The notes under the pieces were generated by a model. It searched no databases. It saw only the letters and a list, made by a program, of their open reading frames with translations, and was not told the origin of the DNA. 64,000 nucleotides of DNA from IMG/VR virus record IMGVR_UViG_3300017963_000189; one strand, 5' to 3'. Shown one piece after another: positions 1 through 64,000 of this stretch. The number at the start of each line of letters is the position of its first letter. Position 1 is the first letter of the stretch. The translations under genes were made by a program, and so were the position numbers. The DNA is from a virus (Duplodnaviria > Caudoviricetes).

Positions 1-47
1 TTAGGACATTTAGCTGGGATAACGATTGATAAACTTTGTACTTCCAC
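1..47 (-). CDS. 5' end of a gene running off the window (MEVQSLSIVIPAKCPN...), possibly radical SAM
   Basis: GTG at 47 with GAAAGG RBS, downstream of promoter 78-116; only 15 codons visible, resembling the lead-in to a CxxxCxxC motif. Confidence 0.35.
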   Translation of the reverse strand, partial: MEVQSLSIVIPAKCP

Positions 48-77
48 TCTATAACCTTTCTCTTTTTAAACTACCTA

Positions 78-116
78 AATATACGAAATAAATGTGGATT
101 TGTCAACTGTTTTCTG
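78..116 (-). promoter_or_regulatory. sigma70-type phage promoter P1
   Basis: Minus strand CAGAAAACAG-TTGACA-17bp-TATATT; the TGA in TTGACA is the nadD stop. Confidence 0.85.
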
Positions 117-747
117 ATCTTTTTTCATATAATTTATGTTCTCTAATGTAGTTTAAAACCTTACGGGGCAAGTATCTTCCTGCAACGGTAACTCCACTTT
201 TCAACCAATTACGTACCAATGTTGCTGATAAACTATTCCGTTTTACATCAATTACGATAATCTTATTAATGTTTTTTGATAGAATAGGATTAGAACTAAT
301 AATTTTTGCAATATCATCTGTACCTCTACCAATAACTACAAGGCTCGCCATTTCAAAAATCTTTTCTGGTTGTTTCCAATTATGAAATTCTTTTAGATTA
401 TCACTCCCCATAACGAAGAACAACTCACTTTCTCTAAACATATTTTTATATCGGCGTAACAGCTCATATGTATACATTTTTCCAAATGAAAGAGCATCTA
501 CTCCACCAACACTATAAATACATCCATCAATCGGAGCACTATCATCGAAAATTTCCTGAATCATATTGATTCTATGTTCGACATCTTCTAAACCATTTTT
601 GTCATATTCATTATTTGTTGGCTCAAACATTAACCAACTTAGACTTAATTTTTTCGCCACTAATTCAGCAATCTGAACGTGCGCAGTTGTTATCGGATTG
701 AATGATCCGCCATAAATACCAACTTTACCCGTCAATCTCTGTGTCAT
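103..747 (-). CDS. nadD: nicotinate/nicotinamide-nucleotide adenylyltransferase
   Basis: GIYGGSFNPITTAH (HIGH-like), FVMGSDNL, SLSATLVR, and the C-terminal VLNYIREHKLY typical of NadD. Confidence 0.9.
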   Translation of the reverse strand: MTQRLTGKVGIYGGSFNPITTAHVQIAELVAKKLSLSWLMFEPTNNEYDKNGLEDVEHRINMIQEIFDDSAPIDGCIYSVGGVDALSFGKMYTYELLRRYKNMFRESELFFVMGSDNLKEFHNWKQPEKIFEMASLVVIGRGTDDIAKIISSNPILSKNINKIIVIDVKRNSLSATLVRNWLKSGVTVAGRYLPRKVLNYIREHKLYEKRSENS

Positions 748-1102
748 CTGGTAACTCCACTTCTATTAAATCCAATATAAAATACCATGATTCATTCCTA
801 TCTTCTTCTGATACTTGAGCCAACAACTTACCTGCTTCTTCTGGCGAAATCCTAAACGTTACTCGATTTCCATGATTATATAAAAAAGGAATAAGTTCAG
901 ATACATCAGCATCCATCGCTATAAACTCAAGTAACAATGAATACAAATCTAAATCCCATACACATTGACCCAACTCTTTGGCTTGTTCTTGAACAAATTC
1001 AACAAACTTGTCCTCGTCTATACATGAATCATATACCCATGAATCAAGTTCATTAACATCTTCAATCGACAAACCTAACAATTTTTCCATCCATTTATCC
1101 AT
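725..1102 (-). CDS. hypothetical acidic protein
   Basis: 125 aa ORF, GGGAG RBS, overlaps nadD start. Confidence 0.7.
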   Translation of the reverse strand: MDKWMEKLLGLSIEDVNELDSWVYDSCIDEDKFVEFVQEQAKELGQCVWDLDLYSLLLEFIAMDADVSELIPFLYNHGNRVTFRISPEEAGKLLAQVSEEDRNESWYFILDLIEVELPDDTEIDG

Positions 1103-1169
1103 AATATATCTCCCACGTTATATTATATTAAACGAACTAAAAACATAAAAGTTCATTCATATATAAATA

Positions 1170-1412
1170 TTATGGTAATTCACATCCCACTTCTGTAATC
1201 TCAGTTTGTAACCCTAAATACTCAAGTTTGTCTTTCATTTCAATAGCTTTTTCTTTGTCAATGTTCTCTACTATCGGACAAGAACCATTTACGTGAGTGA
1301 TTAAAGTAAATGATTGAGCTTCGTCAAGTTCCAAACCGCATACTTCCATCAGTGCCATCTGCACATCCGAGTGATGATTTACATCGTCATTGATTAGGTG
1401 TAAACTATACAT
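1170..1412 (-). CDS. clpS: ClpS-like Clp protease adaptor
   Basis: LHLINDDVN...EVCG...EAQ...TH.NGSC..V...L...GLQTEI resembles short Bacteroidota-type ClpS. Confidence 0.75.
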   Translation of the reverse strand: MYSLHLINDDVNHHSDVQMALMEVCGLELDEAQSFTLITHVNGSCPIVENIDKEKAIEMKDKLEYLGLQTEITEVGCELP

Positions 1413-1569
1413 CTTTCTTACCTTTCTTTTCGTTCTCTATTATATCCATTATTCGCCGTGTGGCTACATCGGTTATTCGTTTCTTAGCCATTTTTGAGTG
1501 ACCGTCCATTACCTGTTGAACGGTCACTATGACTTCATGAATTTTGTTTTCTAAATCTTTGTTAGACAT
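1405..1569 (-). CDS. small hypothetical protein (54 aa, not in track)
   Basis: Hand translation MSNKDLENKIHEVIV...KKDV*; fills the gap and overlaps both neighbours. Confidence 0.55.
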   Translation of the reverse strand: MSNKDLENKIHEVIVTVQQVMDGHSKMAKKRITDVATRRIMDIIENEKKGKKDV

Positions 1570-1876
1570 TTCTATCCAAAATTTGAAATTCTAAAGGTTT
1601 CCAACCTTTTGCTTTACGAATCTTATTGAAGTTTTTTACGTAGGCACGAGTTTCATCAAGCTCCATCGGAATGATTCTTACTTTGAGACCTGTCTTTTCA
1701 TCCAAGTTCATACGTTCAGCAAAAACTGTTGAATCAACGCCAGTAATCAAAGAATCTCCACGATTCTTTTTCAAGTATGTTCCATTCGGCATACATACAA
1801 TCATATCATAATCATCATTAATTACTTTGACACGAAATTCAAAGTGTCCTCTAATATCCATTTTTCTAAACTTCAT
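1562..1876 (-). CDS. hypothetical protein
   Basis: 104 aa, ATGA overlap with upstream gene. Confidence 0.7.
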   Translation of the reverse strand: MKFRKMDIRGHFEFRVKVINDDYDMIVCMPNGTYLKKNRGDSLITGVDSTVFAERMNLDEKTGLKVRIIPMELDETRAYVKNFNKIRKAKGWKPLEFQILDRNV

Positions 1877-2133
1877 ACACGTTCCTTTCTTTGTTTTTCT
1901 TTATATGAAATGATCCAATTAGGCTGTGTTGCTAACCATTCATCTTCGTCGGGAATATCCCATTCAATGTTACCACAATCGTAACATCTTACACCATAAG
2001 CGCCACTGGCCTGTTCGCACAAGGCGTTCCAGGCTCGATTCCAAGACCCACGATCAAGAAATAATGATCCACATTTTTCACAAGTAGGTATTTTAAAGAA
2101 GTGACAAAACGATTTAAAAAATGCTTTAATCAT
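1873..2133 (-). CDS. zinc-ribbon protein
   Basis: CEKC and CYDC pairs. Confidence 0.7.
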   Translation of the reverse strand: MIKAFFKSFCHFFKIPTCEKCGSLFLDRGSWNRAWNALCEQASGAYGVRCYDCGNIEWDIPDEDEWLATQPNWIISYKEKQRKERV

Positions 2134-2383
2134 TTAAAAATAATCTTTCTAACTGTTTTTCTGTTATATCATAAAATCCATCTGGCCAAGTGTGACAACG
2201 ACCATCCGAATCTATCTCAATTTTGTGTTCATTAAACATTACATAATATCCACTTAACTTTTGTTCCATAATCTGAACGCGAACATCATTAAAAGAATAT
2301 TCACTTTCAATAGTTCCAATGAAGTTATCTTTAGGATCATATAAAAAACACATGATTTGTGGTATGTTATTTATTTTAATCAT
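2126..2383 (-). CDS. hypothetical protein
   Basis: 85 aa, GAGGA RBS. Confidence 0.7.
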   Translation of the reverse strand: MIKINNIPQIMCFLYDPKDNFIGTIESEYSFNDVRVQIMEQKLSGYYVMFNEHKIEIDSDGRCHTWPDGFYDITEKQLERLFLND

Positions 2384-2393
2384 AATATCCTCA

Positions 2394-2591
2394 TTACATA
2401 TTTGCTATCATTTCTTCAACTAAAATCAAATCTTCAGCAACAATATTCAACTCTCGTTGTTTTTCTGCTAACAAATCATTCAACACTTCAACTTTATTTT
2501 GATAAATTATTTCTTTGAGTTCGGCAATTTCAGCTTCCAAACGTTCTTTTTTAGCATACATCTTTTTTACATAACTAAAATCTTGTTCCAT
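2394..2591 (-). CDS. coiled-coil hypothetical protein
   Basis: Start moved to MEQDF, which has an AAGGA RBS. Confidence 0.65.
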   Translation of the reverse strand: MEQDFSYVKKMYAKKERLEAEIAELKEIIYQNKVEVLNDLLAEKQRELNIVAEDLILVEEMIANM

Positions 2592-2602
2592 TTTATATAT
2601 CC

Positions 2603-2884
2603 TTATTTTACGGGATTCCAAATAGTTAATCTATGTTTTAATTTACCTATTCTTTCTATATCAGTAAAACCCTCAGGAATTTCTCGACCAGTTCTTTTCC
2701 AATTTTTACGAGCTTCACCTTTAGACCGAAACAATCCAAACATAACTAATATATCAAACATATCTTCATCAGGTCCAACACCAACAAAACCTTCATCTTC
2801 ACCAAACAAATGTTTGAATAAATCTACATTTGATTCTAAATTATCATTTTGTACGATAACATTAAACTCTTGACCCATACTCAT
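2603..2884 (-). CDS. protein with S4-like segment resembling the TyrRS C-terminus
   Basis: DILVMFGLFRSKGEARK; first gene after P2; GAAAGG RBS. Confidence 0.55.
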   Translation of the reverse strand: MSMGQEFNVIVQNDNLESNVDLFKHLFGEDEGFVGVGPDEDMFDILVMFGLFRSKGEARKNWKRTGREIPEGFTDIERIGKLKHRLTIWNPVK

Positions 2885-2913
2885 TTTATTTTTTCCTTTC
2901 TCAAACATACCTA

Positions 2914-2950
2914 AATATACGAAAAAACGGCGTCTTTGTCAACTGTTTTT
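2914..2950 (-). promoter_or_regulatory. sigma70-type phage promoter P2
   Basis: AAAACAG-TTGACA-17bp-TATATT. Confidence 0.85.
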
Positions 2951-2959
2951 TTCAATATT

Positions 2960-2986
2960 TGTAACTTTTTTTCATTTTTTCTCGTA
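2960..2986 (+). promoter_or_regulatory. putative ECF-sigma promoter of the plus-strand cassette
   Basis: TGTAAC-N17-CGTA, ending 26 bp before ATG 3013. Confidence 0.5.
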
Positions 2987-3012
2987 TACTATATAAACGA
3001 AAGGAATAAACC

Positions 3013-3150
3013 ATGTTTACAAACATTATTTTAGGAATTATTATTTTGATTTTCGCCATACCATTTGTCTACATTATTATTGCAGACCTATTTGACGTGG
3101 CGAAACGATTAAAACCATACATCATATTAGCGTTCAACAAACTCACATAA
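3013..3150 (+). CDS. small membrane protein (45 aa, not in track)
   Basis: MFTNIILGIIILIFAIPFVYIIIADLF...; AAGGA RBS; stop abuts the next GGAGG RBS. Confidence 0.7.
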   Translation: MFTNIILGIIILIFAIPFVYIIIADLFDVAKRLKPYIILAFNKLT

Positions 3151-3161
3151 GGAGGCTTATC

Positions 3162-3557
3162 ATGAAACTTTTACTAACTTTTTTACTTGTCATTTTATTC
3201 GTGTCGCCAACATTAGCAAACAGCGAACGACTTATTAAAAATGCGTTACCAAATTATGAACTTGCATTAAGTTCAAATAATAACGGGCTAATCATTTCTG
3301 CCGTTGAAAATGTAGTTGAATTAAAAATTCGTGCTCCATATTTAGATTTGTCAAAGATCATAACTAAACTTGATAAATTGTCTGAAAGTGAAACACCTGA
3401 AATTAAATACAAATCTTTTGTTGTTAGTTCATTTCTTAAAAATCCACACTTTTTTACTTGGCTAAAAGATAAAAACGATCAAGAAAAACTTGAGTTAATG
3501 AAAAAAATGTTGTCTCATTTAGAACAATTCGCTAACAAAAAACATAAGGAGAATTAA
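3162..3557 (+). CDS. secreted helical protein, host-like
   Basis: Sec signal MKLLLTFLLVILFVSPTLA; GGAGG RBS. Confidence 0.85.
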   Translation: MKLLLTFLLVILFVSPTLANSERLIKNALPNYELALSSNNNGLIISAVENVVELKIRAPYLDLSKIITKLDKLSESETPEIKYKSFVVSSFLKNPHFFTWLKDKNDQEKLELMKKMLSHLEQFANKKHKEN

Positions 3558-3559
3558 TT

Positions 3560-3961
3560 ATGAAACAATTTTTTATTATTCTACTTTCATTGTTGTTTGT
3601 TGTTCCTGTAATGTCTCAAGATACTTTATCTGTCAGGACTTTTGATGATCTTGGCCCAGCCCTTGAGAAAAAACTTGAGCCTCTCAAACAACTTGAATCA
3701 TTACCACACGACGATTGTAATTGCGAAGAATGTATGGTAATCAAAAACAAGGTTGCTGACGAAGTTGACGCCATCGTTTTAGATGTCGATATTCAACTTG
3801 AACCCTGGCAATCTCGTACATTCCATGAAAAAATAAAATATGGTATGAACAAGATTGAAACACTTAATAAACTGGGCGAAAAAATTCGTAACAAGGAGCG
3901 TCTTCGGCATAGACACCACGATCACGAATGCGAAAAATGCCCGAAAACATTGGAAAATTAA
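3560..3961 (+). CDS. secreted protein with Cys/His motifs
   Basis: Sec signal; CNCEEC and HRHHDHECEKC; AAGGAG RBS. Confidence 0.85.
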   Translation: MKQFFIILLSLLFVVPVMSQDTLSVRTFDDLGPALEKKLEPLKQLESLPHDDCNCEECMVIKNKVADEVDAIVLDVDIQLEPWQSRTFHEKIKYGMNKIETLNKLGEKIRNKERLRHRHHDHECEKCPKTLEN

Positions 3962-3977
3962 TCATAGGAGTAATAAC

Positions 3978-4298
3978 ATGGAACTTGGATTTTTAGTACC
4001 TGTAGCATTTTTGTTCTTAATCGGTTGGATTGTTAAAACAATCTCTGACAACAAAGTAAGAAAACGTGCTTTAGAAAATGGTAATCTCAATGAAAGTATC
4101 AAACATCTATGGCAAAAATCTTACGCGAATCGTCCACTACAAAACATTAAATGGGCTATTATATTTGCCGGAATTGGATTCGTAATACTTCTTGCTCACC
4201 TGTTCGCCCTTGCTGAAGCTGTCGCTATTGGATTCGTATGTATTGTTGTCGCTGTTGCTTTACTTGTATATTATAAAATGGAAAAAAATAAATGTTAA
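3978..4298 (+). CDS. DUF6249-like three-TM membrane protein
   Basis: IVKTISDNKVRKRALENG...NIKWAIIFAGIG; start moved to MELG with AGGAG RBS. Confidence 0.7.
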   Translation: MELGFLVPVAFLFLIGWIVKTISDNKVRKRALENGNLNESIKHLWQKSYANRPLQNIKWAIIFAGIGFVILLAHLFALAEAVAIGFVCIVVAVALLVYYKMEKNKC

Positions 4299-4314
4299 AA
4301 CAATCCTACCTAAT

Positions 4315-4353
4315 AAAAAGGGCGTCATTCTAACCCCCAGACGCCCTTTTTTT
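4315..4353. terminator. bidirectional intrinsic terminator
   Basis: AAAAAGGGCGTC-13nt-GACGCCCTTTTTTT between convergent transcription units. Confidence 0.85.
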
Positions 4354-4567
4354 AATTCAAATCCTCTTTTGATTCTACTATTACCGTTACATCGGGACGC
4401 CCTAACGCTTTAGCAAGAGTTTCTAACATAAATGTCGTCTCAACCTTTTCTTCAGTTGTCACTGGACTATTCACTCTAATTTTGAATGTTCCATCCGACG
4501 GCAATGAACTTATTTCTTTAATCAACCTATTTGCTAAATCATCTACCTCTTTCTCATAATCTGTCAT
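4352..4567 (-). CDS. hypothetical protein
   Basis: 71 aa; last gene of the leftward unit. Confidence 0.7.
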   Translation of the reverse strand: MTDYEKEVDDLANRLIKEISSLPSDGTFKIRVNSPVTTEEKVETTFMLETLAKALGRPDVTVIVESKEDLN

Positions 4568-4568
4568 A

Positions 4569-4826
4569 TTATATTCCTTTCCCTAAATCGTCTAAAAACT
4601 TTAACATTCCTTTTTCAATAAAATCATATACGTGTTGGGCGACATACTCAAGTTTATCTACATGAAATGAATCATGAGAAGGATTTTCACTAACTCCACT
4701 TGAGCAGTTACATGCGCTCATAGAGATTAATCCAAACCATTGACCTCTTTCATCTTCGCCAACTTCCGAGATAATCCAAAAAGAGTTACCAAACTTTACT
4801 ACATTTCCTTTATTATAACGTCTCAT
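4569..4826 (-). CDS. hypothetical protein
   Basis: 85 aa; ATGA-coupled to the upstream small ORF. Confidence 0.7.
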   Translation of the reverse strand: MRRYNKGNVVKFGNSFWIISEVGEDERGQWFGLISMSACNCSSGVSENPSHDSFHVDKLEYVAQHVYDFIEKGMLKFLDDLGKGI

Positions 4827-4984
4827 TTGTCTTTTACTATAACAGTTTTTTCATTTATCAAACCAACAATAAGTTGTGTTTGTAACTCAACAAATTCTTC
4901 TAATTCATCTACACTCATTTTATCCAATATCTCTTGTCGCTCTTTCGCGGGTTTCCCCATAAATTCTAATATATCAATTTCCAT
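4823..4984 (-). CDS. small hypothetical protein (53 aa, not in track)
   Basis: Hand translation MEIDILEFMGKPAKERQEIL...; GGAGG RBS. Confidence 0.6.
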   Translation of the reverse strand: MEIDILEFMGKPAKERQEILDKMSVDELEEFVELQTQLIVGLINEKTVIVKDK

Positions 4985-5606
4985 ATGCGTCTACGCCTCC
5001 AAATGATTTATACAAACTATTTAATGTTACTATTTCTATTTTTTCCAATCCACCAGTTCGCTGATCAAATTTTCTCTCTATATCATAAACAACCTTTGAC
5101 GCCTTTTCTATCGATTCTTCACTTAAATTAAACCTATTACTTTCAATCGCACTTTTTATTCTTCTAAACTTACCACGAATGGATGCTCTTTTCTCAGTAT
5201 ATTCAACAATATTATTTGCATCTTCAAATGACTTTATAGGATCACTCCAAGTTTTTATAGGCGTCGATCCGTGATACAAATCCCAATCACCGGTTTCTTT
5301 ATTAAATGATAAAATCCAATTACCTTTACGACGAAATTCCGTGACCTCAATCATTTCCCAATCTTGATCTTTCGCCCATTCTTTTATAACGAAATCAAGT
5401 GCTTCTCCCTTTGACGAAAATTCAGCGACCCGGTTATCAACTTTCTTAGCGTTTACAATCCACCTTTCTTTACCATCACCTGGCATCAATACTCTACTTA
5501 CACCATAAACACCTAATGTAAATAATTTATTATCCATAGGCGAATTATCACTAATTTGACCAAAAAAATCTAAAGCGATTCTATATTCTAATGCAGTACC
5601 ACTCAT
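4974..5606 (-). CDS. hypothetical protein, LNxLYK paralog family
   Basis: C-terminal I.GKF..I...I..N...L...LNSLYK shared with 6783 and 8053. Confidence 0.75.
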   Translation of the reverse strand: MSGTALEYRIALDFFGQISDNSPMDNKLFTLGVYGVSRVLMPGDGKERWIVNAKKVDNRVAEFSSKGEALDFVIKEWAKDQDWEMIEVTEFRRKGNWILSFNKETGDWDLYHGSTPIKTWSDPIKSFEDANNIVEYTEKRASIRGKFRRIKSAIESNRFNLSEESIEKASKVVYDIERKFDQRTGGLEKIEIVTLNSLYKSFGGVDAYGN

Positions 5607-6040
5607 GGTATATCCTTTTTCACAAATGAATATGATTCATAAACATCTAATCCTACCACTCGTCCAAATGTCGCCGTTGAATCACTCGTCAGGCGAAAAG
5701 CAAACATAAAAGGTTTTCCATTTTCATCATGAAAGTTTGATGGTTTATTGTTAAACAATCGTTTCTCAACTTTACATACAATAATATTTTTATATACACC
5801 TTTTAATTTGAAATATCGTCCACTCATATATTGTGATGTCGCCACCTTTTTCGTGGGCTCGCCATCTAAATTTCTCAAATATGAGTTGTACTCAAATATC
5901 CATATATCTAATTCGGCTTGAAAATATACCTCGGTGTAAAAATGTTGATCCCAATGTTTTATTTGCCATAAGCCAGAATGCGGGTGTCCGGCGACACCCA
6001 CACTAACTAATATAATGAATATTAAAATAAGTTTTTTCAT
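5603..6040 (-). CDS. secreted beta-rich protein
   Basis: Sec-like N-terminus MKKLILIFIILVSVGVAG. Confidence 0.75.
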   Translation of the reverse strand: MKKLILIFIILVSVGVAGHPHSGLWQIKHWDQHFYTEVYFQAELDIWIFEYNSYLRNLDGEPTKKVATSQYMSGRYFKLKGVYKNIIVCKVEKRLFNNKPSNFHDENGKPFMFAFRLTSDSTATFGRVVGLDVYESYSFVKKDIP

Positions 6041-6591
6041 TTAGACGCTTCCGTATCGGGACGACTTGCTTCAGTTTTATTTGTTCCATTAGCAACCAAA
6101 TCCAAAAGTTCTTCTGTATGTAATAGATCGGCAGCTTTTTTGACTTTAGGAACAATTACTTTGTATATTTCTTTTACCAATCCCAAGAAAATATATTTCA
6201 TGAAAACAAATGTTATTCCAAATACAATCGCCGTCCAAATACTACCGGTAGACGCGATTAAAACTGCTAAACTTGTATATAACACACTCGACATACTTGT
6301 TTGAAATTTATACCATTTTGAGTTAAGTTTTTTATCCCACTTCAAAATAGATTCAATCTTTTTCTTGTCCTTTAAATCCTTACTACCGAAAATCGTATCA
6401 CCGTCTAACATTCCTATAACAATAAGTAATACAACAGTGATTACAAGTTCAAGAATAAACATAATCCACATATAAAAAATCGTTATCGACTCACATGCCG
6501 AATTTCCGTAGTAATAACCATAAATAACTACGGCAGGAATAACTAACCAACCTAAGATATTACCTAAAGTTGTTTTAATTGCTTGCTTCAT
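6037..6591 (-). CDS. multi-pass membrane protein
   Basis: About 4 hydrophobic helices. Confidence 0.75.
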   Translation of the reverse strand: MKQAIKTTLGNILGWLVIPAVVIYGYYYGNSACESITIFYMWIMFILELVITVVLLIVIGMLDGDTIFGSKDLKDKKKIESILKWDKKLNSKWYKFQTSMSSVLYTSLAVLIASTGSIWTAIVFGITFVFMKYIFLGLVKEIYKVIVPKVKKAADLLHTEELLDLVANGTNKTEASRPDTEASK

Positions 6592-6613
6592 AACATTCTC
6601 CTTATTTTATTGT

Positions 6614-6802
6614 TTATATTCCAATCCAATCTTCAAAATCTTCTTTTTCGACTTCTTTATCCCACGAAAAATTAAATCCCAACCAACAATATATCGCAGG
6701 ATTCTTTTTCAATGTCAATCGTCTCGGTATGATATAACGATACCATATAACATATACACCTTTTACAGGTGACCCGAGTAACCTATACAACTTGTTTAGC
6801 AT
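6614..6802 (-). CDS. hypothetical protein
   Basis: 62 aa, overlaps upstream stop. Confidence 0.6.
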   Translation of the reverse strand: MLNKLYRLLGSPVKGVYVIWYRYIIPRRLTLKKNPAIYCWLGFNFSWDKEVEKEDFEDWIGI

Positions 6803-7640
6803 TAGCTTCTGCCTCCATTTGTTTAAATTCTAAATCTATATCTTTACTTACTTGTATATTTTCTTTATATAATGTATTTAATCGTTTCGCCGTCTCTTTT
6901 GTGAATATTCTCTTGTCCATAAATTCTTTATAATAACTTTCTAATACATTAAAATCTTGTTCAACTATTTCAAGAGCATCATCAGCCATATGAAATTGTA
7001 ACAACTTGTCTCTATTCTCTCGGATTAATTGAGAAATTATATAAAACTTTTTTCTTATGTGTTCGTCTTTATCTTCCCATATACGAATACTATCTTTTTT
7101 ATATGAAGCATGATTTTCTTCTGTACGATAACGTTTTACACCATCACTATCTTTCAATACAAGACGTACTTTCATTACTTTATACTTAAACTCACCATTC
7201 TTTAAAACAAGAACTCTATCACCTACATGAATATCACTATTTGTATTGACGCCAACTAAATCGTTCGGCCCCACAGTTTGAAAATGTATGTTACCATTAC
7301 CTGATGGTTTTGTTGGTTGAATAACATATTCTAATTGTCTATCATGAACTTGAACTCTCGCAACACTCCACGTATCAGTATTATTGTAACCGAGTTCCGG
7401 ATGATTCTCTCCAAACCTAACAATGTCGCCCAACGCAAATGTTTTCGCTAAAGTAACTTCTTTAGTAGAGAATATTTTTTTCGTTCCCTCTACATGAATA
7501 AGTACACTACCCGTTTGCACTATTGGTTGACCAACGGTTTCTACAACAAAATAACTTCCTTTTGGAAATGTTGTATTTTTATACTTACAATCTTTTGTCG
7601 TAACTACAATGTCACGCGGGTTTATTTTGTTTGCGCTCAT
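6783..7640 (-). CDS. SH3/KOW-like repeat protein, LNxLYK family
   Basis: Repeated GD(I/R)V beta motifs; IRIWEDKDEHIRKKF...FTKETAKRLNTLYK. Confidence 0.75.
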   Translation of the reverse strand: MSANKINPRDIVVTTKDCKYKNTTFPKGSYFVVETVGQPIVQTGSVLIHVEGTKKIFSTKEVTLAKTFALGDIVRFGENHPELGYNNTDTWSVARVQVHDRQLEYVIQPTKPSGNGNIHFQTVGPNDLVGVNTNSDIHVGDRVLVLKNGEFKYKVMKVRLVLKDSDGVKRYRTEENHASYKKDSIRIWEDKDEHIRKKFYIISQLIRENRDKLLQFHMADDALEIVEQDFNVLESYYKEFMDKRIFTKETAKRLNTLYKENIQVSKDIDLEFKQMEAEANAKQVV

Positions 7641-7752
7641 TTCTCAACTTTTGATTTAATTCTAATTTTCTAATCTTTTCGTCTACTCTTTCCTTTTCCA
7701 CAAGAAGTTCGGCTAAATCGAGTGCGGAATCACTTCCATGTATTCGCATGAT

Positions 7753-7881
7753 TTACCTCGCTTCCAGAACTTCCACATTCATACCGTATATACTTGCAGC
7801 GGCGTGTGTGGCATCAAAAATATTATACTCAAAAACAGTTCCAACTTTCATTTCACCAACGAATACATTATAGGCTCTCAT
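7753..7881 (-). CDS. small hypothetical protein (42 aa, not in track)
   Basis: Hand translation MRAYNVFVGEMKVG...; GGAG RBS. Confidence 0.55.
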   Translation of the reverse strand: MRAYNVFVGEMKVGTVFEYNIFDATHAAASIYGMNVEVLEAR

Positions 7882-7978
7882 AGATAACTCCAGTCTTATA
7901 TGATTTATATGTTTTATAAAGTGCTTGAACTACTTGAATCACAATTAAAGTTATAAAAATAATCCAAAATAATGACAT
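7868..7978 (-). CDS. small hydrophobic peptide (36 aa), first gene after P3
   Basis: MSLFWIIFITLIVIQVVQALYK...; AAGGAAAG RBS. Confidence 0.5.
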   Translation of the reverse strand: MSLFWIIFITLIVIQVVQALYKTYKSYKTGVIYESL

Positions 7979-8005
7979 CTTTTCTTTCCTTTTTTAATGT
8001 ACCTA

Positions 8006-8044
8006 AATATACGAAAAAATATAACCTTTGTCAACTGTTTTCTG
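8006..8044 (-). promoter_or_regulatory. sigma70-type phage promoter P3
   Basis: CAGAAAACAG-TTGACA-17bp-TATATT. Confidence 0.85.
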
Positions 8045-8052
8045 ATATTTTT

Positions 8053-8829
8053 TTATGTACTCGGTGTGTGTATAACCGCGTGAGCATTAGGTATTTCAAA
8101 ATTCATCAAAGTTCTATATTCTTCTATACTATATTTTGGTTCATAACCGGTTGGAACATTACCATCATATACCCATTTAGGATCAGCGTAAAAGACTTGA
8201 CTTTTCTTTTCGATTTTCCAAATCTCATTCAACTTCCTAATATCTTCTTTAGAAAATTCTTCGTGATATAAAAACTTATCAAACTTATATTTGACGTGTC
8301 TCATATTCGCCACGTGTTGATCGATTAACGCTTTAACAAAATTTTCTTTCTTACGAAGCTCAAGAGTTGTCTTGTTTGTATTCATCAAGGCGAATAACTT
8401 CTTGAATTTCATACATATATCATCGTCTTTTTCTCTCCATATACGGACATCGTCACAATCTACATAAAATCCAATATCACCACCACCAATAGAATCAGCG
8501 ACCAGATATAACTTACCGGTTTCATCCCATTCTTTTACAATACCGATAACACCTTGAGATTCTCCACATTTGACTATAACCCGACCACCTTTACACGCTA
8601 TCAAAACTTCCTCACCATTTGGTTTCCTATCTATTAAACTCGAGGCATCCCAATAAAGTTCCATTTCACTTTCATAAAATCCAACATTGGTTTCTTTGAC
8701 GCCCCACAAATGATCGTCTGACAAATACTTCCCGTGATAAACTTTAAGAGTTAATATATCACCTTTCTTAAAGCGTTCCATTCCACGTTTGACATCAACC
8801 TTTAGTTTTACCTGATCACCGGATTTCAT
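8053..8829 (-). CDS. SH3/KOW-like repeat protein, LNxLYK family
   Basis: GDQVKL/GDILTL motifs; VRIWREKDDDICMKF...FSKEDIRKLNEIWK. Confidence 0.75.
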   Translation of the reverse strand: MKSGDQVKLKVDVKRGMERFKKGDILTLKVYHGKYLSDDHLWGVKETNVGFYESEMELYWDASSLIDRKPNGEEVLIACKGGRVIVKCGESQGVIGIVKEWDETGKLYLVADSIGGGDIGFYVDCDDVRIWREKDDDICMKFKKLFALMNTNKTTLELRKKENFVKALIDQHVANMRHVKYKFDKFLYHEEFSKEDIRKLNEIWKIEKKSQVFYADPKWVYDGNVPTGYEPKYSIEEYRTLMNFEIPNAHAVIHTPST

Positions 8830-9071
8830 TATAGTTTCACCACTCCACCTGATGTTTTACGTCTCACATTAAAGTCTTTAATTCTCTTGGCGAAATCCCT
8901 ATTAAGTTTACGAGATTCATAACGTCTTTCCATTTCAGCGTTCGCCAGAGACTCGTTCTTGTACTTATCAACTAAACGATATACCTTTTCACTTGTATCA
9001 TAACGATACAACAACCATTCTTTCTTACTATACTCAACAACCAAAAATAACTTCGGTCTACCCACTCTCAT
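8829..9071 (-). CDS. basic hypothetical protein
   Basis: 80 aa, abuts neighbours. Confidence 0.65.
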   Translation of the reverse strand: MRVGRPKLFLVVEYSKKEWLLYRYDTSEKVYRLVDKYKNESLANAEMERRYESRKLNRDFAKRIKDFNVRRKTSGGVVKL

Positions 9072-9074
9072 GAC

Positions 9075-9263
9075 TTACCTACTTTCTTTTTTAGTGTAAA
9101 CCCTGTTACATACAGGGCACTTTAGTTCGGCAGTAACCACACTCGGCTCATTGGAACGCCATACAAATCTTTCTGTATATTCCAATGCGACCTGTTCATT
9201 ATTATTTTTACAACTTGGACATAAATAATTTTTTCGTCCAACTTTCTTTTTCGTCTCAAACAC
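9075..9263 (-). CDS. zinc-ribbon protein
   Basis: CPSC and CPVC; GTG start overlapping the upstream stop is more likely than the track start. Confidence 0.6.
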   Translation of the reverse strand: MFETKKKVGRKNYLCPSCKNNNEQVALEYTERFVWRSNEPSVVTAELKCPVCNRVYTKKESR

Positions 9264-9570
9264 TTTGCGCCTCCGTAACCCTTTTGATTTGGTGGCGCAA
9301 ACGTGATTCGTGTTTGTCCATTTCACGTAATCTATTTTCTTCATTTACCATATCATTCTTTTTTGTAGATTTGGCAATAGTTGAATACTTTTCGCCATTC
9401 CACTTCATTAAATGATATCGGTTTTCCCATGCAACAATCACATATTTCAGCTTTCGTCCAGGGTCATTGAATTTCTTCATGTTTTTTGCCTCCCGAGCAA
9501 CTTTCTTTTTCAACGGAATAACCTTTACGGTTATCTCGTCATTATCTTCATTAAACTTGTATATTTTCAT
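9256..9570 (-). CDS. hypothetical protein
   Basis: 104 aa in operon. Confidence 0.65.
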   Translation of the reverse strand: MKIYKFNEDNDEITVKVIPLKKKVAREAKNMKKFNDPGRKLKYVIVAWENRYHLMKWNGEKYSTIAKSTKKNDMVNEENRLREMDKHESRLRHQIKRVTEAQSV

Positions 9571-9869
9571 CGTAAGTAATTAACTCCATATACATCAGTT
9601 CCAGCTAAAGGATCATCATTATAGATGTTTCCACGAGCATGTTTAGCAGGAGCACTCCAGCTCGCAGGTTTATAAATATCTCCAGTAGCGATTTCAACAA
9701 AAGCATAAACCGAACGATCATGGACAACTTTAGCAAATTTACGACCAAACGTTAAATCCCAGGGTTTGGGCGACAAATTAGAAAAGTTCTCCAAAATGTG
9801 TTTTTCGTCACGTTCACGTAACAAAACCATAAAGTTCATAATCGCTTCATCAAAATTTTTATTACTCAT
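9567..9869 (-). CDS. conserved phage protein
   Basis: GDIYKPASWSAPAKHARGNI motif, which I recognise from many phage genomes; GAAAGG RBS. Confidence 0.75.
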   Translation of the reverse strand: MSNKNFDEAIMNFMVLLRERDEKHILENFSNLSPKPWDLTFGRKFAKVVHDRSVYAFVEIATGDIYKPASWSAPAKHARGNIYNDDPLAGTDVYGVNYLR

Positions 9870-9941
9870 TTTCAAATCCTTTCTTGACTTGTTATACCCA
9901 AATATAATCAATTCGGGCATAACAGTCAAGGGCTTTTTTAA

Positions 9942-12515
9942 TTATTTTTCAGTAAATAGTTTATTCAACGCACGGGCAAGAGGTACAACTTGAGTAACAT
10001 TAATATGTGTAGCATCTTTACCATACATCATTTTAAATCTACTCATATCAGGATCAACTTTTGATGTGATGAAGAATGACAAGATTTTCACACCATTCGC
10101 CCGAATCTTATCTACATTATGTTTCGCGATTTCATAAGCATTCATTCTTGAATACTCAGGAAGATTCTCATTTACCATATTAGGATAACCATCAGAGAAG
10201 TTTATAAAGTAACCATCTTTACCGCTCATTGATTTGAGAATGTCTTTCATCACCGCTTCATAACATAGACCTTCTGGAGTAATTCCAAAAGTTCCGATAT
10301 AAGGAAAGAGTTTTTGAATCTTTTTGAACTTATCTTTCCTTGAATCATATGCGATAACCATCAGAGGAATTTGATCATAATTATACCATTTACTCCGACG
10401 AGTTTTGGGTTTAGAATAAGTTCCACGAAATGAAATCACAACTTCAAGATTTTCAACTTGAGTAGCAGCGTAAGCAATCGCTACTGCAGCGATCATTGTG
10501 TTTTTCCATTTTTCACCACTCATTGAACCACTCGCATCAATAGTAATATGAACAACAGCGTTACCGTATTGATCTTTGTTGATTGTCTCAAAGATTTGAG
10601 TAGTACCAACACCTAATTGATGTAATAGGCGACGATCTACTTTCCCAAAGGTTTTACGTTTACTTTTATATACCTTAGTTTCATTTCTAACTTGTAGTTT
10701 CTTCGCCAGAAGTTTTCCTAAACGAGTACCAGTAGTCACAGCTTCTTGTGATTCAGAATCAATCTTCGCTTCGTAAATAGGGTTATAATCTTCGTCACGT
10801 TCCCCTGTGTAATCCTTATCACAAATCCCAAATGTCAACATAATGTCTTTGTTGAGTTTTCTAACTACATAAACATCGGTACCGGTTTTAGAATCACCTT
10901 GAACGTGTTCAACTGTCGTTCCAGCATCCTCAATATCTTTCAATGTCTTAGCATCTTTTTTACTCAAACCTTGTTTCTTAACGTCACCGTCTAACATATC
11001 GGATTGAGTTTCCAACTCTTTTTCAAGTTTCTTTTCATCTTTAGAATCTAAATCTTCAGGTTCTTCTTCGGGTTCTTCATCTTCCGATTCATCGTCAGAA
11101 TCTTCATCGTCGCTCTCATTACTTTCACTACCATTACTATCAGATTCATCATCAGTTTCATCTTCGTCTGATTCTTCGTCACCATCTTCACTTTCGTTAC
11201 TATCGTTACTATCGTTACTTTCGTTATCATCGTCATTTTCGTCTATATCTTCATCAGTTCCATCAGCATTTCCGCCTTTGGAATTTTCACTATCGTCGGA
11301 TTCTTCATCATTTTCAGTCTCGTCAGTATCACCATTACCAGATTCATCAGATTCGTTTTCATCATTTTCATCAGATTCGTCGTTTTCACCGTTTGTTGAA
11401 ACACCATCATCGGATGAAACATCGTCGTTTTCATCTTCGTTTTCAACGGAATCGTCATTTTCATTTTCATCAGATTCTTCTGATGGTTCATTACTTGGCT
11501 CAGGTGTTCCGCTATCACCAGGATCAGAATCATCTAAATCACCAGCATCTTCGTAATCGTCTCTATTATCATTTTCTTCAGGAACATCTTGACTTGATCC
11601 ATCACCGTCCTGCGGATCGCCTTGATCTGAAGATTCTTCGTTTTCATTTTCTTCATCTTGTTCGGGCTGCGGTGTAGGAATATTTTTAACAATCATTCTA
11701 ACAACTTCAATCGCAACGTCAATAACTTCTTGAGTATTCTCAAGACGAGAAATGTTGGCGACATCAATAAGATTAATAATATCTTCTAATCCAGGAAGAG
11801 CTTTAGGATCACTCGCGGGATTAATGTGATTGACAATTCTAAAATTGTATGATTTAAAATTTGGTTCACGACCAAAAGAACTTTCCAAACCTTTAGTGAT
11901 AAGTTTAGAATGAAAATATTTCTTATACAATGCTGTATAATATGGTTCGTAACCAGGAATCATCTTAATCATTTTATCATCAATACGACGATCTTCAATA
12001 TAATTTTCATAACTTTTTACGATTTTACGAATAATAACATCTAAATTATGATGTTCCGCATAACCAATTCTTGTAGATTCGTCAATCAAATCTTGTGGAA
12101 TTGTCCAAACATTTTTGGCTCCCCAACTATCCATCAAGTTTTTAAGAGCTTCCCAATCAGTCCAAAGAATATGACTTGACTCATGAAGTGCTAAACCAAC
12201 AACAGAATCAAACTCTTTATTCTTACATACAGCAGAAAGAATAACCTTATCTTCTTGATCGGTTACGTATGAATGACCTTTAAGATTATATACAACAGGA
12301 ATGTCTTTACGTGTAGCGATTTTTACGAATCGAGCGACTGCTCTACGATATGAAGCAAGAGTAATCAAATCTTTGTTATGTTTTGGAAGTTGACCTAACC
12401 AATAATTTGAATACAAATCATCAGTAGAATTTTCATCTTCGTCGCCAAAACCATAACGATCTTTAATTACTTCCTCTAAATAGTCAACATCGTTATATGT
12501 AAGTTCTTTACTCAT
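9942..12515 (-). CDS. HExxH metallopeptidase-like domain + acidic linker + vWA domain protein (MoxR partner)
   Basis: LALHESSH; about 210 aa D/E/N/S linker; MIDAS DASGS...T(PEG)...FSDG. Confidence 0.85.
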   Translation of the reverse strand: MSKELTYNDVDYLEEVIKDRYGFGDEDENSTDDLYSNYWLGQLPKHNKDLITLASYRRAVARFVKIATRKDIPVVYNLKGHSYVTDQEDKVILSAVCKNKEFDSVVGLALHESSHILWTDWEALKNLMDSWGAKNVWTIPQDLIDESTRIGYAEHHNLDVIIRKIVKSYENYIEDRRIDDKMIKMIPGYEPYYTALYKKYFHSKLITKGLESSFGREPNFKSYNFRIVNHINPASDPKALPGLEDIINLIDVANISRLENTQEVIDVAIEVVRMIVKNIPTPQPEQDEENENEESSDQGDPQDGDGSSQDVPEENDNRDDYEDAGDLDDSDPGDSGTPEPSNEPSEESDENENDDSVENEDENDDVSSDDGVSTNGENDESDENDENESDESGNGDTDETENDEESDDSENSKGGNADGTDEDIDENDDDNESNDSNDSNESEDGDEESDEDETDDESDSNGSESNESDDEDSDDESEDEEPEEEPEDLDSKDEKKLEKELETQSDMLDGDVKKQGLSKKDAKTLKDIEDAGTTVEHVQGDSKTGTDVYVVRKLNKDIMLTFGICDKDYTGERDEDYNPIYEAKIDSESQEAVTTGTRLGKLLAKKLQVRNETKVYKSKRKTFGKVDRRLLHQLGVGTTQIFETINKDQYGNAVVHITIDASGSMSGEKWKNTMIAAVAIAYAATQVENLEVVISFRGTYSKPKTRRSKWYNYDQIPLMVIAYDSRKDKFKKIQKLFPYIGTFGITPEGLCYEAVMKDILKSMSGKDGYFINFSDGYPNMVNENLPEYSRMNAYEIAKHNVDKIRANGVKILSFFITSKVDPDMSRFKMMYGKDATHINVTQVVPLARALNKLFTEK
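11030..11670 (-). repeat. acidic low-complexity coding tract, including the 9-bp tandem TCGTTACTA x3 (11194-11220)
   Basis: Dense GAT/GAC/GAA codons, NDS repeats. Confidence 0.85.
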
Positions 12516-12543
12516 TTAGTCCTATCCTTAATTTTTATACTTA

Positions 12544-12582
12544 AATATAACGAATTCCGACGTATTTGTCAACTGTTTTCTG
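12544..12582 (-). promoter_or_regulatory. sigma70-type phage promoter P4 (vWA gene)
   Basis: CAGAAAACAG-TTGACA-17bp-TATATT. Confidence 0.85.
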
Positions 12583-12834
12583 GTTTTTCTGGTGAAAAAA
12601 TTTTATCCCACCAACATATAATTGTTGCGATTATGGCGAGCCCGATAAAAAATACTAAACCACCAATAAATATAATTACAAATAATGTTCCTATCATTTT
12701 AATCCTTTATGAACAAAATAATGCTATTAAACCACAAATCCCTATAAACATGAATCGAGACTTTTGTTCTTCTGATGAAACTAAATATCCTATTACTCCA
12801 ATGAATAAAAAAAGTAACGCGAGTGATGTCATAT

Positions 12835-13089
12835 TTAATCCTTTAATATTTTTGTATGTTGATATAAATAATATGGGAATGAAAACATTGTGATAAGTCC
12901 GGCGACAACTCCAATGATTTGAAAGATACCAAATAATATAACCATGAAATATATATCCTTAAACCATACACCAATAACGGTACAAATAATAGTACATCCA
13001 AGTAATATTAAAAATCCAACCGTCATAACTAATGATTCTCTTTTCTCAAGATTCTTTATATCTACAAAATAGTTCCCTGTGAATTTCAT
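12835..13089 (-). CDS. membrane protein
   Basis: 2 TM segments. Confidence 0.65.
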   Translation of the reverse strand: MKFTGNYFVDIKNLEKRESLVMTVGFLILLGCTIICTVIGVWFKDIYFMVILFGIFQIIGVVAGLITMFSFPYYLYQHTKILKD

Positions 13090-13090
13090 A

Positions 13091-13351
13091 TCAGTCCTCT
13101 AATTTCTCTATCAAATATTGTGGGTATAAAAAACTCGCGACATATAAAACACAAACTGCTAAACAACCAACAATAACAATCGGTAATCCTATCATCTTTG
13201 TTTCTAATGATGAATTCAACCATGTATTGAAAACTAACCACCATTCAGCATAATTGAAATAATGTATTAGTGTCGGAGCAAATTTGATCGCTAAATATAA
13301 TTGAACCCAAAATGTTAATAACTGTAACGCTACAACTTTTCCTTTTTTCAT
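13091..13351 (-). CDS. membrane protein
   Basis: 2 TM segments; ATGA overlap. Confidence 0.65.
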   Translation of the reverse strand: MKKGKVVALQLLTFWVQLYLAIKFAPTLIHYFNYAEWWLVFNTWLNSSLETKMIGLPIVIVGCLAVCVLYVASFLYPQYLIEKLED

Positions 13352-13665
13352 AATACCTTTCCCTCAACCTTTACCTTTTTATATGTCTTAATTTCGTGTG
13401 GGCGAATAATATGAACTTTCTTAGTTCGTTCATCAACTAAATGAAGATATACAACCTTATTAAAGTTTTCTACACGAGCATAATTATCATCGTTGTCGCC
13501 ATCAAGTAATATATTCAACACGCGACCATCATGATAATAATATGTCATATCATATATTCCATCCATGTCTACTGTCGCCGTCGATTCAACTGTACAACTC
13601 GATAACAATAACCCAACTAATAACAATAACAAAAATCCCTTTAACTCTTTTGTAAATTCTATCAT
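13348..13665 (-). CDS. putative lipoprotein
   Basis: Hydrophobic stretch ending in the lipobox LSSC. Confidence 0.7.
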   Translation of the reverse strand: MIEFTKELKGFLLLLLVGLLLSSCTVESTATVDMDGIYDMTYYYHDGRVLNILLDGDNDDNYARVENFNKVVYLHLVDERTKKVHIIRPHEIKTYKKVKVEGKVL

Positions 13666-14063
13666 TCTTCATCCCCTTTCGGTTTTAAATGTGGAAATAA
13701 CTTGTAAAAACGCTTCCACGCCGTCTTTCGTTTTTTTCTTGGATAACGTAACCAACCACGCTGCGGGTGACCACTACCCTTATTTATAAAATCCTTGTTA
13801 TCTTGTCTGGGACGCTTAGGCATCTTGTTATACTTTTGACGTTCCTCACAAAATTTACTTCCTCTATAATTTTCCCACCATATCTCCCGAACATCCCCTA
13901 ATACCTTTAGATTCTTCGCCAGTTCAAAGATTTCATCAAGTATAGGATTACGATAATCACATTCATCTTTCAACTCTACAAACTTGTCATATTCCATCGG
14001 CCAAGTTATTGACATTAAATATATCATTCGTCGGTTCATCTTATTTCTTGACATCTTTTTCAT
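13662..14063 (-). CDS. basic hypothetical protein
   Basis: LRYPRKKRKTAWKRFYKLFP. Confidence 0.7.
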   Translation of the reverse strand: MKKMSRNKMNRRMIYLMSITWPMEYDKFVELKDECDYRNPILDEIFELAKNLKVLGDVREIWWENYRGSKFCEERQKYNKMPKRPRQDNKDFINKGSGHPQRGWLRYPRKKRKTAWKRFYKLFPHLKPKGDEE

Positions 14064-14293
14064 TAGAACTCTCCATCATTTGCTAAATGCCACTTTTGAC
14101 AATATGGACAAAAATAAACTTTCCATACTATACGTTCCCTATATCTCTCATTAGCTTCCCGGCCCCAAGCGAGTGCTTCTAACTCACTATTATATTGTTT
14201 CTTGTCACCACACATCTTTCGTCGCCGTTCTGCTTCTTCCTGTAACTCAGTGTCCCTGAGTTTCTTTTGTCGTCTTTTCTTTCTTCGTGTCAT
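14063..14293 (-). CDS. small zinc-binding phage protein
   Basis: CGDKKQY...YFCPYCQKWHL. Confidence 0.7.
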   Translation of the reverse strand: MTRRKKRRQKKLRDTELQEEAERRRKMCGDKKQYNSELEALAWGREANERYRERIVWKVYFCPYCQKWHLANDGEF

Positions 14294-14294
14294 A

Positions 14295-14585
14295 TCAATT
14301 CAACGGTTTAATATACAATCCATCTTTATAGGCGATAAAACCCTCTCCACCAAACCAACTCTCGGCTTCCCTACACATTTCGCCAGGTTTATGATCAAAA
14401 CCACATTTTACACATTTACCATTTAGATAATTTTTCTTAAAGTTATCACAAAAATCTGCGATGCTCATAACAGTAAAATATTGATCAAGATAAATATCCC
14501 ATAATTCTTCACAAGTCATTTTTGTCGTCTGACTCAACTTCCATATTCTACGTTTATTACGATTTCGTAACCTATTGAGATTCAT
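14295..14585 (-). CDS. zinc-finger protein
   Basis: CVKC..H....C. Confidence 0.65.
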   Translation of the reverse strand: MNLNRLRNRNKRRIWKLSQTTKMTCEELWDIYLDQYFTVMSIADFCDNFKKNYLNGKCVKCGFDHKPGEMCREAESWFGGEGFIAYKDGLYIKPLN

Positions 14586-14755
14586 TGTAACTCTCCATCT
14601 AAATAACCCAATATCAACTTTACAAGAGCATATATCAATGTAACACCACCAAAGAATATAAATCCTGCTGCGAGTGTTTGGAACGCTAATGATAATCCTA
14701 CTGAAAATAATAATGCTCCCATAAATAATACTTTTACCAATTCACTTTTATTCAT
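14582..14755 (-). CDS. membrane protein
   Basis: 2 TM; start moved to MNKSEL with GAAAGG RBS. Confidence 0.6.
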   Translation of the reverse strand: MNKSELVKVLFMGALLFSVGLSLAFQTLAAGFIFFGGVTLIYALVKLILGYLDGELQ

Positions 14756-15129
14756 TACATAATCCTTTCTATTATGTTTGTCGCCTTTTCCCAATTCCTG
14801 GCGAAAAATCTATTAATCTCAAATTTATTTAAACTATATATCAAAGTAATCAACAAACCAATTACTATAACAACCATATAAAGCAATAACACAGATTTAA
14901 GTTCTATACTATAAGTTTGATGAATCCAAAGAGCTAATACGGCGAGCCCGTAAAGAGCAGCAAAAACACCTAATGAAGTTAAAGTTGTTTTCCACTTTTT
15001 AATCATAATAACCCAGGGACGCCAGAACAAAAATCGTAACAACTCAAAAATCTTCAAGGCGACAAAAACAAGAATTGTCAATATAAACTTCAATACTCTT
15101 AATATGTAATATAAAATTATCCCAAACAT
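14755..15129 (-). CDS. membrane protein
   Basis: 3 hydrophobic segments. Confidence 0.65.
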   Translation of the reverse strand: MFGIILYYILRVLKFILTILVFVALKIFELLRFLFWRPWVIMIKKWKTTLTSLGVFAALYGLAVLALWIHQTYSIELKSVLLLYMVVIVIGLLITLIYSLNKFEINRFFARNWEKATNIIERIM

Positions 15130-15253
15130 TTCTTAATCTCCTTTATTAAAAGTACTGTCACAAATAAAGTAATTCCACCTAATATACCAACTATAAATGC
15201 TTCTACTAAAAAATTTACAAACGGACTTAACATAACCTCTGTTCCTTATAATA

Positions 15254-16498
15254 TTATTTAACAAGATTCATTCTTTTAATTGAACGATTACTACTTGTAC
15301 TCAATACATAAAAATAAGTTCCACTCGCTAACTCACTACCATCAAAATCTACGGAATAACTACCAACATTCAATCGACCATTAACTAATACTTCAACAAC
15401 CCTACCCTGAATGTCATATACAACTAACTTAACATTGTCGGTATTAGGAATACTAAATTCAATCGTAGTGTTCGGATTAAATGGATTCGGATAGTTTTGA
15501 AAAACATTAAACTCAATAGGAATGTCGCCTAACGTCTCAATAGAATTTGGTTCTTCTACCTTTGGTTCGGTTAACGGACTCTCGTAGGCACCTAAATCAG
15601 GTAACCCAGGACCACATCTCGGATTTCCCTCTATATCTAATTCGGGAGCATAATACATCGTTGAATCAACTAATATGGAATCAACTCCAGCTCCAATAGC
15701 GGATGAATAATCACTTAAATGATAATCGTTGTTTTCAAGTGAAACAAACACTGTGTCGCCCAATGTCTCACCGAATGGGGCATAAATCGAATTTGATATT
15801 GTCGCTTCTCCATCATGTGCGTTTAAAGTAACACTTTTTGTAATAATAGAATTGATAACTGTTATCTTTAATCTACTCTTGTCGGTTTCTTGATAGCCTT
15901 CAATCGGACCGGTAACAGTTGAATTCATAATAATAGAATGAAAAACTTCCTTTGGTTCTTTACGTTCACTCTCACTATAAAGATAAATACCAGTATAAAA
16001 ATCAAGTCCATAAACTATACTATTCGTCATTTCAGTAGAAGTAGATATGAAAGCAACTCCGGCGAAATGATTTGAATTCACAATAAGATTGCGTAATTTA
16101 CAAGAAATGTTTTCATTAAAATTATTAGACATACATAAAACTTGAGCGCCATAGTCTTCAAATCCCCAACTAATTGCTCTACCCCCTTTAATAGTAAATC
16201 CAATTACTTCACTACTATCAGCTTGTACCCATAATGCTTCGCCAGAACCTAAATCACCATCAATAATTGTATTCAAAATATGAAAATATCTGGCGTCCAA
16301 TATAAATTCTGAAGCTAAAACAATACTCTTGTTAAGTATAACATTTGAGTATGTTCCATCACGAACGATTATTGTATCACCATCTGCTACGGAATCAATA
16401 GCCGTTTGAATCGTCGGATAATTATCCGGTACATATACCGTTTCACCAAACGATAACGACACTAAAACTAAACTTAACAAAATAACTAAATACTTCAT
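15254..16498 (-). CDS. secreted right-handed beta-helix protein with T9SS type-A C-terminal sorting domain
   Basis: Sec signal; VPDNYPTIQTAID..ADGDTIIVRDGTY; DYHL...SAIGAG...DIEGNPR...DLGAYE; QNYPNPFNP...SGTYFY...KRMNLVK. Confidence 0.85.
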   Translation of the reverse strand: MKYLVILLSLVLVSLSFGETVYVPDNYPTIQTAIDSVADGDTIIVRDGTYSNVILNKSIVLASEFILDARYFHILNTIIDGDLGSGEALWVQADSSEVIGFTIKGGRAISWGFEDYGAQVLCMSNNFNENISCKLRNLIVNSNHFAGVAFISTSTEMTNSIVYGLDFYTGIYLYSESERKEPKEVFHSIIMNSTVTGPIEGYQETDKSRLKITVINSIITKSVTLNAHDGEATISNSIYAPFGETLGDTVFVSLENNDYHLSDYSSAIGAGVDSILVDSTMYYAPELDIEGNPRCGPGLPDLGAYESPLTEPKVEEPNSIETLGDIPIEFNVFQNYPNPFNPNTTIEFSIPNTDNVKLVVYDIQGRVVEVLVNGRLNVGSYSVDFDGSELASGTYFYVLSTSSNRSIKRMNLVK

Positions 16499-16517
16499 AA
16501 TATAACCCTTTCTTTGT

Positions 16518-16781
16518 TTATTTACTTTCATCTAATATATTATCTATATACCAAATATCTGCTTCGGTAATCGGATCAAATTCTTCCTTGAAATATTTAC
16601 GACCAAATGAATCTTCTATATATCCACTTTCGCCCACATTCCACTGATCACGAAACATCAATCCATCATATTCTTCCTGAGTAATGTATATCCGCATCCA
16701 GAATCGCGGTGGTACATCATACATCGCTTTTACATACCTGTACTTCTGTCCTCGGTATTCCATCTTAAACTCCATATCCAT
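16518..16781 (-). CDS. hypothetical protein
   Basis: 87 aa in operon. Confidence 0.65.
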   Translation of the reverse strand: MDMEFKMEYRGQKYRYVKAMYDVPPRFWMRIYITQEEYDGLMFRDQWNVGESGYIEDSFGRKYFKEEFDPITEADIWYIDNILDESK

Positions 16782-16918
16782 TTATCAACTGAAATTGTTT
16801 CAACTTCTCAATCTCAATCTTAGTTCTAATAATATCCAACTCCAATTTAATTATTTGAGCTTGACGCTGATCGATGATCTTACTTTTGAGTAATCTCATA
16901 ACATCTTTGTATACATCA

Positions 16919-17206
16919 CTATTTCTTGACATTTTTATTTCCTTTTACACTAATATAAGACTTTTTAGAATACTTGTCAACTGTTTTTTTCAGATACCAT
17001 TGATAAATGGCGAAAATCTTATCAAAAAATGTAACATCACTTACTAAGTAACAACTGTGTTCTTGACCAGTATACTTCACTTTATTATCATGAAATATCT
17101 TTTCTTTTCCATACTTAGTACAATAAATGTATTTACCATGTTCATTCTTGAATATACATTTTTCGCCAACTAAAATGTTATTAAAATACTTTTTTTCTAA
17201 CTTCAT
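16919..17206 (-). CDS. hypothetical protein
   Basis: 95 aa; promoter P5 lies inside its 3' end. Confidence 0.6.
   Translation of the reverse strand: MKLEKKYFNNILVGEKCIFKNEHGKYIYCTKYGKEKIFHDNKVKYTGQEHSCYLVSDVTFFDKIFAIYQWYLKKTVDKYSKKSYISVKGNKNVKK
16952..16987 (-). promoter_or_regulatory. sigma70-type phage promoter P5
   Basis: AAAACAG-TTGACA-17bp-TATATT. Confidence 0.75.
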
Positions 17207-17520
17207 TAAAATATCCCACTAAAACTTTGAAATGAAAATCCCATTATTAAAATTAAAAATACACCGATCGCCGTCAACAATGAAAATATCGATATTCCTA
17301 CAAATTCCATCGGTGTCATACTTTGCAATGTTGTATTCTTGTCATATGTAAAATACAAAAATAAAACTCCAACAACTATCAAGAAAATTCCAGGGTTATC
17401 GGCGAAAACAAAAATAATCGACACCAATACACTTATTATTACTGAAATTAAAAGTATACCTACAAATAACCCTACTAACCAATGACTACCTTGATTAAAA
17501 TTTTGTCTACTCGTGTACAT
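17206..17520 (-). CDS. membrane protein
   Basis: 3 TM segments. Confidence 0.7.
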   Translation of the reverse strand: MYTSRQNFNQGSHWLVGLFVGILLISVIISVLVSIIFVFADNPGIFLIVVGVLFLYFTYDKNTTLQSMTPMEFVGISIFSLLTAIGVFLILIMGFSFQSFSGIF

Positions 17521-17654
17521 TATATTTCCCTCGTGTTTAATTCAACTATAACTTTGTTTATCTCGCCCATTTCTTGTATGGAAGCACAAATGTAGCCAAT
17601 AAGATAGGCGACAACCATCAAAAGAATACCTAATATAATCCATAAAAACATAAT

Positions 17655-17861
17655 TTACTCCATCAAATATTTATCTAAATAATTTTTAATTATTGTAAGT
17701 TTCTTTACTGTACCATGTACGTAAAACATACTTGTATAAAATGAAATCTTTGTTTCTGTCCAAAACTCAATATACTTTTTTTCTTCACACTCAATACAAA
17801 ATCGTCTGAAATCAGCCTTCCCAAAACCACTAACCTCATATCTCATTTTCGCTTCACTCAT
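17655..17861 (-). CDS. hypothetical protein
   Basis: 68 aa in operon. Confidence 0.6.
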   Translation of the reverse strand: MSEAKMRYEVSGFGKADFRRFCIECEEKKYIEFWTETKISFYTSMFYVHGTVKKLTIIKNYLDKYLME

Positions 17862-17863
17862 TA

Positions 17864-18127
17864 TTAACCCTTTCCAAATAATCTAATCAAAATTGCTAAT
17901 AACGCGGATAATATAACTAAATCTTGTACCTTTAAATCACTCACTGGTTTATCAAACCAACTAGCAACTTGTGGTGAAGTAGCTATCATTTCTAATACAT
18001 GGGCGAGAAAATAAACAATACAAAATAAAACAAATAATCCTATAATTGTTCCCACAATTAAAAGTATAGCCTTTCCAAACCACGAATCTAAAATACTCCA
18101 AAATCCTAATGTAATCTTATTCCACAT
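17864..18127 (-). CDS. membrane protein
   Basis: Start moved to MWNK with GGAAAGG RBS; 2 TM. Confidence 0.65.
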   Translation of the reverse strand: MWNKITLGFWSILDSWFGKAILLIVGTIIGLFVLFCIVYFLAHVLEMIATSPQVASWFDKPVSDLKVQDLVILSALLAILIRLFGKG

Positions 18128-18145
18128 ATAAAACCTTTCCACAAG

Positions 18146-18182
18146 TTAAAGTGTCAACTAAATATTAAAGTGTCAACTAAAT
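18146..18182. repeat. tandem 18-bp direct repeat TTAAAGTGTCAACTAAAT x2 (period 19)
   Basis: Copies at 18146-18163 and 18165-18182. Confidence 0.9.
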
Positions 18183-18356
18183 TCGTTTTGTATATGTTAT
18201 CAACACTGAATATTTCCTATCACTCATTTGATATTGTAACTCACATGAAACCCGTTCGTCGGGATATAGTGAATCTAAAAAATCATTTACCTTTTTCTCA
18301 AAACTTACTTCACGAGTATCTTCTATTAATTTAACCTGAAATTTCTTTGGTGACAT
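18177..18356 (-). CDS. small protein (59 aa, not in track), similar pattern to 36505
   Basis: MSPKKFQVKLIE...EKKVNDFL...YSVLITY. Confidence 0.6.
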   Translation of the reverse strand: MSPKKFQVKLIEDTREVSFEKKVNDFLDSLYPDERVSCELQYQMSDRKYSVLITYTKRI

Positions 18357-18372
18357 AACTTATTCCTTTTAA

Positions 18373-18660
18373 TTAGTCATTTATTAATAATAATCTTATT
18401 CCATCTTCACTTTTATAATTCCATCCAGCTATCTCGTCACTGTTCATATCATTGTGCGTATGAAAAAATACCTTGTGATTCTCGGTCTCAACATTGATAA
18501 CTTCCACGGAATCAAAATGTAACTTACCCTTACTATCCCTACGAGCGGGACCGGAAAAATCGTCAAAACGACCATCTAACTCGGATACTTCCCAAACTAA
18601 ACTACGGTTCTTCTTGTTCCAAGCACGTTTCATCAATTCCTTTGTTACATATAATCTCAT
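18373..18660 (-). CDS. hypothetical protein
   Basis: Start moved to MRLY; first gene after P6. Confidence 0.7.
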   Translation of the reverse strand: MRLYVTKELMKRAWNKKNRSLVWEVSELDGRFDDFSGPARRDSKGKLHFDSVEVINVETENHKVFFHTHNDMNSDEIAGWNYKSEDGIRLLLIND

Positions 18661-18693
18661 TCCTAAAATCCTTTCAAATTTTATCAGTACTAT

Positions 18694-18732
18694 AATATAC
18701 AAAATAAAACCGTATTTGTCAACTGTTTTCTG
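18694..18732 (-). promoter_or_regulatory. sigma70-type phage promoter P6
   Basis: CAGAAAACAG-TTGACA-17bp-TATATT; TGA is the stop of 18719-18970. Confidence 0.85.
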
Positions 18733-18970
18733 ATAAATCTGGTAACTTTGGTAAATCCACTTTCATAAAATGTGCTTCCTCTACCTCACTCTCGTACATA
18801 AACTGCCCGCTCGCTACATACATAAATCCATTAGCACACCTGTGTACTTCCATAAACATTAACTCCGGTTTAACGGTCTCACCATTCGGTCTGTCATACT
18901 TACCATATCGATAACCATAAAACCAATAACAACCTTCCTCTTTCGGAAATTCTCTACTCCATTTACTCAT
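18719..18970 (-). CDS. hypothetical protein
   Basis: WSREFPKEEGCYWFY; GGAGAA RBS. Confidence 0.7.
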   Translation of the reverse strand: MSKWSREFPKEEGCYWFYGYRYGKYDRPNGETVKPELMFMEVHRCANGFMYVASGQFMYESEVEEAHFMKVDLPKLPDLSENS

Positions 18971-19092
18971 TCTAATTCTCCATTTCTCGGGGCGAGCCCG
19001 ATACCAATCACTCTTTTAATAATTTTACGTTCGGAAACGGCGACTCCACCAATAATTACTTTAATTAATTTCTCGCCGCTAACCAATATCCT

Positions 19093-19284
19093 TTAATTAA
19101 AAATAATCGTTTCGGAAACTTCTCTGGGTTGCGGAATATAAATAACTTCACCATCGGTAAATATGTTCATTTCCTTAAACTCGTATAAAGGAAGTTCCTC
19201 AATATCATCTACTAAATCAATCGGTACGTTTCGTATAACCTTTTCACCTGAATCGTTGTGAAATATCATCTTGACTGTAACCAT
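19093..19284 (-). CDS. hypothetical protein
   Basis: 63 aa; GAAAGG RBS. Confidence 0.6.
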   Translation of the reverse strand: MVTVKMIFHNDSGEKVIRNVPIDLVDDIEELPLYEFKEMNIFTDGEVIYIPQPREVSETIIFN

Positions 19285-19303
19285 TAAATAACCTTTCCTT
19301 TCT

Positions 19304-19918
19304 TTACCTCTGTAATACTAACTTCTTAGTGTCTCTAAAATACGTTGTCGTCATTTGATAAAAATATACACCACTCGATACCTGTTCACCATTATCATTC
19401 CTACCATCCCACCGTATCTTGTAATGTCCTATATCCTTACTCTCGTCAACTAAAACCCTAACCTTGTTCCCTAACATATCATAAACTACTATCGTTACAC
19501 TCGTGTTCTTTGCTATACTATACTCAATCGTCGTTATGGGATTAAACGGGTTCAGATAATTTTGAGATAAATCATACGATTTATCTCCGTCATTATCCTC
19601 ACCAACAATTCGTGTAACTGTCGTGCTGACTTCATTCGACGGCCCACTCTCTAATACATTTAAAGAATCATCATGATATACTGCTGTGACTTTCCAATAA
19701 TATGTCTCTCCCTCTGTAATCTGGTAATCATAATAAAAGGAATCTAAACCCGCTACATTATCTAAATATACCATCGTTCCTGCTTGTATATCCCTATACA
19801 TCCTATAATCAATAAGTGTATAATTTGGATCATTAGGTGGCGTCCACTCTAAATGTATATATTCCTGAGAAAATAACCCTTGACTTAATAAAAATAAAAA
19901 TATTAATAATTTTCTCAA
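19304..19918 (-). CDS. secreted FN3 protein with T9SS/FlgD-Ig-like C-terminal sorting domain
   Basis: Sec signal; LEWTPP...YRMYR...Y.D..I..G.TYYWKVTAV...ES.PSNEV; QNYLNPFNP...WDGRNDNGEQVSSGVYFY...KKLVLQR. Confidence 0.85.
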   Translation of the reverse strand: MRKLLIFLFLLSQGLFSQEYIHLEWTPPNDPNYTLIDYRMYRDIQAGTMVYLDNVAGLDSFYYDYQITEGETYYWKVTAVYHDDSLNVLESGPSNEVSTTVTRIVGEDNDGDKSYDLSQNYLNPFNPITTIEYSIAKNTSVTIVVYDMLGNKVRVLVDESKDIGHYKIRWDGRNDNGEQVSSGVYFYQMTTTYFRDTKKLVLQR

Positions 19919-19946
19919 TGCGCCTCTCCGGTTACGGCGACAATCC

Positions 19947-20129
19947 TTATTTCTTCTTGTCCACCAATTCTGCTTTCATGATACTTACATCAACTACTAT
20001 ATATGCTAAAGCTAATAATACCATTCTCTCAAATGTATATATTCCAACATCAACACTTATTACAAATACAAAGTATACTATTAAATATGATCCAATTCTT
20101 TGAAAAACTCTTTTTGTGTGTTTATCCAT
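19947..20129 (-). CDS. membrane protein
   Basis: 2 TM segments. Confidence 0.6.
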   Translation of the reverse strand: MDKHTKRVFQRIGSYLIVYFVFVISVDVGIYTFERMVLLALAYIVVDVSIMKAELVDKKK

Positions 20130-20514
20130 TCTTTAATATCCCTTTTATTACATCAGCTAATGCTTTTAATCCCTCTAATGTGTCTACATGATATAAACCT
20201 ACTCCAAATCCCTTATACCATTCTTTAGGTGACGGACATCCACAATGACCAGCAACCCGAACAACCTGACCATATTCCTTATGTAACTTCTCGGCGACAT
20301 CCGCAGGAATACCCGGCCCTCGACATACCCAATATGTCCACGCTCTCTCAAATCCCCAACCTGAACCCTTAATCTCTCCAATTACGGATGTAGGTACTTC
20401 ACCATCAAAAGGGCGACTGAATTTCGTATACTCAATACCAGCATACTTTAATTCTCTGATAATACCATCGTCACAATCCGCAACACCAGCATAATTCTTT
20501 AAATAATCATCCAT
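20122..20514 (-). CDS. conserved phage protein
   Basis: WGFERAWTYW...VRVAGHCGCPSP...YHVDTLEGL. Confidence 0.75.
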   Translation of the reverse strand: MDDYLKNYAGVADCDDGIIRELKYAGIEYTKFSRPFDGEVPTSVIGEIKGSGWGFERAWTYWVCRGPGIPADVAEKLHKEYGQVVRVAGHCGCPSPKEWYKGFGVGLYHVDTLEGLKALADVIKGILKNG

Positions 20515-20681
20515 TTCTAATACCTTTCTCTTATCCTAATACCTCTATTTCATATCTACCATCAGGTAAATCATTAATTCTGTATGTTAAATGTTTCTTA
20601 TCCAACTCTTTGATAGCTTTACCGAGTTTGCTGACTACAAATCTCGCTATTACTCGTCCTTTCATTGTGTCGCCTTTCTTT

Positions 20682-21125
20682 TTATAAATTTCTTATCTCT
20701 ATTGAATCATCATACTCTAAATCGTATACATACTCTGTAGAATCACTTAAAATCTCAATCGTAGTCTCAACTAAAAAATCTGTATATACACCTAATGAAT
20801 CCTTTGGTACAATATATATCTGCTGAGCTAATGTGTAATACTCATAATAATCTTCATCCCACGCGTACCAGATCATCGAAATCGCTAATACACTGTCACT
20901 CGTCAATTTTGTGATGTCTGCCATATCAGGTGATAAAAATAACATTCCATCGTCGCCATTTGTAATACAAAATAAATCACTATCATCAAAACTCGTTTCA
21001 AGTGAATCTAAAAATTGTGTTTCTAATGAACTATATTCAAGACCATCGGTTACCCAAATCGTTGTCGGTAACTCTTGACCAAAACTTATTCCAACTAATA
21101 AAATGAATATTAAACTAAATCTCAT
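20682..21125 (-). CDS. secreted acidic protein
   Basis: Sec signal MRFSLIFILLVGISFG. Confidence 0.75.
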   Translation of the reverse strand: MRFSLIFILLVGISFGQELPTTIWVTDGLEYSSLETQFLDSLETSFDDSDLFCITNGDDGMLFLSPDMADITKLTSDSVLAISMIWYAWDEDYYEYYTLAQQIYIVPKDSLGVYTDFLVETTIEILSDSTEYVYDLEYDDSIEIRNL

Positions 21126-21269
21126 TAACCCATTTCTCCCATTCTTTACGGGTATACCATTTATCTCTATAATAATGTCCTTTACACTTCGGACAAAATA
21201 TGTGAATTAAATCCATACCACTAAGATTTTGCGTTCCCTTGTTACCACAAAATTTACATTTCTTTGATT

Positions 21270-21533
21270 TTATCTCCATGACTTACTAAATCTCATTGCT
21301 GATTCAGCACTACCACAATGCTTAATAGCTATAACAAAATGTGATCTTTCATCGTCACTAAAATTTCCATCTTTAAGACGTTCACTTTTATATTCGGCCC
21401 ATGTCAATAAACGAAATAGATTTCCGGTACGTTTTAATATCTTCATAATATTTTGAGCAACAGTCTCTGTTTCGCTCTTATATACTATTGATTCATACGG
21501 AAAATTTGTAAAATCTGCTGGATATTTTTTCAT
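21270..21533 (-). CDS. hypothetical protein
   Basis: 87 aa; GAAAGG RBS. Confidence 0.7.
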   Translation of the reverse strand: MKKYPADFTNFPYESIVYKSETETVAQNIMKILKRTGNLFRLLTWAEYKSERLKDGNFSDDERSHFVIAIKHCGSAESAMRFSKSWR

Positions 21534-21553
21534 AACGTTTCCTTTCTTATTTA

Positions 21554-21781
21554 TTAGTTTTTGTCAAAAACTCCATCAATCTCTACACTTAATCTTTCTT
21601 CTTCTGTCATTTCTCTAAATGAATAAATAGCACGTTCCATCTTATTCAAGTCAGCAAAATGTGTTCCCGTTACGCGCCAATCTCTCGGTGATACATCCTT
21701 TGTAAACTCGTCGTAAACTTCTTTGAATTCCTGAAGTTTTTCTAACATTTTCTTTTTCTTCTTGTCAAATGACTTACTCAT
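21554..21781 (-). CDS. hypothetical protein
   Basis: 75 aa; GAAAGG RBS. Confidence 0.7.
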   Translation of the reverse strand: MSKSFDKKKKKMLEKLQEFKEVYDEFTKDVSPRDWRVTGTHFADLNKMERAIYSFREMTEEERLSVEIDGVFDKN

Positions 21782-22052
21782 TGTTAATCCTTTCTTCTAT
21801 CGGTACATTAAGTTCAAATGAAGCAATCGGGTCGCCCATTGAATAAGGTACATACGCTTCAAAATCCTTAATCTCTTGAAGTGTACTTACTTCTTTACTT
21901 GTGTATATATGGATCACTCCGTCTTTGCCCTTTATATAATGATATAACGTTTTAAGACTTTCAACATATACTAATAATGTATATCCCACGGGCTTGAGCC
22001 AGGTGTTCGGTTCAACTTCCCTATATCCCATCTTAGTTAGTTCTTCTTTCAT
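21774..22052 (-). CDS. hypothetical protein
   Basis: Start moved to MKEEL (ATGA overlap). Confidence 0.65.
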   Translation of the reverse strand: MKEELTKMGYREVEPNTWLKPVGYTLLVYVESLKTLYHYIKGKDGVIHIYTSKEVSTLQEIKDFEAYVPYSMGDPIASFELNVPIEERINNE

Positions 22053-22498
22053 TTGTTTTCCCAAAATTTCTTGACTGCTTCTAAATACTCATTTAATTCA
22101 TTCCATTCAGCTTCGCTGATACGCTCATACATTTCTACACTATACGTATCATATCTCTGGTAATCCTTTACCTCTTTCTTTATATTGATTTCTCCCTTTC
22201 TCATAGGGCTTCTTGGCTCGTCGCCGAAGAAAACTATTATAGCATCGGCTTCTACCCATATAACGCCATTAGAATCTAAATCAGCACTATGTAATTTGTA
22301 ATAAAAACGCTGATCATTTCCAAAAGTACCTTTGTAATAAGCACCATTCTCATTGATGTCTTTTACTATCGCTAAATTTTTAGCATTAATCCTCTCAAAT
22401 TCTTTCTCGTCGTTTATCTTGTCTTGCTTTTGAATCTCAAGATATTCGGCGCCTGTCTTGTCGGGATATTCACGCGCTAACTGATCAATAGTTCTCAT
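22049..22498 (-). CDS. hypothetical protein
   Basis: 149 aa in operon. Confidence 0.75.
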   Translation of the reverse strand: MRTIDQLAREYPDKTGAEYLEIQKQDKINDEKEFERINAKNLAIVKDINENGAYYKGTFGNDQRFYYKLHSADLDSNGVIWVEADAIIVFFGDEPRSPMRKGEINIKKEVKDYQRYDTYSVEMYERISEAEWNELNEYLEAVKKFWENK

Positions 22499-22792
22499 TT
22501 ATTTTCCCTCTTTATCATTCTCACTGAAATATTCATCTTCCCAAATGTTGTTCAACGGATATGGTTCTTCTTTCGCTATAATGTCGGATTCGGATACTAA
22601 TATCGATCCACCGTCCTTACATAATATACCATACCATCTACCTTTTCTTTCTTCATCTGTTACAGGAACTTGTTGGGCATCTAACCATTCCTGACTTTGA
22701 CCGGTTTCACTAAATACTAAATAAATGTTAAATACACGTCCCTGATGTCCGTGTTTTCCTGTCCTTACATATTCGCCTAAATATGACTTCAT
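22499..22792 (-). CDS. hypothetical protein
   Basis: 97 aa in operon. Confidence 0.7.
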   Translation of the reverse strand: MKSYLGEYVRTGKHGHQGRVFNIYLVFSETGQSQEWLDAQQVPVTDEERKGRWYGILCKDGGSILVSESDIIAKEEPYPLNNIWEDEYFSENDKEGK

Positions 22793-22794
22793 TT

Positions 22795-23001
22795 CTATTC
22801 CTCTCTTATTTTATCTATTGTGTCTTTAACGTCTTGTAACTCTTTATATACTTGTGTCGTGTTTTCGCCAATAATAAACCTAATCCGCTTCCGTTTATTT
22901 GGAAAAAACGGTAATGCGGGAACGGTTATATAATACTTAATCTTCCTTACTCTATATCCCTTATATTCGCCTTCTAACAATGTGTCAAATTTCTTTATCA
23001 T
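22795..23001 (-). CDS. hypothetical protein
   Basis: 68 aa; ATGA overlap. Confidence 0.6.
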   Translation of the reverse strand: MIKKFDTLLEGEYKGYRVRKIKYYITVPALPFFPNKRKRIRFIIGENTTQVYKELQDVKDTIDKIREE

Positions 23002-23004
23002 GAT

Positions 23005-23271
23005 TTATCCTAATTTGTTGATAATCCAAATACCAATTCCAGCAACTACCATTGATCCATGTATAATGTATTCAGCTAATATGAATGTTTCTTTGATTTC
23101 AACTGATGTTAATTGTGTGTCTAATGACATAACTGAAAGTATAAAAGCTATAACTAAAGCTATGAAAAGTTCAAAAAATAATATCCTCTTTCCATAATAC
23201 TTAACAAACGCCCAAATTATATCCCACTTCGTTATATCCCACATATTACTCTCCTTTATATGACCATTCAA
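23005..23271 (-). CDS. membrane protein
   Basis: 2 TM; AAGGAGAG RBS. Confidence 0.65.
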   Translation of the reverse strand: MNGHIKESNMWDITKWDIIWAFVKYYGKRILFFELFIALVIAFILSVMSLDTQLTSVEIKETFILAEYIIHGSMVVAGIGIWIINKLG

Positions 23272-23431
23272 AGTTCGGTTCTAATTTTAATATCTTGTTT
23301 TCAATATCCCAAAATCGTTTTAATGCTTCATCCGCAGCTTTCATCGTATAAGCTTTACTTACTTCCTCTTTGTATATTCTTTCATGTTCAACTTTTAATT
23401 TTTCTAATGTAGTCATTTTTTCTTTCCTCAT
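23246..23431 (-). CDS. hypothetical protein
   Basis: First gene after P7. Confidence 0.65.
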   Translation of the reverse strand: MRKEKMTTLEKLKVEHERIYKEEVSKAYTMKAADEALKRFWDIENKILKLEPNFEWSYKGE

Positions 23432-23443
23432 TTATTATATCTA

Positions 23444-23482
23444 AATATACGAAAAAATAGCGTATTTGTCAACTGTTTTCTG
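23444..23482 (-). promoter_or_regulatory. sigma70-type phage promoter P7
   Basis: CAGAAAACAG-TTGACA-17bp-TATATT. Confidence 0.85.
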
Positions 23483-23582
23483 ATATTTCTGAAATCAATA
23501 AGCCTCTCAGCATTCAAAATCCCAATACCTAAAATCAACATCAATAATAACCAACTACCTAATAAAATGATTCTGATGTCCA

Positions 23583-23924
23583 CTACATATTCTCCAATTT
23601 CTCTTTTAATCTTTTCGCCTTGTTCGCGAAAAATTCGTAATGTAAATCACCCTCACCAAGCGCGTCTCTCATATATTCAGCATCCTCGATTTCCTGCTTC
23701 AATCTGTATTCGTAACTGTCCTCTACAAAATCTAAATCAAATGATTCCTTTGAAGCGGATCGCGATCCAGGTCCATCCCACCTGTCTATAAAAATGTTGT
23801 CGTTTTTATATCCATTATCTTTCAACCATCTATCCCTCGCCAAAATCGTCCTAAAATACTTCGTGTCAACATGAACGTCACTACGATCATATTCCTCGTA
23901 AATCTTGACTACATGAACTTTCAT
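23583..23924 (-). CDS. hypothetical protein
   Basis: First gene after P8; AAGGAG RBS. Confidence 0.75.
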   Translation of the reverse strand: MKVHVVKIYEEYDRSDVHVDTKYFRTILARDRWLKDNGYKNDNIFIDRWDGPGSRSASKESFDLDFVEDSYEYRLKQEIEDAEYMRDALGEGDLHYEFFANKAKRLKEKLENM

Positions 23925-23952
23925 CTTCTGACTCCTTTTTTAATGTCACTAT

Positions 23953-23991
23953 AATATAATACATTTTAGCGTCATTGTCAACTGTTTTCTG
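23953..23991 (-). promoter_or_regulatory. sigma70-type phage promoter P8
   Basis: CAGAAAACAG-TTGACA-17bp-TATATT. Confidence 0.85.
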
Positions 23992-24162
23992 ATATTTCTT
24001 TCAATGCTGGCAATATATTTTATCCTCTCATATCATATACACCGGGGCGCGTCTCAAAAAGCGACCTCACGACACAAGCACACAATGTTGAGCGCACCGG
24101 TGCTGCTGCTCTTCTGTTTTCCTGACTTTCCCCCTGTCTCCGTGTACCCGTGTCCAGCGCAT

Positions 24163-24192
24163 AAAAAAAACCGGACTCAAAAGAATCCGGTT
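24163..24192 (-). terminator. intrinsic terminator (second, downstream of the ATPase unit)
   Basis: RNA AACCGGAUUC-UUUU-GAGUCCGGUU followed by a U tract. Confidence 0.8.
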
Positions 24193-24300
24193 CGCGGGGT
24201 GCGCTACCATGCAGCTCGTATACGTTATAACTCGTTTGTCTACTCGTAAGTATGACTCACTCTTATATATTATACTCAGGGATACGGTTAAAAGTTCCCT

Positions 24301-24337
24301 AAAATAGAAAAAACCGAGGTGTGACCAGCACCTCGGC
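24301..24337 (-). terminator. intrinsic terminator of the ATPase transcript
   Basis: RNA GCCGAGGUG-CUGGUCA-CACCUCGGU-UUUUU. Confidence 0.85.
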
Positions 24338-24352
24338 TTTCCTTGCAAGAAC

Positions 24353-24448
24353 GAGTAGGTATAGGAAAGGAGTTAACTATACCATACTCTTGTTTATAGT
24401 CCGAGACACCACTCTCAGACTTATTAACCGGGACACCACTCCCGGTTA
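24353..24448 (-). ncRNA. candidate structured RNA element: three hairpins in the ATPase 3' UTR
   Basis: Stems at 24425-24448 and 24399-24420, both with loop GUGGUG; stem at 24353-24389 with loop UUAACUCCUUUC. Confidence 0.5.
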
Positions 24449-24476
24449 TCCCCAACTAACCACCTATCCTATATAA

Positions 24477-25763
24477 TTAGTTTGTAAAGAAATCTTCGTC
24501 CTCGTTGAATAGATCATCCGTTTCATTGTTTTCCGATTCCTCTACTTCCTGTACTTCTACTTTTGGTTTCGCCATTGGAAATGTGTCTACATTATCCAAA
24601 TGACTTTCACCTTGTACAACTTGTCTCATGTGCGCTCTCTCAGATTCCCCGACTCCGCCTTCATCGTCGTACATTGGAAATACGACAGCTTCCATTACCT
24701 CGGTGAACTTGAAACCATCAATCAATAACGCGACCTGCTCAACAGTTGACCGTGTCGAAATAATAGTTGATAATTCCGGTTCCTCGGATATAACGTTTTC
24801 TCGTGTATACCAAGCAACTTTGGCGATACCCTTGAGTAATTCTTTATTCACTTTAGGATATAACAACTTCAAAAGATTATATTCTTCATCTTCCGTTAAA
24901 ACAGGTATATCTACTATTGTGGTGAATCTATCTTTTGTCGCCCGATCAATCTGACGAGTTGATGTATATTCCGTACCAACGTTCTCAGTACCAAAGAAAC
25001 ATACACCATCAGCAACCTCAACTACAGGGGTATCAGGATGTTCGTCAATTCTGAGATAACGTTGATCTTTGTCAAGTACCGTTAAAAGGATATTCTCGGC
25101 GTCATTGGAAAGCCGTGAGACTTCATCCAAAACTACCACTGCACCCGGAGTAGTAATCGCTGTAACGAATTCACTTTTGGCGAAATACGTACCTTTATCA
25201 GGATCGTAGTGAGTATTACCAATCAAAGCTGTACGAGCGTCCTGCATCGCTCCAAGATTAAACTTGAAAACTGGGCGACCATACGCTTTTGCTAATGTAG
25301 TAGCAGTTAAAGTTTTTCCACCACCACTATGACCATTAAATAATATATTTTCTCCGCGTAACAGAGCACGTACACTATATTTCCAATGAAGTTCTGAAAG
25401 AACTAAGGTATTAGGTTTTTTAGCGTAAGCGTTCATTACACCGGTTCTTACTTCATCATCAGTAAGTTTCTTATACTCATTATCATTAGAGTTTTCGCCA
25501 GACGAAACACCGGGATCGGCGAACGGACTCGTATACGATTTTGGTAACTTGTCCTTTTCAATACGACGCCAGATAACGTTCCCCGCTTTGGAAACTTTCT
25601 TACCAAGATAACGTTCCCTGTCTACGGCGAAACGGCGAGCCCCATAAGGAATAGTTTCATTCACCGGTTCACGGGATAAAACTTCCACGGGTACTAATTT
25701 GTTTCCCTCTCTTATTACTTCTACAATAATGTCAAATGAATCTTGTTTTTTATTTTTCGCCAT
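24477..25763 (-). CDS. MoxR-family (CbbQ/NirQ/NorQ-like) AAA+ ATPase
   Basis: Walker A GHSGGGKT, Walker B VVVLDE, R-finger DRATKDRF, CbbQ-like C-terminal ISTR. Confidence 0.9.
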   Translation of the reverse strand: MAKNKKQDSFDIIVEVIREGNKLVPVEVLSREPVNETIPYGARRFAVDRERYLGKKVSKAGNVIWRRIEKDKLPKSYTSPFADPGVSSGENSNDNEYKKLTDDEVRTGVMNAYAKKPNTLVLSELHWKYSVRALLRGENILFNGHSGGGKTLTATTLAKAYGRPVFKFNLGAMQDARTALIGNTHYDPDKGTYFAKSEFVTAITTPGAVVVLDEVSRLSNDAENILLTVLDKDQRYLRIDEHPDTPVVEVADGVCFFGTENVGTEYTSTRQIDRATKDRFTTIVDIPVLTEDEEYNLLKLLYPKVNKELLKGIAKVAWYTRENVISEEPELSTIISTRSTVEQVALLIDGFKFTEVMEAVVFPMYDDEGGVGESERAHMRQVVQGESHLDNVDTFPMAKPKVEVQEVEESENNETDDLFNEDEDFFTN

Positions 25764-25798
25764 TTGGCGACTCCTTAATTAGTGATCAATAATACTAT

Positions 25799-25837
25799 AA
25801 TATAATAAATATAATCTACAATGTCAACTGTTTTCTG
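25799..25837 (-). promoter_or_regulatory. sigma70-type phage promoter P9 (ATPase)
   Basis: CAGAAAACAG-TTGACA-17bp-TATATT. Confidence 0.85.
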
Positions 25838-25839
25838 GT

Positions 25840-26124
25840 TTATTTTCTAAGTTTATCGTTTATACTTTTTGGATAATGCTTACCTGCTCTCTTAGATACA
25901 TAGTTGAAAATCCGTGATCCGCATTCCATACATTCGCCGAAATGACCTTTCATTTTTATAGTTCCAACGGAAAACTTAGTGTCGTTCGGCAAGAAACCAA
26001 ACCCTGTCGGTAACTCCAGAGTCCCTGTTCCATCGGCCCATACATCGCCCCCACCTTTACAATCGGGACACTCCATATAGTTTTTCTTCTTGTCATACTT
26101 TTTAATCTTTGGTAAATCTGACAT
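25840..26124 (-). CDS. zinc-ribbon protein
   Basis: CPDC and CMEC; first gene after P10. Confidence 0.7.
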   Translation of the reverse strand: MSDLPKIKKYDKKKNYMECPDCKGGGDVWADGTGTLELPTGFGFLPNDTKFSVGTIKMKGHFGECMECGSRIFNYVSKRAGKHYPKSINDKLRK

Positions 26125-26153
26125 CTTAGTTCCTTTCTAAATGTTACAATACA

Positions 26154-26192
26154 AATATAACTAATTACCGCTTAACAGTCAACTGTTTTCTG
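26154..26192 (-). promoter_or_regulatory. sigma70-type phage promoter P10
   Basis: CAGAAAACAG-TTGACT-17bp-TATATT. Confidence 0.8.
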
Positions 26193-26224
26193 ATCTTTTT
26201 TTCATTAACCTTTTCGCCAACGAG

Positions 26225-26381
26225 CTCGGAAAAAGAGGCGAACCGCGCACGGAGTCTGGCCTGTTATCCCACAATACAATATAATAAATTAATAGTCAAC
26301 AGTCAACTGTTTTCTGAGAAAAGCGTCCCAGCTAAATGGACACTGGAACACGGTTTATTTTCGCGCACTCGGAAAAAGAGG
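26225..26381. repeat. 14-bp direct repeat CTCGGAAAAAGAGG x2
   Basis: Copies at 26225-26238 and 26368-26381, each upstream of a promoter. Confidence 0.85.
26278..26316 (-). promoter_or_regulatory. sigma70-type phage promoter P11 (no ORF directly downstream)
   Basis: CAGAAAACAG-TTGACT-17bp-TATATT. Confidence 0.75.
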
Positions 26382-26457
26382 CTATACCTTTATTTCAGGA
26401 AGCCATTAGCATGCCCGTATTTTTATTGTAGGACGGCGTCCCTGTGACACGGTTTAT
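26348..26457. repeat. 11-bp direct repeat ACACGGTTTAT x2
   Basis: Copies at 26348-26358 and 26447-26457. Confidence 0.8.
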
Positions 26458-26580
26458 ACCCTTGTTGGAAATGATCTTTGGAAATGGGGCGCCAATAACG
26501 CCGTCACACAAGCACACCGTGGTGCTGAGACAATTTGATATTCTTTTATGGGCGTTATGGAATACTAAGTGTATAACTGA

Positions 26581-26620
26581 AAGTGGTTGACAGTGGTGTA
26601 AAGTGGTTGATTGTGGATAT
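26581..26620 (+). repeat. four GTGG cores at exact 10-bp spacing (iteron-like)
   Basis: AAGTGGTTGA CAGTGGTGTA AAGTGGTTGA TTGTGGATAT. Confidence 0.8.
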
Positions 26621-26875
26621 TTGAAAAATATTTCAAAAGCGTAAAGACAATAACGAGACTCTTTACAGAATATGTGATAAAGTATTGAGGCTCAACGGAG
26701 TTAGATGAACTGTAGTACAGTAATGGTGGGATATGAATGGCGAAGGTACAACTGTGTCATTTTGGTATATGATAAGGTGTGAACAGGGACACTGAGAATA
26801 GTGGAGTAGTTTACAGGGATGAAAGGAATGAGTAGATTTATATTAAAAAAGGATTTTATGAGTTGAATAAATTTC

Positions 26876-27136
26876 TTATTGTTGACCGATTGTTTTAGAT
26901 TTAGATTTACCACATCGTATACATTTGTATTGTACGATAAAGGGAATTAAGGGAGTAGTCAGGAACGCTGTTAGTATACCGGTAATAGGGTTAGATGAAT
27001 TTGGTTGTTTAATATCATTAGGGTTAGAGATTTCATATTTATGAATTCCGAGTATACATCTAACAGAGAATGATTTCTTTTTAGGTTTATTTCTTAGAGT
27101 AATTCCGTGAGTGTCATATAGATTTCTTTTATTCAT
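26876..27136 (-). CDS. zinc-finger protein with hydrophobic insert
   Basis: CILGIHKY...CIRCGK. Confidence 0.65.
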   Translation of the reverse strand: MNKRNLYDTHGITLRNKPKKKSFSVRCILGIHKYEISNPNDIKQPNSSNPITGILTAFLTTPLIPFIVQYKCIRCGKSKSKTIGQQ

Positions 27137-27154
27137 ATTACTATGTCCTTTATA

Positions 27155-27421
27155 TTAGTCAAATAGTTTTTTACATTTTTCAGCAGTTTCATTTACAGTA
27201 TCATTATTATTTTTGTTGTCGCCACAAAAGATGTAATGAAGTTTTTTGAGTAGTTCTCTCAATGGATAATTTCCCGGTTCCAGGAGTTGTTCTTTTTTGA
27301 CGATCATTTTATGTACTTTTTTATGATGTTTGAATACCCATCTTAACATTTCTATTTCGTCTTTATTAAATGTAAGTGTTAATTCTTCTATCGTATTATT
27401 TGTTTTGATTGATGCTTTCAT
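27155..27421 (-). CDS. hypothetical protein
   Basis: 88 aa; AAGGA RBS. Confidence 0.65.
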   Translation of the reverse strand: MKASIKTNNTIEELTLTFNKDEIEMLRWVFKHHKKVHKMIVKKEQLLEPGNYPLRELLKKLHYIFCGDNKNNNDTVNETAEKCKKLFD

Positions 27422-27442
27422 ATTGTGATCCTTTATTTTTTA

Positions 27443-27703
27443 TTATGTCGCCTCGACATCATGAGTATTTACTAATGTAGAATGATTAGTTTGTTGACAT
27501 TCATGTAATGTCATTAGAATAAGATTTCTTACAGCGTTATCGTATACAAATGATCTTGAAAGTGAATCAGTCCATTGACCGAGTTTCAGTCTCAGGTAGT
27601 GATATTGTTCTCTATACTCAGCGTCACTGATATGCGGTTCATGAAGTGATCCCATATTAAATTGATGTAGAGTTTGACAAATTTCAAGTATATTTTTATT
27701 CAT
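27443..27703 (-). CDS. hypothetical protein
   Basis: 86 aa; AAGGA RBS. Confidence 0.65.
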   Translation of the reverse strand: MNKNILEICQTLHQFNMGSLHEPHISDAEYREQYHYLRLKLGQWTDSLSRSFVYDNAVRNLILMTLHECQQTNHSTLVNTHDVEAT

Positions 27704-28033
27704 TTTTTATTCCTTTTTCTTTATTGATTTGATTTATCAGTGATTGTATATATTGTAAATGAGCGTAATAGGAACCTGAGTAAGTCCAATTTCCATTTTC
27801 TTCAAGACGTTTTGCTTCTATTAATTCACGTTCTAAACGTTCAAGTTTAGTCATTTTCATATCCTCTCCAGATGATGATTACGATTTTTTTGTAGTCATA
27901 TATTTCAAATAGTTTATAGTTATGTGGTTTCTTTTTATGTTTATGGAATGTAAGAGTATGTGGATTCCATTCATATATTTCTTTTTTCATTTAGTGTCCT
28001 TTCATCAGAGAACCGAATGTTTTTTATTAAAGA

Positions 28034-28240
28034 TTAACTGGTATCTTTTGTCATTTGATTATACAGGGAAGTAAGACATCTTTTTTGTTCTTTAGACAGT
28101 TTACCTTGATTAAGTTGTAGGAATAGTTCTCTTATTTTTTTAATCGCCTCATTAATATCGTCTTGGATCAAGATTCTATTAGGTTGAGTAGACAGAATAA
28201 TAGCTCCCTTTGTAGTAAATTCTTTTGGTTGATTTTTCAT
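28034..28240 (-). CDS. hypothetical protein, possible LNxLYK-family remnant
   Basis: LSKEQKRCLTSLY. Confidence 0.6.
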   Translation of the reverse strand: MKNQPKEFTTKGAIILSTQPNRILIQDDINEAIKKIRELFLQLNQGKLSKEQKRCLTSLYNQMTKDTS

Positions 28241-28498
28241 TGTATTATATTTTACCTCTTATGTATTCAATTTTTATACGTCACCGAGGCGTAATTTAAT
28301 TAAAGATTAATTGGTGACTCTCTCACTCCGTGAAATAGAATTCTTTAAGTTCTTTAATTATTTCATGAACTTGTGCTAATGCTATAGAGTAGTCCATTTC
28401 ATCAGGGAAATCAGGGAGTTTAACCGCAGTTTCCAATTTATCTACGAGTTCATCTTTCCATTCGTTATTTGCTTCTGCTATACCTGCTGATATTATAC

Positions 28499-28870
28499 TC
28501 ATTTTTCTTCGTCCTTTCCGTCGTATTCATTATATTTAAACCACAAGACATTATAGTAAGGGATAAACAGATTACCGTCGAAGTCTTTACAGTTATGTAG
28601 AGTAATGAAGTCAAACATAGCTTTCATAGTTACATCTTCGCAGTAGAATGTAGCAGCTATCATACTATCTTTATATTTCACTTGTACTTTATATTTGTAT
28701 ACCGTGTTACTTATGAGATTATCATTTTGGATTTCGCCAGTTGGAATTGTGTTATTTTGTTCGGCGTCACTGTTACAACCGTATACAAAAAGACTTATCA
28801 CAAAACAAACGAGTACCGCGAATCCGATTCTAATCCAAATATCTGCTTCATCCATATCTTTATATTTCAT
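28499..28870 (-). CDS. putative lipoprotein or membrane-anchored protein
   Basis: Hydrophobic segment ending VYGC. Confidence 0.7.
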   Translation of the reverse strand: MKYKDMDEADIWIRIGFAVLVCFVISLFVYGCNSDAEQNNTIPTGEIQNDNLISNTVYKYKVQVKYKDSMIAATFYCEDVTMKAMFDFITLHNCKDFDGNLFIPYYNVLWFKYNEYDGKDEEK

Positions 28871-29179
28871 TTAGTCCTCCAGATTTTCTCGATAATAGTA
28901 TTTGACATTATAGTATTCTATATAAAATTTATTATTATTAGCTTCTTTACAATCATCTATGTATATTGTACTACCGGTTATTCTTACATTTGATCCATGA
29001 AAGATTTCAGTAGAATCATTATTAAAAGTAATAACAAGTCTTTCTTTATAGATACTTTCATCATTAAGGTTTTCGCCACAACCGACTTGGGCGAACAAAA
29101 TACAAAATGTCAATCCAAGTAAAAGTATAGAATGTACTATCCAAATTTGATAACGTTTCATTTTATGTCCTTTCGCCAT
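28871..29179 (-). CDS. putative lipoprotein
   Basis: Hydrophobic segment ending QVGC. Confidence 0.7.
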   Translation of the reverse strand: MAKGHKMKRYQIWIVHSILLLGLTFCILFAQVGCGENLNDESIYKERLVITFNNDSTEIFHGSNVRITGSTIYIDDCKEANNNKFYIEYYNVKYYYRENLED

Positions 29180-29646
29180 TAATCACTAAATACACCATAT
29201 CCAACAAACTCAATGTGTCTATCCTTATCGTCGTGACCGTAAAACGGTAACCAGGGAATAGGATCATTAATAATTCTCAGATCTAAATCTTCGTCACAAT
29301 AATTTAGCAGAAATACCCAAAGTTCAGCCATATCTTCTGGCGACAAATGGATTTCTTGTAGATGATTTTCCATATCAGTAATAGATGTCCAGTCAAATCC
29401 CATATCTTTGAGTAGTTGATATTCAGGGTCAGCTTTCCTGATAAAGTCAACACCATATTCATCACAAAGATTGTGGATGTCTACTCCCGTTTTATCTTTA
29501 ATAGTGTAATGAACTTCTCTTACATATGCGACAGGTTTTGCTGAATGGACAAGGAAGTATTCACATTTACCGTGACCATCAGCACTCCAGTCTCCGATGG
29601 GAAGTTTAAATTCGTATAATTGTTGAACGTCATTATTTTCATTCAT
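29179..29646 (-). CDS. conserved phage protein
   Basis: IGDWSADGHGKCE...FVGYGVF. Confidence 0.8.
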   Translation of the reverse strand: MNENNDVQQLYEFKLPIGDWSADGHGKCEYFLVHSAKPVAYVREVHYTIKDKTGVDIHNLCDEYGVDFIRKADPEYQLLKDMGFDWTSITDMENHLQEIHLSPEDMAELWVFLLNYCDEDLDLRIINDPIPWLPFYGHDDKDRHIEFVGYGVFSD

Positions 29647-29647
29647 A

Positions 29648-29857
29648 TTATCCGTCCTTTTTATCTCCTAATGTATCTAAAAAATTCATTAATTTTTCAT
29701 AACAAGTAGAACACAAATCTTTTTCACCCGCGACACTGCGTTGTATGTGAGTATGTTTATCTACTTCAAATGATATTTTATAAAATGGATCAAAAGAAGC
29801 TTTTTTATCTACTTCAAAACCACAACCATCACATACTATTATTTCTTTTTTCGCCAT
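29648..29857 (-). CDS. zinc-finger protein
   Basis: CDGC...DLCSTC. Confidence 0.7.
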   Translation of the reverse strand: MAKKEIIVCDGCGFEVDKKASFDPFYKISFEVDKHTHIQRSVAGEKDLCSTCYEKLMNFLDTLGDKKDG

Positions 29858-29866
29858 AATTATCTC

Positions 29867-30124
29867 CTATTTATACGCTTCATCCACTCGATCAAATTGT
29901 GGTGGCTCCACAGTTGGATCGGGCAATAATCCCTCTTGTTCAAGTTGAAATTCTAAATCAACGATTCGTTTGCGAAGATACTCAATACATTCCATAGTAG
30001 GTTTACCATATTCTTTACTATGAACTTCTTGTGATCCACATACACGACAAACTTCATTCGGTTCTTCTTGACCCTTATTAAGTCCACGCCGATCATTAAT
30101 TGTATATCCCTTTTCTTCACTCAT
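29867..30124 (-). CDS. zinc-binding hypothetical protein
   Basis: CRVC...H...C. Confidence 0.7.
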   Translation of the reverse strand: MSEEKGYTINDRRGLNKGQEEPNEVCRVCGSQEVHSKEYGKPTMECIEYLRKRIVDLEFQLEQEGLLPDPTVEPPQFDRVDEAYK

Positions 30125-30141
30125 AATTTACCCCTTTCTTA

Positions 30142-30378
30142 TTAATAAGAACCATCTATTAAGGCGATACCTATTGCGAACGGGAACGCGAAACATAACC
30201 AACCAACAGTACCCGACAATCCCCACATGATAGCTCCCCAGATGAACAGCCAAAATGATGGTTCAGTAATACCATGAAACATATTTACAGCTCCACCCCA
30301 AAAGAGTAGATAAACACCTACGTATAGACCTATAACTATACCGATTAAAATTAATAAACCACCTAATAATTTCTTCAT
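30142..30378 (-). CDS. membrane protein
   Basis: Gly-rich TM segments; first gene after P12. Confidence 0.75.
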   Translation of the reverse strand: MKKLLGGLLILIGIVIGLYVGVYLLFWGGAVNMFHGITEPSFWLFIWGAIMWGLSGTVGWLCFAFPFAIGIALIDGSY

Positions 30379-30413
30379 GATTTGTTCCTTTCTATTTAGA
30401 TTATATTTCTTAT

Positions 30414-30442
30414 AATATACGAAATTATTTCGTATTTGTCAA
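30414..30442 (-). promoter_or_regulatory. sigma70-type phage promoter P12
   Basis: TTGACA-17bp-TATATT with TTCG before -10; TGA is the stop of 30439-30804. Confidence 0.75.
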
Positions 30443-30804
30443 GTAATTTCTTTAGCTTCCGCCCATGCTATTTTAATGTTTGTCCAAATCCATTTGATAA
30501 ATTTTACAATCGCCCAACCAATCCATGTGGCTAACGCTGTTAAAAATGTAACAGCAAATCCTACGACATATAAAGGTACGGCTTTACCGTCACCATCTAC
30601 CGAATCCAACCAACCGAATACATCTACAATGACATATCCAACTATATGAAATACCCCAAATAATATTGAAAAGACAATAGCTAATACAACTACTATTATA
30701 ATCACTTCAAGAATATCCGTCCAACCGCGCCAACCCGTTATCCGTTTAATCTCGTTCCATTTATTTCTTAGAAAGATTCTAAAAAAGTTAAGTAGAAAGT
30801 TCAT
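30439..30804 (-). CDS. membrane protein
   Basis: 2 TM segments. Confidence 0.7.
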   Translation of the reverse strand: MNFLLNFFRIFLRNKWNEIKRITGWRGWTDILEVIIIVVVLAIVFSILFGVFHIVGYVIVDVFGWLDSVDGDGKAVPLYVVGFAVTFLTALATWIGWAIVKFIKWIWTNIKIAWAEAKEIT

Positions 30805-31007
30805 TTATTTTCTCCCTCATATTGAAAGTCTTTTTTACACTTAGGGCATTGCATCATAACACCCTCTTTTTTTATTCGTTTTATACAATTTTTGGCGATA
30901 TGTCTATTAACCGGTCCTTTAGATTCACCTATAAAATCTAACATCATTAGATGTGTATAGTCAAAAGTTGATTTACAATTTGGACAATGGATATTTTCTA
31001 TTTTCAT
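30801..31007 (-). CDS. zinc-ribbon protein
   Basis: CPNC and CPKC. Confidence 0.65.
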   Translation of the reverse strand: MKIENIHCPNCKSTFDYTHLMMLDFIGESKGPVNRHIAKNCIKRIKKEGVMMQCPKCKKDFQYEGENK

Positions 31008-31288
31008 TCCAACAGACCTTTCTTTTCAGAATACTTCATATATTTTCTTACTTTTGTCTTTTTCGCCTCAATTTGTTCAGCACTATACAAAATCGTCTCT
31101 CTAATATCTTCACCAAATAACATTTCAATCACGGCGACCAACTCAATAAATTCCCGTAAGATCACTTCTTGAGGCGACTCGTCTAAAAAATCATCGTCTA
31201 ACCCAAATCGTTGAGCTTTTCCGACACCTTGAATTATTTCAGATGCTTCTTCACCTATACACGTTAGCAAATATTCCTTTTTATTCAT
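31004..31288 (-). CDS. MazG-like all-alpha NTP pyrophosphohydrolase
   Basis: LLTCIGEEASEIIQ..GK..RFG...EFIELVAVIEML. Confidence 0.65.
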   Translation of the reverse strand: MNKKEYLLTCIGEEASEIIQGVGKAQRFGLDDDFLDESPQEVILREFIELVAVIEMLFGEDIRETILYSAEQIEAKKTKVRKYMKYSEKKGLLE

Positions 31289-31442
31289 TTATAATTTTCC
31301 TTATAATATTCATCACTCATTTTAGGTTTAAATGGTAATTTAGCACATTTAGGACATATATTATTATGAACTATGATGTAAATATAATGTCCAATATAAT
31401 GTTTGGTTGATGCTTCTCTACCACATGAATAACATTTCATAT

Positions 31443-31694
31443 TTATATTCCTTTGTATGTCGCCTCTTGTTCATCAAAATTATCTTTCCAATGATCAAAA
31501 GGTTCATAATTTTTTGTAGCGTAATTGTATACTCCATATTTATTTACTCGTATCACTTCCCAAAATGCTTCGTGTGGGCGTACCACATCACAATTAAGTT
31601 CTTTCGCCAATTCAATCATTTCTCTTACTGATTTGAGCATTTGTGGTACACTACTTTCATTAATAGTTACCACCACAGCAATATTTCTTTTCAC
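31443..31694 (-). CDS. hypothetical protein
   Basis: 83 aa in operon. Confidence 0.6.
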   Translation of the reverse strand: MKRNIAVVVTINESSVPQMLKSVREMIELAKELNCDVVRPHEAFWEVIRVNKYGVYNYATKNYEPFDHWKDNFDEQEATYKGI

Positions 31695-31938
31695 GTATTG
31701 CTCCTTCCACTTCTTTTCTTTGTCTCAACATTTTTAAACCCACTTTAATACCAACTTCTTGAGCTTCTTCTCTTGTGTCATAAGTATCTTCTGGCATATA
31801 ACTACTATAAACTTTCATATAATGTCTATCGACTATACAACAAACCCATCCTAATAAATTTGGATTGAGTTCAGCAGCTCCAACAGTAAATGTACTTACT
31901 TCTATTTCATAATTGTTTAAGAACTTAATATAGTTCAT
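31660..31938 (-). CDS. hypothetical protein
   Basis: 92 aa in operon. Confidence 0.65.
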   Translation of the reverse strand: MNYIKFLNNYEIEVSTFTVGAAELNPNLLGWVCCIVDRHYMKVYSSYMPEDTYDTREEAQEVGIKVGLKMLRQRKEVEGAIREKKYCCGGNY

Positions 31939-31940
31939 TC

Positions 31941-32105
31941 TTACGCCTCATTTGCTAAAGTAGTGAATTTATGACCACATTGTTCACAACGATATGTGAT
32001 TCTATCAGGTTTTCCCAAGAATGCTTTCTTAAATGTCTTTTGTAACCACCATTTACCATCGGCCCGACACTTCGGGCAGTTTTGAAATTCTTTAAATTCC
32101 ATCAT
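31941..32105 (-). CDS. zinc-ribbon protein
   Basis: CPKC and CEQC; start moved to MMEFK. Confidence 0.65.
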   Translation of the reverse strand: MMEFKEFQNCPKCRADGKWWLQKTFKKAFLGKPDRITYRCEQCGHKFTTLANEA

Positions 32106-32287
32106 TTTGTTTTTTCCTCTCCCAACAATCTGGCGAGTTCCCAACCAGCATGACTTAAAACATCGTCTAACATATGATGTGTTCTCCACATTTCTAATTC
32201 AGCCGCACGTCCTTTTACAGTAGCAAGAGTTAATATAAATGAACGTATGTCTAATTCTCTTTTATGATCGATTAGTTTTTTACCCAT
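32102..32287 (-). CDS. hypothetical protein
   Basis: 61 aa, overlap-coupled. Confidence 0.6.
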   Translation of the reverse strand: MGKKLIDHKRELDIRSFILTLATVKGRAAELEMWRTHHMLDDVLSHAGWELARLLGEEKTK

Positions 32288-32510
32288 TATTTTTCTCCAT
32301 TATTAATCGTTTCGCCACCCATTGACAACCACAAATCTTACAAGTATACCTTACTTCATATCCTGGCTTACCGTCAGGAGCTGTAGCATCTTGAAAAGAT
32401 ATAATTTCAAACTTAAATTCCGCAAAGTTTGTAATACATTCAGGACAGGTTTCATTCATAAATGACATATCCCCATAAATAAATTTTAATCCATGTTTAA
32501 TTATTTTCAA
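32280..32510 (-). CDS. zinc-ribbon protein
   Basis: CPEC and CKIC. Confidence 0.65.
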   Translation of the reverse strand: MKIIKHGLKFIYGDMSFMNETCPECITNFAEFKFEIISFQDATAPDGKPGYEVRYTCKICGCQWVAKRLIMEKNNG

Positions 32511-32797
32511 AATAATAACTCCTTTAATTGTGATAAAGCTAATACCAAATTAAAAAATCCTACAAGAAATAAAAATATTCTTCCTAAGAAGATTCTATAA
32601 ACTTTCATCGACGCAATTAACAACCAAAATGCGATATTTAAACTCGCAATCGTTTCAGCCCATAAAGGTAATGTAAAAATCCAACTTATAAGAATCAAAA
32701 AAACTACTGCCCATCCCCAAAGATTAATTCGTCCTCTAAAGGTTTCATTAGTATTGTAAAGTTCAGTCCAATATGGTTGTGGTTCAAATTTACTCAT
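32507..32797 (-). CDS. membrane protein
   Basis: 3 TM segments. Confidence 0.7.
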   Translation of the reverse strand: MSKFEPQPYWTELYNTNETFRGRINLWGWAVVFLILISWIFTLPLWAETIASLNIAFWLLIASMKVYRIFLGRIFLFLVGFFNLVLALSQLKELLF

Positions 32798-33426
32798 TTT
32801 TTAGCTCCCATATATTTAGCTTTTCCCAATAGTGCTGGTTGATTTCTTGTTGTAGCACCATATCTATTTTTAACTATTTCGCCGTAAATACTTCCATCTT
32901 TACAAGTTACATGAACTACAAAAGACGCCATCGACATTATCGGCATTCCCCAATTCGGATCAGTATTATGTAAATAAAAATATCCCATTTCTGCTACCCT
33001 ATTTTGTTGTAACGTAACCCAAACTCTATAATTATTTTTAATAGCGATCCTTTGAATATCTCTCAAACGATGATAAGTTTTTACTCCACCATCTAACAAA
33101 TAAAGATTATCAATAAAAATGTTTTGTCTTGAATAATTTCTAAGATTTAAGAAAAATTCCAACGTTTCAAAATCTCTTAAAAATGGTTGTTTTTCCAAAT
33201 CTATCAACACACTTTCCAATTCTTTACCACATTTTGCCATTTCAGAAATAAGTTTTGATTTTCCAGATCCAGTCTTACCATAAATAATACCTACTTCTCC
33301 AGGACTAACTATCCATCCAGGTAATCCAACATCTTCTTTTACTTTTGTCGCCCCAAATAAGAAATTTCCGGTCGCTATCATCGCGCCCGAGGCCATAATT
33401 GTCTTGAAAAAATTTCTACGATCCAT
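32794..33426 (-). CDS. DnaB/RecA-fold P-loop protein with twin-arginine-like N-terminus
   Basis: MDRRNFFK + hydrophobic stretch; GKTGSGKS; IFIDNL; TLQQNR; IVKNRYG. Confidence 0.7.
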   Translation of the reverse strand: MDRRNFFKTIMASGAMIATGNFLFGATKVKEDVGLPGWIVSPGEVGIIYGKTGSGKSKLISEMAKCGKELESVLIDLEKQPFLRDFETLEFFLNLRNYSRQNIFIDNLYLLDGGVKTYHRLRDIQRIAIKNNYRVWVTLQQNRVAEMGYFYLHNTDPNWGMPIMSMASFVVHVTCKDGSIYGEIVKNRYGATTRNQPALLGKAKYMGAKK

Positions 33427-33660
33427 TGTTGCTCCTCTCACCTTATGTAATATCTTACACCTTTAAAAAACTCTTTCCACCAATTAATTGTATCAGGTAC
33501 TACCAATATAAACATAAGAATAAACATCCCTACCGGAAACGCCCCTAACCAGAAATGCCATCTTTTGTCAAACGAGTGACCATGTACAAACATAAACTAA
33601 AACCCATAATTTATAACAACCATCCAAGGCGTAACAAATAATAAAATTGACCAATCCATT

Positions 33661-33933
33661 TTATAACTCCACAAATAATAAAATTATAAATGTAATAATA
33701 ATTAACCAACTACCAAAATAACCCATTGACGAAAAGGCATCCAACATCCAAGTATGTCTATATCTCCACACCCCATATATACCCACTCCAATAAATTGAA
33801 TGGTGACTATTGTTATTCCTGCGGGGAAAATCTCAGGATTCACAGAAGTCATTAAACAAAAAAACATTACTACTCCATAAATAATTACAAATAATCCTTT
33901 TATTCCCGCCCATGCTTCTTGTGTCATTTTCAT
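33661..33933 (-). CDS. membrane protein
   Basis: 3 TM segments. Confidence 0.65.
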   Translation of the reverse strand: MKMTQEAWAGIKGLFVIIYGVVMFFCLMTSVNPEIFPAGITIVTIQFIGVGIYGVWRYRHTWMLDAFSSMGYFGSWLIIITFIILLFVEL

Positions 33934-34148
33934 TTTGTTACGCCTTTCAATACAAGTGTTGTTAATTCATCTACTGCTGTCGCTAGATTTTGTACTTGTT
34001 CTTGTAGATTTGGAATGATTTTTTCAACCAATATTTTATTTTCATTCTTTTGAATATCATACAATTCTTTTAATAACTTTAACGCGTTACTATTATTTAA
34101 AGCGATTTGATTGATTTTTTCTTGTCTGCTCTCAGGAGTTTCGTTCAT
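33930..34148 (-). CDS. coiled-coil protein
   Basis: 72 aa heptad pattern. Confidence 0.65.
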   Translation of the reverse strand: MNETPESRQEKINQIALNNSNALKLLKELYDIQKNENKILVEKIIPNLQEQVQNLATAVDELTTLVLKGVTK

Positions 34149-34557
34149 TTTCTTGTTCCTTTACTTGTACTAAAATGTTTTGTAAAATTTCTTGTACTTG
34201 TCTATCGATCACTTGAGTTGATAAAGACATTCCGTGTGTAAGCACACACTTCCCCTCAGACGAAAATAATGACCATTCCCAAAATTTTCCTTTGAGAAAG
34301 CATATATAAATGCTACTTCCATCTTCAAAAGTAAACTTATAATCTCCGGAATGACTATATCTCATAACATTTATTTTTGGATTTGATTGTAAATGTTTCA
34401 ATACATTTTTTCTCGTCAACCACTTGTGACGTTCAAAAAATATAGATTCCCAAACCATTAGAGCAAATCCCAATGTTGCTGCCATGACATATCCTCCGAG
34501 AATCTGAAATGCTAACTTATATTTGACATCTTCTTTTTTGACACATATGTTTTTCAT
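34132..34557 (-). CDS. membrane-anchored hypothetical protein
   Basis: 1 TM near the N-terminus. Confidence 0.65.
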   Translation of the reverse strand: MKNICVKKEDVKYKLAFQILGGYVMAATLGFALMVWESIFFERHKWLTRKNVLKHLQSNPKINVMRYSHSGDYKFTFEDGSSIYICFLKGKFWEWSLFSSEGKCVLTHGMSLSTQVIDRQVQEILQNILVQVKEQENERNS

Positions 34558-34964
34558 GCACAGTTTTCCTTTGGTTCTATTCCTACACTTGTAATAACAT
34601 AATTATCCACAATAGTAATATTTTCATCTTCGTCTGATTTGGATGTATGACCGAATCCAAATGTAACTATCCGAAAGTTTTCCGCATCCTCAATAATTTT
34701 TTTTAGTTCTTCGCCGCTTGGAGTTCCTATTATTTCAATATCACCTACATAATCGTTATCTACTTCATTGATCTCTTTTACCAGAAACGCCGATTTGTGT
34801 AGTTCAATATCATCATGTTTTGGTTGACCAAGTTGACCAACGGCTTTATCTTCCTCTACTTGTACTTTCACATATTCTTTGAAAGCATTCCGGAGCGCTT
34901 CCTTTGTAAATACCACTCCATTTCCATTAGGCTCGTCAGCTTTGACGTTAAATTTTACTTTCAT
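34554..34964 (-). CDS. T4 gp21-like prohead protease homolog, apparently inactive
   Basis: ADEPNGNG.VF....A.GQLGQP...VGDIEIIGTPSG; ELxHP is QLGQP and SSRG is VTFG. Confidence 0.7.
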   Translation of the reverse strand: MKVKFNVKADEPNGNGVVFTKEALRNAFKEYVKVQVEEDKAVGQLGQPKHDDIELHKSAFLVKEINEVDNDYVGDIEIIGTPSGEELKKIIEDAENFRIVTFGFGHTSKSDEDENITIVDNYVITSVGIEPKENCA

Positions 34965-35407
34965 TGTTCCTCTCCAGGTTTAAATTCGTGACCACAATCA
35001 GGACAAGTTACATATTCGGACATATCCACATCATTCGCAACGTGACACGGTTCATTATTTTTCATTACGAGTTTCCAACTATCTTTTGCTCTTTCGCCTT
35101 GAGCATGTAACGTTCCCTCTAACTCAAAATCGGGATATAAATGTGTCATATAATTGATAATTCCTTGAACGGCGCCCCTCATACCATATGTTTTTTCAGT
35201 TCCATTCCATCTAATACCATCATAATCAGAAGTAAACTCCAAATCAATGTGATAACCATCAAAATCAGCAGCATCCCAGAATCTGGCTACGTCCTCGTCA
35301 AAATCTCTCACATCTTCACCAAGAACTTTGTCTAATCTGGCTATCTGAGCAGCATTCAACATCTTTTTGAATGTCAAACAACCACTAAAATCTGTATTAT
35401 ATCCCAT
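34961..35407 (-). CDS. conserved phage protein
   Basis: MGYNTDF.G...I.WNG.EK.Y...L.G.L.AQGE; C-terminal CPDC. Confidence 0.8.
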   Translation of the reverse strand: MGYNTDFSGCLTFKKMLNAAQIARLDKVLGEDVRDFDEDVARFWDAADFDGYHIDLEFTSDYDGIRWNGTEKTYGMRGAVQGIINYMTHLYPDFELEGTLHAQGERAKDSWKLVMKNNEPCHVANDVDMSEYVTCPDCGHEFKPGEEQ

Positions 35408-35408
35408 A

Positions 35409-35582
35409 TTAAAATCTCCCTTTTATAGATTTATATAACTCGTAAAAGAAGAACGGTGGCCCAATTATAAGACATAATAAAAATACCCAAATCTTTCTTT
35501 TCCAATTAATTTCAGTTTGATTTGAATAAATAATGTAATGTAACAATCCAAGTCCTAACCAAATATATAAAAATTCTTCCAT
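35409..35582 (-). CDS. membrane protein
   Basis: Start moved to MEEFL; 2 TM. Confidence 0.6.
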   Translation of the reverse strand: MEEFLYIWLGLGLLHYIIYSNQTEINWKRKIWVFLLCLIIGPPFFFYELYKSIKGRF

Positions 35583-35583
35583 A

Positions 35584-35799
35584 TTAGTACCGATCCCCGC
35601 CACAAAATTCACCATTAGGTTGATCTTTCTTTTCAATTTTCTCAACGTCAATTTCTACTACACTATGTAGTGGAATGATAATTTCATTATTGTCGCCTCG
35701 TTCCATTGTAAGAATGTTATCTTTTATTCGATAGCGACTAATCTTTTTATACGTTGTTGAACTATCTCTTTTTGTTACTGTCATTGTAAATGTTTTCAT
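35584..35799 (-). CDS. hypothetical protein
   Basis: 71 aa; ATGA overlap. Confidence 0.65.
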   Translation of the reverse strand: MKTFTMTVTKRDSSTTYKKISRYRIKDNILTMERGDNNEIIIPLHSVVEIDVEKIEKKDQPNGEFCGGDRY

Positions 35800-36032
35800 A
35801 CTTTTACCTTTCTTACATAGAACGCTTTTAATTCGTCCTCTCGTTTTCGTAAATCCTTGTCGATATTATACCAGGGTCTGTCGTGTCCTATCACTTCCCA
35901 CATTTCACCTTTCGCCATGAATATAGTTCCTATCTCAAAATCTTTGACATCTTCCCTTTCAAATACAAACGTTATTTCACCACGCGCACCGACTTGATCG
36001 GCGACCGGATGGTATTCTCTCATATTATTCAC
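35796..36032 (-). CDS. hypothetical protein
   Basis: 78 aa in operon. Confidence 0.65.
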   Translation of the reverse strand: MNNMREYHPVADQVGARGEITFVFEREDVKDFEIGTIFMAKGEMWEVIGHDRPWYNIDKDLRKREDELKAFYVRKVKV

Positions 36033-36492
36033 CTATATTAAAATCATACTCACTTACATCTATAACTTTCATATCTTCATCAGGTTCAATGACATACCAA
36101 CCGAAAAAGATGTTGTTTCCATACATTTTTTTCTCAATAATAGTACGATTGTAATCATTTATTCTACGTTTCGCATCATAAATTCCCTCAACCAAACCCT
36201 CATAATATCCATCTTTGGATTCAGCAATAAGATTATCATCAGCATTAATTGTTTGAGATACCGCATTTAACGCTTTCAAATCATGTTGTAGGATTTCGCC
36301 ATCTTTATACGTTCTCAAATCAACGTAAGAACCATATGAACAACCCCAAGAAATTATCATAACCACAATTAAAATTACTGCTGCAGCACCACTAAAAAAC
36401 GCAGCTTCTTCACAATATGTTTTTTGAGCATATTTAACACTCAATGAAATCATAAATATAATTAAACCTACATGAATAAAAAATAATAACAT
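36025..36492 (-). CDS. membrane protein
   Basis: 2 TM plus INDYN.....K....N..FG.Y. Confidence 0.75.
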   Translation of the reverse strand: MLLFFIHVGLIIFMISLSVKYAQKTYCEEAAFFSGAAAVILIVVMIISWGCSYGSYVDLRTYKDGEILQHDLKALNAVSQTINADDNLIAESKDGYYEGLVEGIYDAKRRINDYNRTIIEKKMYGNNIFFGWYVIEPDEDMKVIDVSEYDFNIGE

Positions 36493-36504
36493 AACCTTTT
36501 TCTC

Positions 36505-36699
36505 CTATTTTTTGACTCTTTCATAAAAGATTGAAATAACAGTTCTTGATTGTTTTCCCATTTCAGTAAGACCCATTGATTGATTTGTATCAACAATTTT
36601 CACTCGTTCTAAATGAGTGTCTGATGATTGTAACCAATTATTTATGAGATTTTGTAAACTATCAATATTGTCGCCTTGAAATATTTTACATTGAATCAT
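36505..36699 (-). CDS. small hypothetical protein
   Basis: CKIFQG....LQNLINNWL...ISIFY; GAGGA RBS. Confidence 0.65.
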   Translation of the reverse strand: MIQCKIFQGDNIDSLQNLINNWLQSSDTHLERVKIVDTNQSMGLTEMGKQSRTVISIFYERVKK

Positions 36700-36702
36700 A
36701 TT

Positions 36703-37035
36703 TTAATCCTCTAATTTCAATAAAACACCAGGAGAATTATACCAATTTTCCCCTCTACCCTCTACTTTGACAAGTTCCCCATTTGTATTCGGCAACCAGA
36801 CGTCAGACCCTTTGACATCAGTAAAATAGAGCGCATCAGAATCTGCAGCGGAATATGTAATTGTTATATTACTAAACTTCGCCATGATTTTTCCACCACT
36901 ATATATTACCAATGATCCATCTTCATTAGTAATAGATTCATAATTGGCTTTGTCGTACATCTTCTCACAACTACCACACCCTGTCATTATTGTCGCCAAA
37001 ATAACGATCATAAAGACTTTAAATAAAGTATTCAT
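36703..37035 (-). CDS. putative lipoprotein
   Basis: Start moved to MNTLFK (GAAAGGG RBS); lipobox MTGC. Confidence 0.75.
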   Translation of the reverse strand: MNTLFKVFMIVILATIMTGCGSCEKMYDKANYESITNEDGSLVIYSGGKIMAKFSNITITYSAADSDALYFTDVKGSDVWLPNTNGELVKVEGRGENWYNSPGVLLKLED

Positions 37036-37063
37036 AATAAACCCTTTCTTGATTATATTTATA

Positions 37064-37639
37064 TTATGCGAATAGAATCGCAGCACATAGACCGATGAAA
37101 CCAAAGTAAAATAAAACGTGTCCAACTCGTTCATAATTTTTACTTGAATCATAATTTGAGCCTTCGGCTCTACGATTTATGATTTCATATTCTTTGTCAT
37201 ATGAATTAAATAACTTGCCTTCTTTTTTCAATGTTTTCTTTTTTAAGATTTTGCGGGGAATACAAGTTTTGATATAAGAGTATGTAAATAATAAAGTTCC
37301 AATCAACCAAAGCGGGATTCCAACTAACATTTGTAGGAAATCCGTTCCTATAACTTTCCATGCTAAAATTCCAATGAGAGCCATACCCGGAGTAGATTCA
37401 CCAAATTCAACAGCGTTCCGGTTCAAAGCGTCGAAGATCGCCGTGGCTCCCTCTCCAATTTCTTGACCAATTCCGCCCCATTCTTTAGCAGATTTGACTT
37501 TCTCTTTGACCTCGATTTTAGCTTTTTGATCCGCGTTCAGCATACTTTTTGGAACAGTAACCATTTCAGGTTCCTTTTGTTGTCCAAAAGATACACCAAT
37601 AGCAAGCAATAGAATAAAGACTATAAATAGTTTCTTCAT
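37064..37639 (-). CDS. signal-peptide membrane protein
   Basis: Sec signal plus 2-3 TM segments. Confidence 0.8.
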   Translation of the reverse strand: MKKLFIVFILLLAIGVSFGQQKEPEMVTVPKSMLNADQKAKIEVKEKVKSAKEWGGIGQEIGEGATAIFDALNRNAVEFGESTPGMALIGILAWKVIGTDFLQMLVGIPLWLIGTLLFTYSYIKTCIPRKILKKKTLKKEGKLFNSYDKEYEIINRRAEGSNYDSSKNYERVGHVLFYFGFIGLCAAILFA

Positions 37640-37661
37640 TTTCGTAACCCTTTCTTGTTTG

Positions 37662-38051
37662 TTAGTTTTTTATGTAAAAAATGTTTACACCTATCCATTT
37701 GATTCTTTGTACATCTTTTGTGTCAATTATTTCTTCACCAAAAAAACGTCTTGTTACATTAGACGGTACTAACAATGTATCAGATACACTTTTAGAAATC
37801 ACATCTTCATCGGCATCATACCAATAAAATGTAGTCAAAACTTTGTTATCTACTTCATTTCCTGAGACGTAAACTACCCAACCCATTCTAACATTTACAT
37901 CGTTACTATCCAACATTGTTTGTCTAAACTCCACGATTTCTACTGGCGTCTCTTTGACAACTTGTTTTTTAGCTTGAATAGTTTCAGTAGATTGAGCAAA
38001 AGTTATTGAAGATATTAAAATAACATATAAAATTGTAATCCATTTATTCAT
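37662..38051 (-). CDS. secreted Ig-like beta protein
   Basis: Sec signal ending ITFA; beta-strand pattern. Confidence 0.75.
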   Translation of the reverse strand: MNKWITILYVILISSITFAQSTETIQAKKQVVKETPVEIVEFRQTMLDSNDVNVRMGWVVYVSGNEVDNKVLTTFYWYDADEDVISKSVSDTLLVPSNVTRRFFGEEIIDTKDVQRIKWIGVNIFYIKN

Positions 38052-38073
38052 ATATAACCCTTTCTATTTACGA

Positions 38074-38304
38074 TTAATTTAATTGATTTGATGGTAACTT
38101 TAGATTCTCTACATACTTATTATACGATTCGTCGCCCAAAAAGTTCCTTAAAATTATATTTGCTGCCAAATCACGATGTACATCGTCCATCTTGGATAAA
38201 TCTACATTCGCTGACTCGGCAATCTCAAATAATAAATCCTTTAACTGATGATATTGTTTTATGACCTTTATCCGGTCGTCTGTGATATGTAAAGAACCAC
38301 TCAA
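38074..38304 (-). CDS. hypothetical protein
   Basis: 76 aa in operon. Confidence 0.65.
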   Translation of the reverse strand: MSGSLHITDDRIKVIKQYHQLKDLLFEIAESANVDLSKMDDVHRDLAANIILRNFLGDESYNKYVENLKLPSNQLN

Positions 38305-38523
38305 TTAATTTCCCCTTAACATTTTAAAAAATCCAATAAAAAGCACGATCACTATCATCACGATGATTAGGATCGGCACAAGTATGTGGGCGAGTATAAC
38401 AATCCCATATACTATAAATATAATGATAACAATAAAAAACAATGATAAGATTGTTAAAATGATTGATCCAATAAAAGAACCAAAACTATATACCCATTTA
38501 AATAGTTTATCCATTATCTTCAC
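38305..38523 (-). CDS. very hydrophobic membrane protein
   Basis: Ile-rich, 2 TM. Confidence 0.6.
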   Translation of the reverse strand: MKIMDKLFKWVYSFGSFIGSIILTILSLFFIVIIIFIVYGIVILAHILVPILIIVMIVIVLFIGFFKMLRGN

Positions 38524-38836
38524 TTTCCTTATAATATTTCTTCTCTTTAATGTATTCTTTCGCCCATTCCAAAGCCTCTAACGCGTTACTATATCCGCCC
38601 ACTTCATGTAATATTTGTTGGTAAGATGGTTTTTTCATATCCATTACATGCCATACATTGAATCTCGCTTTATACATAATAATAAGATTCTCAAATTGAT
38701 AACGTTCATCGTTGTTTGTAGGTACGTAATCAGCATGAACCTTTTCACTTCTATCTTTTCGTCTGTCGCCCAAGTAATATGGTTCTTTGCCCTTTCTACG
38801 TTCTTTACCATCCCACTTCTCTACCTTTTTGCCCAT
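38507..38836 (-). CDS. hypothetical protein
   Basis: 109 aa; AAGGAAG RBS. Confidence 0.7.
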   Translation of the reverse strand: MGKKVEKWDGKERRKGKEPYYLGDRRKDRSEKVHADYVPTNNDERYQFENLIIMYKARFNVWHVMDMKKPSYQQILHEVGGYSNALEALEWAKEYIKEKKYYKESEDNG

Positions 38837-38878
38837 TTCACTTCCTTTTGATCTTAATTTTGATTTTTAACTTATATT

Positions 38879-39112
38879 TCATGACATCCATTCTAACTTT
38901 TCTTCCAAAAGTTCTCGCACCCGTTTCCTTGTTTTTTTCAATTCCTTTTCCAACGCAGCAGCATACTCTAACCAAAAGTTCTTTTCCCAAAATAAATGCC
39001 ACTCGGCTTCATTGACCCCAGTAACTCGGCGAGCTTTTGCCGTTCGTTTCCAATGATATTGTAAATATTCATTTTTAGATATTTCTAATATATTATACGC
39101 TGATTCACTCAT
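38879..39112 (-). CDS. hypothetical protein
   Basis: 77 aa; AAGGA RBS. Confidence 0.65.
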   Translation of the reverse strand: MSESAYNILEISKNEYLQYHWKRTAKARRVTGVNEAEWHLFWEKNFWLEYAAALEKELKKTRKRVRELLEEKLEWMS

Positions 39113-39121
39113 TTTTGTTCC

Positions 39122-39424
39122 TTAATCTTCATACTTCCAAACGCCCTTTTCTTCCTTTTTACAAAGTTTCAATCCGGCAGCATTATTGTATACCACGTAT
39201 AACAAATTATCTTCCACAAATGATTCAATACTTTTTGTGTCGCCACTCAAGTTGATATTCTCACTCAAACAAGAGCCCATATGCAATGATCCACACTTGA
39301 GACAATAATAAGTTTTTTGTGTCGTTTGTTCATACACACCTACACCCCGTGTAATGTGTTGAACCATTAACATTTTTTCTTTACAAGTTTTACATTTCAT
39401 CAGCTCACCTGCCAATCGTGACAA
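39122..39424 (-). CDS. zinc-ribbon protein
   Basis: CKTC and CLKC. Confidence 0.65.
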   Translation of the reverse strand: MSRLAGELMKCKTCKEKMLMVQHITRGVGVYEQTTQKTYYCLKCGSLHMGSCLSENINLSGDTKSIESFVEDNLLYVVYNNAAGLKLCKKEEKGVWKYED

Positions 39425-39666
39425 TCTTTACATTCCATAACAATGTTTTTAACCAATTCACCTTTTTCAGGAGTATAACCACTTGGAAGTTTTTCGCCAG
39501 TAGCAAAATGTCCATTGATGATCATTCGTCCACCACAATTCGGACATTCCATACGACCATGAGCACGAAAAGTACCATTAGTTACGCCCTCTTGCGGGAA
39601 TACGGCTAACAATCTAATACCTTGAAAAGTTTTACCAACTACACCATTAAAATCAAAATATTTCAT
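39400..39666 (-). CDS. zinc-ribbon protein
   Basis: CPNC and CKDC; GAAAGGG RBS. Confidence 0.7.
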   Translation of the reverse strand: MKYFDFNGVVGKTFQGIRLLAVFPQEGVTNGTFRAHGRMECPNCGGRMIINGHFATGEKLPSGYTPEKGELVKNIVMECKDCHDWQVS

Positions 39667-39667
39667 T

Positions 39668-40066
39668 TTAAACCCTTTCCGGTTTATAATCTAAAGTTAA
39701 TTGATACCATAATATAATAAATCTTTCGTATATTGTCAAGTCTTTTCTGAAAAATCTTGGAAAACTTCTTGATTTTCTCCAAACAATATGTCTCGGTAAC
39801 TCTTTTGTTTCTTGATGAGCACGAGCGAGATTACACGGCTCACACGATAATACTGTAAAGTTTTTACCTACTTCTTTCTTCGTTTTCTCTCGTTTACCTC
39901 TATACTTCCCATTTTTAACTTTTGAATATAGATGCTCTAATGTCGTTTCTTCCCACTCTAATTTCTTACCACAATAATGACAATGCGGAAATTGTCGCCA
40001 GAGATTGTATCTCCGGCGACCATTTGAATTTTTGGGTTTAACTATTTTATCTATTTTAGTGACCAT
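39668..40066 (-). CDS. HNH endonuclease
   Basis: CHYCG...TLEHL...N..LSCEPCNLAR; start moved to MVTK. Confidence 0.8.
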   Translation of the reverse strand: MVTKIDKIVKPKNSNGRRRYNLWRQFPHCHYCGKKLEWEETTLEHLYSKVKNGKYRGKREKTKKEVGKNFTVLSCEPCNLARAHQETKELPRHIVWRKSRSFPRFFRKDLTIYERFIILWYQLTLDYKPERV

Positions 40067-40664
40067 AACCAAAACTTGTTTGATATTGTGGGCGACCATT
40101 CCATTTACTCGCACCAGAATAACTTGTAAGACTTACCCAACCATCTTCCGAAGCCACTCTTTTTAGCATAATCTTTCCACTTCTATAAGAAGTATCAGGA
40201 ACGACACTCGACCCACCAGGACCATTATCCTCAATAAGTCTTTGACCAATCTTTTCAATCCGAACACTCTTGTTAGTAACTCCAACTACTTCATAAAAAT
40301 CAACGTTAGTTTGATCATAACCCCAACTTGAAGTAAGAATATCACCAACTTGATAAGGATTTTGAAGATTTTGACGGGCTTTCTTCCGCTCAGCTTTACG
40401 TTTTTCTTCGTTGTCCATTGAAGTCTTGAACTTATCAATAGCGTCTTGACGACTGGCTTCAGTTACATAATAGTAATAAGATTTAGCTTTACCAGATTCA
40501 CCTTTATACACACGAAGAACAGGTTTACCCTTTTCATTCGTCCAAGTCTGAAATTCATATTTCTTATAAGTTTCTACTTTAAAATCAGCAGAACGTTCGG
40601 CTTGTTTCTTAGTATCGTATTCTCTCATACCTTTCCAAAACTTTTGTCCACGTCCATAACTCAT
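40056..40664 (-). CDS. conserved phage early protein
   Basis: GDILTSSWGYDQTNVDFYEVV; first gene after P13. Confidence 0.8.
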   Translation of the reverse strand: MSYGRGQKFWKGMREYDTKKQAERSADFKVETYKKYEFQTWTNEKGKPVLRVYKGESGKAKSYYYYVTEASRQDAIDKFKTSMDNEEKRKAERKKARQNLQNPYQVGDILTSSWGYDQTNVDFYEVVGVTNKSVRIEKIGQRLIEDNGPGGSSVVPDTSYRSGKIMLKRVASEDGWVSLTSYSGASKWNGRPQYQTSFGYGH

Positions 40665-40708
40665 TTTATTTCTCCTTTTGGTTAGTTGTTCTCTCAATCA
40701 ACACTATA

Positions 40709-40747
40709 AATATACGAAATTTCTGGTTACTTGTCAACTGTTTTCTG
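40709..40747 (-). promoter_or_regulatory. sigma70-type phage promoter P13
   Basis: CAGAAAACAG-TTGACA-17bp-TATATT. Confidence 0.85.
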
Positions 40748-40920
40748 GTTTTTCTGTTAAAAATATTTTTTATAAATGTGATGAGCATAATTGTAAAGAG
40801 CGGGATCACGTCTTGACATTTCTTCTCTATTATGAAGATACCACTCCATTACCCAACGTTCGCAGATTCCTTTGAATTGTAAATAACTCATTAAATCCCC
40901 GTCCATAACCTTTCCCTTTC

Positions 40921-41178
40921 TTATAATTCAATTACATCCATATCAACTACATACAAATCTTCATCTACGGTGTCGCCCAAATCGTGTACCGCATATAACT
41001 CTACTATCGGGAACGCTTCAGTAAAAGTCCTAAGAAGATTATTGTAATCTTGTGAAGTCATTTTTCTAATGAGTTTGTCAGCTTTTTCTTCGTCTTGTTC
41101 TAATTGTTTGACCAAACCCAAAATATAATAGGCATTACCTTTCGGCCCACCAATATTTAATCTTACTTTTCTTGACAT
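40921..41178 (-). CDS. conserved phage protein
   Basis: GGPKGNAYYILG; first gene after P14. Confidence 0.75.
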   Translation of the reverse strand: MSRKVRLNIGGPKGNAYYILGLVKQLEQDEEKADKLIRKMTSQDYNNLLRTFTEAFPIVELYAVHDLGDTVDEDLYVVDMDVIEL

Positions 41179-41206
41179 TTCTATCCTTCCTTTTTTAATG
41201 TACTAC

Positions 41207-41245
41207 AATATACGAAAATGAAAGATGTTTGTCAACTGTTTTCTG
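41207..41245 (-). promoter_or_regulatory. sigma70-type phage promoter P14
   Basis: CAGAAAACAG-TTGACA-17bp-TATATT. Confidence 0.85.
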
Positions 41246-41251
41246 ATATTT

Positions 41252-42016
41252 TTATAATAAATCTGGACGGTATTTTTCCATAAGATTACGAGACGCTGCA
41301 ATTATTTCATCTTCAACAAAATAACGATTGTAAACTATTATCTTCTCGATGTAACCGTGAAAATCCATATCATCACGATCAATTTGCCAATTACCAATGA
41401 TTAACGGGTCAGCCACAACAGGCGCGATAGTTAATGGATCAACAGGATTGTATACTGTGTTATCACAATTAACTCCATTGACATAAAATATTGATGAAGA
41501 TTGATGGTATCTCCAGTCAGGAACTGACCAACACGCTACATAAGTTGTATCTACTGTTTGAACCGCATTTGTAGTTCCAACTCTACCACCTGGCTGCCAA
41601 TGATCAGTAGCTATATCATAATTATTCCCATATGAAAAGAAACACATTCCATCATAACCGTCAGATGGATTTTGACTTACTAATGTAGCAAATGTACTAT
41701 GTGTCGATTGTTCAAATACGGCGAATACTGTAATAGGAAATTGAGCTAACCCCGAAAATACACTATTATTTTGTGTTTGAAAATAATCATGAACATGAGC
41801 ATTAGGATAATTAAAAGCTAATGCGGGACGACCCGCAGTATTTATGGAAGCTGATGGAGCATTAGTAGAAATACAATGATTTTGTTGTTGACTTAAATCT
41901 TCCCATGTACCATTAAGTCCTGTATAAACATAATTTTCAGCATCCAAGTGTAAAACACAATTAGGATCGGTTGATTTAAAGTTACTCCACAATGGAGCTC
42001 CACTACGAACGGTCAT
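41252..42016 (-). CDS. LamG/ConA-like jelly-roll protein (array member 6)
   Basis: VLHLDA...WEDLS...LIIG....F.G.I..I.VYNR. Confidence 0.8.
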   Translation of the reverse strand: MTVRSGAPLWSNFKSTDPNCVLHLDAENYVYTGLNGTWEDLSQQQNHCISTNAPSASINTAGRPALAFNYPNAHVHDYFQTQNNSVFSGLAQFPITVFAVFEQSTHSTFATLVSQNPSDGYDGMCFFSYGNNYDIATDHWQPGGRVGTTNAVQTVDTTYVACWSVPDWRYHQSSSIFYVNGVNCDNTVYNPVDPLTIAPVVADPLIIGNWQIDRDDMDFHGYIEKIIVYNRYFVEDEIIAASRNLMEKYRPDLL

Positions 42017-42684
42017 ATTTTATACCTCGATCTAAACGCTTCATGAATTCTTTTAATTTCACCTAATGTAAGTTGTCTATTATATAAAAGAGCTTGAGAT
42101 ACCCAACCCCACGGTTGAGAAAGTGCACTATAATTTCCTATTCTATCATGTGATTGTCCGGTAGCATTTCTGGCTACACTACCAACAAAATCACCATTGA
42201 TATAATAATCTGTTGTGTCGCCATCATAGGCATTAGCACAAATAGAAAACCAAGTCTCAGCATGTGGCGAAATATCATAACCAGACGACAACCAACCGCC
42301 ACCATCATTATCATAAAATCCCAATTCATTTGTTGATGTTTGAATAAGAATCATATGATCCTCAGGAGTTCCGCGAAAAAGAGTTCTCCAAGTACCATGA
42401 TCAGCCATCATTTTTGTGAATCCATAATAACAATAATCGTCGCCTAAAGATGATTGAATAGTAGCTGCTGCAGTTATAATATCACTTCCAGAACATTCTA
42501 TTGTAGGTATTCCATCTTCATATACAAATCCTGTACCTGTTATCGTATGAACGCCAATATTTGTCCTATCTCGTGATACATTATAAATACTCGTACCACT
42601 TCCCGGATAACTCACAGTATTGAATACATCAAGATTGATTTCCAATCCGTTTGTAGGTATTTCGGGATTTCCAAACGCACTCAT
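42013..42684 (-). CDS. LamG-like protein (member 5)
   Basis: GLEINLD...SYPGSG...YING...RIG...LYNRQLT. Confidence 0.8.
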   Translation of the reverse strand: MSAFGNPEIPTNGLEINLDVFNTVSYPGSGTSIYNVSRDRTNIGVHTITGTGFVYEDGIPTIECSGSDIITAAATIQSSLGDDYCYYGFTKMMADHGTWRTLFRGTPEDHMILIQTSTNELGFYDNDGGGWLSSGYDISPHAETWFSICANAYDGDTTDYYINGDFVGSVARNATGQSHDRIGNYSALSQPWGWVSQALLYNRQLTLGEIKRIHEAFRSRYKI

Positions 42685-43403
42685 ACTCCGTACCTCACTC
42701 GTTTGGATTGAAAGTTTTGTAATATTTCAACATCAGTCAATACCCTATCATAAAATGCTATAAATCCAATGTCAACTGGTGCATAATAAGAATCTCTATC
42801 ATATGATATTCTACCTATCGCCATTCCTTCCGAACCGATTGTCGGATCACCTGCACCACCACGTAATACCGTTAAATCATCACCGGTATATTGTCTATCA
42901 TTCACCCAAATAGCACAAGATGTGGTTGTAAAAGCTCCTGAAGTTTTAGTCCAATGAACCAAAACCCAATTATTTAATGGATATTGCACTTCCGTAGAAT
43001 ATGTAGATGTTCCCCACAAATCCATTGTTATTCTATTATTATCACCTGCATTATAATTCCAATTCCCAATACCATCTAATGTAGTATCGTCGCCAAATCC
43101 CCAAAATCCTGCGGATAAAAAATCATCAGTTCTATAAAATGCTCCAAATACAGTAAAATTAGGATCACCTTGTAAAGTTGTAGGAGTTGTTATTCGATTA
43201 GCATAATCACTTGAACCATTGAATTGTATTCTCTGTGTCGCCCCACTTCCTGCTAAACCTGCTCCACCATAATTTAAAAAATCTCCACTTCCTGCTAAAT
43301 TCTTAATGGTAGCTCCACTCGTGTAACTCTTTGGATTTGCTCCATCAACCAATACTAAAAGATTTTCCTTAGCAGTTAAATGTCCGCCTGTGTTAAATGC
43401 CAT
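42681..43403 (-). CDS. LamG-like protein (member 4)
   Basis: LLVLVDGANPKSY...FNGSSDY...IG...FYDRVLT. Confidence 0.8.
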   Translation of the reverse strand: MAFNTGGHLTAKENLLVLVDGANPKSYTSGATIKNLAGSGDFLNYGGAGLAGSGATQRIQFNGSSDYANRITTPTTLQGDPNFTVFGAFYRTDDFLSAGFWGFGDDTTLDGIGNWNYNAGDNNRITMDLWGTSTYSTEVQYPLNNWVLVHWTKTSGAFTTTSCAIWVNDRQYTGDDLTVLRGGAGDPTIGSEGMAIGRISYDRDSYYAPVDIGFIAFYDRVLTDVEILQNFQSKRVRYGV

Positions 43404-43405
43404 AT

Positions 43406-44146
43406 CTAAACTCCAAATCTCGCTCTAAATGAATTGAAATATCGTAAAACTTCATCACCAGAAAGTTCCCGATTGTATATTGAACACATATAATAATTTC
43501 CAGCCAATTCTTGAACACCATCACGACTACCAATAGTAAAATGTGTGCCGACATCTACCATTGTAGCATCCAATGTTCCATATGTAGTAGCATCATAAGT
43601 ATCGGCTACAACACCATCAAGATATGAAGTTATTCCTGTCGCAACGGCTGAACCATCATAAGTTGTACAAGCCATATGAATACCATCATTTATATCAGTT
43701 CTACCTGTCCAAGTTCCACGGCGTCTAACAGCTTTTACACTCCATTGATTTATATCATGTTCACCTACACTACCACCAGGATTTGAAGTTGTCCACAAAT
43801 CCCAACCACGCCAATAACCCGCTCCAGCTTTATCTTGCGCCATTTTCGACATCCACGCACCAGTTTCATCCGATGGAATGTTAGCAACGCAAATTAATGT
43901 CTTTGGATCATCATATTCAAAATCTAATAATGTCGCATCTGAACCGGAAATATACAATTCATTAAAAGTTGTCGTTGTAAAAAATCCTGCAGAATCCCAT
44001 GTCGCACCATTTATAGTAACATTAAGTTCATTACCGGACAAATCATACCATATATTACCACTTCCCGGATAACTTTTAGGATTTCCGGCATCTACATGAA
44101 ATATAAGTCCGTCTCTCGGTATTCTCGGCCCAAATCCAAATGTCAT
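43406..44146 (-). CDS. LamG-like protein (member 3)
   Basis: DGLIFHVDAGNPKSYPGSG.IWYDLSGN...YLDG...IYNRELS...RARFGV. Confidence 0.85.
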   Translation of the reverse strand: MTFGFGPRIPRDGLIFHVDAGNPKSYPGSGNIWYDLSGNELNVTINGATWDSAGFFTTTTFNELYISGSDATLLDFEYDDPKTLICVANIPSDETGAWMSKMAQDKAGAGYWRGWDLWTTSNPGGSVGEHDINQWSVKAVRRRGTWTGRTDINDGIHMACTTYDGSAVATGITSYLDGVVADTYDATTYGTLDATMVDVGTHFTIGSRDGVQELAGNYYMCSIYNRELSGDEVLRYFNSFRARFGV

Positions 44147-44883
44147 ACTCCAAACCTCGCTCTCTCAGCATTAAAATTTTCTTCCATTTCATAAGCTGTT
44201 AATTCTCTATTATACGCTCTAACGATTGACACATAATTACCAGCTTCAAAACAATCATACGGTGGATTGGCTGCATAACCCCTTCCAATTCTTATTTGAT
44301 TTGGAGTTGGTGTAATAGCATCCCCATCAGTTTCTGTGTCTACAGAAAGTGCAGCTACTTGTCCATTAATATAACCAATACCATTTTTAAATCCAGCATC
44401 ACCGGTATCTCTTGTCATTCCAAACTGTATCCATTGTGATTGCGGAAGAAGCATTCTATGATAATCATAAGATGGACGGCAATAAAACCAACTCATATCT
44501 TCATCTGTTTCATACGTCATAGCAATTTCTTGATAATACGAAGCATAATCAGTTCCAAGTTTTTCAAAGAATGTAGTACGTGTAGCAGTGCCACCAAAAT
44601 ATACCCAAAATTCAAGTGTCATTGGCCCTGATAAATCTAAATTAGCTCCATTATCATGAGCAAAACATTTTTGTTCATTATATTGAAAACACTGAACTCC
44701 ATTTAACGTTTCAAATGTTAAATCATTGGTTGCAGCAGCTGCTCCAGATTGATAAAAATCAACATTATTTCCACTCAAATCTTTCCACAATGAACTACCA
44801 CTAACATAACTTTTTGGATTTCCGGCGTCCAAATTAAGAATAAGACTTTCTCTTGAGTTTCCTCTACCTATACTCATTGTCAT
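44143..44883 (-). CDS. LamG-like protein (member 2)
   Basis: LILNLDAGNPKSY..G...WKDLSGN...TLEFWV...YING...YNRELT...RARFGV. Confidence 0.85.
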   Translation of the reverse strand: MTMSIGRGNSRESLILNLDAGNPKSYVSGSSLWKDLSGNNVDFYQSGAAAATNDLTFETLNGVQCFQYNEQKCFAHDNGANLDLSGPMTLEFWVYFGGTATRTTFFEKLGTDYASYYQEIAMTYETDEDMSWFYCRPSYDYHRMLLPQSQWIQFGMTRDTGDAGFKNGIGYINGQVAALSVDTETDGDAITPTPNQIRIGRGYAANPPYDCFEAGNYVSIVRAYNRELTAYEMEENFNAERARFGV

Positions 44884-45641
44884 ACGCCAAACCTCGCTCT
44901 ATTCATATGAAAATTATTCAATACTTGTTCATAAGTTAATACTACATCATATATTCGTACTATCGCTATTGACATATCAAAAATCATATGTGTTGCATAC
45001 CACGGCCCCATATTACCTATCGTAATTCTATTACAATCCCGTACACCACCAGCAACCACAGTAGTATCAATATTATTACCATTCCACCAAACATTCCCCG
45101 TACTACCATCGTGAGTAACAACCCAATGATACCAATTTCCAATAACAGGAACAGCAGTTACGCTATCATATTGATATATTCTATTTGTCGAACTTGTTCC
45201 AGGTCCCTCATTTGTCCAAGCCCGAATTGACCGATCAGGTTCTACATTTAAAGCATGACCATCATACGGATCAGATGACGTTTGATCTTCATTTATATCT
45301 TGCCACAATTCGATCACTCTTGGATTATTACCTAATTGATTATCAGCATCTAACCTAAACCAAGCTTCCATTGTGATTGTGTCATTTGGAAATGATAGTG
45401 ATGCCGTGGCAACCAATCCACTTATATTAGCAACAGTAAACTTAAAACATCCACCGGCGTCAGAAGATAAAACAGGAAAAGTTGTGTCACCATCAGCGGC
45501 ATCCTTAAATGCCGTAGAACGTACTTCACCAATAATATCATCCCAATAAGCACTACCAGTTAAATGACTTTTTTTGTTGCTCGCGTCCGCATAAAAAATC
45601 AATCCATCTGTAATTATGTCGCCTCCAATCTTCATTCCCAT
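44880..45641 (-). CDS. LamG-like protein (member 1)
   Basis: IITDGLIFYADASN.KS...TMEAWF...WYHWVVTHDG...IYDVVLT...RARFGV. Confidence 0.85.
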   Translation of the reverse strand: MGMKIGGDIITDGLIFYADASNKKSHLTGSAYWDDIIGEVRSTAFKDAADGDTTFPVLSSDAGGCFKFTVANISGLVATASLSFPNDTITMEAWFRLDADNQLGNNPRVIELWQDINEDQTSSDPYDGHALNVEPDRSIRAWTNEGPGTSSTNRIYQYDSVTAVPVIGNWYHWVVTHDGSTGNVWWNGNNIDTTVVAGGVRDCNRITIGNMGPWYATHMIFDMSIAIVRIYDVVLTYEQVLNNFHMNRARFGV

Positions 45642-46031
45642 TTATTTTCCCCAAATATTAGCATACTTGTTCTCATATAAATAGTCTCCAAGATGAATAT
45701 CATCAACCCATATTTCTGCTAAGTATCGGCTAAATGAACCTTTCTTTACTGATCGTATAATAACCTCTTTCCCTTCCATCATATCAACCACTTTTTGTTT
45801 TACCCTTAATCCTTCCTCTCGTTCCTCGCCTCGAACCTCTGGCGTGTTGTAATAAAATAACCTAAATCTTATCAATGAATATTGATCAAATCCTAAACTA
45901 ACTAAAATGTCATACGTGTCGCCATCAACTACATATGTCACTAAACCTTTATAATAATACAACTTATCTTCATTCTTTATATTACTTTGTTTCTTAAATG
46001 AAGCCAACGCTTCCTTAATCTTCTCTAACAT
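45642..46031 (-). CDS. SNase (thermonuclease)-like nuclease
   Basis: VVDGDT.D..V.LGF......FRL...NTPE.RG...RYLAEI. Confidence 0.8.
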   Translation of the reverse strand: MLEKIKEALASFKKQSNIKNEDKLYYYKGLVTYVVDGDTYDILVSLGFDQYSLIRFRLFYYNTPEVRGEEREEGLRVKQKVVDMMEGKEVIIRSVKKGSFSRYLAEIWVDDIHLGDYLYENKYANIWGK

Positions 46032-46041
46032 TCTTTCTCTC

Positions 46042-46551
46042 CTACTTAAAAATTATCTCGTCTAATATTTCACCAGTAACTGGATCTGTAATGTACTCTT
46101 TTCTTCTACCCATTAAATTACCACCTGTAAGATATGAACAATTATAACATAACAATGATAAATTTTCTTTCTTATAATTCGTTCTATCGCCATCTTCATA
46201 AGCCAATAATAATGGGGCTTTTCCATCGGTGATCCTCTTTTCGTCGAATCCACATAAACTACACTTTTCTTCGCCAAGTACCATTTCTTGAATGATTTGA
46301 TCCCTTAACCTTGTTGGATTTAATTTCTTCCCATTAAACTTACCCGCTAAAACATCCTTTAATTCACGGCGTACTCCTTGGCGCATCTTCGGAATTCCCC
46401 TTCCAGACGGATTCTTACCACCCTGAATCCATACATCATATAACTTTGCATACTTCTTGAATGTGTTGTATGAAATGTTTAAATAGCGAGCAGCTTCGCG
46501 GAATGAGCGGGTTTTGTCTATCGCGGCTTTGAGTTGTCGTTCTTCAATCAT
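46042..46551 (-). CDS. HTH + degenerate HNH-fold protein (probable DNA-binding regulator)
   Basis: SFREAARYLNISYNTFKK; CSLC...LLLAYEDGDRTN...ENL.LLCYNC lacks the HNH histidines. Confidence 0.7.
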   Translation of the reverse strand: MIEERQLKAAIDKTRSFREAARYLNISYNTFKKYAKLYDVWIQGGKNPSGRGIPKMRQGVRRELKDVLAGKFNGKKLNPTRLRDQIIQEMVLGEEKCSLCGFDEKRITDGKAPLLLAYEDGDRTNYKKENLSLLCYNCSYLTGGNLMGRRKEYITDPVTGEILDEIIFK

Positions 46552-46622
46552 GGTTTATCTCCTTGTTTTTATATAAATATAAGGAAATAAAATTCTTGAT
46601 ATACTTTTGAAGTTGATATACA

Positions 46623-46811
46623 CTACGGCTTGTAACGTCGAGAAGTACACTCAACATTCCATTTCATTGTGGCTTCTTTTATAGTTTCTTCTTTTTCGCC
46701 AGAAAACCCACAATCAACACAATGTATTTGTATTAATGTGGGCTCTCCCATATAAACGTTTGGTATCAATCTTTTACTATTACAATCTGGGCATGGTAGG
46801 CAACCGTCCAT
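46623..46811 (-). CDS. Lar-like zinc-ribbon protein
   Basis: LPCPDC...I.CVDCG......EA..KWN. Confidence 0.65.
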   Translation of the reverse strand: MDGCLPCPDCNSKRLIPNVYMGEPTLIQIHCVDCGFSGEKEETIKEATMKWNVECTSRRYKP

Positions 46812-46857
46812 TTTTCTCTCCTTAAAAGTTTTATATAAATAGATGGTTGTATAAAAT

Positions 46858-47331
46858 TTAACGTCTTACATATCTTATCATCATACAATATCTCGGTTCA
46901 AATGTTTCAGGATCATAGATCGCTGGAGTAAGTCTAAGAATATAAAAATGAAACATATTCAAATCTAACTCACGAAACTCAGCTTCCATTTCCTCTACAA
47001 TACATTTTAAAGTATATTGTTTCATGTCCTTATTGAATTTAGAATATCGTTCTGAAATATAAGGTTTTAATTTACGAGTTTTAGCAGTAAATAGATCACC
47101 TTGAATATGTTCTGTACAATATTTCATTTGTTTCCAGTTGAACTTTGTCTTATGATTTTTAAGATATTCAAAGAAATCATTTGTTAACATTTCAGATTCT
47201 TCATCTTCTACTGAAACATGACTAATCTCTTTTTCCTTTTCATATACCTTAACTTCTTTTGCATTTGATACTATTACTTTTGTCGCCATTGGTATGGCTA
47301 ACATACTACCTAAAAAATTTCTTCGTCTCAT
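46858..47331 (-). CDS. mini protein with T4 gp23-like capsid segments and RR-signal-like N-terminus
   Basis: MRRRNFLG; TAKTRKLK; TPAIYDPETFEPR...IRY. Confidence 0.65.
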   Translation of the reverse strand: MRRRNFLGSMLAIPMATKVIVSNAKEVKVYEKEKEISHVSVEDEESEMLTNDFFEYLKNHKTKFNWKQMKYCTEHIQGDLFTAKTRKLKPYISERYSKFNKDMKQYTLKCIVEEMEAEFRELDLNMFHFYILRLTPAIYDPETFEPRYCMMIRYVRR

Positions 47332-47334
47332 AAC

Positions 47335-48243
47335 TTACTCCCACGGAATTTCTATTCCTAATCGTTTCGCCTTTTCTTCAAACTCTAATCGTTCTATGTT
47401 GTTTTTTAATGTTCCATCTTCACGTAAATTAAACCAACCATACAAATTCGCTTTTTTAAAGGAATATAAATCTCGTTTAGGTATAAAATCTGGCGATTGT
47501 AATAAATGTATTAACCCAATATCCCGTGCTGTCAATGTAATAGCGTTCAGGCGATAATCCTCAAAGGCGCCCCACGTCAATGGAAATAACTTGGCGACAA
47601 TCTCGTTCCCTATTATCGTAGCATATTCCCTTATCTCTTTCTGAGCATGACTATCCATTCTCAACGATAAAAAATGTAAAAGATTATGCAAATCGATTTT
47701 CCAATACGCCATTGTATATGTGGATAAAGGTAAATCCTTACGGGCTTGTTCCCTGGCAACTCCCTTTTCTAATCGTTGTTTGTATATGTTGTTCGTCAAC
47801 TCGTGTAAATGACTCTCTTGAAATGTTAATCCGGCACCGGTGAGTAGTGGTAAAGTCTCACCACTTCCTTGTTTGTTTATCTTCCCTTGTGTTCGCCAGT
47901 CCTCTGGCTTCGTCATTTGTTTCTCGTCTATCGCCTCAGAATACCTTGTAGAATACTCATTTACACTTGCTGTGCGATGTCTTATCCATTGACGCCAACA
48001 ATCCATTGGTACTTTTACATGGAACTTTAATTCGCATTGCTCAAACGGCGTTGTGTGTCGATGTCTCATAAGGTATCGAATTAAGCCTTCATCTTCATGA
48101 CGTGTCTTTGTTCCCTTTCCATAACTTACTCTGGCTGCTTGCACCACGGCTTCGTCACTACCCATCACATCAACCAAACGAATAAAACCCTTATCTAAAA
48201 CCTTGAACTCTTTCCCTATCAATTCATTTTTTATCTTGTCCAT
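47335..48243 (-). CDS. thyX: flavin-dependent thymidylate synthase
   Basis: AARVSY, H.TPFE, RQWIRHRTASVNEYSTRY, NLLHFLSLR...AQ.EIR. Confidence 0.95.
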   Translation of the reverse strand: MDKIKNELIGKEFKVLDKGFIRLVDVMGSDEAVVQAARVSYGKGTKTRHEDEGLIRYLMRHRHTTPFEQCELKFHVKVPMDCWRQWIRHRTASVNEYSTRYSEAIDEKQMTKPEDWRTQGKINKQGSGETLPLLTGAGLTFQESHLHELTNNIYKQRLEKGVAREQARKDLPLSTYTMAYWKIDLHNLLHFLSLRMDSHAQKEIREYATIIGNEIVAKLFPLTWGAFEDYRLNAITLTARDIGLIHLLQSPDFIPKRDLYSFKKANLYGWFNLREDGTLKNNIERLEFEEKAKRLGIEIPWE

Positions 48244-48451
48244 AATCTATTCCTAACAATTCTTTAGGTAATTTATTCAACTTTCCACAAATTTTACATA
48301 TTTCGTAATCTTCTAAATCAATTACTCCACCATATACATAAATGTGATCACATAATTTTTCACGAATACCCTCAATAGTTTTTCTACTATCCTCTATTCG
48401 TTTTTTATGTTTCTCAATCGACGCTTTCAACGCTTTCTGTTGATTGTTCAT
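48224..48451 (-). CDS. zinc-binding coiled-coil protein
   Basis: CDH...CKIC. Confidence 0.6.
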   Translation of the reverse strand: MNNQQKALKASIEKHKKRIEDSRKTIEGIREKLCDHIYVYGGVIDLEDYEICKICGKLNKLPKELLGIDYGQDKK

Positions 48452-48761
48452 TTTCTTTCTCTCTTTCTGTCAAAAGTTCTTTCAACTCATTAAATCTGTC
48501 GATTGACCATTGACGTTTATCTTCCATGTAAATATGTGGACACGCTAATCCATTAGGCACCCATTCGTCACCAACTTTATTGAAAAATTCAATAGGAACT
48601 ACACCCGGAACGCCTTCATCTAACAACCCTACAACTATCCCCAAATCCTCATGAACGCTATGAATCTTGGCGATTGAATAACGACCATAATCACGATGAA
48701 ATGTTTCTCTCTTTGCGAATGGATCAAACCTTGAACCAACCTTTGCTCTTTTCTTTGGCAT
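48414..48761 (-). CDS. hypothetical protein
   Basis: 115 aa; AAGGAG RBS. Confidence 0.7.
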   Translation of the reverse strand: MPKKRAKVGSRFDPFAKRETFHRDYGRYSIAKIHSVHEDLGIVVGLLDEGVPGVVPIEFFNKVGDEWVPNGLACPHIYMEDKRQWSIDRFNELKELLTEREKENEQSTESVESVD

Positions 48762-48944
48762 AATTTCTCCTTAACTATTATCTTTTATATATTCCATTAT
48801 TGCTATTTGATTTTTTAAATTTTGTAACCACAAACGATATTCTAACGCTTTTATGAATTCAGAATCACTTCCTTGTCTATCATGTATAGCTTCTAATATT
48901 TCTTTGCTGTCAGCTAATTCCTTTTCCATAACCTTTTCCTTTCT

Positions 48945-49271
48945 TTAATGTCGTCCGTTCATCATACGACGATTCATTGTTTTGTTTATAACCTTATGTT
49001 GTAAAGTAGGTACATTAACCTTTCTTTTTATACTCCGTTCTATACGACCAAGTTCCATTATTTGTAAATCTTCTCTCTCTTGTTCTTTTCGCCAATGTTC
49101 TTCCTCTTGTTCCTTTGTATAACCATCCGTAGTGTCGGTACAATATGGACAATTCGTTCTTACATCAGCAGTTCCGTTCCAAGATTCACAATTCCAACTA
49201 TTAGCTGTTGACGTGTCACAATCACACCGCGAATAGACACGCCTCATATATTCATATAAACTTATACTCAT
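48945..49271 (-). CDS. Cys-rich hypothetical protein
   Basis: CDC...C...CPYC. Confidence 0.6.
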   Translation of the reverse strand: MSISLYEYMRRVYSRCDCDTSTANSWNCESWNGTADVRTNCPYCTDTTDGYTKEQEEEHWRKEQEREDLQIMELGRIERSIKRKVNVPTLQHKVINKTMNRRMMNGRH

Positions 49272-49386
49272 TTTTTCTTATACTTTCTATAAAAATAGTG
49301 ACCATAACCGGCGACTACAATCAAAATACCCATTATTATAGGCATTAAATCTTTCATAACATCCATGTTGTGTTCCTATCCTTTCA

Positions 49387-49680
49387 TTAAAATTTGTTTA
49401 ACCATTCCCAACCATATTTTTTGATCAGCCAACGGCGAAGCTGGTAAAGCGGTTTACCAATGTAATGACCATAACTGTGGTAATTTGGATTGTCATAAAC
49501 TCGTTGTAATCTGTGTTGACCTATATCGTCTACGGTGAGCCATGTACCAAGTGATGTGAGTATAGTTCCCCACACAATATTACCCATACAGAGTTGCCAA
49601 ATACCAACTCCAATCATTATTAAACCAGTATATAAATGATGCCATCCTTTGACATCGAACATAAAATATTTATCTAACAT
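49387..49680 (-). CDS. membrane protein
   Basis: WHHLYTG, 2 TM, DD...H; GGGAGAG RBS. Confidence 0.75.
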   Translation of the reverse strand: MLDKYFMFDVKGWHHLYTGLIMIGVGIWQLCMGNIVWGTILTSLGTWLTVDDIGQHRLQRVYDNPNYHSYGHYIGKPLYQLRRWLIKKYGWEWLNKF

Positions 49681-49733
49681 ATGTACTCTCCCTATTTATT
49701 ATACATCTATAAATAGAGAAAGTTCCATATATT

Positions 49734-49922
49734 TTATTCTTCAGCAGCAGCTGTTTTTCTATTACGTCTTGTTTTATGACGACCTTTCTTTTGTTTCTTG
49801 TTTCGCCATCTAACATCTTCCGGTTTCATCCTCGTTTTCTTAACCTTTGAGATTTTTTCAACATCTTCTAAATCTTCCATTTCTTCATAATCTTCAATGT
49901 CGTTAAGATTTACTTTACTCAC
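49734..49922 (-). CDS. small acidic/basic protein
   Basis: Acidic N-half, K/R-rich C-half. Confidence 0.65.
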   Translation of the reverse strand: MSKVNLNDIEDYEEMEDLEDVEKISKVKKTRMKPEDVRWRNKKQKKGRHKTRRNRKTAAAEE

Positions 49923-50253
49923 TGTCTTGCTCCTTGTTTATTTCTACTTCTTTGATTAATTCTATAACATTTTCTGTTATAAGTTCTATTCTATTATCAT
50001 ACTCATGATAATGTTCACCAATTTCTCTTACTTTTTCTAACAACTCGTTTAAATTTTGTTCTTTCCATTTTCGACCACCAACCTTTAACAAACCAGAATA
50101 TGTACCTGGCCCCATATCATCAATAAATCTATAACTTATGCCACAAAATGTACAACTATGTCCTATACGATATTTGGGATTATCGTTCCATACCATTTCT
50201 CTACCACATTCAGGACATATTCCTTTATCTATTTTATTATATCTATCACTCAT
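49915..50253 (-). CDS. zinc-ribbon protein
   Basis: CPEC and CTFC. Confidence 0.7.
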   Translation of the reverse strand: MSDRYNKIDKGICPECGREMVWNDNPKYRIGHSCTFCGISYRFIDDMGPGTYSGLLKVGGRKWKEQNLNELLEKVREIGEHYHEYDNRIELITENVIELIKEVEINKEQDSE

Positions 50254-50609
50254 TTCAATCCCTCTTTATAAAGATACCAATCAAGTGTTGGCTTTTCATC
50301 CGAATTTGTGTCCCAGACCGCTCTCTCAATTTTTGGACATTCTTCATATTCGAATCGTCCGTCCATTTCATACAAAACATATAATCTTACATGAAGTTCT
50401 TCAGCAATCTCTTTTAATTTCTTATAGTCAAGAGTTAAATCTATATCACCAAACCAAATCTTACCATATTCCATTGTAACGATATTACTATTGAATATAG
50501 TTAAATGTGTTGGATATTGTTTTTCATATGTTGATTTTGAATATGATACCATTCGGCCGGGTGTAAACCCATGTTCTATAAATACTTTTTCTATTTCATA
50601 CAGTTCCAT
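50250..50609 (-). CDS. conserved phage protein
   Basis: GRMVS.SKS.Y....P....FN.N......KIWFGDIDLT...LYVL.E.DGRF. Confidence 0.75.
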   Translation of the reverse strand: MELYEIEKVFIEHGFTPGRMVSYSKSTYEKQYPTHLTIFNSNIVTMEYGKIWFGDIDLTLDYKKLKEIAEELHVRLYVLYEMDGRFEYEECPKIERAVWDTNSDEKPTLDWYLYKEGLK

Positions 50610-51000
50610 CTAATAACACCTTATATATAATTAATAACTGAACTAAATGTAACCATTGATCAAATCCAATGACTACAAAAAAGTTGTGATAATCTTTTTT
50701 CTTCCATAACTTTGATGTTAATTTACTCGATAAAAAATCAGTAACCCAGTGCCACCCGAATACCATACACCAAAAAGGAAAAAGAACAAATGTACTTGGA
50801 GGCGAAGTTTCAAGAATAAATCCATGAATAATCATAACAAGTAACATCATCCAAAATGTTGTGACTGTCGCATATACTCCAGAATGATATGTCAACCACA
50901 TATTATCTTTTGATTTCTTTGTCGCCATTTCCTCACTTTGACAAATAAAATCGGCGATAAAATGACCTAACATGATAACTAAAACTATCCAAATTTCCAT
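50596..51000 (-). CDS. DUF3307-like membrane protein
   Basis: HFIADFICQ...K......L..H...H..TD...GFDQ.LH. Confidence 0.8.
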   Translation of the reverse strand: MEIWIVLVIMLGHFIADFICQSEEMATKKSKDNMWLTYHSGVYATVTTFWMMLLVMIIHGFILETSPPSTFVLFPFWCMVFGWHWVTDFLSSKLTSKLWKKKDYHNFFVVIGFDQWLHLVQLLIIYKVLLDGTV

Positions 51001-51218
51001 TATTTTTTCCCTTTTAATGACTTTATTAATTGTTCTTTTTTGATTTCCATTTCTTCAAAATTATCTACTAAATCTTCAAAAATATCTTCAGGTTTCAGCA
51101 ATGGTTCAGTATCTGGATAATACTTTTTATTTAATTTTTTTATTTGTTCAATATATTGACGAGCTTTTTCTTCAGCTATTTTTCTTCTTTTCGATTTCAT
51201 TCTTTTTTCTTTCTTCAT
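51000..51218 (-). CDS. hypothetical protein
   Basis: 72 aa charged. Confidence 0.6.
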   Translation of the reverse strand: MKKEKRMKSKRRKIAEEKARQYIEQIKKLNKKYYPDTEPLLKPEDIFEDLVDNFEEMEIKKEQLIKSLKGKK

Positions 51219-51552
51219 TGATTGCCGCGGCAGCTACGTGAGCAGCAAAATCTTCCATTTGTTTTACCGTTAAATGTGGTACAAGAACTTCTCCACTTCC
51301 CCACGTTACACGATCACCATTATGTGTATTTGATTGCATCCAACTACGAGCAGCACCTAACCAACTACCACCTTTTCTACTCAACTCACACGGTAAAATC
51401 CTCTCTACTCGTTGTTGTTTCAATGGTTTATTATTTAATCGTTCCCATTTTACACCACCTATACCGGTACACGGTAAATCTTTTCTCCAACCCTCAGTTG
51501 ATTTACAATCGGGGAAATGATTACAAGTTCCACAAATCTTTTTTTCAAACAT
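51172..51552 (-). CDS. conserved phage protein
   Basis: WLGAARSWMQ....NGDRVTWGS. Confidence 0.7.
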   Translation of the reverse strand: MFEKKICGTCNHFPDCKSTEGWRKDLPCTGIGGVKWERLNNKPLKQQRVERILPCELSRKGGSWLGAARSWMQSNTHNGDRVTWGSGEVLVPHLTVKQMEDFAAHVAAAAINEERKKNEIEKKKNS

Positions 51553-51729
51553 TTTAATTCCACTCCCTAAAAATATTATTAAAATCTTCTATTTTACATT
51601 TTAATTCTCTTACAGGATATTCAGTAGAAAACGTTACCACATCTTTTTCAACATTCAAAACTTGTATCTTTTGAAATGGTATATTTTCATGATATTGAAT
51701 TGTTTTTGCTTTATATAACTTTCCTACTT

Positions 51730-53655
51730 TCATTTTCCCACCATTTTTAAGAAATCTACATCACTTATTATTTCAACTCCAAGACTCAGAGCTTTCTTAG
51801 TTTTACTACTTTGACTTGTTGGATCGGCTTGTACAAGATATGTTAACCCACTTGATACACTCTTAACTTGACCACCATTTTCTTTTACAAGAGTTTCTAA
51901 CATTCCTCTTTTATATCTATCTCCATTTTCGTCTGTCGCCTGAACCGCACCAGTAAAACAAAATGACTTACCACTTAGTTTACTTTCGTCCTCAGAACTT
52001 GAAGTTTTTTCAAGGATTTTTACACCATTTTGAACTAACTCATTTATGATATGTTCTTTTTCGTCCATTCCATTCAAGAATGATGTCGCCGTCTTTTCCT
52101 CGATTCCCTTGATCCCTACAAGAGTTTCAAGATTCAAGGCGAAAAGTTTCTCCAATGTATCATGACCATTCTCAACCAATAATTCAACCATTGAAGTTGA
52201 AAAGTTTCTAATGTTCAATCCACCAATGAATTGACTCAAAGGTAACTCTCTCTTACCTTGAATTATAGTGTAAACCTTTTCTGCGGATCGTTTTCCAAAT
52301 CCCTCAAGATTTTCCATTTCATGTTGTTTAAGTGTATATAAATCTTGTGGTTCATACACTAAACCCTCATTGTAAAGTTTCTCTAATGTCTTTCCACCTA
52401 TACCCAAACTTTGCATTTCCGTAACACTCGCCCACTTCTTCAGATCACCAATTTTGGCTCCATCGCACATCGGGTTAGGACACACAAGAAATTTCCCATC
52501 AGCAACAGGTGGTTCACCACAAACAGGACATTCGTCAGCAGGATCAAAAGGAGCTTCACCTTTATATTCAACTACTTTTTCTACATATGGAATAACATCA
52601 TTTCTACGTGATACAAGAACAGTATCTCCAGGTCGAAGTTCTAATGTTAAGAAGTTTTCAAGATTGTGTAATGACGCACGTTTGACCGTAACTCCGCCCA
52701 TTTCAACTGGCTCAAGTTCGGCAACAGGTGTAAGTGTTCCACTTTTACCTAACTGCCATGTAATATCATTGATTGTTGTTTCTTTCTTCATTGATTTAAA
52801 TTTGTATGCTACAGCACCTTTTGGACGATCATTCTTTTCGCCAAGTCTAAGAAAATGATTTGTATCGTTTATATCAATAACAAGTCCATCAATTTCATAT
52901 GATAAACTACTTCTTACACTATTTTCATAAATTTCTACTCGTTCAGGTACTTCATCAGTATTACACATCGCAACAAAAGAAGTAGGTAATCCCATATAAC
53001 CCAAAAATTCAAACTTTTCTTGTTTTGTATCAAAATCACCGGTAACATCAAAATAAACAATACTCAAATATTCAGCATATTTTCCATCATATCTCTTAGC
53101 GATACCACTTGCTCCATTACGAAGATTTTTCAATGGTTCTTCGCCACGAGATTCTTGAATAGAAACTATCGTTTCAAAATCATCTTGTTTCAAAATAATC
53201 TCTCCACGAACCGAACCGGTAAAATTCTCTAACTTTTTCTCAACATTCTGCATCTTCATTACATTCTTTGTGATGTCCTCTCCAATAATACCATCACCAC
53301 GAGTAATCGCTTTGAAAAGAAGTCCATTGTAATATTCTAAATCAATAGAAATACCATCTAACTTTTCACTCAGTACATAATATTCACCGCTTACGCTGAG
53401 AGCCCATTTGAAAAATTCGTCTTTATTTGTGACCTTGTTCAAACTACCCATCGGTATTTTATGTGTCGCCTTTTCCCACTCGCTTGCGGGATCGATTGAC
53501 GAACCAACGGTTTTCAAAAATGGATCATTAGGATATTTCGATTTGAATTCATCATAGAGTTTATCGAACTCGGCGTCCGACATAATAGAATTTGATTTGT
53601 TGTAATAAGCATCTGAAGCTTCCAGAAGCAACTTCATCATTTCTTGTTTTGACAT
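51730..53655 (-). CDS. ligA: NAD-dependent DNA ligase
   Basis: M.SL.K, SEKLDG, TRGDG..GED, EIDG.V, A.KF, RASLHN, Zn finger CPVC/CDG, HhH, BRCT FCFTG. Confidence 0.97.
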   Translation of the reverse strand: MSKQEMMKLLLEASDAYYNKSNSIMSDAEFDKLYDEFKSKYPNDPFLKTVGSSIDPASEWEKATHKIPMGSLNKVTNKDEFFKWALSVSGEYYVLSEKLDGISIDLEYYNGLLFKAITRGDGIIGEDITKNVMKMQNVEKKLENFTGSVRGEIILKQDDFETIVSIQESRGEEPLKNLRNGASGIAKRYDGKYAEYLSIVYFDVTGDFDTKQEKFEFLGYMGLPTSFVAMCNTDEVPERVEIYENSVRSSLSYEIDGLVIDINDTNHFLRLGEKNDRPKGAVAYKFKSMKKETTINDITWQLGKSGTLTPVAELEPVEMGGVTVKRASLHNLENFLTLELRPGDTVLVSRRNDVIPYVEKVVEYKGEAPFDPADECPVCGEPPVADGKFLVCPNPMCDGAKIGDLKKWASVTEMQSLGIGGKTLEKLYNEGLVYEPQDLYTLKQHEMENLEGFGKRSAEKVYTIIQGKRELPLSQFIGGLNIRNFSTSMVELLVENGHDTLEKLFALNLETLVGIKGIEEKTATSFLNGMDEKEHIINELVQNGVKILEKTSSSEDESKLSGKSFCFTGAVQATDENGDRYKRGMLETLVKENGGQVKSVSSGLTYLVQADPTSQSSKTKKALSLGVEIISDVDFLKMVGK

Positions 53656-53678
53656 AATACTCCCTTTTTAATTTACTT

Positions 53679-53708
53679 AAATATACGAAATTTTTTACAC
53701 GTTGTCAA
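53679..53708 (-). promoter_or_regulatory. sigma70-type phage promoter P15 (ligA)
   Basis: TTGACA-18bp-TATATT with TTTCG before -10. Confidence 0.7.
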
Positions 53709-53934
53709 GTAAAATCTGATATTTTTTCATTTTTTCTAAAAATTCTTCAATATCCATTCTTCCGGGAGCATCATCTTTTCTTACATACATTCCTTCAAGT
53801 AACCCTTGTTCATTATTCTTTACAAGAACTTCAAGAATAATCCAGCCATCTTCGGCGTAAAACTTATTAAATGAAGTTTCGCCAAGTGACCAATATTGTT
53901 CGTCAATCTCACGAACCAAATAATATGTTGACAT
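53695..53934 (-). CDS. hypothetical protein
   Basis: 79 aa; GAGGA RBS. Confidence 0.7.
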   Translation of the reverse strand: MSTYYLVREIDEQYWSLGETSFNKFYAEDGWIILEVLVKNNEQGLLEGMYVRKDDAPGRMDIEEFLEKMKKYQILLDNV

Positions 53935-53936
53935 TA

Positions 53937-54140
53937 TTAATCCTCGTGTTTATATGACTCTTGTAAAAGTTGTTTATCAGTCCTTTTTATATTGACAAAT
54001 GGAATTTCCCTCTTAAACAAACAAAGATTATTTGGCCAAACATTCATAAGTTCCCAGCCTTCCTCTCCAAGTTCATTTAATATATTCGTCGCCAATTCAT
54101 TTTCATCAAATTTAACCTTTTTGTACTCAAATTTCTTCAT
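53937..54140 (-). CDS. DUF4177-like small protein
   Basis: FEYK...LNELGEEGWEL.......FKR. Confidence 0.7.
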   Translation of the reverse strand: MKKFEYKKVKFDENELATNILNELGEEGWELMNVWPNNLCLFKREIPFVNIKRTDKQLLQESYKHED

Positions 54141-54696
54141 CTAATTTCTCCTTAAATTCATCAAAAGATGTTGCTTCTTTATCTTTCTCTGACATAATTA
54201 CTTGATCCCAATCCCAACCAAAATTAAAACCAAATGGCGAAATTGAGTGTTCAGAATAAGATACTCTCATATGTGTACACTTATAATGAAATACAGTATC
54301 ATCAGTTAATGCTAGAAATCCATGAGCAAATCCAGGTGGTATCCAAAGTTGTCTTTGGTATCCTTCATGAACTTCATTGTTAAGAGCAGTAATATAATAT
54401 TCTCCAAACGTTTCAGAGTTTTTACGAATATCAATAACAACGTCAAGAACTTCGCCATTTAAAACTTGCGCCAACTTACCTTGTCCATCTGGTTCTTTTT
54501 GATAATGAAGTCCACGAAATACATTTTGATTTGATACAGAAACTAACTCATGTATAAAATCAAAATTTTCTAATCCCGGTATCGATCTCTTGTATTTCTT
54601 GTCGGTATAAGATTCAAATAGATAACCTCTACTATCTTTATAAACTGGCGTCAAAATAACATACAAACCCTCTAATTCAGTTTTCTTTACAATCAT
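54127..54696 (-). CDS. rmlC: dTDP-4-dehydrorhamnose 3,5-epimerase
   Basis: D.RG...ESY, S.S..NVFRGLHYQ, DV.IDIRK.S.TFG, LWIPPGFAHGF..L. Confidence 0.92.
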   Translation of the reverse strand: MIVKKTELEGLYVILTPVYKDSRGYLFESYTDKKYKRSIPGLENFDFIHELVSVSNQNVFRGLHYQKEPDGQGKLAQVLNGEVLDVVIDIRKNSETFGEYYITALNNEVHEGYQRQLWIPPGFAHGFLALTDDTVFHYKCTHMRVSYSEHSISPFGFNFGWDWDQVIMSEKDKEATSFDEFKEKLDEEI

Positions 54697-55610
54697 AATT
54701 CCCTCTCTAAATAAATAGGTAGCCAATCTTCTAAACGTGTCTCAGGTTCCCAGCCAAACGTTTCTTTAGCTAAACTTATATCAGCATGTGTCTTATATGG
54801 CTCAATAACCGGTGGTTTATAAATCCTATCACACTTCGTTACTTTCTCAAATATATCAGCTACTTGATTCACTGATAATGGATTTCCACCACCTATATTA
54901 AATGCGTCACCAAATGCTACACCCGCACAAGCTTCACTATTAGCAGCCATCATGTTGGCTCTTACCACGTCACCAACAAATGTGAAATCCCTTTGTTGAT
55001 TTCCATCACCATTTATTTCTATCGGTTTCTTTTGTTTTATTAAGTTTATCCATTTACCAATCAATAACATATATGCTCCCTCTTGAGGCATTCTGTTACC
55101 AAATACATTGAAATATCTCAATGATACTGCTGGTACGTCATATAAATCAGCATACAACCTTATATATTGTTCGCCAATTAATTTCTGTAACGCGTATGGA
55201 CTGGATGGATTTTTCTGAGCAATTTCATTTACAGGAAATTGTACTTGTTCTCCATAAACCGATGAAGATGAAGAATATACAAATTTTATTAAATTTTTAT
55301 TATTTCTAAGAGCCTCTAATACATTCAATAAACCATTTACATTTACTCTGTGATACGGGAGCGGATTTTCTATTGATGGTTGAACTCTGGCTTTAGCAGC
55401 TAAATAAAACACATAATCAGCATCTAAAAGTATCTCATAAGTCTTTTGATTTAAATAACTAACATCGTTTTTCTGAACAATGTGATTTGGAACATTCTCT
55501 ACACAACCGGTACTCAAATCATCAACGATAATGACTTTGCCAAACTTGTCCAACTTATCAACTAAATGACTACCTATAAAACCGGCTCCACCAATAACTA
55601 CAAATTTCAT
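54693..55610 (-). CDS. NAD-dependent nucleotide-sugar epimerase/dehydratase (extended SDR)
   Basis: GGAGFIG, SSSSVYG, YALQK, LRYFNVFG, RDFT.V.D. Confidence 0.92.
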   Translation of the reverse strand: MKFVVIGGAGFIGSHLVDKLDKFGKVIIVDDLSTGCVENVPNHIVQKNDVSYLNQKTYEILLDADYVFYLAAKARVQPSIENPLPYHRVNVNGLLNVLEALRNNKNLIKFVYSSSSSVYGEQVQFPVNEIAQKNPSSPYALQKLIGEQYIRLYADLYDVPAVSLRYFNVFGNRMPQEGAYMLLIGKWINLIKQKKPIEINGDGNQQRDFTFVGDVVRANMMAANSEACAGVAFGDAFNIGGGNPLSVNQVADIFEKVTKCDRIYKPPVIEPYKTHADISLAKETFGWEPETRLEDWLPIYLEREL

Positions 55611-56812
55611 TATCTCACCTTTTTAGTTTTATCCACTACTATCAATTTATCTTCAAAATGATTTAGTGCCCTAACTTCTACATTAAATATATCAAATTCA
55701 TATTCGCCAACATCCTCTAATTGATCCAATATGGATGAAAGTTGTGTGACGACGACCTGAAATTTCTCTTGTGTCAACTGTCGCCCATCAAATGAAACCA
55801 AAATTTGTCCTACGTATTCCACATCTTTATTTTGACGAAATAAAAACACTCTTTTAGTCAAATCATACATTGTATTAGGTTGTTCCTTATTTATATATTC
55901 TTGTATCTCGCCATCACAATAAATACGCGAACACCAGGGTTCAAGAGCATCCAAAAGATCTGGAGTACAATTATTAACCACAAAACTTATATCATATTTA
56001 TGTGGAATAATAGGTTTCAACTTTTCGTCCACCTTTACCATATGACCCCACTTCCGAGTAAAATTCCTCTCACTCTTACGATTGTGTGCTAACCATTCCG
56101 CACTGGCTTGACCTACTTGAGTGATTTGTGGATTGAATCTTGAGCCTCTACAAGTCATATGATAAACAAAAGTTTCCCATGTTTGAATTGGCTCATATCC
56201 TGCTAATAAGAATCGATTGAATATGTCACTATCCTCTCTCGATTGTGGAGCATAAAGTGGATCGTGACCACCTATTGCTAAAAAATCCTCTTTGTAAATC
56301 GCCCAAGGGGCAAACATCCCTTGTGTGTTTCCATTGTTGTATACACCTTTATCATCAGCAAACTTCAAAAATCGTTCCTCATTGAATTCCTCAGGTTCCG
56401 TCCCAAAATTCATAACGATTTTTTCCGGACCATCAGGATGTAAAGGTGGCTCAATACGTGTTACCGAAACAACCGTCTTTGGTTTCAACGTTCTCAATAC
56501 TTCCTTGTCCATGTCTTTAGCACAGTACATATCGTTGTGGTAAATCATCACTATATCGTTTGTCGCCTTTTCAATCAACTCGTCGTATAAAATCGTGTGA
56601 CCCAATCGGGTTGGCCCGTCGTTACGAAATATTTGTACGTTCTTGTCCTTTTTCGCCGTCTCCTGCATCCACTCCCACGTTCCATCATTTGAAAAATCAT
56701 CGTACATACATATCTCGTGTTGCTTACTACAATTTTTCCTCAATCCACGGTACGCCCATTCCAAATACTTTTTGCCATTCCGCGATGGCATAATGAAACT
56801 AATCTTGTCCAT
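55610..56812 (-). CDS. GT2-family glycosyltransferase
   Basis: ISFIMP.RN, YDDFSNDGT, HND, EDSD...R. Confidence 0.88.
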   Translation of the reverse strand: MDKISFIMPSRNGKKYLEWAYRGLRKNCSKQHEICMYDDFSNDGTWEWMQETAKKDKNVQIFRNDGPTRLGHTILYDELIEKATNDIVMIYHNDMYCAKDMDKEVLRTLKPKTVVSVTRIEPPLHPDGPEKIVMNFGTEPEEFNEERFLKFADDKGVYNNGNTQGMFAPWAIYKEDFLAIGGHDPLYAPQSREDSDIFNRFLLAGYEPIQTWETFVYHMTCRGSRFNPQITQVGQASAEWLAHNRKSERNFTRKWGHMVKVDEKLKPIIPHKYDISFVVNNCTPDLLDALEPWCSRIYCDGEIQEYINKEQPNTMYDLTKRVFLFRQNKDVEYVGQILVSFDGRQLTQEKFQVVVTQLSSILDQLEDVGEYEFDIFNVEVRALNHFEDKLIVVDKTKKVR

Positions 56813-56813
56813 T

Positions 56814-57134
56814 CTATTCTCCTAATACCTTTTTATCTCTCGTCCTCATATGAAGTATAACTAAATATCCAATAGCACTCTCAATCTTTTTCAATGCGGT
56901 TTCTAAATCTTCGCCATCAGCAGCATCCTCGGCTTCCCGTAACCTGACATCAACATGAAGTTCACGAACATGATTTATATCATCAACCGCAGAACGTTCC
57001 ATGATTCTCGGCGAATGACTGTGTTGAATCCCATGATTCTTTTCGTCACCACGTTTAAATGCTTCCGCTAACTTGTCTAAAATAACATTCTTAATGTATG
57101 TTATCTTCTTTTGATAATTTTGATTATTTTCCAT
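56814..57134 (-). CDS. all-alpha protein, possibly dNTP diphosphohydrolase-like
   Basis: LAEAFKRGDEK...H...; weak resemblance only. Confidence 0.45.
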   Translation of the reverse strand: MENNQNYQKKITYIKNVILDKLAEAFKRGDEKNHGIQHSHSPRIMERSAVDDINHVRELHVDVRLREAEDAADGEDLETALKKIESAIGYLVILHMRTRDKKVLGE

Positions 57135-57771
57135 CGTCCTCTCCTTTTGCTTCGTTTCGTTCATCTTCAGTAAAAGCATCCAATTTTCCAGTCGAACGAT
57201 AACACTTAACTTTATCAGCCATTAAAGCATACGAAGTTGTAACACCTTTTTCATTAGCACTATAAGTCAATGAACTACCAGCATCAAAACCATATTGACC
57301 ACCGACTTCAATAGCATCTTGATTAGCTCCAAGAAACATGAATTCCCATTTTTCCTTTTCTTTCATCTCGGTAATCATATTAAAAAGGGCTTCCCTTGTA
57401 TATTCTCGACTGGAATTTTCAAATCCATCGGTAATAACAACAAATATAACTTGTTCAGGTCTATCTTTCTTTTTAGCAGATTTGATAGAACTATAAGTTG
57501 AACTAATTGTTTTACCTACAGCATCCAATAAAGCTGTCAATCCACGAGGCACAAATGTAGTATCATCTAAATCAGCAACAACATTCAAATCCACTCCCGC
57601 AAATTGAGGCTCATATTGATCATCAAATAATACTAATGATACTTCCGCCTTACCTTTTACTTTCCTTTGTTCCTCTAAAAAACTATTAAATCCACCAATA
57701 GTATCATCTTTGACAGACCGCATTGAACCTGAACGATCCAATACCATTACGATTTGTGTAAATTTACTCAT
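57124..57771 (-). CDS. stand-alone vWA domain protein
   Basis: MIDAS LDRSGSM, TALLDA, VITDG.EN.S.EY. Confidence 0.9.
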   Translation of the reverse strand: MSKFTQIVMVLDRSGSMRSVKDDTIGGFNSFLEEQRKVKGKAEVSLVLFDDQYEPQFAGVDLNVVADLDDTTFVPRGLTALLDAVGKTISSTYSSIKSAKKKDRPEQVIFVVITDGFENSSREYTREALFNMITEMKEKEKWEFMFLGANQDAIEVGGQYGFDAGSSLTYSANEKGVTTSYALMADKVKCYRSTGKLDAFTEDERNEAKGEDDGK

Positions 57772-58658
57772 AACCACTCTCCCGTTTTTTCAAAATGTTT
57801 GCGTTGTTCTTCATAACCACTTTTTTTATTTTTATCTGTTTGTTTTCTTAATTCTTCCCACTTCTCTACATCATTCTTGATTTGAGAAAAACCATCTTCT
57901 TTTGTTGACATCCCTTTATAATGAAAAATGAATGCGGTTTTACATAACGCGGGAAAATCGTTGTTTGGTATCAATGTCGCCCAATTAAATTCATCTTCAC
58001 CTTGATACATGATTTTTGATGGATCAAATAAATTTCCATCTTCCCTTTCATACTTTATGATATTTCTATTCATCATAAAGAAAAACCCATTGAACATTTT
58101 CATTCGTATCGGGTCTAAAAGATATAAATTGTTAGCGTCTTTAAATTTTTGTTTCACATCTAAAATAGATTTTTGAACTAATTGATAATTTTTAGGTGTA
58201 TTTATCCACTCCGATTCCGTTCCCGGATAATAGACTTCAATACCTTGAGCATTTCCATTATGACCTGCACCGGCTACACTTGACATTGGAACAACCAACG
58301 AAAACGGCCACTTCTTAAATACCTCAACCATTTCTTTGATCGCACCTTTCGGAACTAAAACATCATTGTTAGAAATAATAATGTATTTATATTCTTTATG
58401 TTCTTTGAAATATTTATATCCTTTATTCCAAGAATCCGTGAGACCTTTTCCTTGATCCTTTTTGATAATGTTTATTCCATTTATGGTACACCACTCAACT
58501 GTCGCATCAGTACTCGCATCGTCCACAACTAATATATCAATTTCTATTCCACTCACAATCTCAGGGGAACTTAACTTGAACGCCGTTAAACGGTTATGTA
58601 ACATTTCCGTATAACTCATTTGATTATACGTTGTTATAACAAATAATATTTTATCCAT
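57768..58658 (-). CDS. GT2-family glycosyltransferase
   Basis: VITTYN, VVDDASTDAT, WNKG, ISNND, IFHYKG. Confidence 0.85.
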   Translation of the reverse strand: MDKILFVITTYNQMSYTEMLHNRLTAFKLSSPEIVSGIEIDILVVDDASTDATVEWCTINGINIIKKDQGKGLTDSWNKGYKYFKEHKEYKYIIISNNDVLVPKGAIKEMVEVFKKWPFSLVVPMSSVAGAGHNGNAQGIEVYYPGTESEWINTPKNYQLVQKSILDVKQKFKDANNLYLLDPIRMKMFNGFFFMMNRNIIKYEREDGNLFDPSKIMYQGEDEFNWATLIPNNDFPALCKTAFIFHYKGMSTKEDGFSQIKNDVEKWEELRKQTDKNKKSGYEEQRKHFEKTGEWL

Positions 58659-58833
58659 TTTGACTTAACCGATTATTATAGATTTTCAATAACTCCGCTA
58701 AAGCTTCTTCTAAAACCGCATGCTGAGAGCTTGGTTCATTCTCCACCAAACTTTTCAAAATGACTAATTGTTTCAGCAGATTCTTTATTTCTTTACTTAC
58801 CTTAAAATTAAGGTTTACTTTTTCTTCTGCCAT
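58651..58833 (-). CDS. ribbon-helix-helix DNA-binding protein
   Basis: KVNLNFKVSKEIKNLLKQ...VLEEAL..LL. Confidence 0.6.
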   Translation of the reverse strand: MAEEKVNLNFKVSKEIKNLLKQLVILKSLVENEPSSQHAVLEEALAELLKIYNNRLSQNG

Positions 58834-58871
58834 GTTTCGTCCTTTTATTTACTTTCTTTATTGTCTATATC

Positions 58872-59864
58872 TTATTTAACTCCCGAAAACACCTTTTGTT
58901 CCAAGAAATTAAAGAAATTCTTTTTCCAAACTTCCTCACTATATACTTCCTTGTAAATTCTCTTTGACTCATTTGAACAAAAATCGTAAAATTCTTTGTC
59001 CTCTTTCAACTTCCTTGCTATTTCTTTAGCATTCCCCAATCCTGCAGTTACATCAACTGACAAATATTCATGACACCAATGTTGTGTATCTATTTGTTCG
59101 TTCCCAATACACGGAATTCCTAAATAAGCACAATTCAATGAAAACGTTCCTGCAGCTGCGGTCGGCATCATATGAATCGCATACTTAAACCCCGATAAAG
59201 TGGACATCCATTCTTTCCAGGTTTTATATTCAATGTGAGATAATCCCTCAACTTGAGCTTCATCCTCTTTCATTCTACCCATAGATGGCGCAAATATCTC
59301 TTGTCCAAATTCTAAGGCAATCATGTATGAATCAAATCCACCATACCAACCAACAAAGTTTCCACCTATCATTGTTCCATGTCGCGCTTCCGGCTCATGC
59401 CAGGGCCCGTTAGGTAGAGCATCCTCAATCATTAATGTACGATTGACAAATATATCCATGTCAGGAAAATGAGCTTCCATATAATCTTTGTCTATTTCAT
59501 TATGTACAAATAAGAAATCCATTGACGCTAATGTAGCAAAATACCATGTCTGAATCGCCATAGAATAATCATGAAAATATTTTACAGGTCCTTCCTGCAT
59601 CCATCCTATCTTTTTCGCAATACGTCTCATTTGACCTACTAAATCAAATCCCTGGTACGCAGATATACGATATAAAATATCTTCTCTCTTTGGTAATATA
59701 ATAATAGCTACATCATAAGAATTATCAGGTACATTCAATATATTTCCTATATTTGTATGAACACCATCACTAGCACAAAACCACGCCATTTCTGTCCGCA
59801 TTTGTTCAAAGTTTCTCGGTACTTTTCCCTCTAAACCGTTTTCAGATAACCATAAAATTTTCAT
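58872..59864 (-). CDS. GT-B-fold glycosyltransferase-like protein
   Basis: In the glyco cluster; C-terminal AGTFSLNCAYLGIPCIG. Confidence 0.65.
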   Translation of the reverse strand: MKILWLSENGLEGKVPRNFEQMRTEMAWFCASDGVHTNIGNILNVPDNSYDVAIIILPKREDILYRISAYQGFDLVGQMRRIAKKIGWMQEGPVKYFHDYSMAIQTWYFATLASMDFLFVHNEIDKDYMEAHFPDMDIFVNRTLMIEDALPNGPWHEPEARHGTMIGGNFVGWYGGFDSYMIALEFGQEIFAPSMGRMKEDEAQVEGLSHIEYKTWKEWMSTLSGFKYAIHMMPTAAAGTFSLNCAYLGIPCIGNEQIDTQHWCHEYLSVDVTAGLGNAKEIARKLKEDKEFYDFCSNESKRIYKEVYSEEVWKKNFFNFLEQKVFSGVK

Positions 59865-60217
59865 TAATCACTCCCATGATTTACTTTAATATCTTTAAAT
59901 CCTTCGCCATACGTTTCAACCATTTGGTTCTTGACGAATACCCTTTTCTTGTTTTGTTCACGAATTAATATGGCACGTCGTCCAACTTCCTCAAGTCCAA
60001 GTTCCTTCTCTCGACCCTTACGTATATCAGATTCCAGATGCCAGATTTCTCCATTAATCTCATATAATTTGTCAACATATTCATGAATGTTTTCATAACC
60101 TCTTAACTCACTTTCATATAACTCAATTTCTTTTCGTAAATCTTCGGATGTCCTTTCTTGTTTTAACATACAAATAGACAACCTATCAGCGATTTCACTT
60201 ATCGGCATTTTAATCAT
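59864..60217 (-). CDS. helical protein (DUF6165-like)
   Basis: ISEIADRLSI..K...L..IN..IW..E..IR...N..R...KN. Confidence 0.6.
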   Translation of the reverse strand: MIKMPISEIADRLSICMLKQERTSEDLRKEIELYESELRGYENIHEYVDKLYEINGEIWHLESDIRKGREKELGLEEVGRRAILIREQNKKRVFVKNQMVETYGEGFKDIKVNHGSD

Positions 60218-60220
60218 AAT

Positions 60221-60421
60221 TTACCCTTTCAAAAGTTCTCTTTTGTCTATTTCGATTCCGCTAAATCCTTCAAACGCTTCAAATGTCATATCAAATTTTA
60301 ACTTCGTGACCACATTTTCAAGTGTCAACATTTTTCTTGCTTCGTCAACCTTTATTACGGTAACTTTATGTTTCTTACCGCCCATATCCATTTCTACTAA
60401 AAGTCCTTTAAGGTTTTTCAT
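60221..60421 (-). CDS. hypothetical protein
   Basis: 66 aa; GGGAGAG RBS. Confidence 0.7.
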   Translation of the reverse strand: MKNLKGLLVEMDMGGKKHKVTVIKVDEARKMLTLENVVTKLKFDMTFEAFEGFSGIEIDKRELLKG

Positions 60422-60433
60422 TATATCTCTCCC

Positions 60434-60661
60434 TCAATGTTTTTCTATTTTTGTTCTTACGATTTTTTCAGGTTGTTCATTAAACAATTTATCAGCATCC
60501 CGTTTTGGATCATAACTGGCACAAGTCTCAGCCATACAATTTTCCCATCCTTTTGCATCATCAGGTAACAAGGGGCAAACCGTAAATTCTTGTCCACAAG
60601 TCTCACAAATATGAATTGATATCGGAGTACCATATTCATTTACACTATTTTTTATTTTCAT
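60434..60661 (-). CDS. Cys-rich conserved phage protein
   Basis: CETCG.EFTVCP...C....C.SYDP.RD. Confidence 0.7.
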   Translation of the reverse strand: MKIKNSVNEYGTPISIHICETCGQEFTVCPLLPDDAKGWENCMAETCASYDPKRDADKLFNEQPEKIVRTKIEKH

Positions 60662-60854
60662 TTCTTTTCTCCCAACGTTTTAAAAAAGAAAATGTCCACC
60701 TAAAATATTTCTTGTTCCCATATTTGATAACCCACCAACTATTCCAGGATTTACTCTTTGGAACGTTTAATCCAATATGTAATCCCTTGTCATATGAATT
60801 ACCACAATAAGAACAAGTACACAATTCTTTATGTTTTTCATTTAATATTGTCAT
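60645..60854 (-). CDS. hypothetical protein
   Basis: CTCSYC; GGAGAA RBS. Confidence 0.55.
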   Translation of the reverse strand: MTILNEKHKELCTCSYCGNSYDKGLHIGLNVPKSKSWNSWWVIKYGNKKYFRWTFSFLKRWEKRNENKK

Positions 60855-61005
60855 TTTAAATTCTCCATTCGCAACATATTAAGAAGTATATCTACTTCAA
60901 TTATTACCCTTGACACATCACATTCAGAATATTTATCCGTATCTACATATTGTTTTTTAAGTTCTTTAATATTGGTTTCTAACTCACTTATTACTTTTTC
61001 TTTTG

Positions 61006-62052
61006 TCATTTTAAATACCCTTGTTGTATCATTGATGTAAAATATTCATTCCAAGTATGAAATCTAAAATTTGGATTATTTAAATTATATAAATTCTCTT
61101 TACTCCATTGTTCTAATATCTTCCACCATTTACCTTTATCCTTTTCGCCACAAAAACCCAATGGATTATCTTCATCTAATATGTAATGTCTCTTTTTTGG
61201 GTGGCGACGATTGTGTACACGTAACAAATTTCTTACGTGAAACTGTATGTAACCATCACCTAATATCTTCTTAGCAATATATCCAAAACTCGTGTCCTCT
61301 CCACTCATAAGTAACGCGTGCGGTATGTTGACTCCACTCTTTACAATGTCACTCCTAAATACTACACACGAACCATCAAACTTTGGATCGGCTAACGGAA
61401 CAATATCTATATCATGTTCTTTTAAACTTCTCTCATTTATCTCGTTCATATCTTCAATCGACATATAACACTTTTCACTGGCTCGATTGTTTAAATTCCA
61501 TTCATCAGTATCCTGGAACGCTTCTTTCGCAAACTCAGGATGTTCCAATACTGCCCATCCCTTATCCCACATTTTACGATAAGCAAAACTTACTACATAT
61601 CTACTTACATTTACTTGATCCGCATACATAGCAACTCGTTCTAAAACTTGAAATGTTTGTTTTGGAAAAAATGAATCAGTTTCGCCCCACATCAAATAAT
61701 CAACTTCATTCGCATAACGATAATTGAAGTCTCGACGACAACGAGCAATACTATATGGTTCAGGACGATCATGACCATCAGACAAAACATAATCATTTAC
61801 TTTTATTCCGGTATTCGTTAATATTTCGATTTGTTTCATATATTCGGTAACCAAATAACCGTCACTCGGTAACGTTTTGTGATCTATCGTTTCAAAATCT
61901 TGACACATACTATAATCAATATGTAAGGTAATATTCTCCGGATTCTCCACATCCAATAACATATTCTCAATCCCTTTTACCCAATCTTTCATCATTTCTA
62001 TTTCATAGAACATAATCAAACAATGGATAGCATAAGTTTTACTTAGTTTCAT
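61006..62052 (-). CDS. GT-A-like glycosyltransferase
   Basis: RRDFN....DYLMWGETD...GED...H.R.HP.KR; cluster context. Confidence 0.6.
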   Translation of the reverse strand: MKLSKTYAIHCLIMFYEIEMMKDWVKGIENMLLDVENPENITLHIDYSMCQDFETIDHKTLPSDGYLVTEYMKQIEILTNTGIKVNDYVLSDGHDRPEPYSIARCRRDFNYRYANEVDYLMWGETDSFFPKQTFQVLERVAMYADQVNVSRYVVSFAYRKMWDKGWAVLEHPEFAKEAFQDTDEWNLNNRASEKCYMSIEDMNEINERSLKEHDIDIVPLADPKFDGSCVVFRSDIVKSGVNIPHALLMSGEDTSFGYIAKKILGDGYIQFHVRNLLRVHNRRHPKKRHYILDEDNPLGFCGEKDKGKWWKILEQWSKENLYNLNNPNFRFHTWNEYFTSMIQQGYLK

Positions 62053-62443
62053 TTTCACCATACCTTTCTATATAATACTCACCAATCAACGCACACAATT
62101 CAAATTCGGCGTCCAACATACCCATTTCCTTGAACGCTTTAAATGTGTCGCCGTGTTTTTCAATGACTTCAAAATATATTTCTTTCATCTTTTCATAATC
62201 AGCTTTTAATTCTTTTCCTTCATCGTATATTCGTCTTACAAGCGGCATTACCATTCCATTAAAATATTCATCACTGTTTTCATCACCAATTACGGCAAGC
62301 GCAGCTTCCTCTAAATATTCAGCTACTTTTTGTTTCCAATCCGTATCTAACCTTTTCTTTCGTAATTCCTCACTGGTTGGATATGGAGTAGTCCTTTTAT
62401 CCAACAATCCCGTCATTTCCCACTTTTTTATTAAATCACTCAT
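62039..62443 (-). CDS. protein resembling the N-terminus of T4-type major capsid protein
   Basis: LIKKWEMTGLLD...K.KVAEYLEE.A...F...VMPLVRRIY. Confidence 0.6.
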   Translation of the reverse strand: MSDLIKKWEMTGLLDKRTTPYPTSEELRKKRLDTDWKQKVAEYLEEAALAVIGDENSDEYFNGMVMPLVRRIYDEGKELKADYEKMKEIYFEVIEKHGDTFKAFKEMGMLDAEFELCALIGEYYIERYGENETK

Positions 62444-62455
62444 AACTTTTCCTCT

Positions 62456-62674
62456 CTAAAAATTTAAGTCTAACCAATTACAAAATTTAAAAATTGGCTT
62501 AGAAAATATTACCATGAATCCATACCAAAATACTACTAACATAATCCCTGCTAAATCCGTATCACCTTGAATACCTATTAATTCTATTGATGTAAATGCT
62601 AAATACATACAACCAAATACAAAAAGACAAGCCACCAACATTGCTGTTATAAATTTTATTATGTTAAAAATCAC
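62456..62674 (-). CDS. membrane protein
   Basis: 2 TM segments. Confidence 0.6.
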   Translation of the reverse strand: MIFNIIKFITAMLVACLFVFGCMYLAFTSIELIGIQGDTDLAGIMLVVFWYGFMVIFSKPIFKFCNWLDLNF

Positions 62675-63429
62675 AATTCACCCCACAAATATTTGTATGT
62701 CGCCTCCATCCACGCGTTTGAAATCCTACTTTCTTGATTGTTTGGGATTGCATTAAAATGATAAACCCAACCAAATTCCGTGAATAAAAAGTCCTCAGTC
62801 AATCCCTCATGCATTGCTAAATCCTGCATATTAAATTGATAATCTAATATTGTCATATCTACTTTAAAAATATCCAATAAGAAATTTACTACTGGTTGAT
62901 CAGTTCCCACATGAAATGTTTCTTGTACTTTCAATAAGTGATCCTTGTTTGTATTATAAAACTCGGTCATAGCAGCAAAAAATGGTTCATGTTCTTTATT
63001 CACTATTTGGAAACCACCATTTATATATTTCGCCCAATCACTAAATTCATATTCATTGAATACATATTTTGAATAATTCTCTATTGACCTAAATAACCAA
63101 TCATATGAGCCACAATTATGTACTCCACTATATTTATACTCCGTCAACTCAAAAAAGTTCGGACAATCTGGATGTACTATTGTGTCACTATCGACCATTA
63201 AAATTTGATCATATTCTACTCCACTACTTTTCAATAAATCAAATAAATAATAACGTTGCCATGTGGGGCTCATTGTCTTTGGATCTGTTAATGGTTCTTC
63301 CAATATAAATGTCTTACAATTATTCTTTTCGCCCCATTTCTTCCAACTTGAAATAGAATACTCATACGCATCAGCTCGATTCGGTTTGTGATCGAGCTTC
63401 ATATTAATCATAAAAATAATATTATTCAT
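62671..63429 (-). CDS. GT8/GT34-like glycosyltransferase (DxD)
   Basis: YDQILMVDSDTIV, YINGG, DQPVVN, HFN; start moved to MNNIIF. Confidence 0.8.
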   Translation of the reverse strand: MNNIIFMINMKLDHKPNRADAYEYSISSWKKWGEKNNCKTFILEEPLTDPKTMSPTWQRYYLFDLLKSSGVEYDQILMVDSDTIVHPDCPNFFELTEYKYSGVHNCGSYDWLFRSIENYSKYVFNEYEFSDWAKYINGGFQIVNKEHEPFFAAMTEFYNTNKDHLLKVQETFHVGTDQPVVNFLLDIFKVDMTILDYQFNMQDLAMHEGLTEDFLFTEFGWVYHFNAIPNNQESRISNAWMEATYKYLWGEL

Positions 63430-64000
63430 AGTTACAAATAACCCCTTCCTGATCGAAAAACTGCGTTCCGGCCGCATGACTTAAATCTTCTGGTTTTTCT
63501 CCAATGAACTTTGTGATCTTCAAAACCCCTTGTGAAACTTTTTCATCGATTGCTCGTTTTACCTCGCCAGGAGGCAAACCATAATCATCAAATATAAATA
63601 TAGGATTTTCAATATTTTTCAACGAATTTTCAATGTCCATTTTTACTGCTTCATAAGTATGATTAGCATCAATAAAAACTACATCAACTTCGTGAGAGCG
63701 AATCCAATCCCAGGGTTCATTATATAAATCGGCCTTAATAATTTGAACATTATCACGATCCTTGCATCTTTGCTTCGCTTGTTCAATATTCCAATCATCA
63801 ATATCAACCGCAATAACTTTTCTAAATATATGACTAAACATTCTTGTCGATTGACCTTGACTACAACCTAACTCTAAAATTGCCTTGTCTTTAAATCTCT
63901 CATTATGAAACATATCTAAAATATCTTGTTTGAATTTTCGACTTGTTGTATATTTAGCCTTATCTTTGTGTTCAACTTCGTCCAAAATCGAAGAACTATC
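63422..64000 (-). CDS. class I SAM-dependent methyltransferase, 5'-truncated by the window edge
   Basis: ILELGCSQG, VIAVDID, FIDANHTYEAV..D; frame stays open to 64000. Confidence 0.85.
   Translation of the reverse strand, partial: DSSSILDEVEHKDKAKYTTSRKFKQDILDMFHNERFKDKAILELGCSQGQSTRMFSHIFRKVIAVDIDDWNIEQAKQRCKDRDNVQIIKADLYNEPWDWIRSHEVDVVFIDANHTYEAVKMDIENSLKNIENPIFIFDDYGLPPGEVKRAIDEKVSQGVLKITKFIGEKPEDLSHAAGTQFFDQEGVICNYE

Follow-up and report, generated by a model that had tools for sequence, protein, structure and literature searches.

Why would a phage carry, directly behind its thymidylate synthase gene, a small protein that joins two pieces of a T4-type major capsid protein (MCP) to a twin-arginine-like leader? 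The gene in question encodes a capsid-derived protein of 157 aa, here called P0001. It lies in the window, by which we mean the whole stretch of 64,000 nucleotides analysed here; the source is a virus record of 161 kb with 35% GC, from a marine jumbo phage, and the long ORFs of the window are all on the same strand. The first-pass annotation had read the protein as an internally deleted piece of a capsid P-domain with a twin-arginine-like leader, possibly exported by Tat or membrane-associated, on the strength of four quoted motifs. All four are indeed present: MRRRNFLGSMLAIPMA at residues 1-16, which holds the RRRNFLG leader, TAKTRKLK at residues 82-89, EEMEAEF at residues 113-119 and TPAIYDPETFEPRYCMMIRY at residues 135-154. 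The distance of the last motif from EEMEAEF was overestimated, as it starts 15 aa after EEMEAEF and not about 20.

The gene is real. Its coding sequence was taken from the ORF list and its translation, and occupies positions 46858..47331 on the minus strand, stop included, with an ATG start and 157 codons. All parts of the protein described below are encoded on that strand. Immediately upstream and co-directional with it lies thyX (47335..48243, minus strand), encoding a flavin-dependent thymidylate synthase (Pfam Thy1, E 3e-52). The P0001 ATG follows 3 nt past the TAA stop of thyX (47335-47337), and a Shine-Dalgarno sequence, GGAG, can be read 6 nt before the ATG within the 3' end of thyX (47338..47341, minus strand). 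A terminator scan found no terminator-like site in the gap between the two genes, and P0001 is most likely translated together with thyX. The identical protein has been called on five metagenome contigs, one of 309 kb and four more, and the stretch is present in DNA metagenomes of both sediment and seawater; among RNA datasets, none was listed with it.

Comparison with curated libraries gave no significant match for P0001 in Pfam, PHROGs, NCBIfam or PDB sequences, and a word-indexed protein search returned P0001 itself only. Searching the PDB sequences by phmmer and hmmsearch turned up no capsid protein; a weak match there to a P450 (TamI, E 0.31) was judged to be due to chance, since the Pfam p450 model gave no match. 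Exhaustive HMMER searching of 1.8 billion representatives, in contrast to these searches, revealed 13 relatives of 130-187 aa (E 1e-27 to 5e-4), all of them metagenomic and all alignable along their entire length. The conserved blocks of the family begin with MKRRNFLxSL..P...K at the N-terminus and continue with FFxYLK, W..M..P, AKTRKLK, IVxELExE and TPxIYDPxxFxPxxGIxIRYA. When cultured GenBank phages were searched by tblastn with P0001, P0014 and P0003, no family member was found and the matches were to MCP C-termini only; scans of IMG/VR seeded with the family alignment likewise yielded only full-length gp23-type MCPs, of 566-570 aa. P0001 is thus not a one-off and belongs to a conserved family of phage proteins without an earlier name.

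These data bear on the explanation that such a protein has no function and is left from the decay of a capsid gene that was duplicated or recombined, its leader being a chance resemblance. P0001 does look like a deletion product, the curated libraries have no match for it, and one relative, P0008, has lost the leader together with part of the C-terminal motif. Decay, however, is hard to reconcile with 14 clusters that have diverged to 25-45% identity and still keep open frames of similar length, their starts and their Shine-Dalgarno sites, with SD-like motifs ahead of the same start in all relatives examined. Nor does it agree with the survival of the Arg-Arg pair through synonymous changes, with the compact fold predicted at high confidence (below) or with the recovery of the same sequence from several samples. 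We consider a remnant very improbable, and P0001 is almost certainly a functional gene.

The capsid origin of the protein was examined by sequence comparison. The alignment to gp23 homologs that had been proposed as a check gave two colinear matches, both by BLASTP and by hhalign. BLASTP against P0015, a full-length gp23-type MCP of 570 aa carrying PF07068, matched P0001 residues 75-131 with MCP residues 327-385 (E 0.017) and residues 132-157 with MCP residues 527-552 (50% identity, E 2e-7). Comparison of the family alignment with 119 full MCPs by hhalign placed residues 81-119 at MCP 333-380 (E 1e-4) and residues 132-156 at MCP 527-551 (E 3e-11, probability 97%). Curated models pointed the same way through the relatives. 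Four of the 14 members matched phrog_138, "major head protein", with a best E of 1.1e-5; P0001 itself reached E 0.17 with this model, the sole hint that it drew from curated libraries, and had no PF07068 match at E<=1. Two members matched Pfam Gp23: residues 100-143 of P0011 align with profile positions 146-189 (27 bits against a cut-off of 24.4, over only 44 residues), and residues 155-178 of P0010 align with positions 324-346. Hence two of the family's conserved blocks correspond to regions of gp23 that are far apart but in the same order. This spacing agrees with the earlier statement that the two motifs lie well over 100 aa apart in gp23: they are about 190 residues apart in the full MCP, and the same wide spacing is seen in the 376 positions of the Pfam profile. 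In addition, the C-terminal segment of P0003 is 65% identical to annotated MCPs of Flavobacterium phage vB_FspM_immuto. The homology of P0001 to gp23 is carried by the family profiles and the relatives, with no significant capsid-model match of P0001 itself; judged from these alignments, the resemblance is not due to chance, and P0001 is very probably capsid-derived. No PF07068 or phrog_138 match was found in the 161-kb record, so the phage's own MCP is not among the sequences compared, and a search with a stand-in MCP recovered only that protein's own very abundant clade.

Structure prediction was then used to ask what the retained pieces amount to. AlphaFold2 run with the 14-sequence alignment returned a model with a mean pLDDT of 83.5 and values >90 at residues 41-157, while residues 1-40 were disordered; prediction from the single sequence gave a pLDDT of 41 and was unusable. 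The modelled core consists of a helix (residues 41-59), four strands (65-68, 73-76, 79-82 and 84-92), a second helix (101-121) and two further strands (126-134 and 146-156). Comparison of this model with 48,161 PDB chains by VIA-align retrieved HK97-fold capsid proteins or encapsulins in about 45 of the 50 matches listed, with Z scores of 3.8-6.5, which are moderate values obtained with a predicted model as query, and with 89-115 residues aligned. They include PhiKZ (Z 6.5), T4 gp24 (Z 6.0, 108 residues, rmsd 3.4), the SaPIbov5 procapsid (7RWZ, near the top), S6, lambda, phi29, HK97 and several encapsulins, and the aligned chain ranges cover nearly all of the target. The uniform capsid identity of these matches to the model is not chance-like, even though the Z scores are moderate. 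A shape search of the ESM Atlas gave capsid clusters as its top three matches (TM 0.48-0.52), the best being a cluster that is 100% Gp23 (TM 0.48 by query, 114 residues). The lack of HK97-fold similarity that the first-pass annotation had named as a refutation was thus not observed with either method.

Other structural searches were less informative. Foldseek against the PDB found nothing significant, with T4 gp23 chains at E 1.8 over 30 aligned columns, a null result that is expected because the alignment must skip a whole domain. Searching BFVD gave weak matches only, to small uncharacterised proteins of T4-like phages, and the feature search of the ESM Atlas gave only sub-threshold leads. 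Co-folding of the mini core with a stand-in full MCP scored 0.00, which is no evidence either way.

Sequence and model together allow the core to be assigned part by part. It opens with the N-terminal helix at residues 41-59 (47155..47211; AlphaFold2, pLDDT >90), which carries the family motif FFxYLK and is covered when the model is aligned structurally with capsid proteins such as T4 gp24. Next comes a short hairpin with a long beta strand bearing AKTRKLK (residues 65-92, 47056..47139), identified by BLASTP, hhalign, the weak phrog_138 match and the secondary structure; this region is the first gp23-derived piece and corresponds to MCP residues of about 327-344. The following helix, at residues 101-121 (IVEEMEAEF; 46969..47031), is the equivalent of the spine helix, MCP about 355-380, as judged by hhalign, the Gp23 match of P0011 and the modelled helix. 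The junction lies at residues 120-131 (46939..46974), flanked by the colinear hhalign and BLASTP matches and opposite Pfam positions 190-323, which are unmatched; here 12 residues stand in place of about 145 MCP residues (about 381-526), the A domain. Finally, residues 126-156 (46864..46956) form two C-terminal P-domain strands with TPAIYDPETFEPR...IRY, the second gp23-derived piece (MCP 527-552 by hhalign and BLASTP), and the MCP runs 18 residues beyond the end of P0001. In the predicted model, a P-domain sheet packs on a long spine helix and can be superposed on solved capsid proteins, while the complete HK97 fold with its A domain is not present. On this model, the core is the half of an HK97 capsid protein that comprises P domain and spine helix, the A domain being absent. 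The description as an internally deleted P-domain piece therefore holds by sequence and by fold but is incomplete: 74 unrelated residues stand in for the first ~326 of the MCP, whose last ~18 are gone as well.

We next consider the N-terminal part, which lies within the 74 residues unrelated to the MCP. The leader spans residues 1-24 (47260..47331; alignment and motif/hydropathy table) and consists of MRRR with the RRNFLG motif, a hydrophobic stretch with Pro14, then Lys18 and VIVSNA; the last of these holds S-N-A at residues 22-24, a putative signal-peptidase site. Its pLDDT is <55 in the AlphaFold2 model made with the family alignment. It is joined to the core by an acidic, lysine-rich linker at residues 25-40 (47212..47259), which has low identity and low pLDDT and varies in both length and sequence within the family. 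A leader is present in about 12 of the 14 members. RRxFL occurs in 9 of the 14, a tenth has the R-K variant KRKDFL, and P0001 has RRNFL at residues 3-7, so that the R-R-x-F-L of a Tat signal is found near the N-terminus. The description of the leader as twin-arginine-like is borne out by the family, which keeps RRxFL despite synonymous changes: the Arg pair is coded by differing codons among members, each leader ATG having its own SD ahead of it. Mean pairwise identity is 46% over residues 1-18, 32% over the core and 14% over the linker (residues 25-44).

Further properties of the leaders were compared with those of Tat signals. Their best 15-residue hydropathy, 1.5-2.1, is moderate as in Tat signals. 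The hydrophobic stretch ahead of the conserved Lys18 is short, at only 11-12 residues where Tat signals have about 12-20, and the putative cleavage sites differ between members. Under the PF10518 TAT_signal model, all members stay below the cut-off, with a best score of 14 bits against 22.7, for P0014 only; under TIGR01409 they do so again, one member reaching E 0.15. P0001 has no match to either. Both are short models that miss many true signals. An alignment of the family profile with the NapA signal covers the first 19 residues of the profile, but its score is negligible. In P0008 and P0009, in-frame stops closely precede the start, which leaves these two members leaderless, and the Arg pair is missing from P0011 and P0013; a core that is not targeted by Tat can therefore exist. 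Within the 161-kb record, only two ORFs open with such a leader. A search of the readable part of the phage for TatA and TatC genes found neither; the Bacteroides control genome contained Tat genes. Read from these sequence features, export or membrane targeting of P0001 by Tat through its leader is an evenly balanced prospect.

The same N-terminal residues admit a different reading, in which the first ~24 would be a propeptide or tag cut by the prohead protease and the protein would join the prohead as a head-associated accessory protein. Consistent with this, a Glu that follows small or aliphatic residues is found near positions 24-27 in most members, and the fold itself is capsid-derived. 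The residues ahead of this Glu, however, share no single cleavage motif, and the leader is hydrophobic with RRxFL. Moreover, the absence of the A domain means that P0001 cannot occupy a capsomer position. The location of the gene argues against a head protein as well. Besides thyX, the neighbours of P0001 are a Lar-like gene, a nuclease and an HNH endonuclease. An NAD-dependent ligase is found upstream in the window, as is a sigma-70-type promoter close to consensus, with 11 of 12 positions (53708-53680). In two relatives the gene also follows thyX, with one to three small genes between, and one of these thyX-linked relatives retains the downstream Lar-like and HNH genes too; in another relative, a leaderless member lies between a 5'-3' exonuclease and a DnaB helicase. 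Every family locus seen has an early-type context. Judged from its gene content, the P0001 locus is an early, nucleotide-metabolism setting and not a head module, and P0001 has neither the N-terminal propeptide or N-arm of capsid proteins nor scaffold or protease genes beside it. A head-associated accessory protein is accordingly an improbable explanation, and the role of P0001 is probably non-structural.

The second ORF with a Tat-type leader encodes a P-loop protein of 210 aa (window 32794-33426) that is weakly DnaB-helicase-like and lies 14 kb from P0001. Its three relatives open with MKRR(N/D)FLK, behind which come 15-17 hydrophobic residues and a site reading LLA or LGA, and by sequence the leaders of this family are of the textbook RRxFLK Tat type. 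Because an ATPase-type passenger would find no ATP in the periplasm, a simple periplasmic role is doubtful for this protein, and such a leader may serve something other than plain export. The presence of a second core-protein fragment with a Tat-type leader in the same phage matters for the possibility of a recurrent design. The window also holds two further shrunken head-gene derivatives, both without a leader: an ORF of 134 aa (62039-62443), whose residues 4-75 resemble the N-terminus of seven full MCPs, and a 136-aa fragment of a Peptidase_S77 (gp21-type) protease (34554-34964). Searching IMG/VR for relatives of the former gave a low-complexity match only.

Together these observations raise the alternative that P0001 acts in the cytoplasm, or tethered to the membrane, as a capsid mimic, with its leader serving at most as a membrane or translocon tether. 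It might bind a host immune sensor for capsid proteins, as a decoy or inhibitor, or else the capsid subunits of a competing phage or of the same phage, with effects on assembly by interference or timing. The retained segments are the most conserved gp23 motifs, as would suit a mimic, and the early-type context at every locus seen also fits it. So do the leaderless members, one of them within a replication module, the two leaderless head-gene derivatives of the window, and the ATPase-type domain of the other Tat-leader protein, which makes little sense outside the cytoplasm. A mimic would, on the other hand, leave it hard to explain why the leader, present in most members and their best conserved part, has been kept if it has no targeting role, and capsid-fragment decoys are not described in the literature searched. 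We regard a mimic as possible but rather unlikely. A broader variant, in which Tat-type leaders on shrunken copies of core proteins (capsid, DnaB-like) are a general phage strategy, would have the mimics bind host factors that recognise the fold, such as immune sensors directed at the core phage proteome. The leader would then pull the bound factor along as a hitchhiker, up to the Tat translocon or across it, and the sensor would be taken out of the cytoplasm or immobilised outside it; this proposal is a long shot.

The reading that we prefer is that of an exported or membrane-targeted capsid domain. A T4-type gp23 MCP has been reduced to its peripheral half, comprising the helix, hairpin, AKTRKLK strand, spine helix and two C-terminal strands; both the A domain and the insertion domain have been lost, as have the region of the N-terminal propeptide and the C-terminal strand. 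A putative Tat-type signal peptide and a floppy acidic linker precede the folded core. In a diderm host, probably of Bacteroidota type, the folded domain would cross the inner membrane by the host's Tat pathway, and the leader may be cleaved. Such a host is suggested by two other ORFs of the window that carry T9SS sorting domains (Por_Secre_tail, E 1.7e-10): phage proteins tagged for T9SS indicate a diderm host of the FCB/Bacteroidota type, and we take such a host as likely on the basis of these domains. The nearest cultured MCP for the C-terminal motif is likewise that of a Flavobacterium phage. To judge by the same sorting domains, the phage uses export routes of its host. Once exported, the domain would take no part in head assembly and would serve in the envelope as a binding module put to new use, for example in the exclusion of other phages or in envelope remodelling. 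Sequence and context suggest that part of a capsid protein has been given a task other than capsid building, probably in the cell envelope; as a folded, Tat-exported or Tat-targeted domain serving there as a binding module, the proposal has about an even chance of being correct. Should the protein indeed be exported, the phage would have turned part of its shell into an envelope protein, and the family would represent a class of phage factors, acting in the envelope or against competitors, that automated annotation now leaves as ORFans.

HK97-fold capsid proteins are regarded as dedicated shell builders, and our literature search returned no description of P-domain-only capsid derivatives or paralogues, of Tat-tagged capsid pieces or of capsid decoys. 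P0001 represents a new, conserved variant of the HK97 capsid protein in which the P-domain and spine-helix half survives as an independent phage protein. The closest known proteins are gp23 and gp24 (PF07068, PDB 1YUE; vB_FspM_immuto MCP), to which P0001 is homologous in the AKTRKLK strand, in the spine helix and in the C-terminal strands with TPxxYDPxxFxPRxGxxxRY. P0001 differs from them in size, with 157 residues against about 520-570, and in the absence of the A domain, insertion domain, propeptide and C-terminal strand; it also has a signal-like leader and an early-gene location and cannot form hexamers or pentamers of the usual kind. The SaPIbov5 protein Ccm (7RWZ) offers a parallel as an extra HK97-fold protein that is encoded apart from the main capsid gene and is not the standard shell subunit. 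Ccm is, however, a complete HK97-fold protein that co-assembles into shells, whereas P0001 has no A domain, has a leader and sits in the phage's own early region. For the leader, the comparison is with Tat signals, which have the consensus S/T-R-R-x-F-L-K and are found on periplasmic proteins such as NapA. P0001 resembles them in having RRNFLG at the N-terminus and, behind it, a stretch of moderate hydrophobicity, then a basic residue and a site of small residues; unlike them, it has a shorter hydrophobic stretch, and its passenger is a fragment of a virus capsid and not a cofactor enzyme. Drastic, free-standing truncation of the HK97 fold has a single described precedent in the Family 4 A-domain encapsulins (DUF1884, PF08967, PDB 2PK8), which are proteins of ~100 aa in a non-capsid context (Andreas and Giessen 2021, PMC8346489). 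Family 4 proteins are cellular, occurring in archaea and a few Bacteroidetes, and lie in enzyme operons without export signals, whereas the P0001 family is phage-encoded and has a leader. The A domain alone is kept in Family 4, while P0001 is truncated in the opposite sense: its family keeps all but the A domain and thus represents the complementary half.

The 210-aa P-loop protein encoded at 32794-33426 on the minus strand carries the Walker A motif GKTGSGKS and begins with MDRRNFFK, after which comes a long hydrophobic stretch. In its three metagenomic relatives the N-terminus reads MKRR(N/D)FLK and the leaders are textbook Tat-type ones, and the body of the protein shows a weak DnaB-helicase likeness (phrog_19, E 7e-5, in a relative). 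Judged by its sequence, this protein is a second fragment of a core phage protein with a Tat-type leader in front. Several small membrane-protein ORFs lie on the flanks of the gene. Two further minus-strand genes resemble parts of head proteins. Matches to Pfam Peptidase_S77 (E 5e-9) and phrog_207 (E 2e-12) mark the 136-aa product of 34554-34964 as a homologue, of fragment size, of gp21, the prohead protease of T4; only profile positions of about 50-170 are covered, and the gene is located far away from any head module. The 134-aa ORF at 62039-62443, which is surrounded by glycosyltransferase-like genes, aligns through residues 4-75 with gp23-type capsid proteins, in their N-terminal region (residues 25-88 or so); seven full-length sequences match it with an identity of 33-35% and E values of 1e-5 to 1e-6. 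The ORF is without a leader, and its tail is helical and unrelated. A search for its relatives in IMG/VR found none.

Immediately 3' of the mini capsid gene, three minus-strand genes (45642-46811) code for proteins of 62, 169 and 129 aa: respectively a Lar-like zinc-ribbon protein, an HNH/NUMOD-type endonuclease and an SNase-like endonuclease. In a relative (L016), synteny is seen for the Lar-like gene and for a gene of equal size, 169 aa. Six tandem minus-strand genes of 223-254 aa, back-to-back or overlapping, occupy 41252-45641; some match Laminin_G_3 (concanavalin-like lectin), and all three of the proteins read share a C-terminal tail, ...(E/F/N)RARFGV. The set looks like a diversifying paralogue array. 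On the same strand, a near-consensus sigma-70-type promoter candidate (53680-53708; TTGACA, 17 nt spacer, TATATT; 11 of 12 consensus positions) has an NAD-dependent DNA ligase gene directly downstream and may head the transcription unit to which thyX and the mini capsid gene belong; promoter-like sites were overall fewer than in shuffled sequence. Two minus-strand ORFs, 15254-16531 and 19304-19918, carry at their C-terminal ends sorting domains for type IX secretion (Por_Secre_tail, with E values of 1.7e-10 and 5.8e-6; also FlgD_ig), which points to a Bacteroidota/FCB-type host.

We also compared the model mef359e9c9b09 with BFVD structures using Foldseek. The matches to the mini core were weak (E 1e-3 to 1e-1, TM 0.3-0.6) and consisted of small uncharacterised proteins of about 80-140 aa, which come from several cultured T4-like and jumbo phages. 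The small proteins, found in phages phiM9, PM2, phiR1-RT, Merlin, JSE and Atu_ph07, might be additional free-standing P-domain-like proteins.
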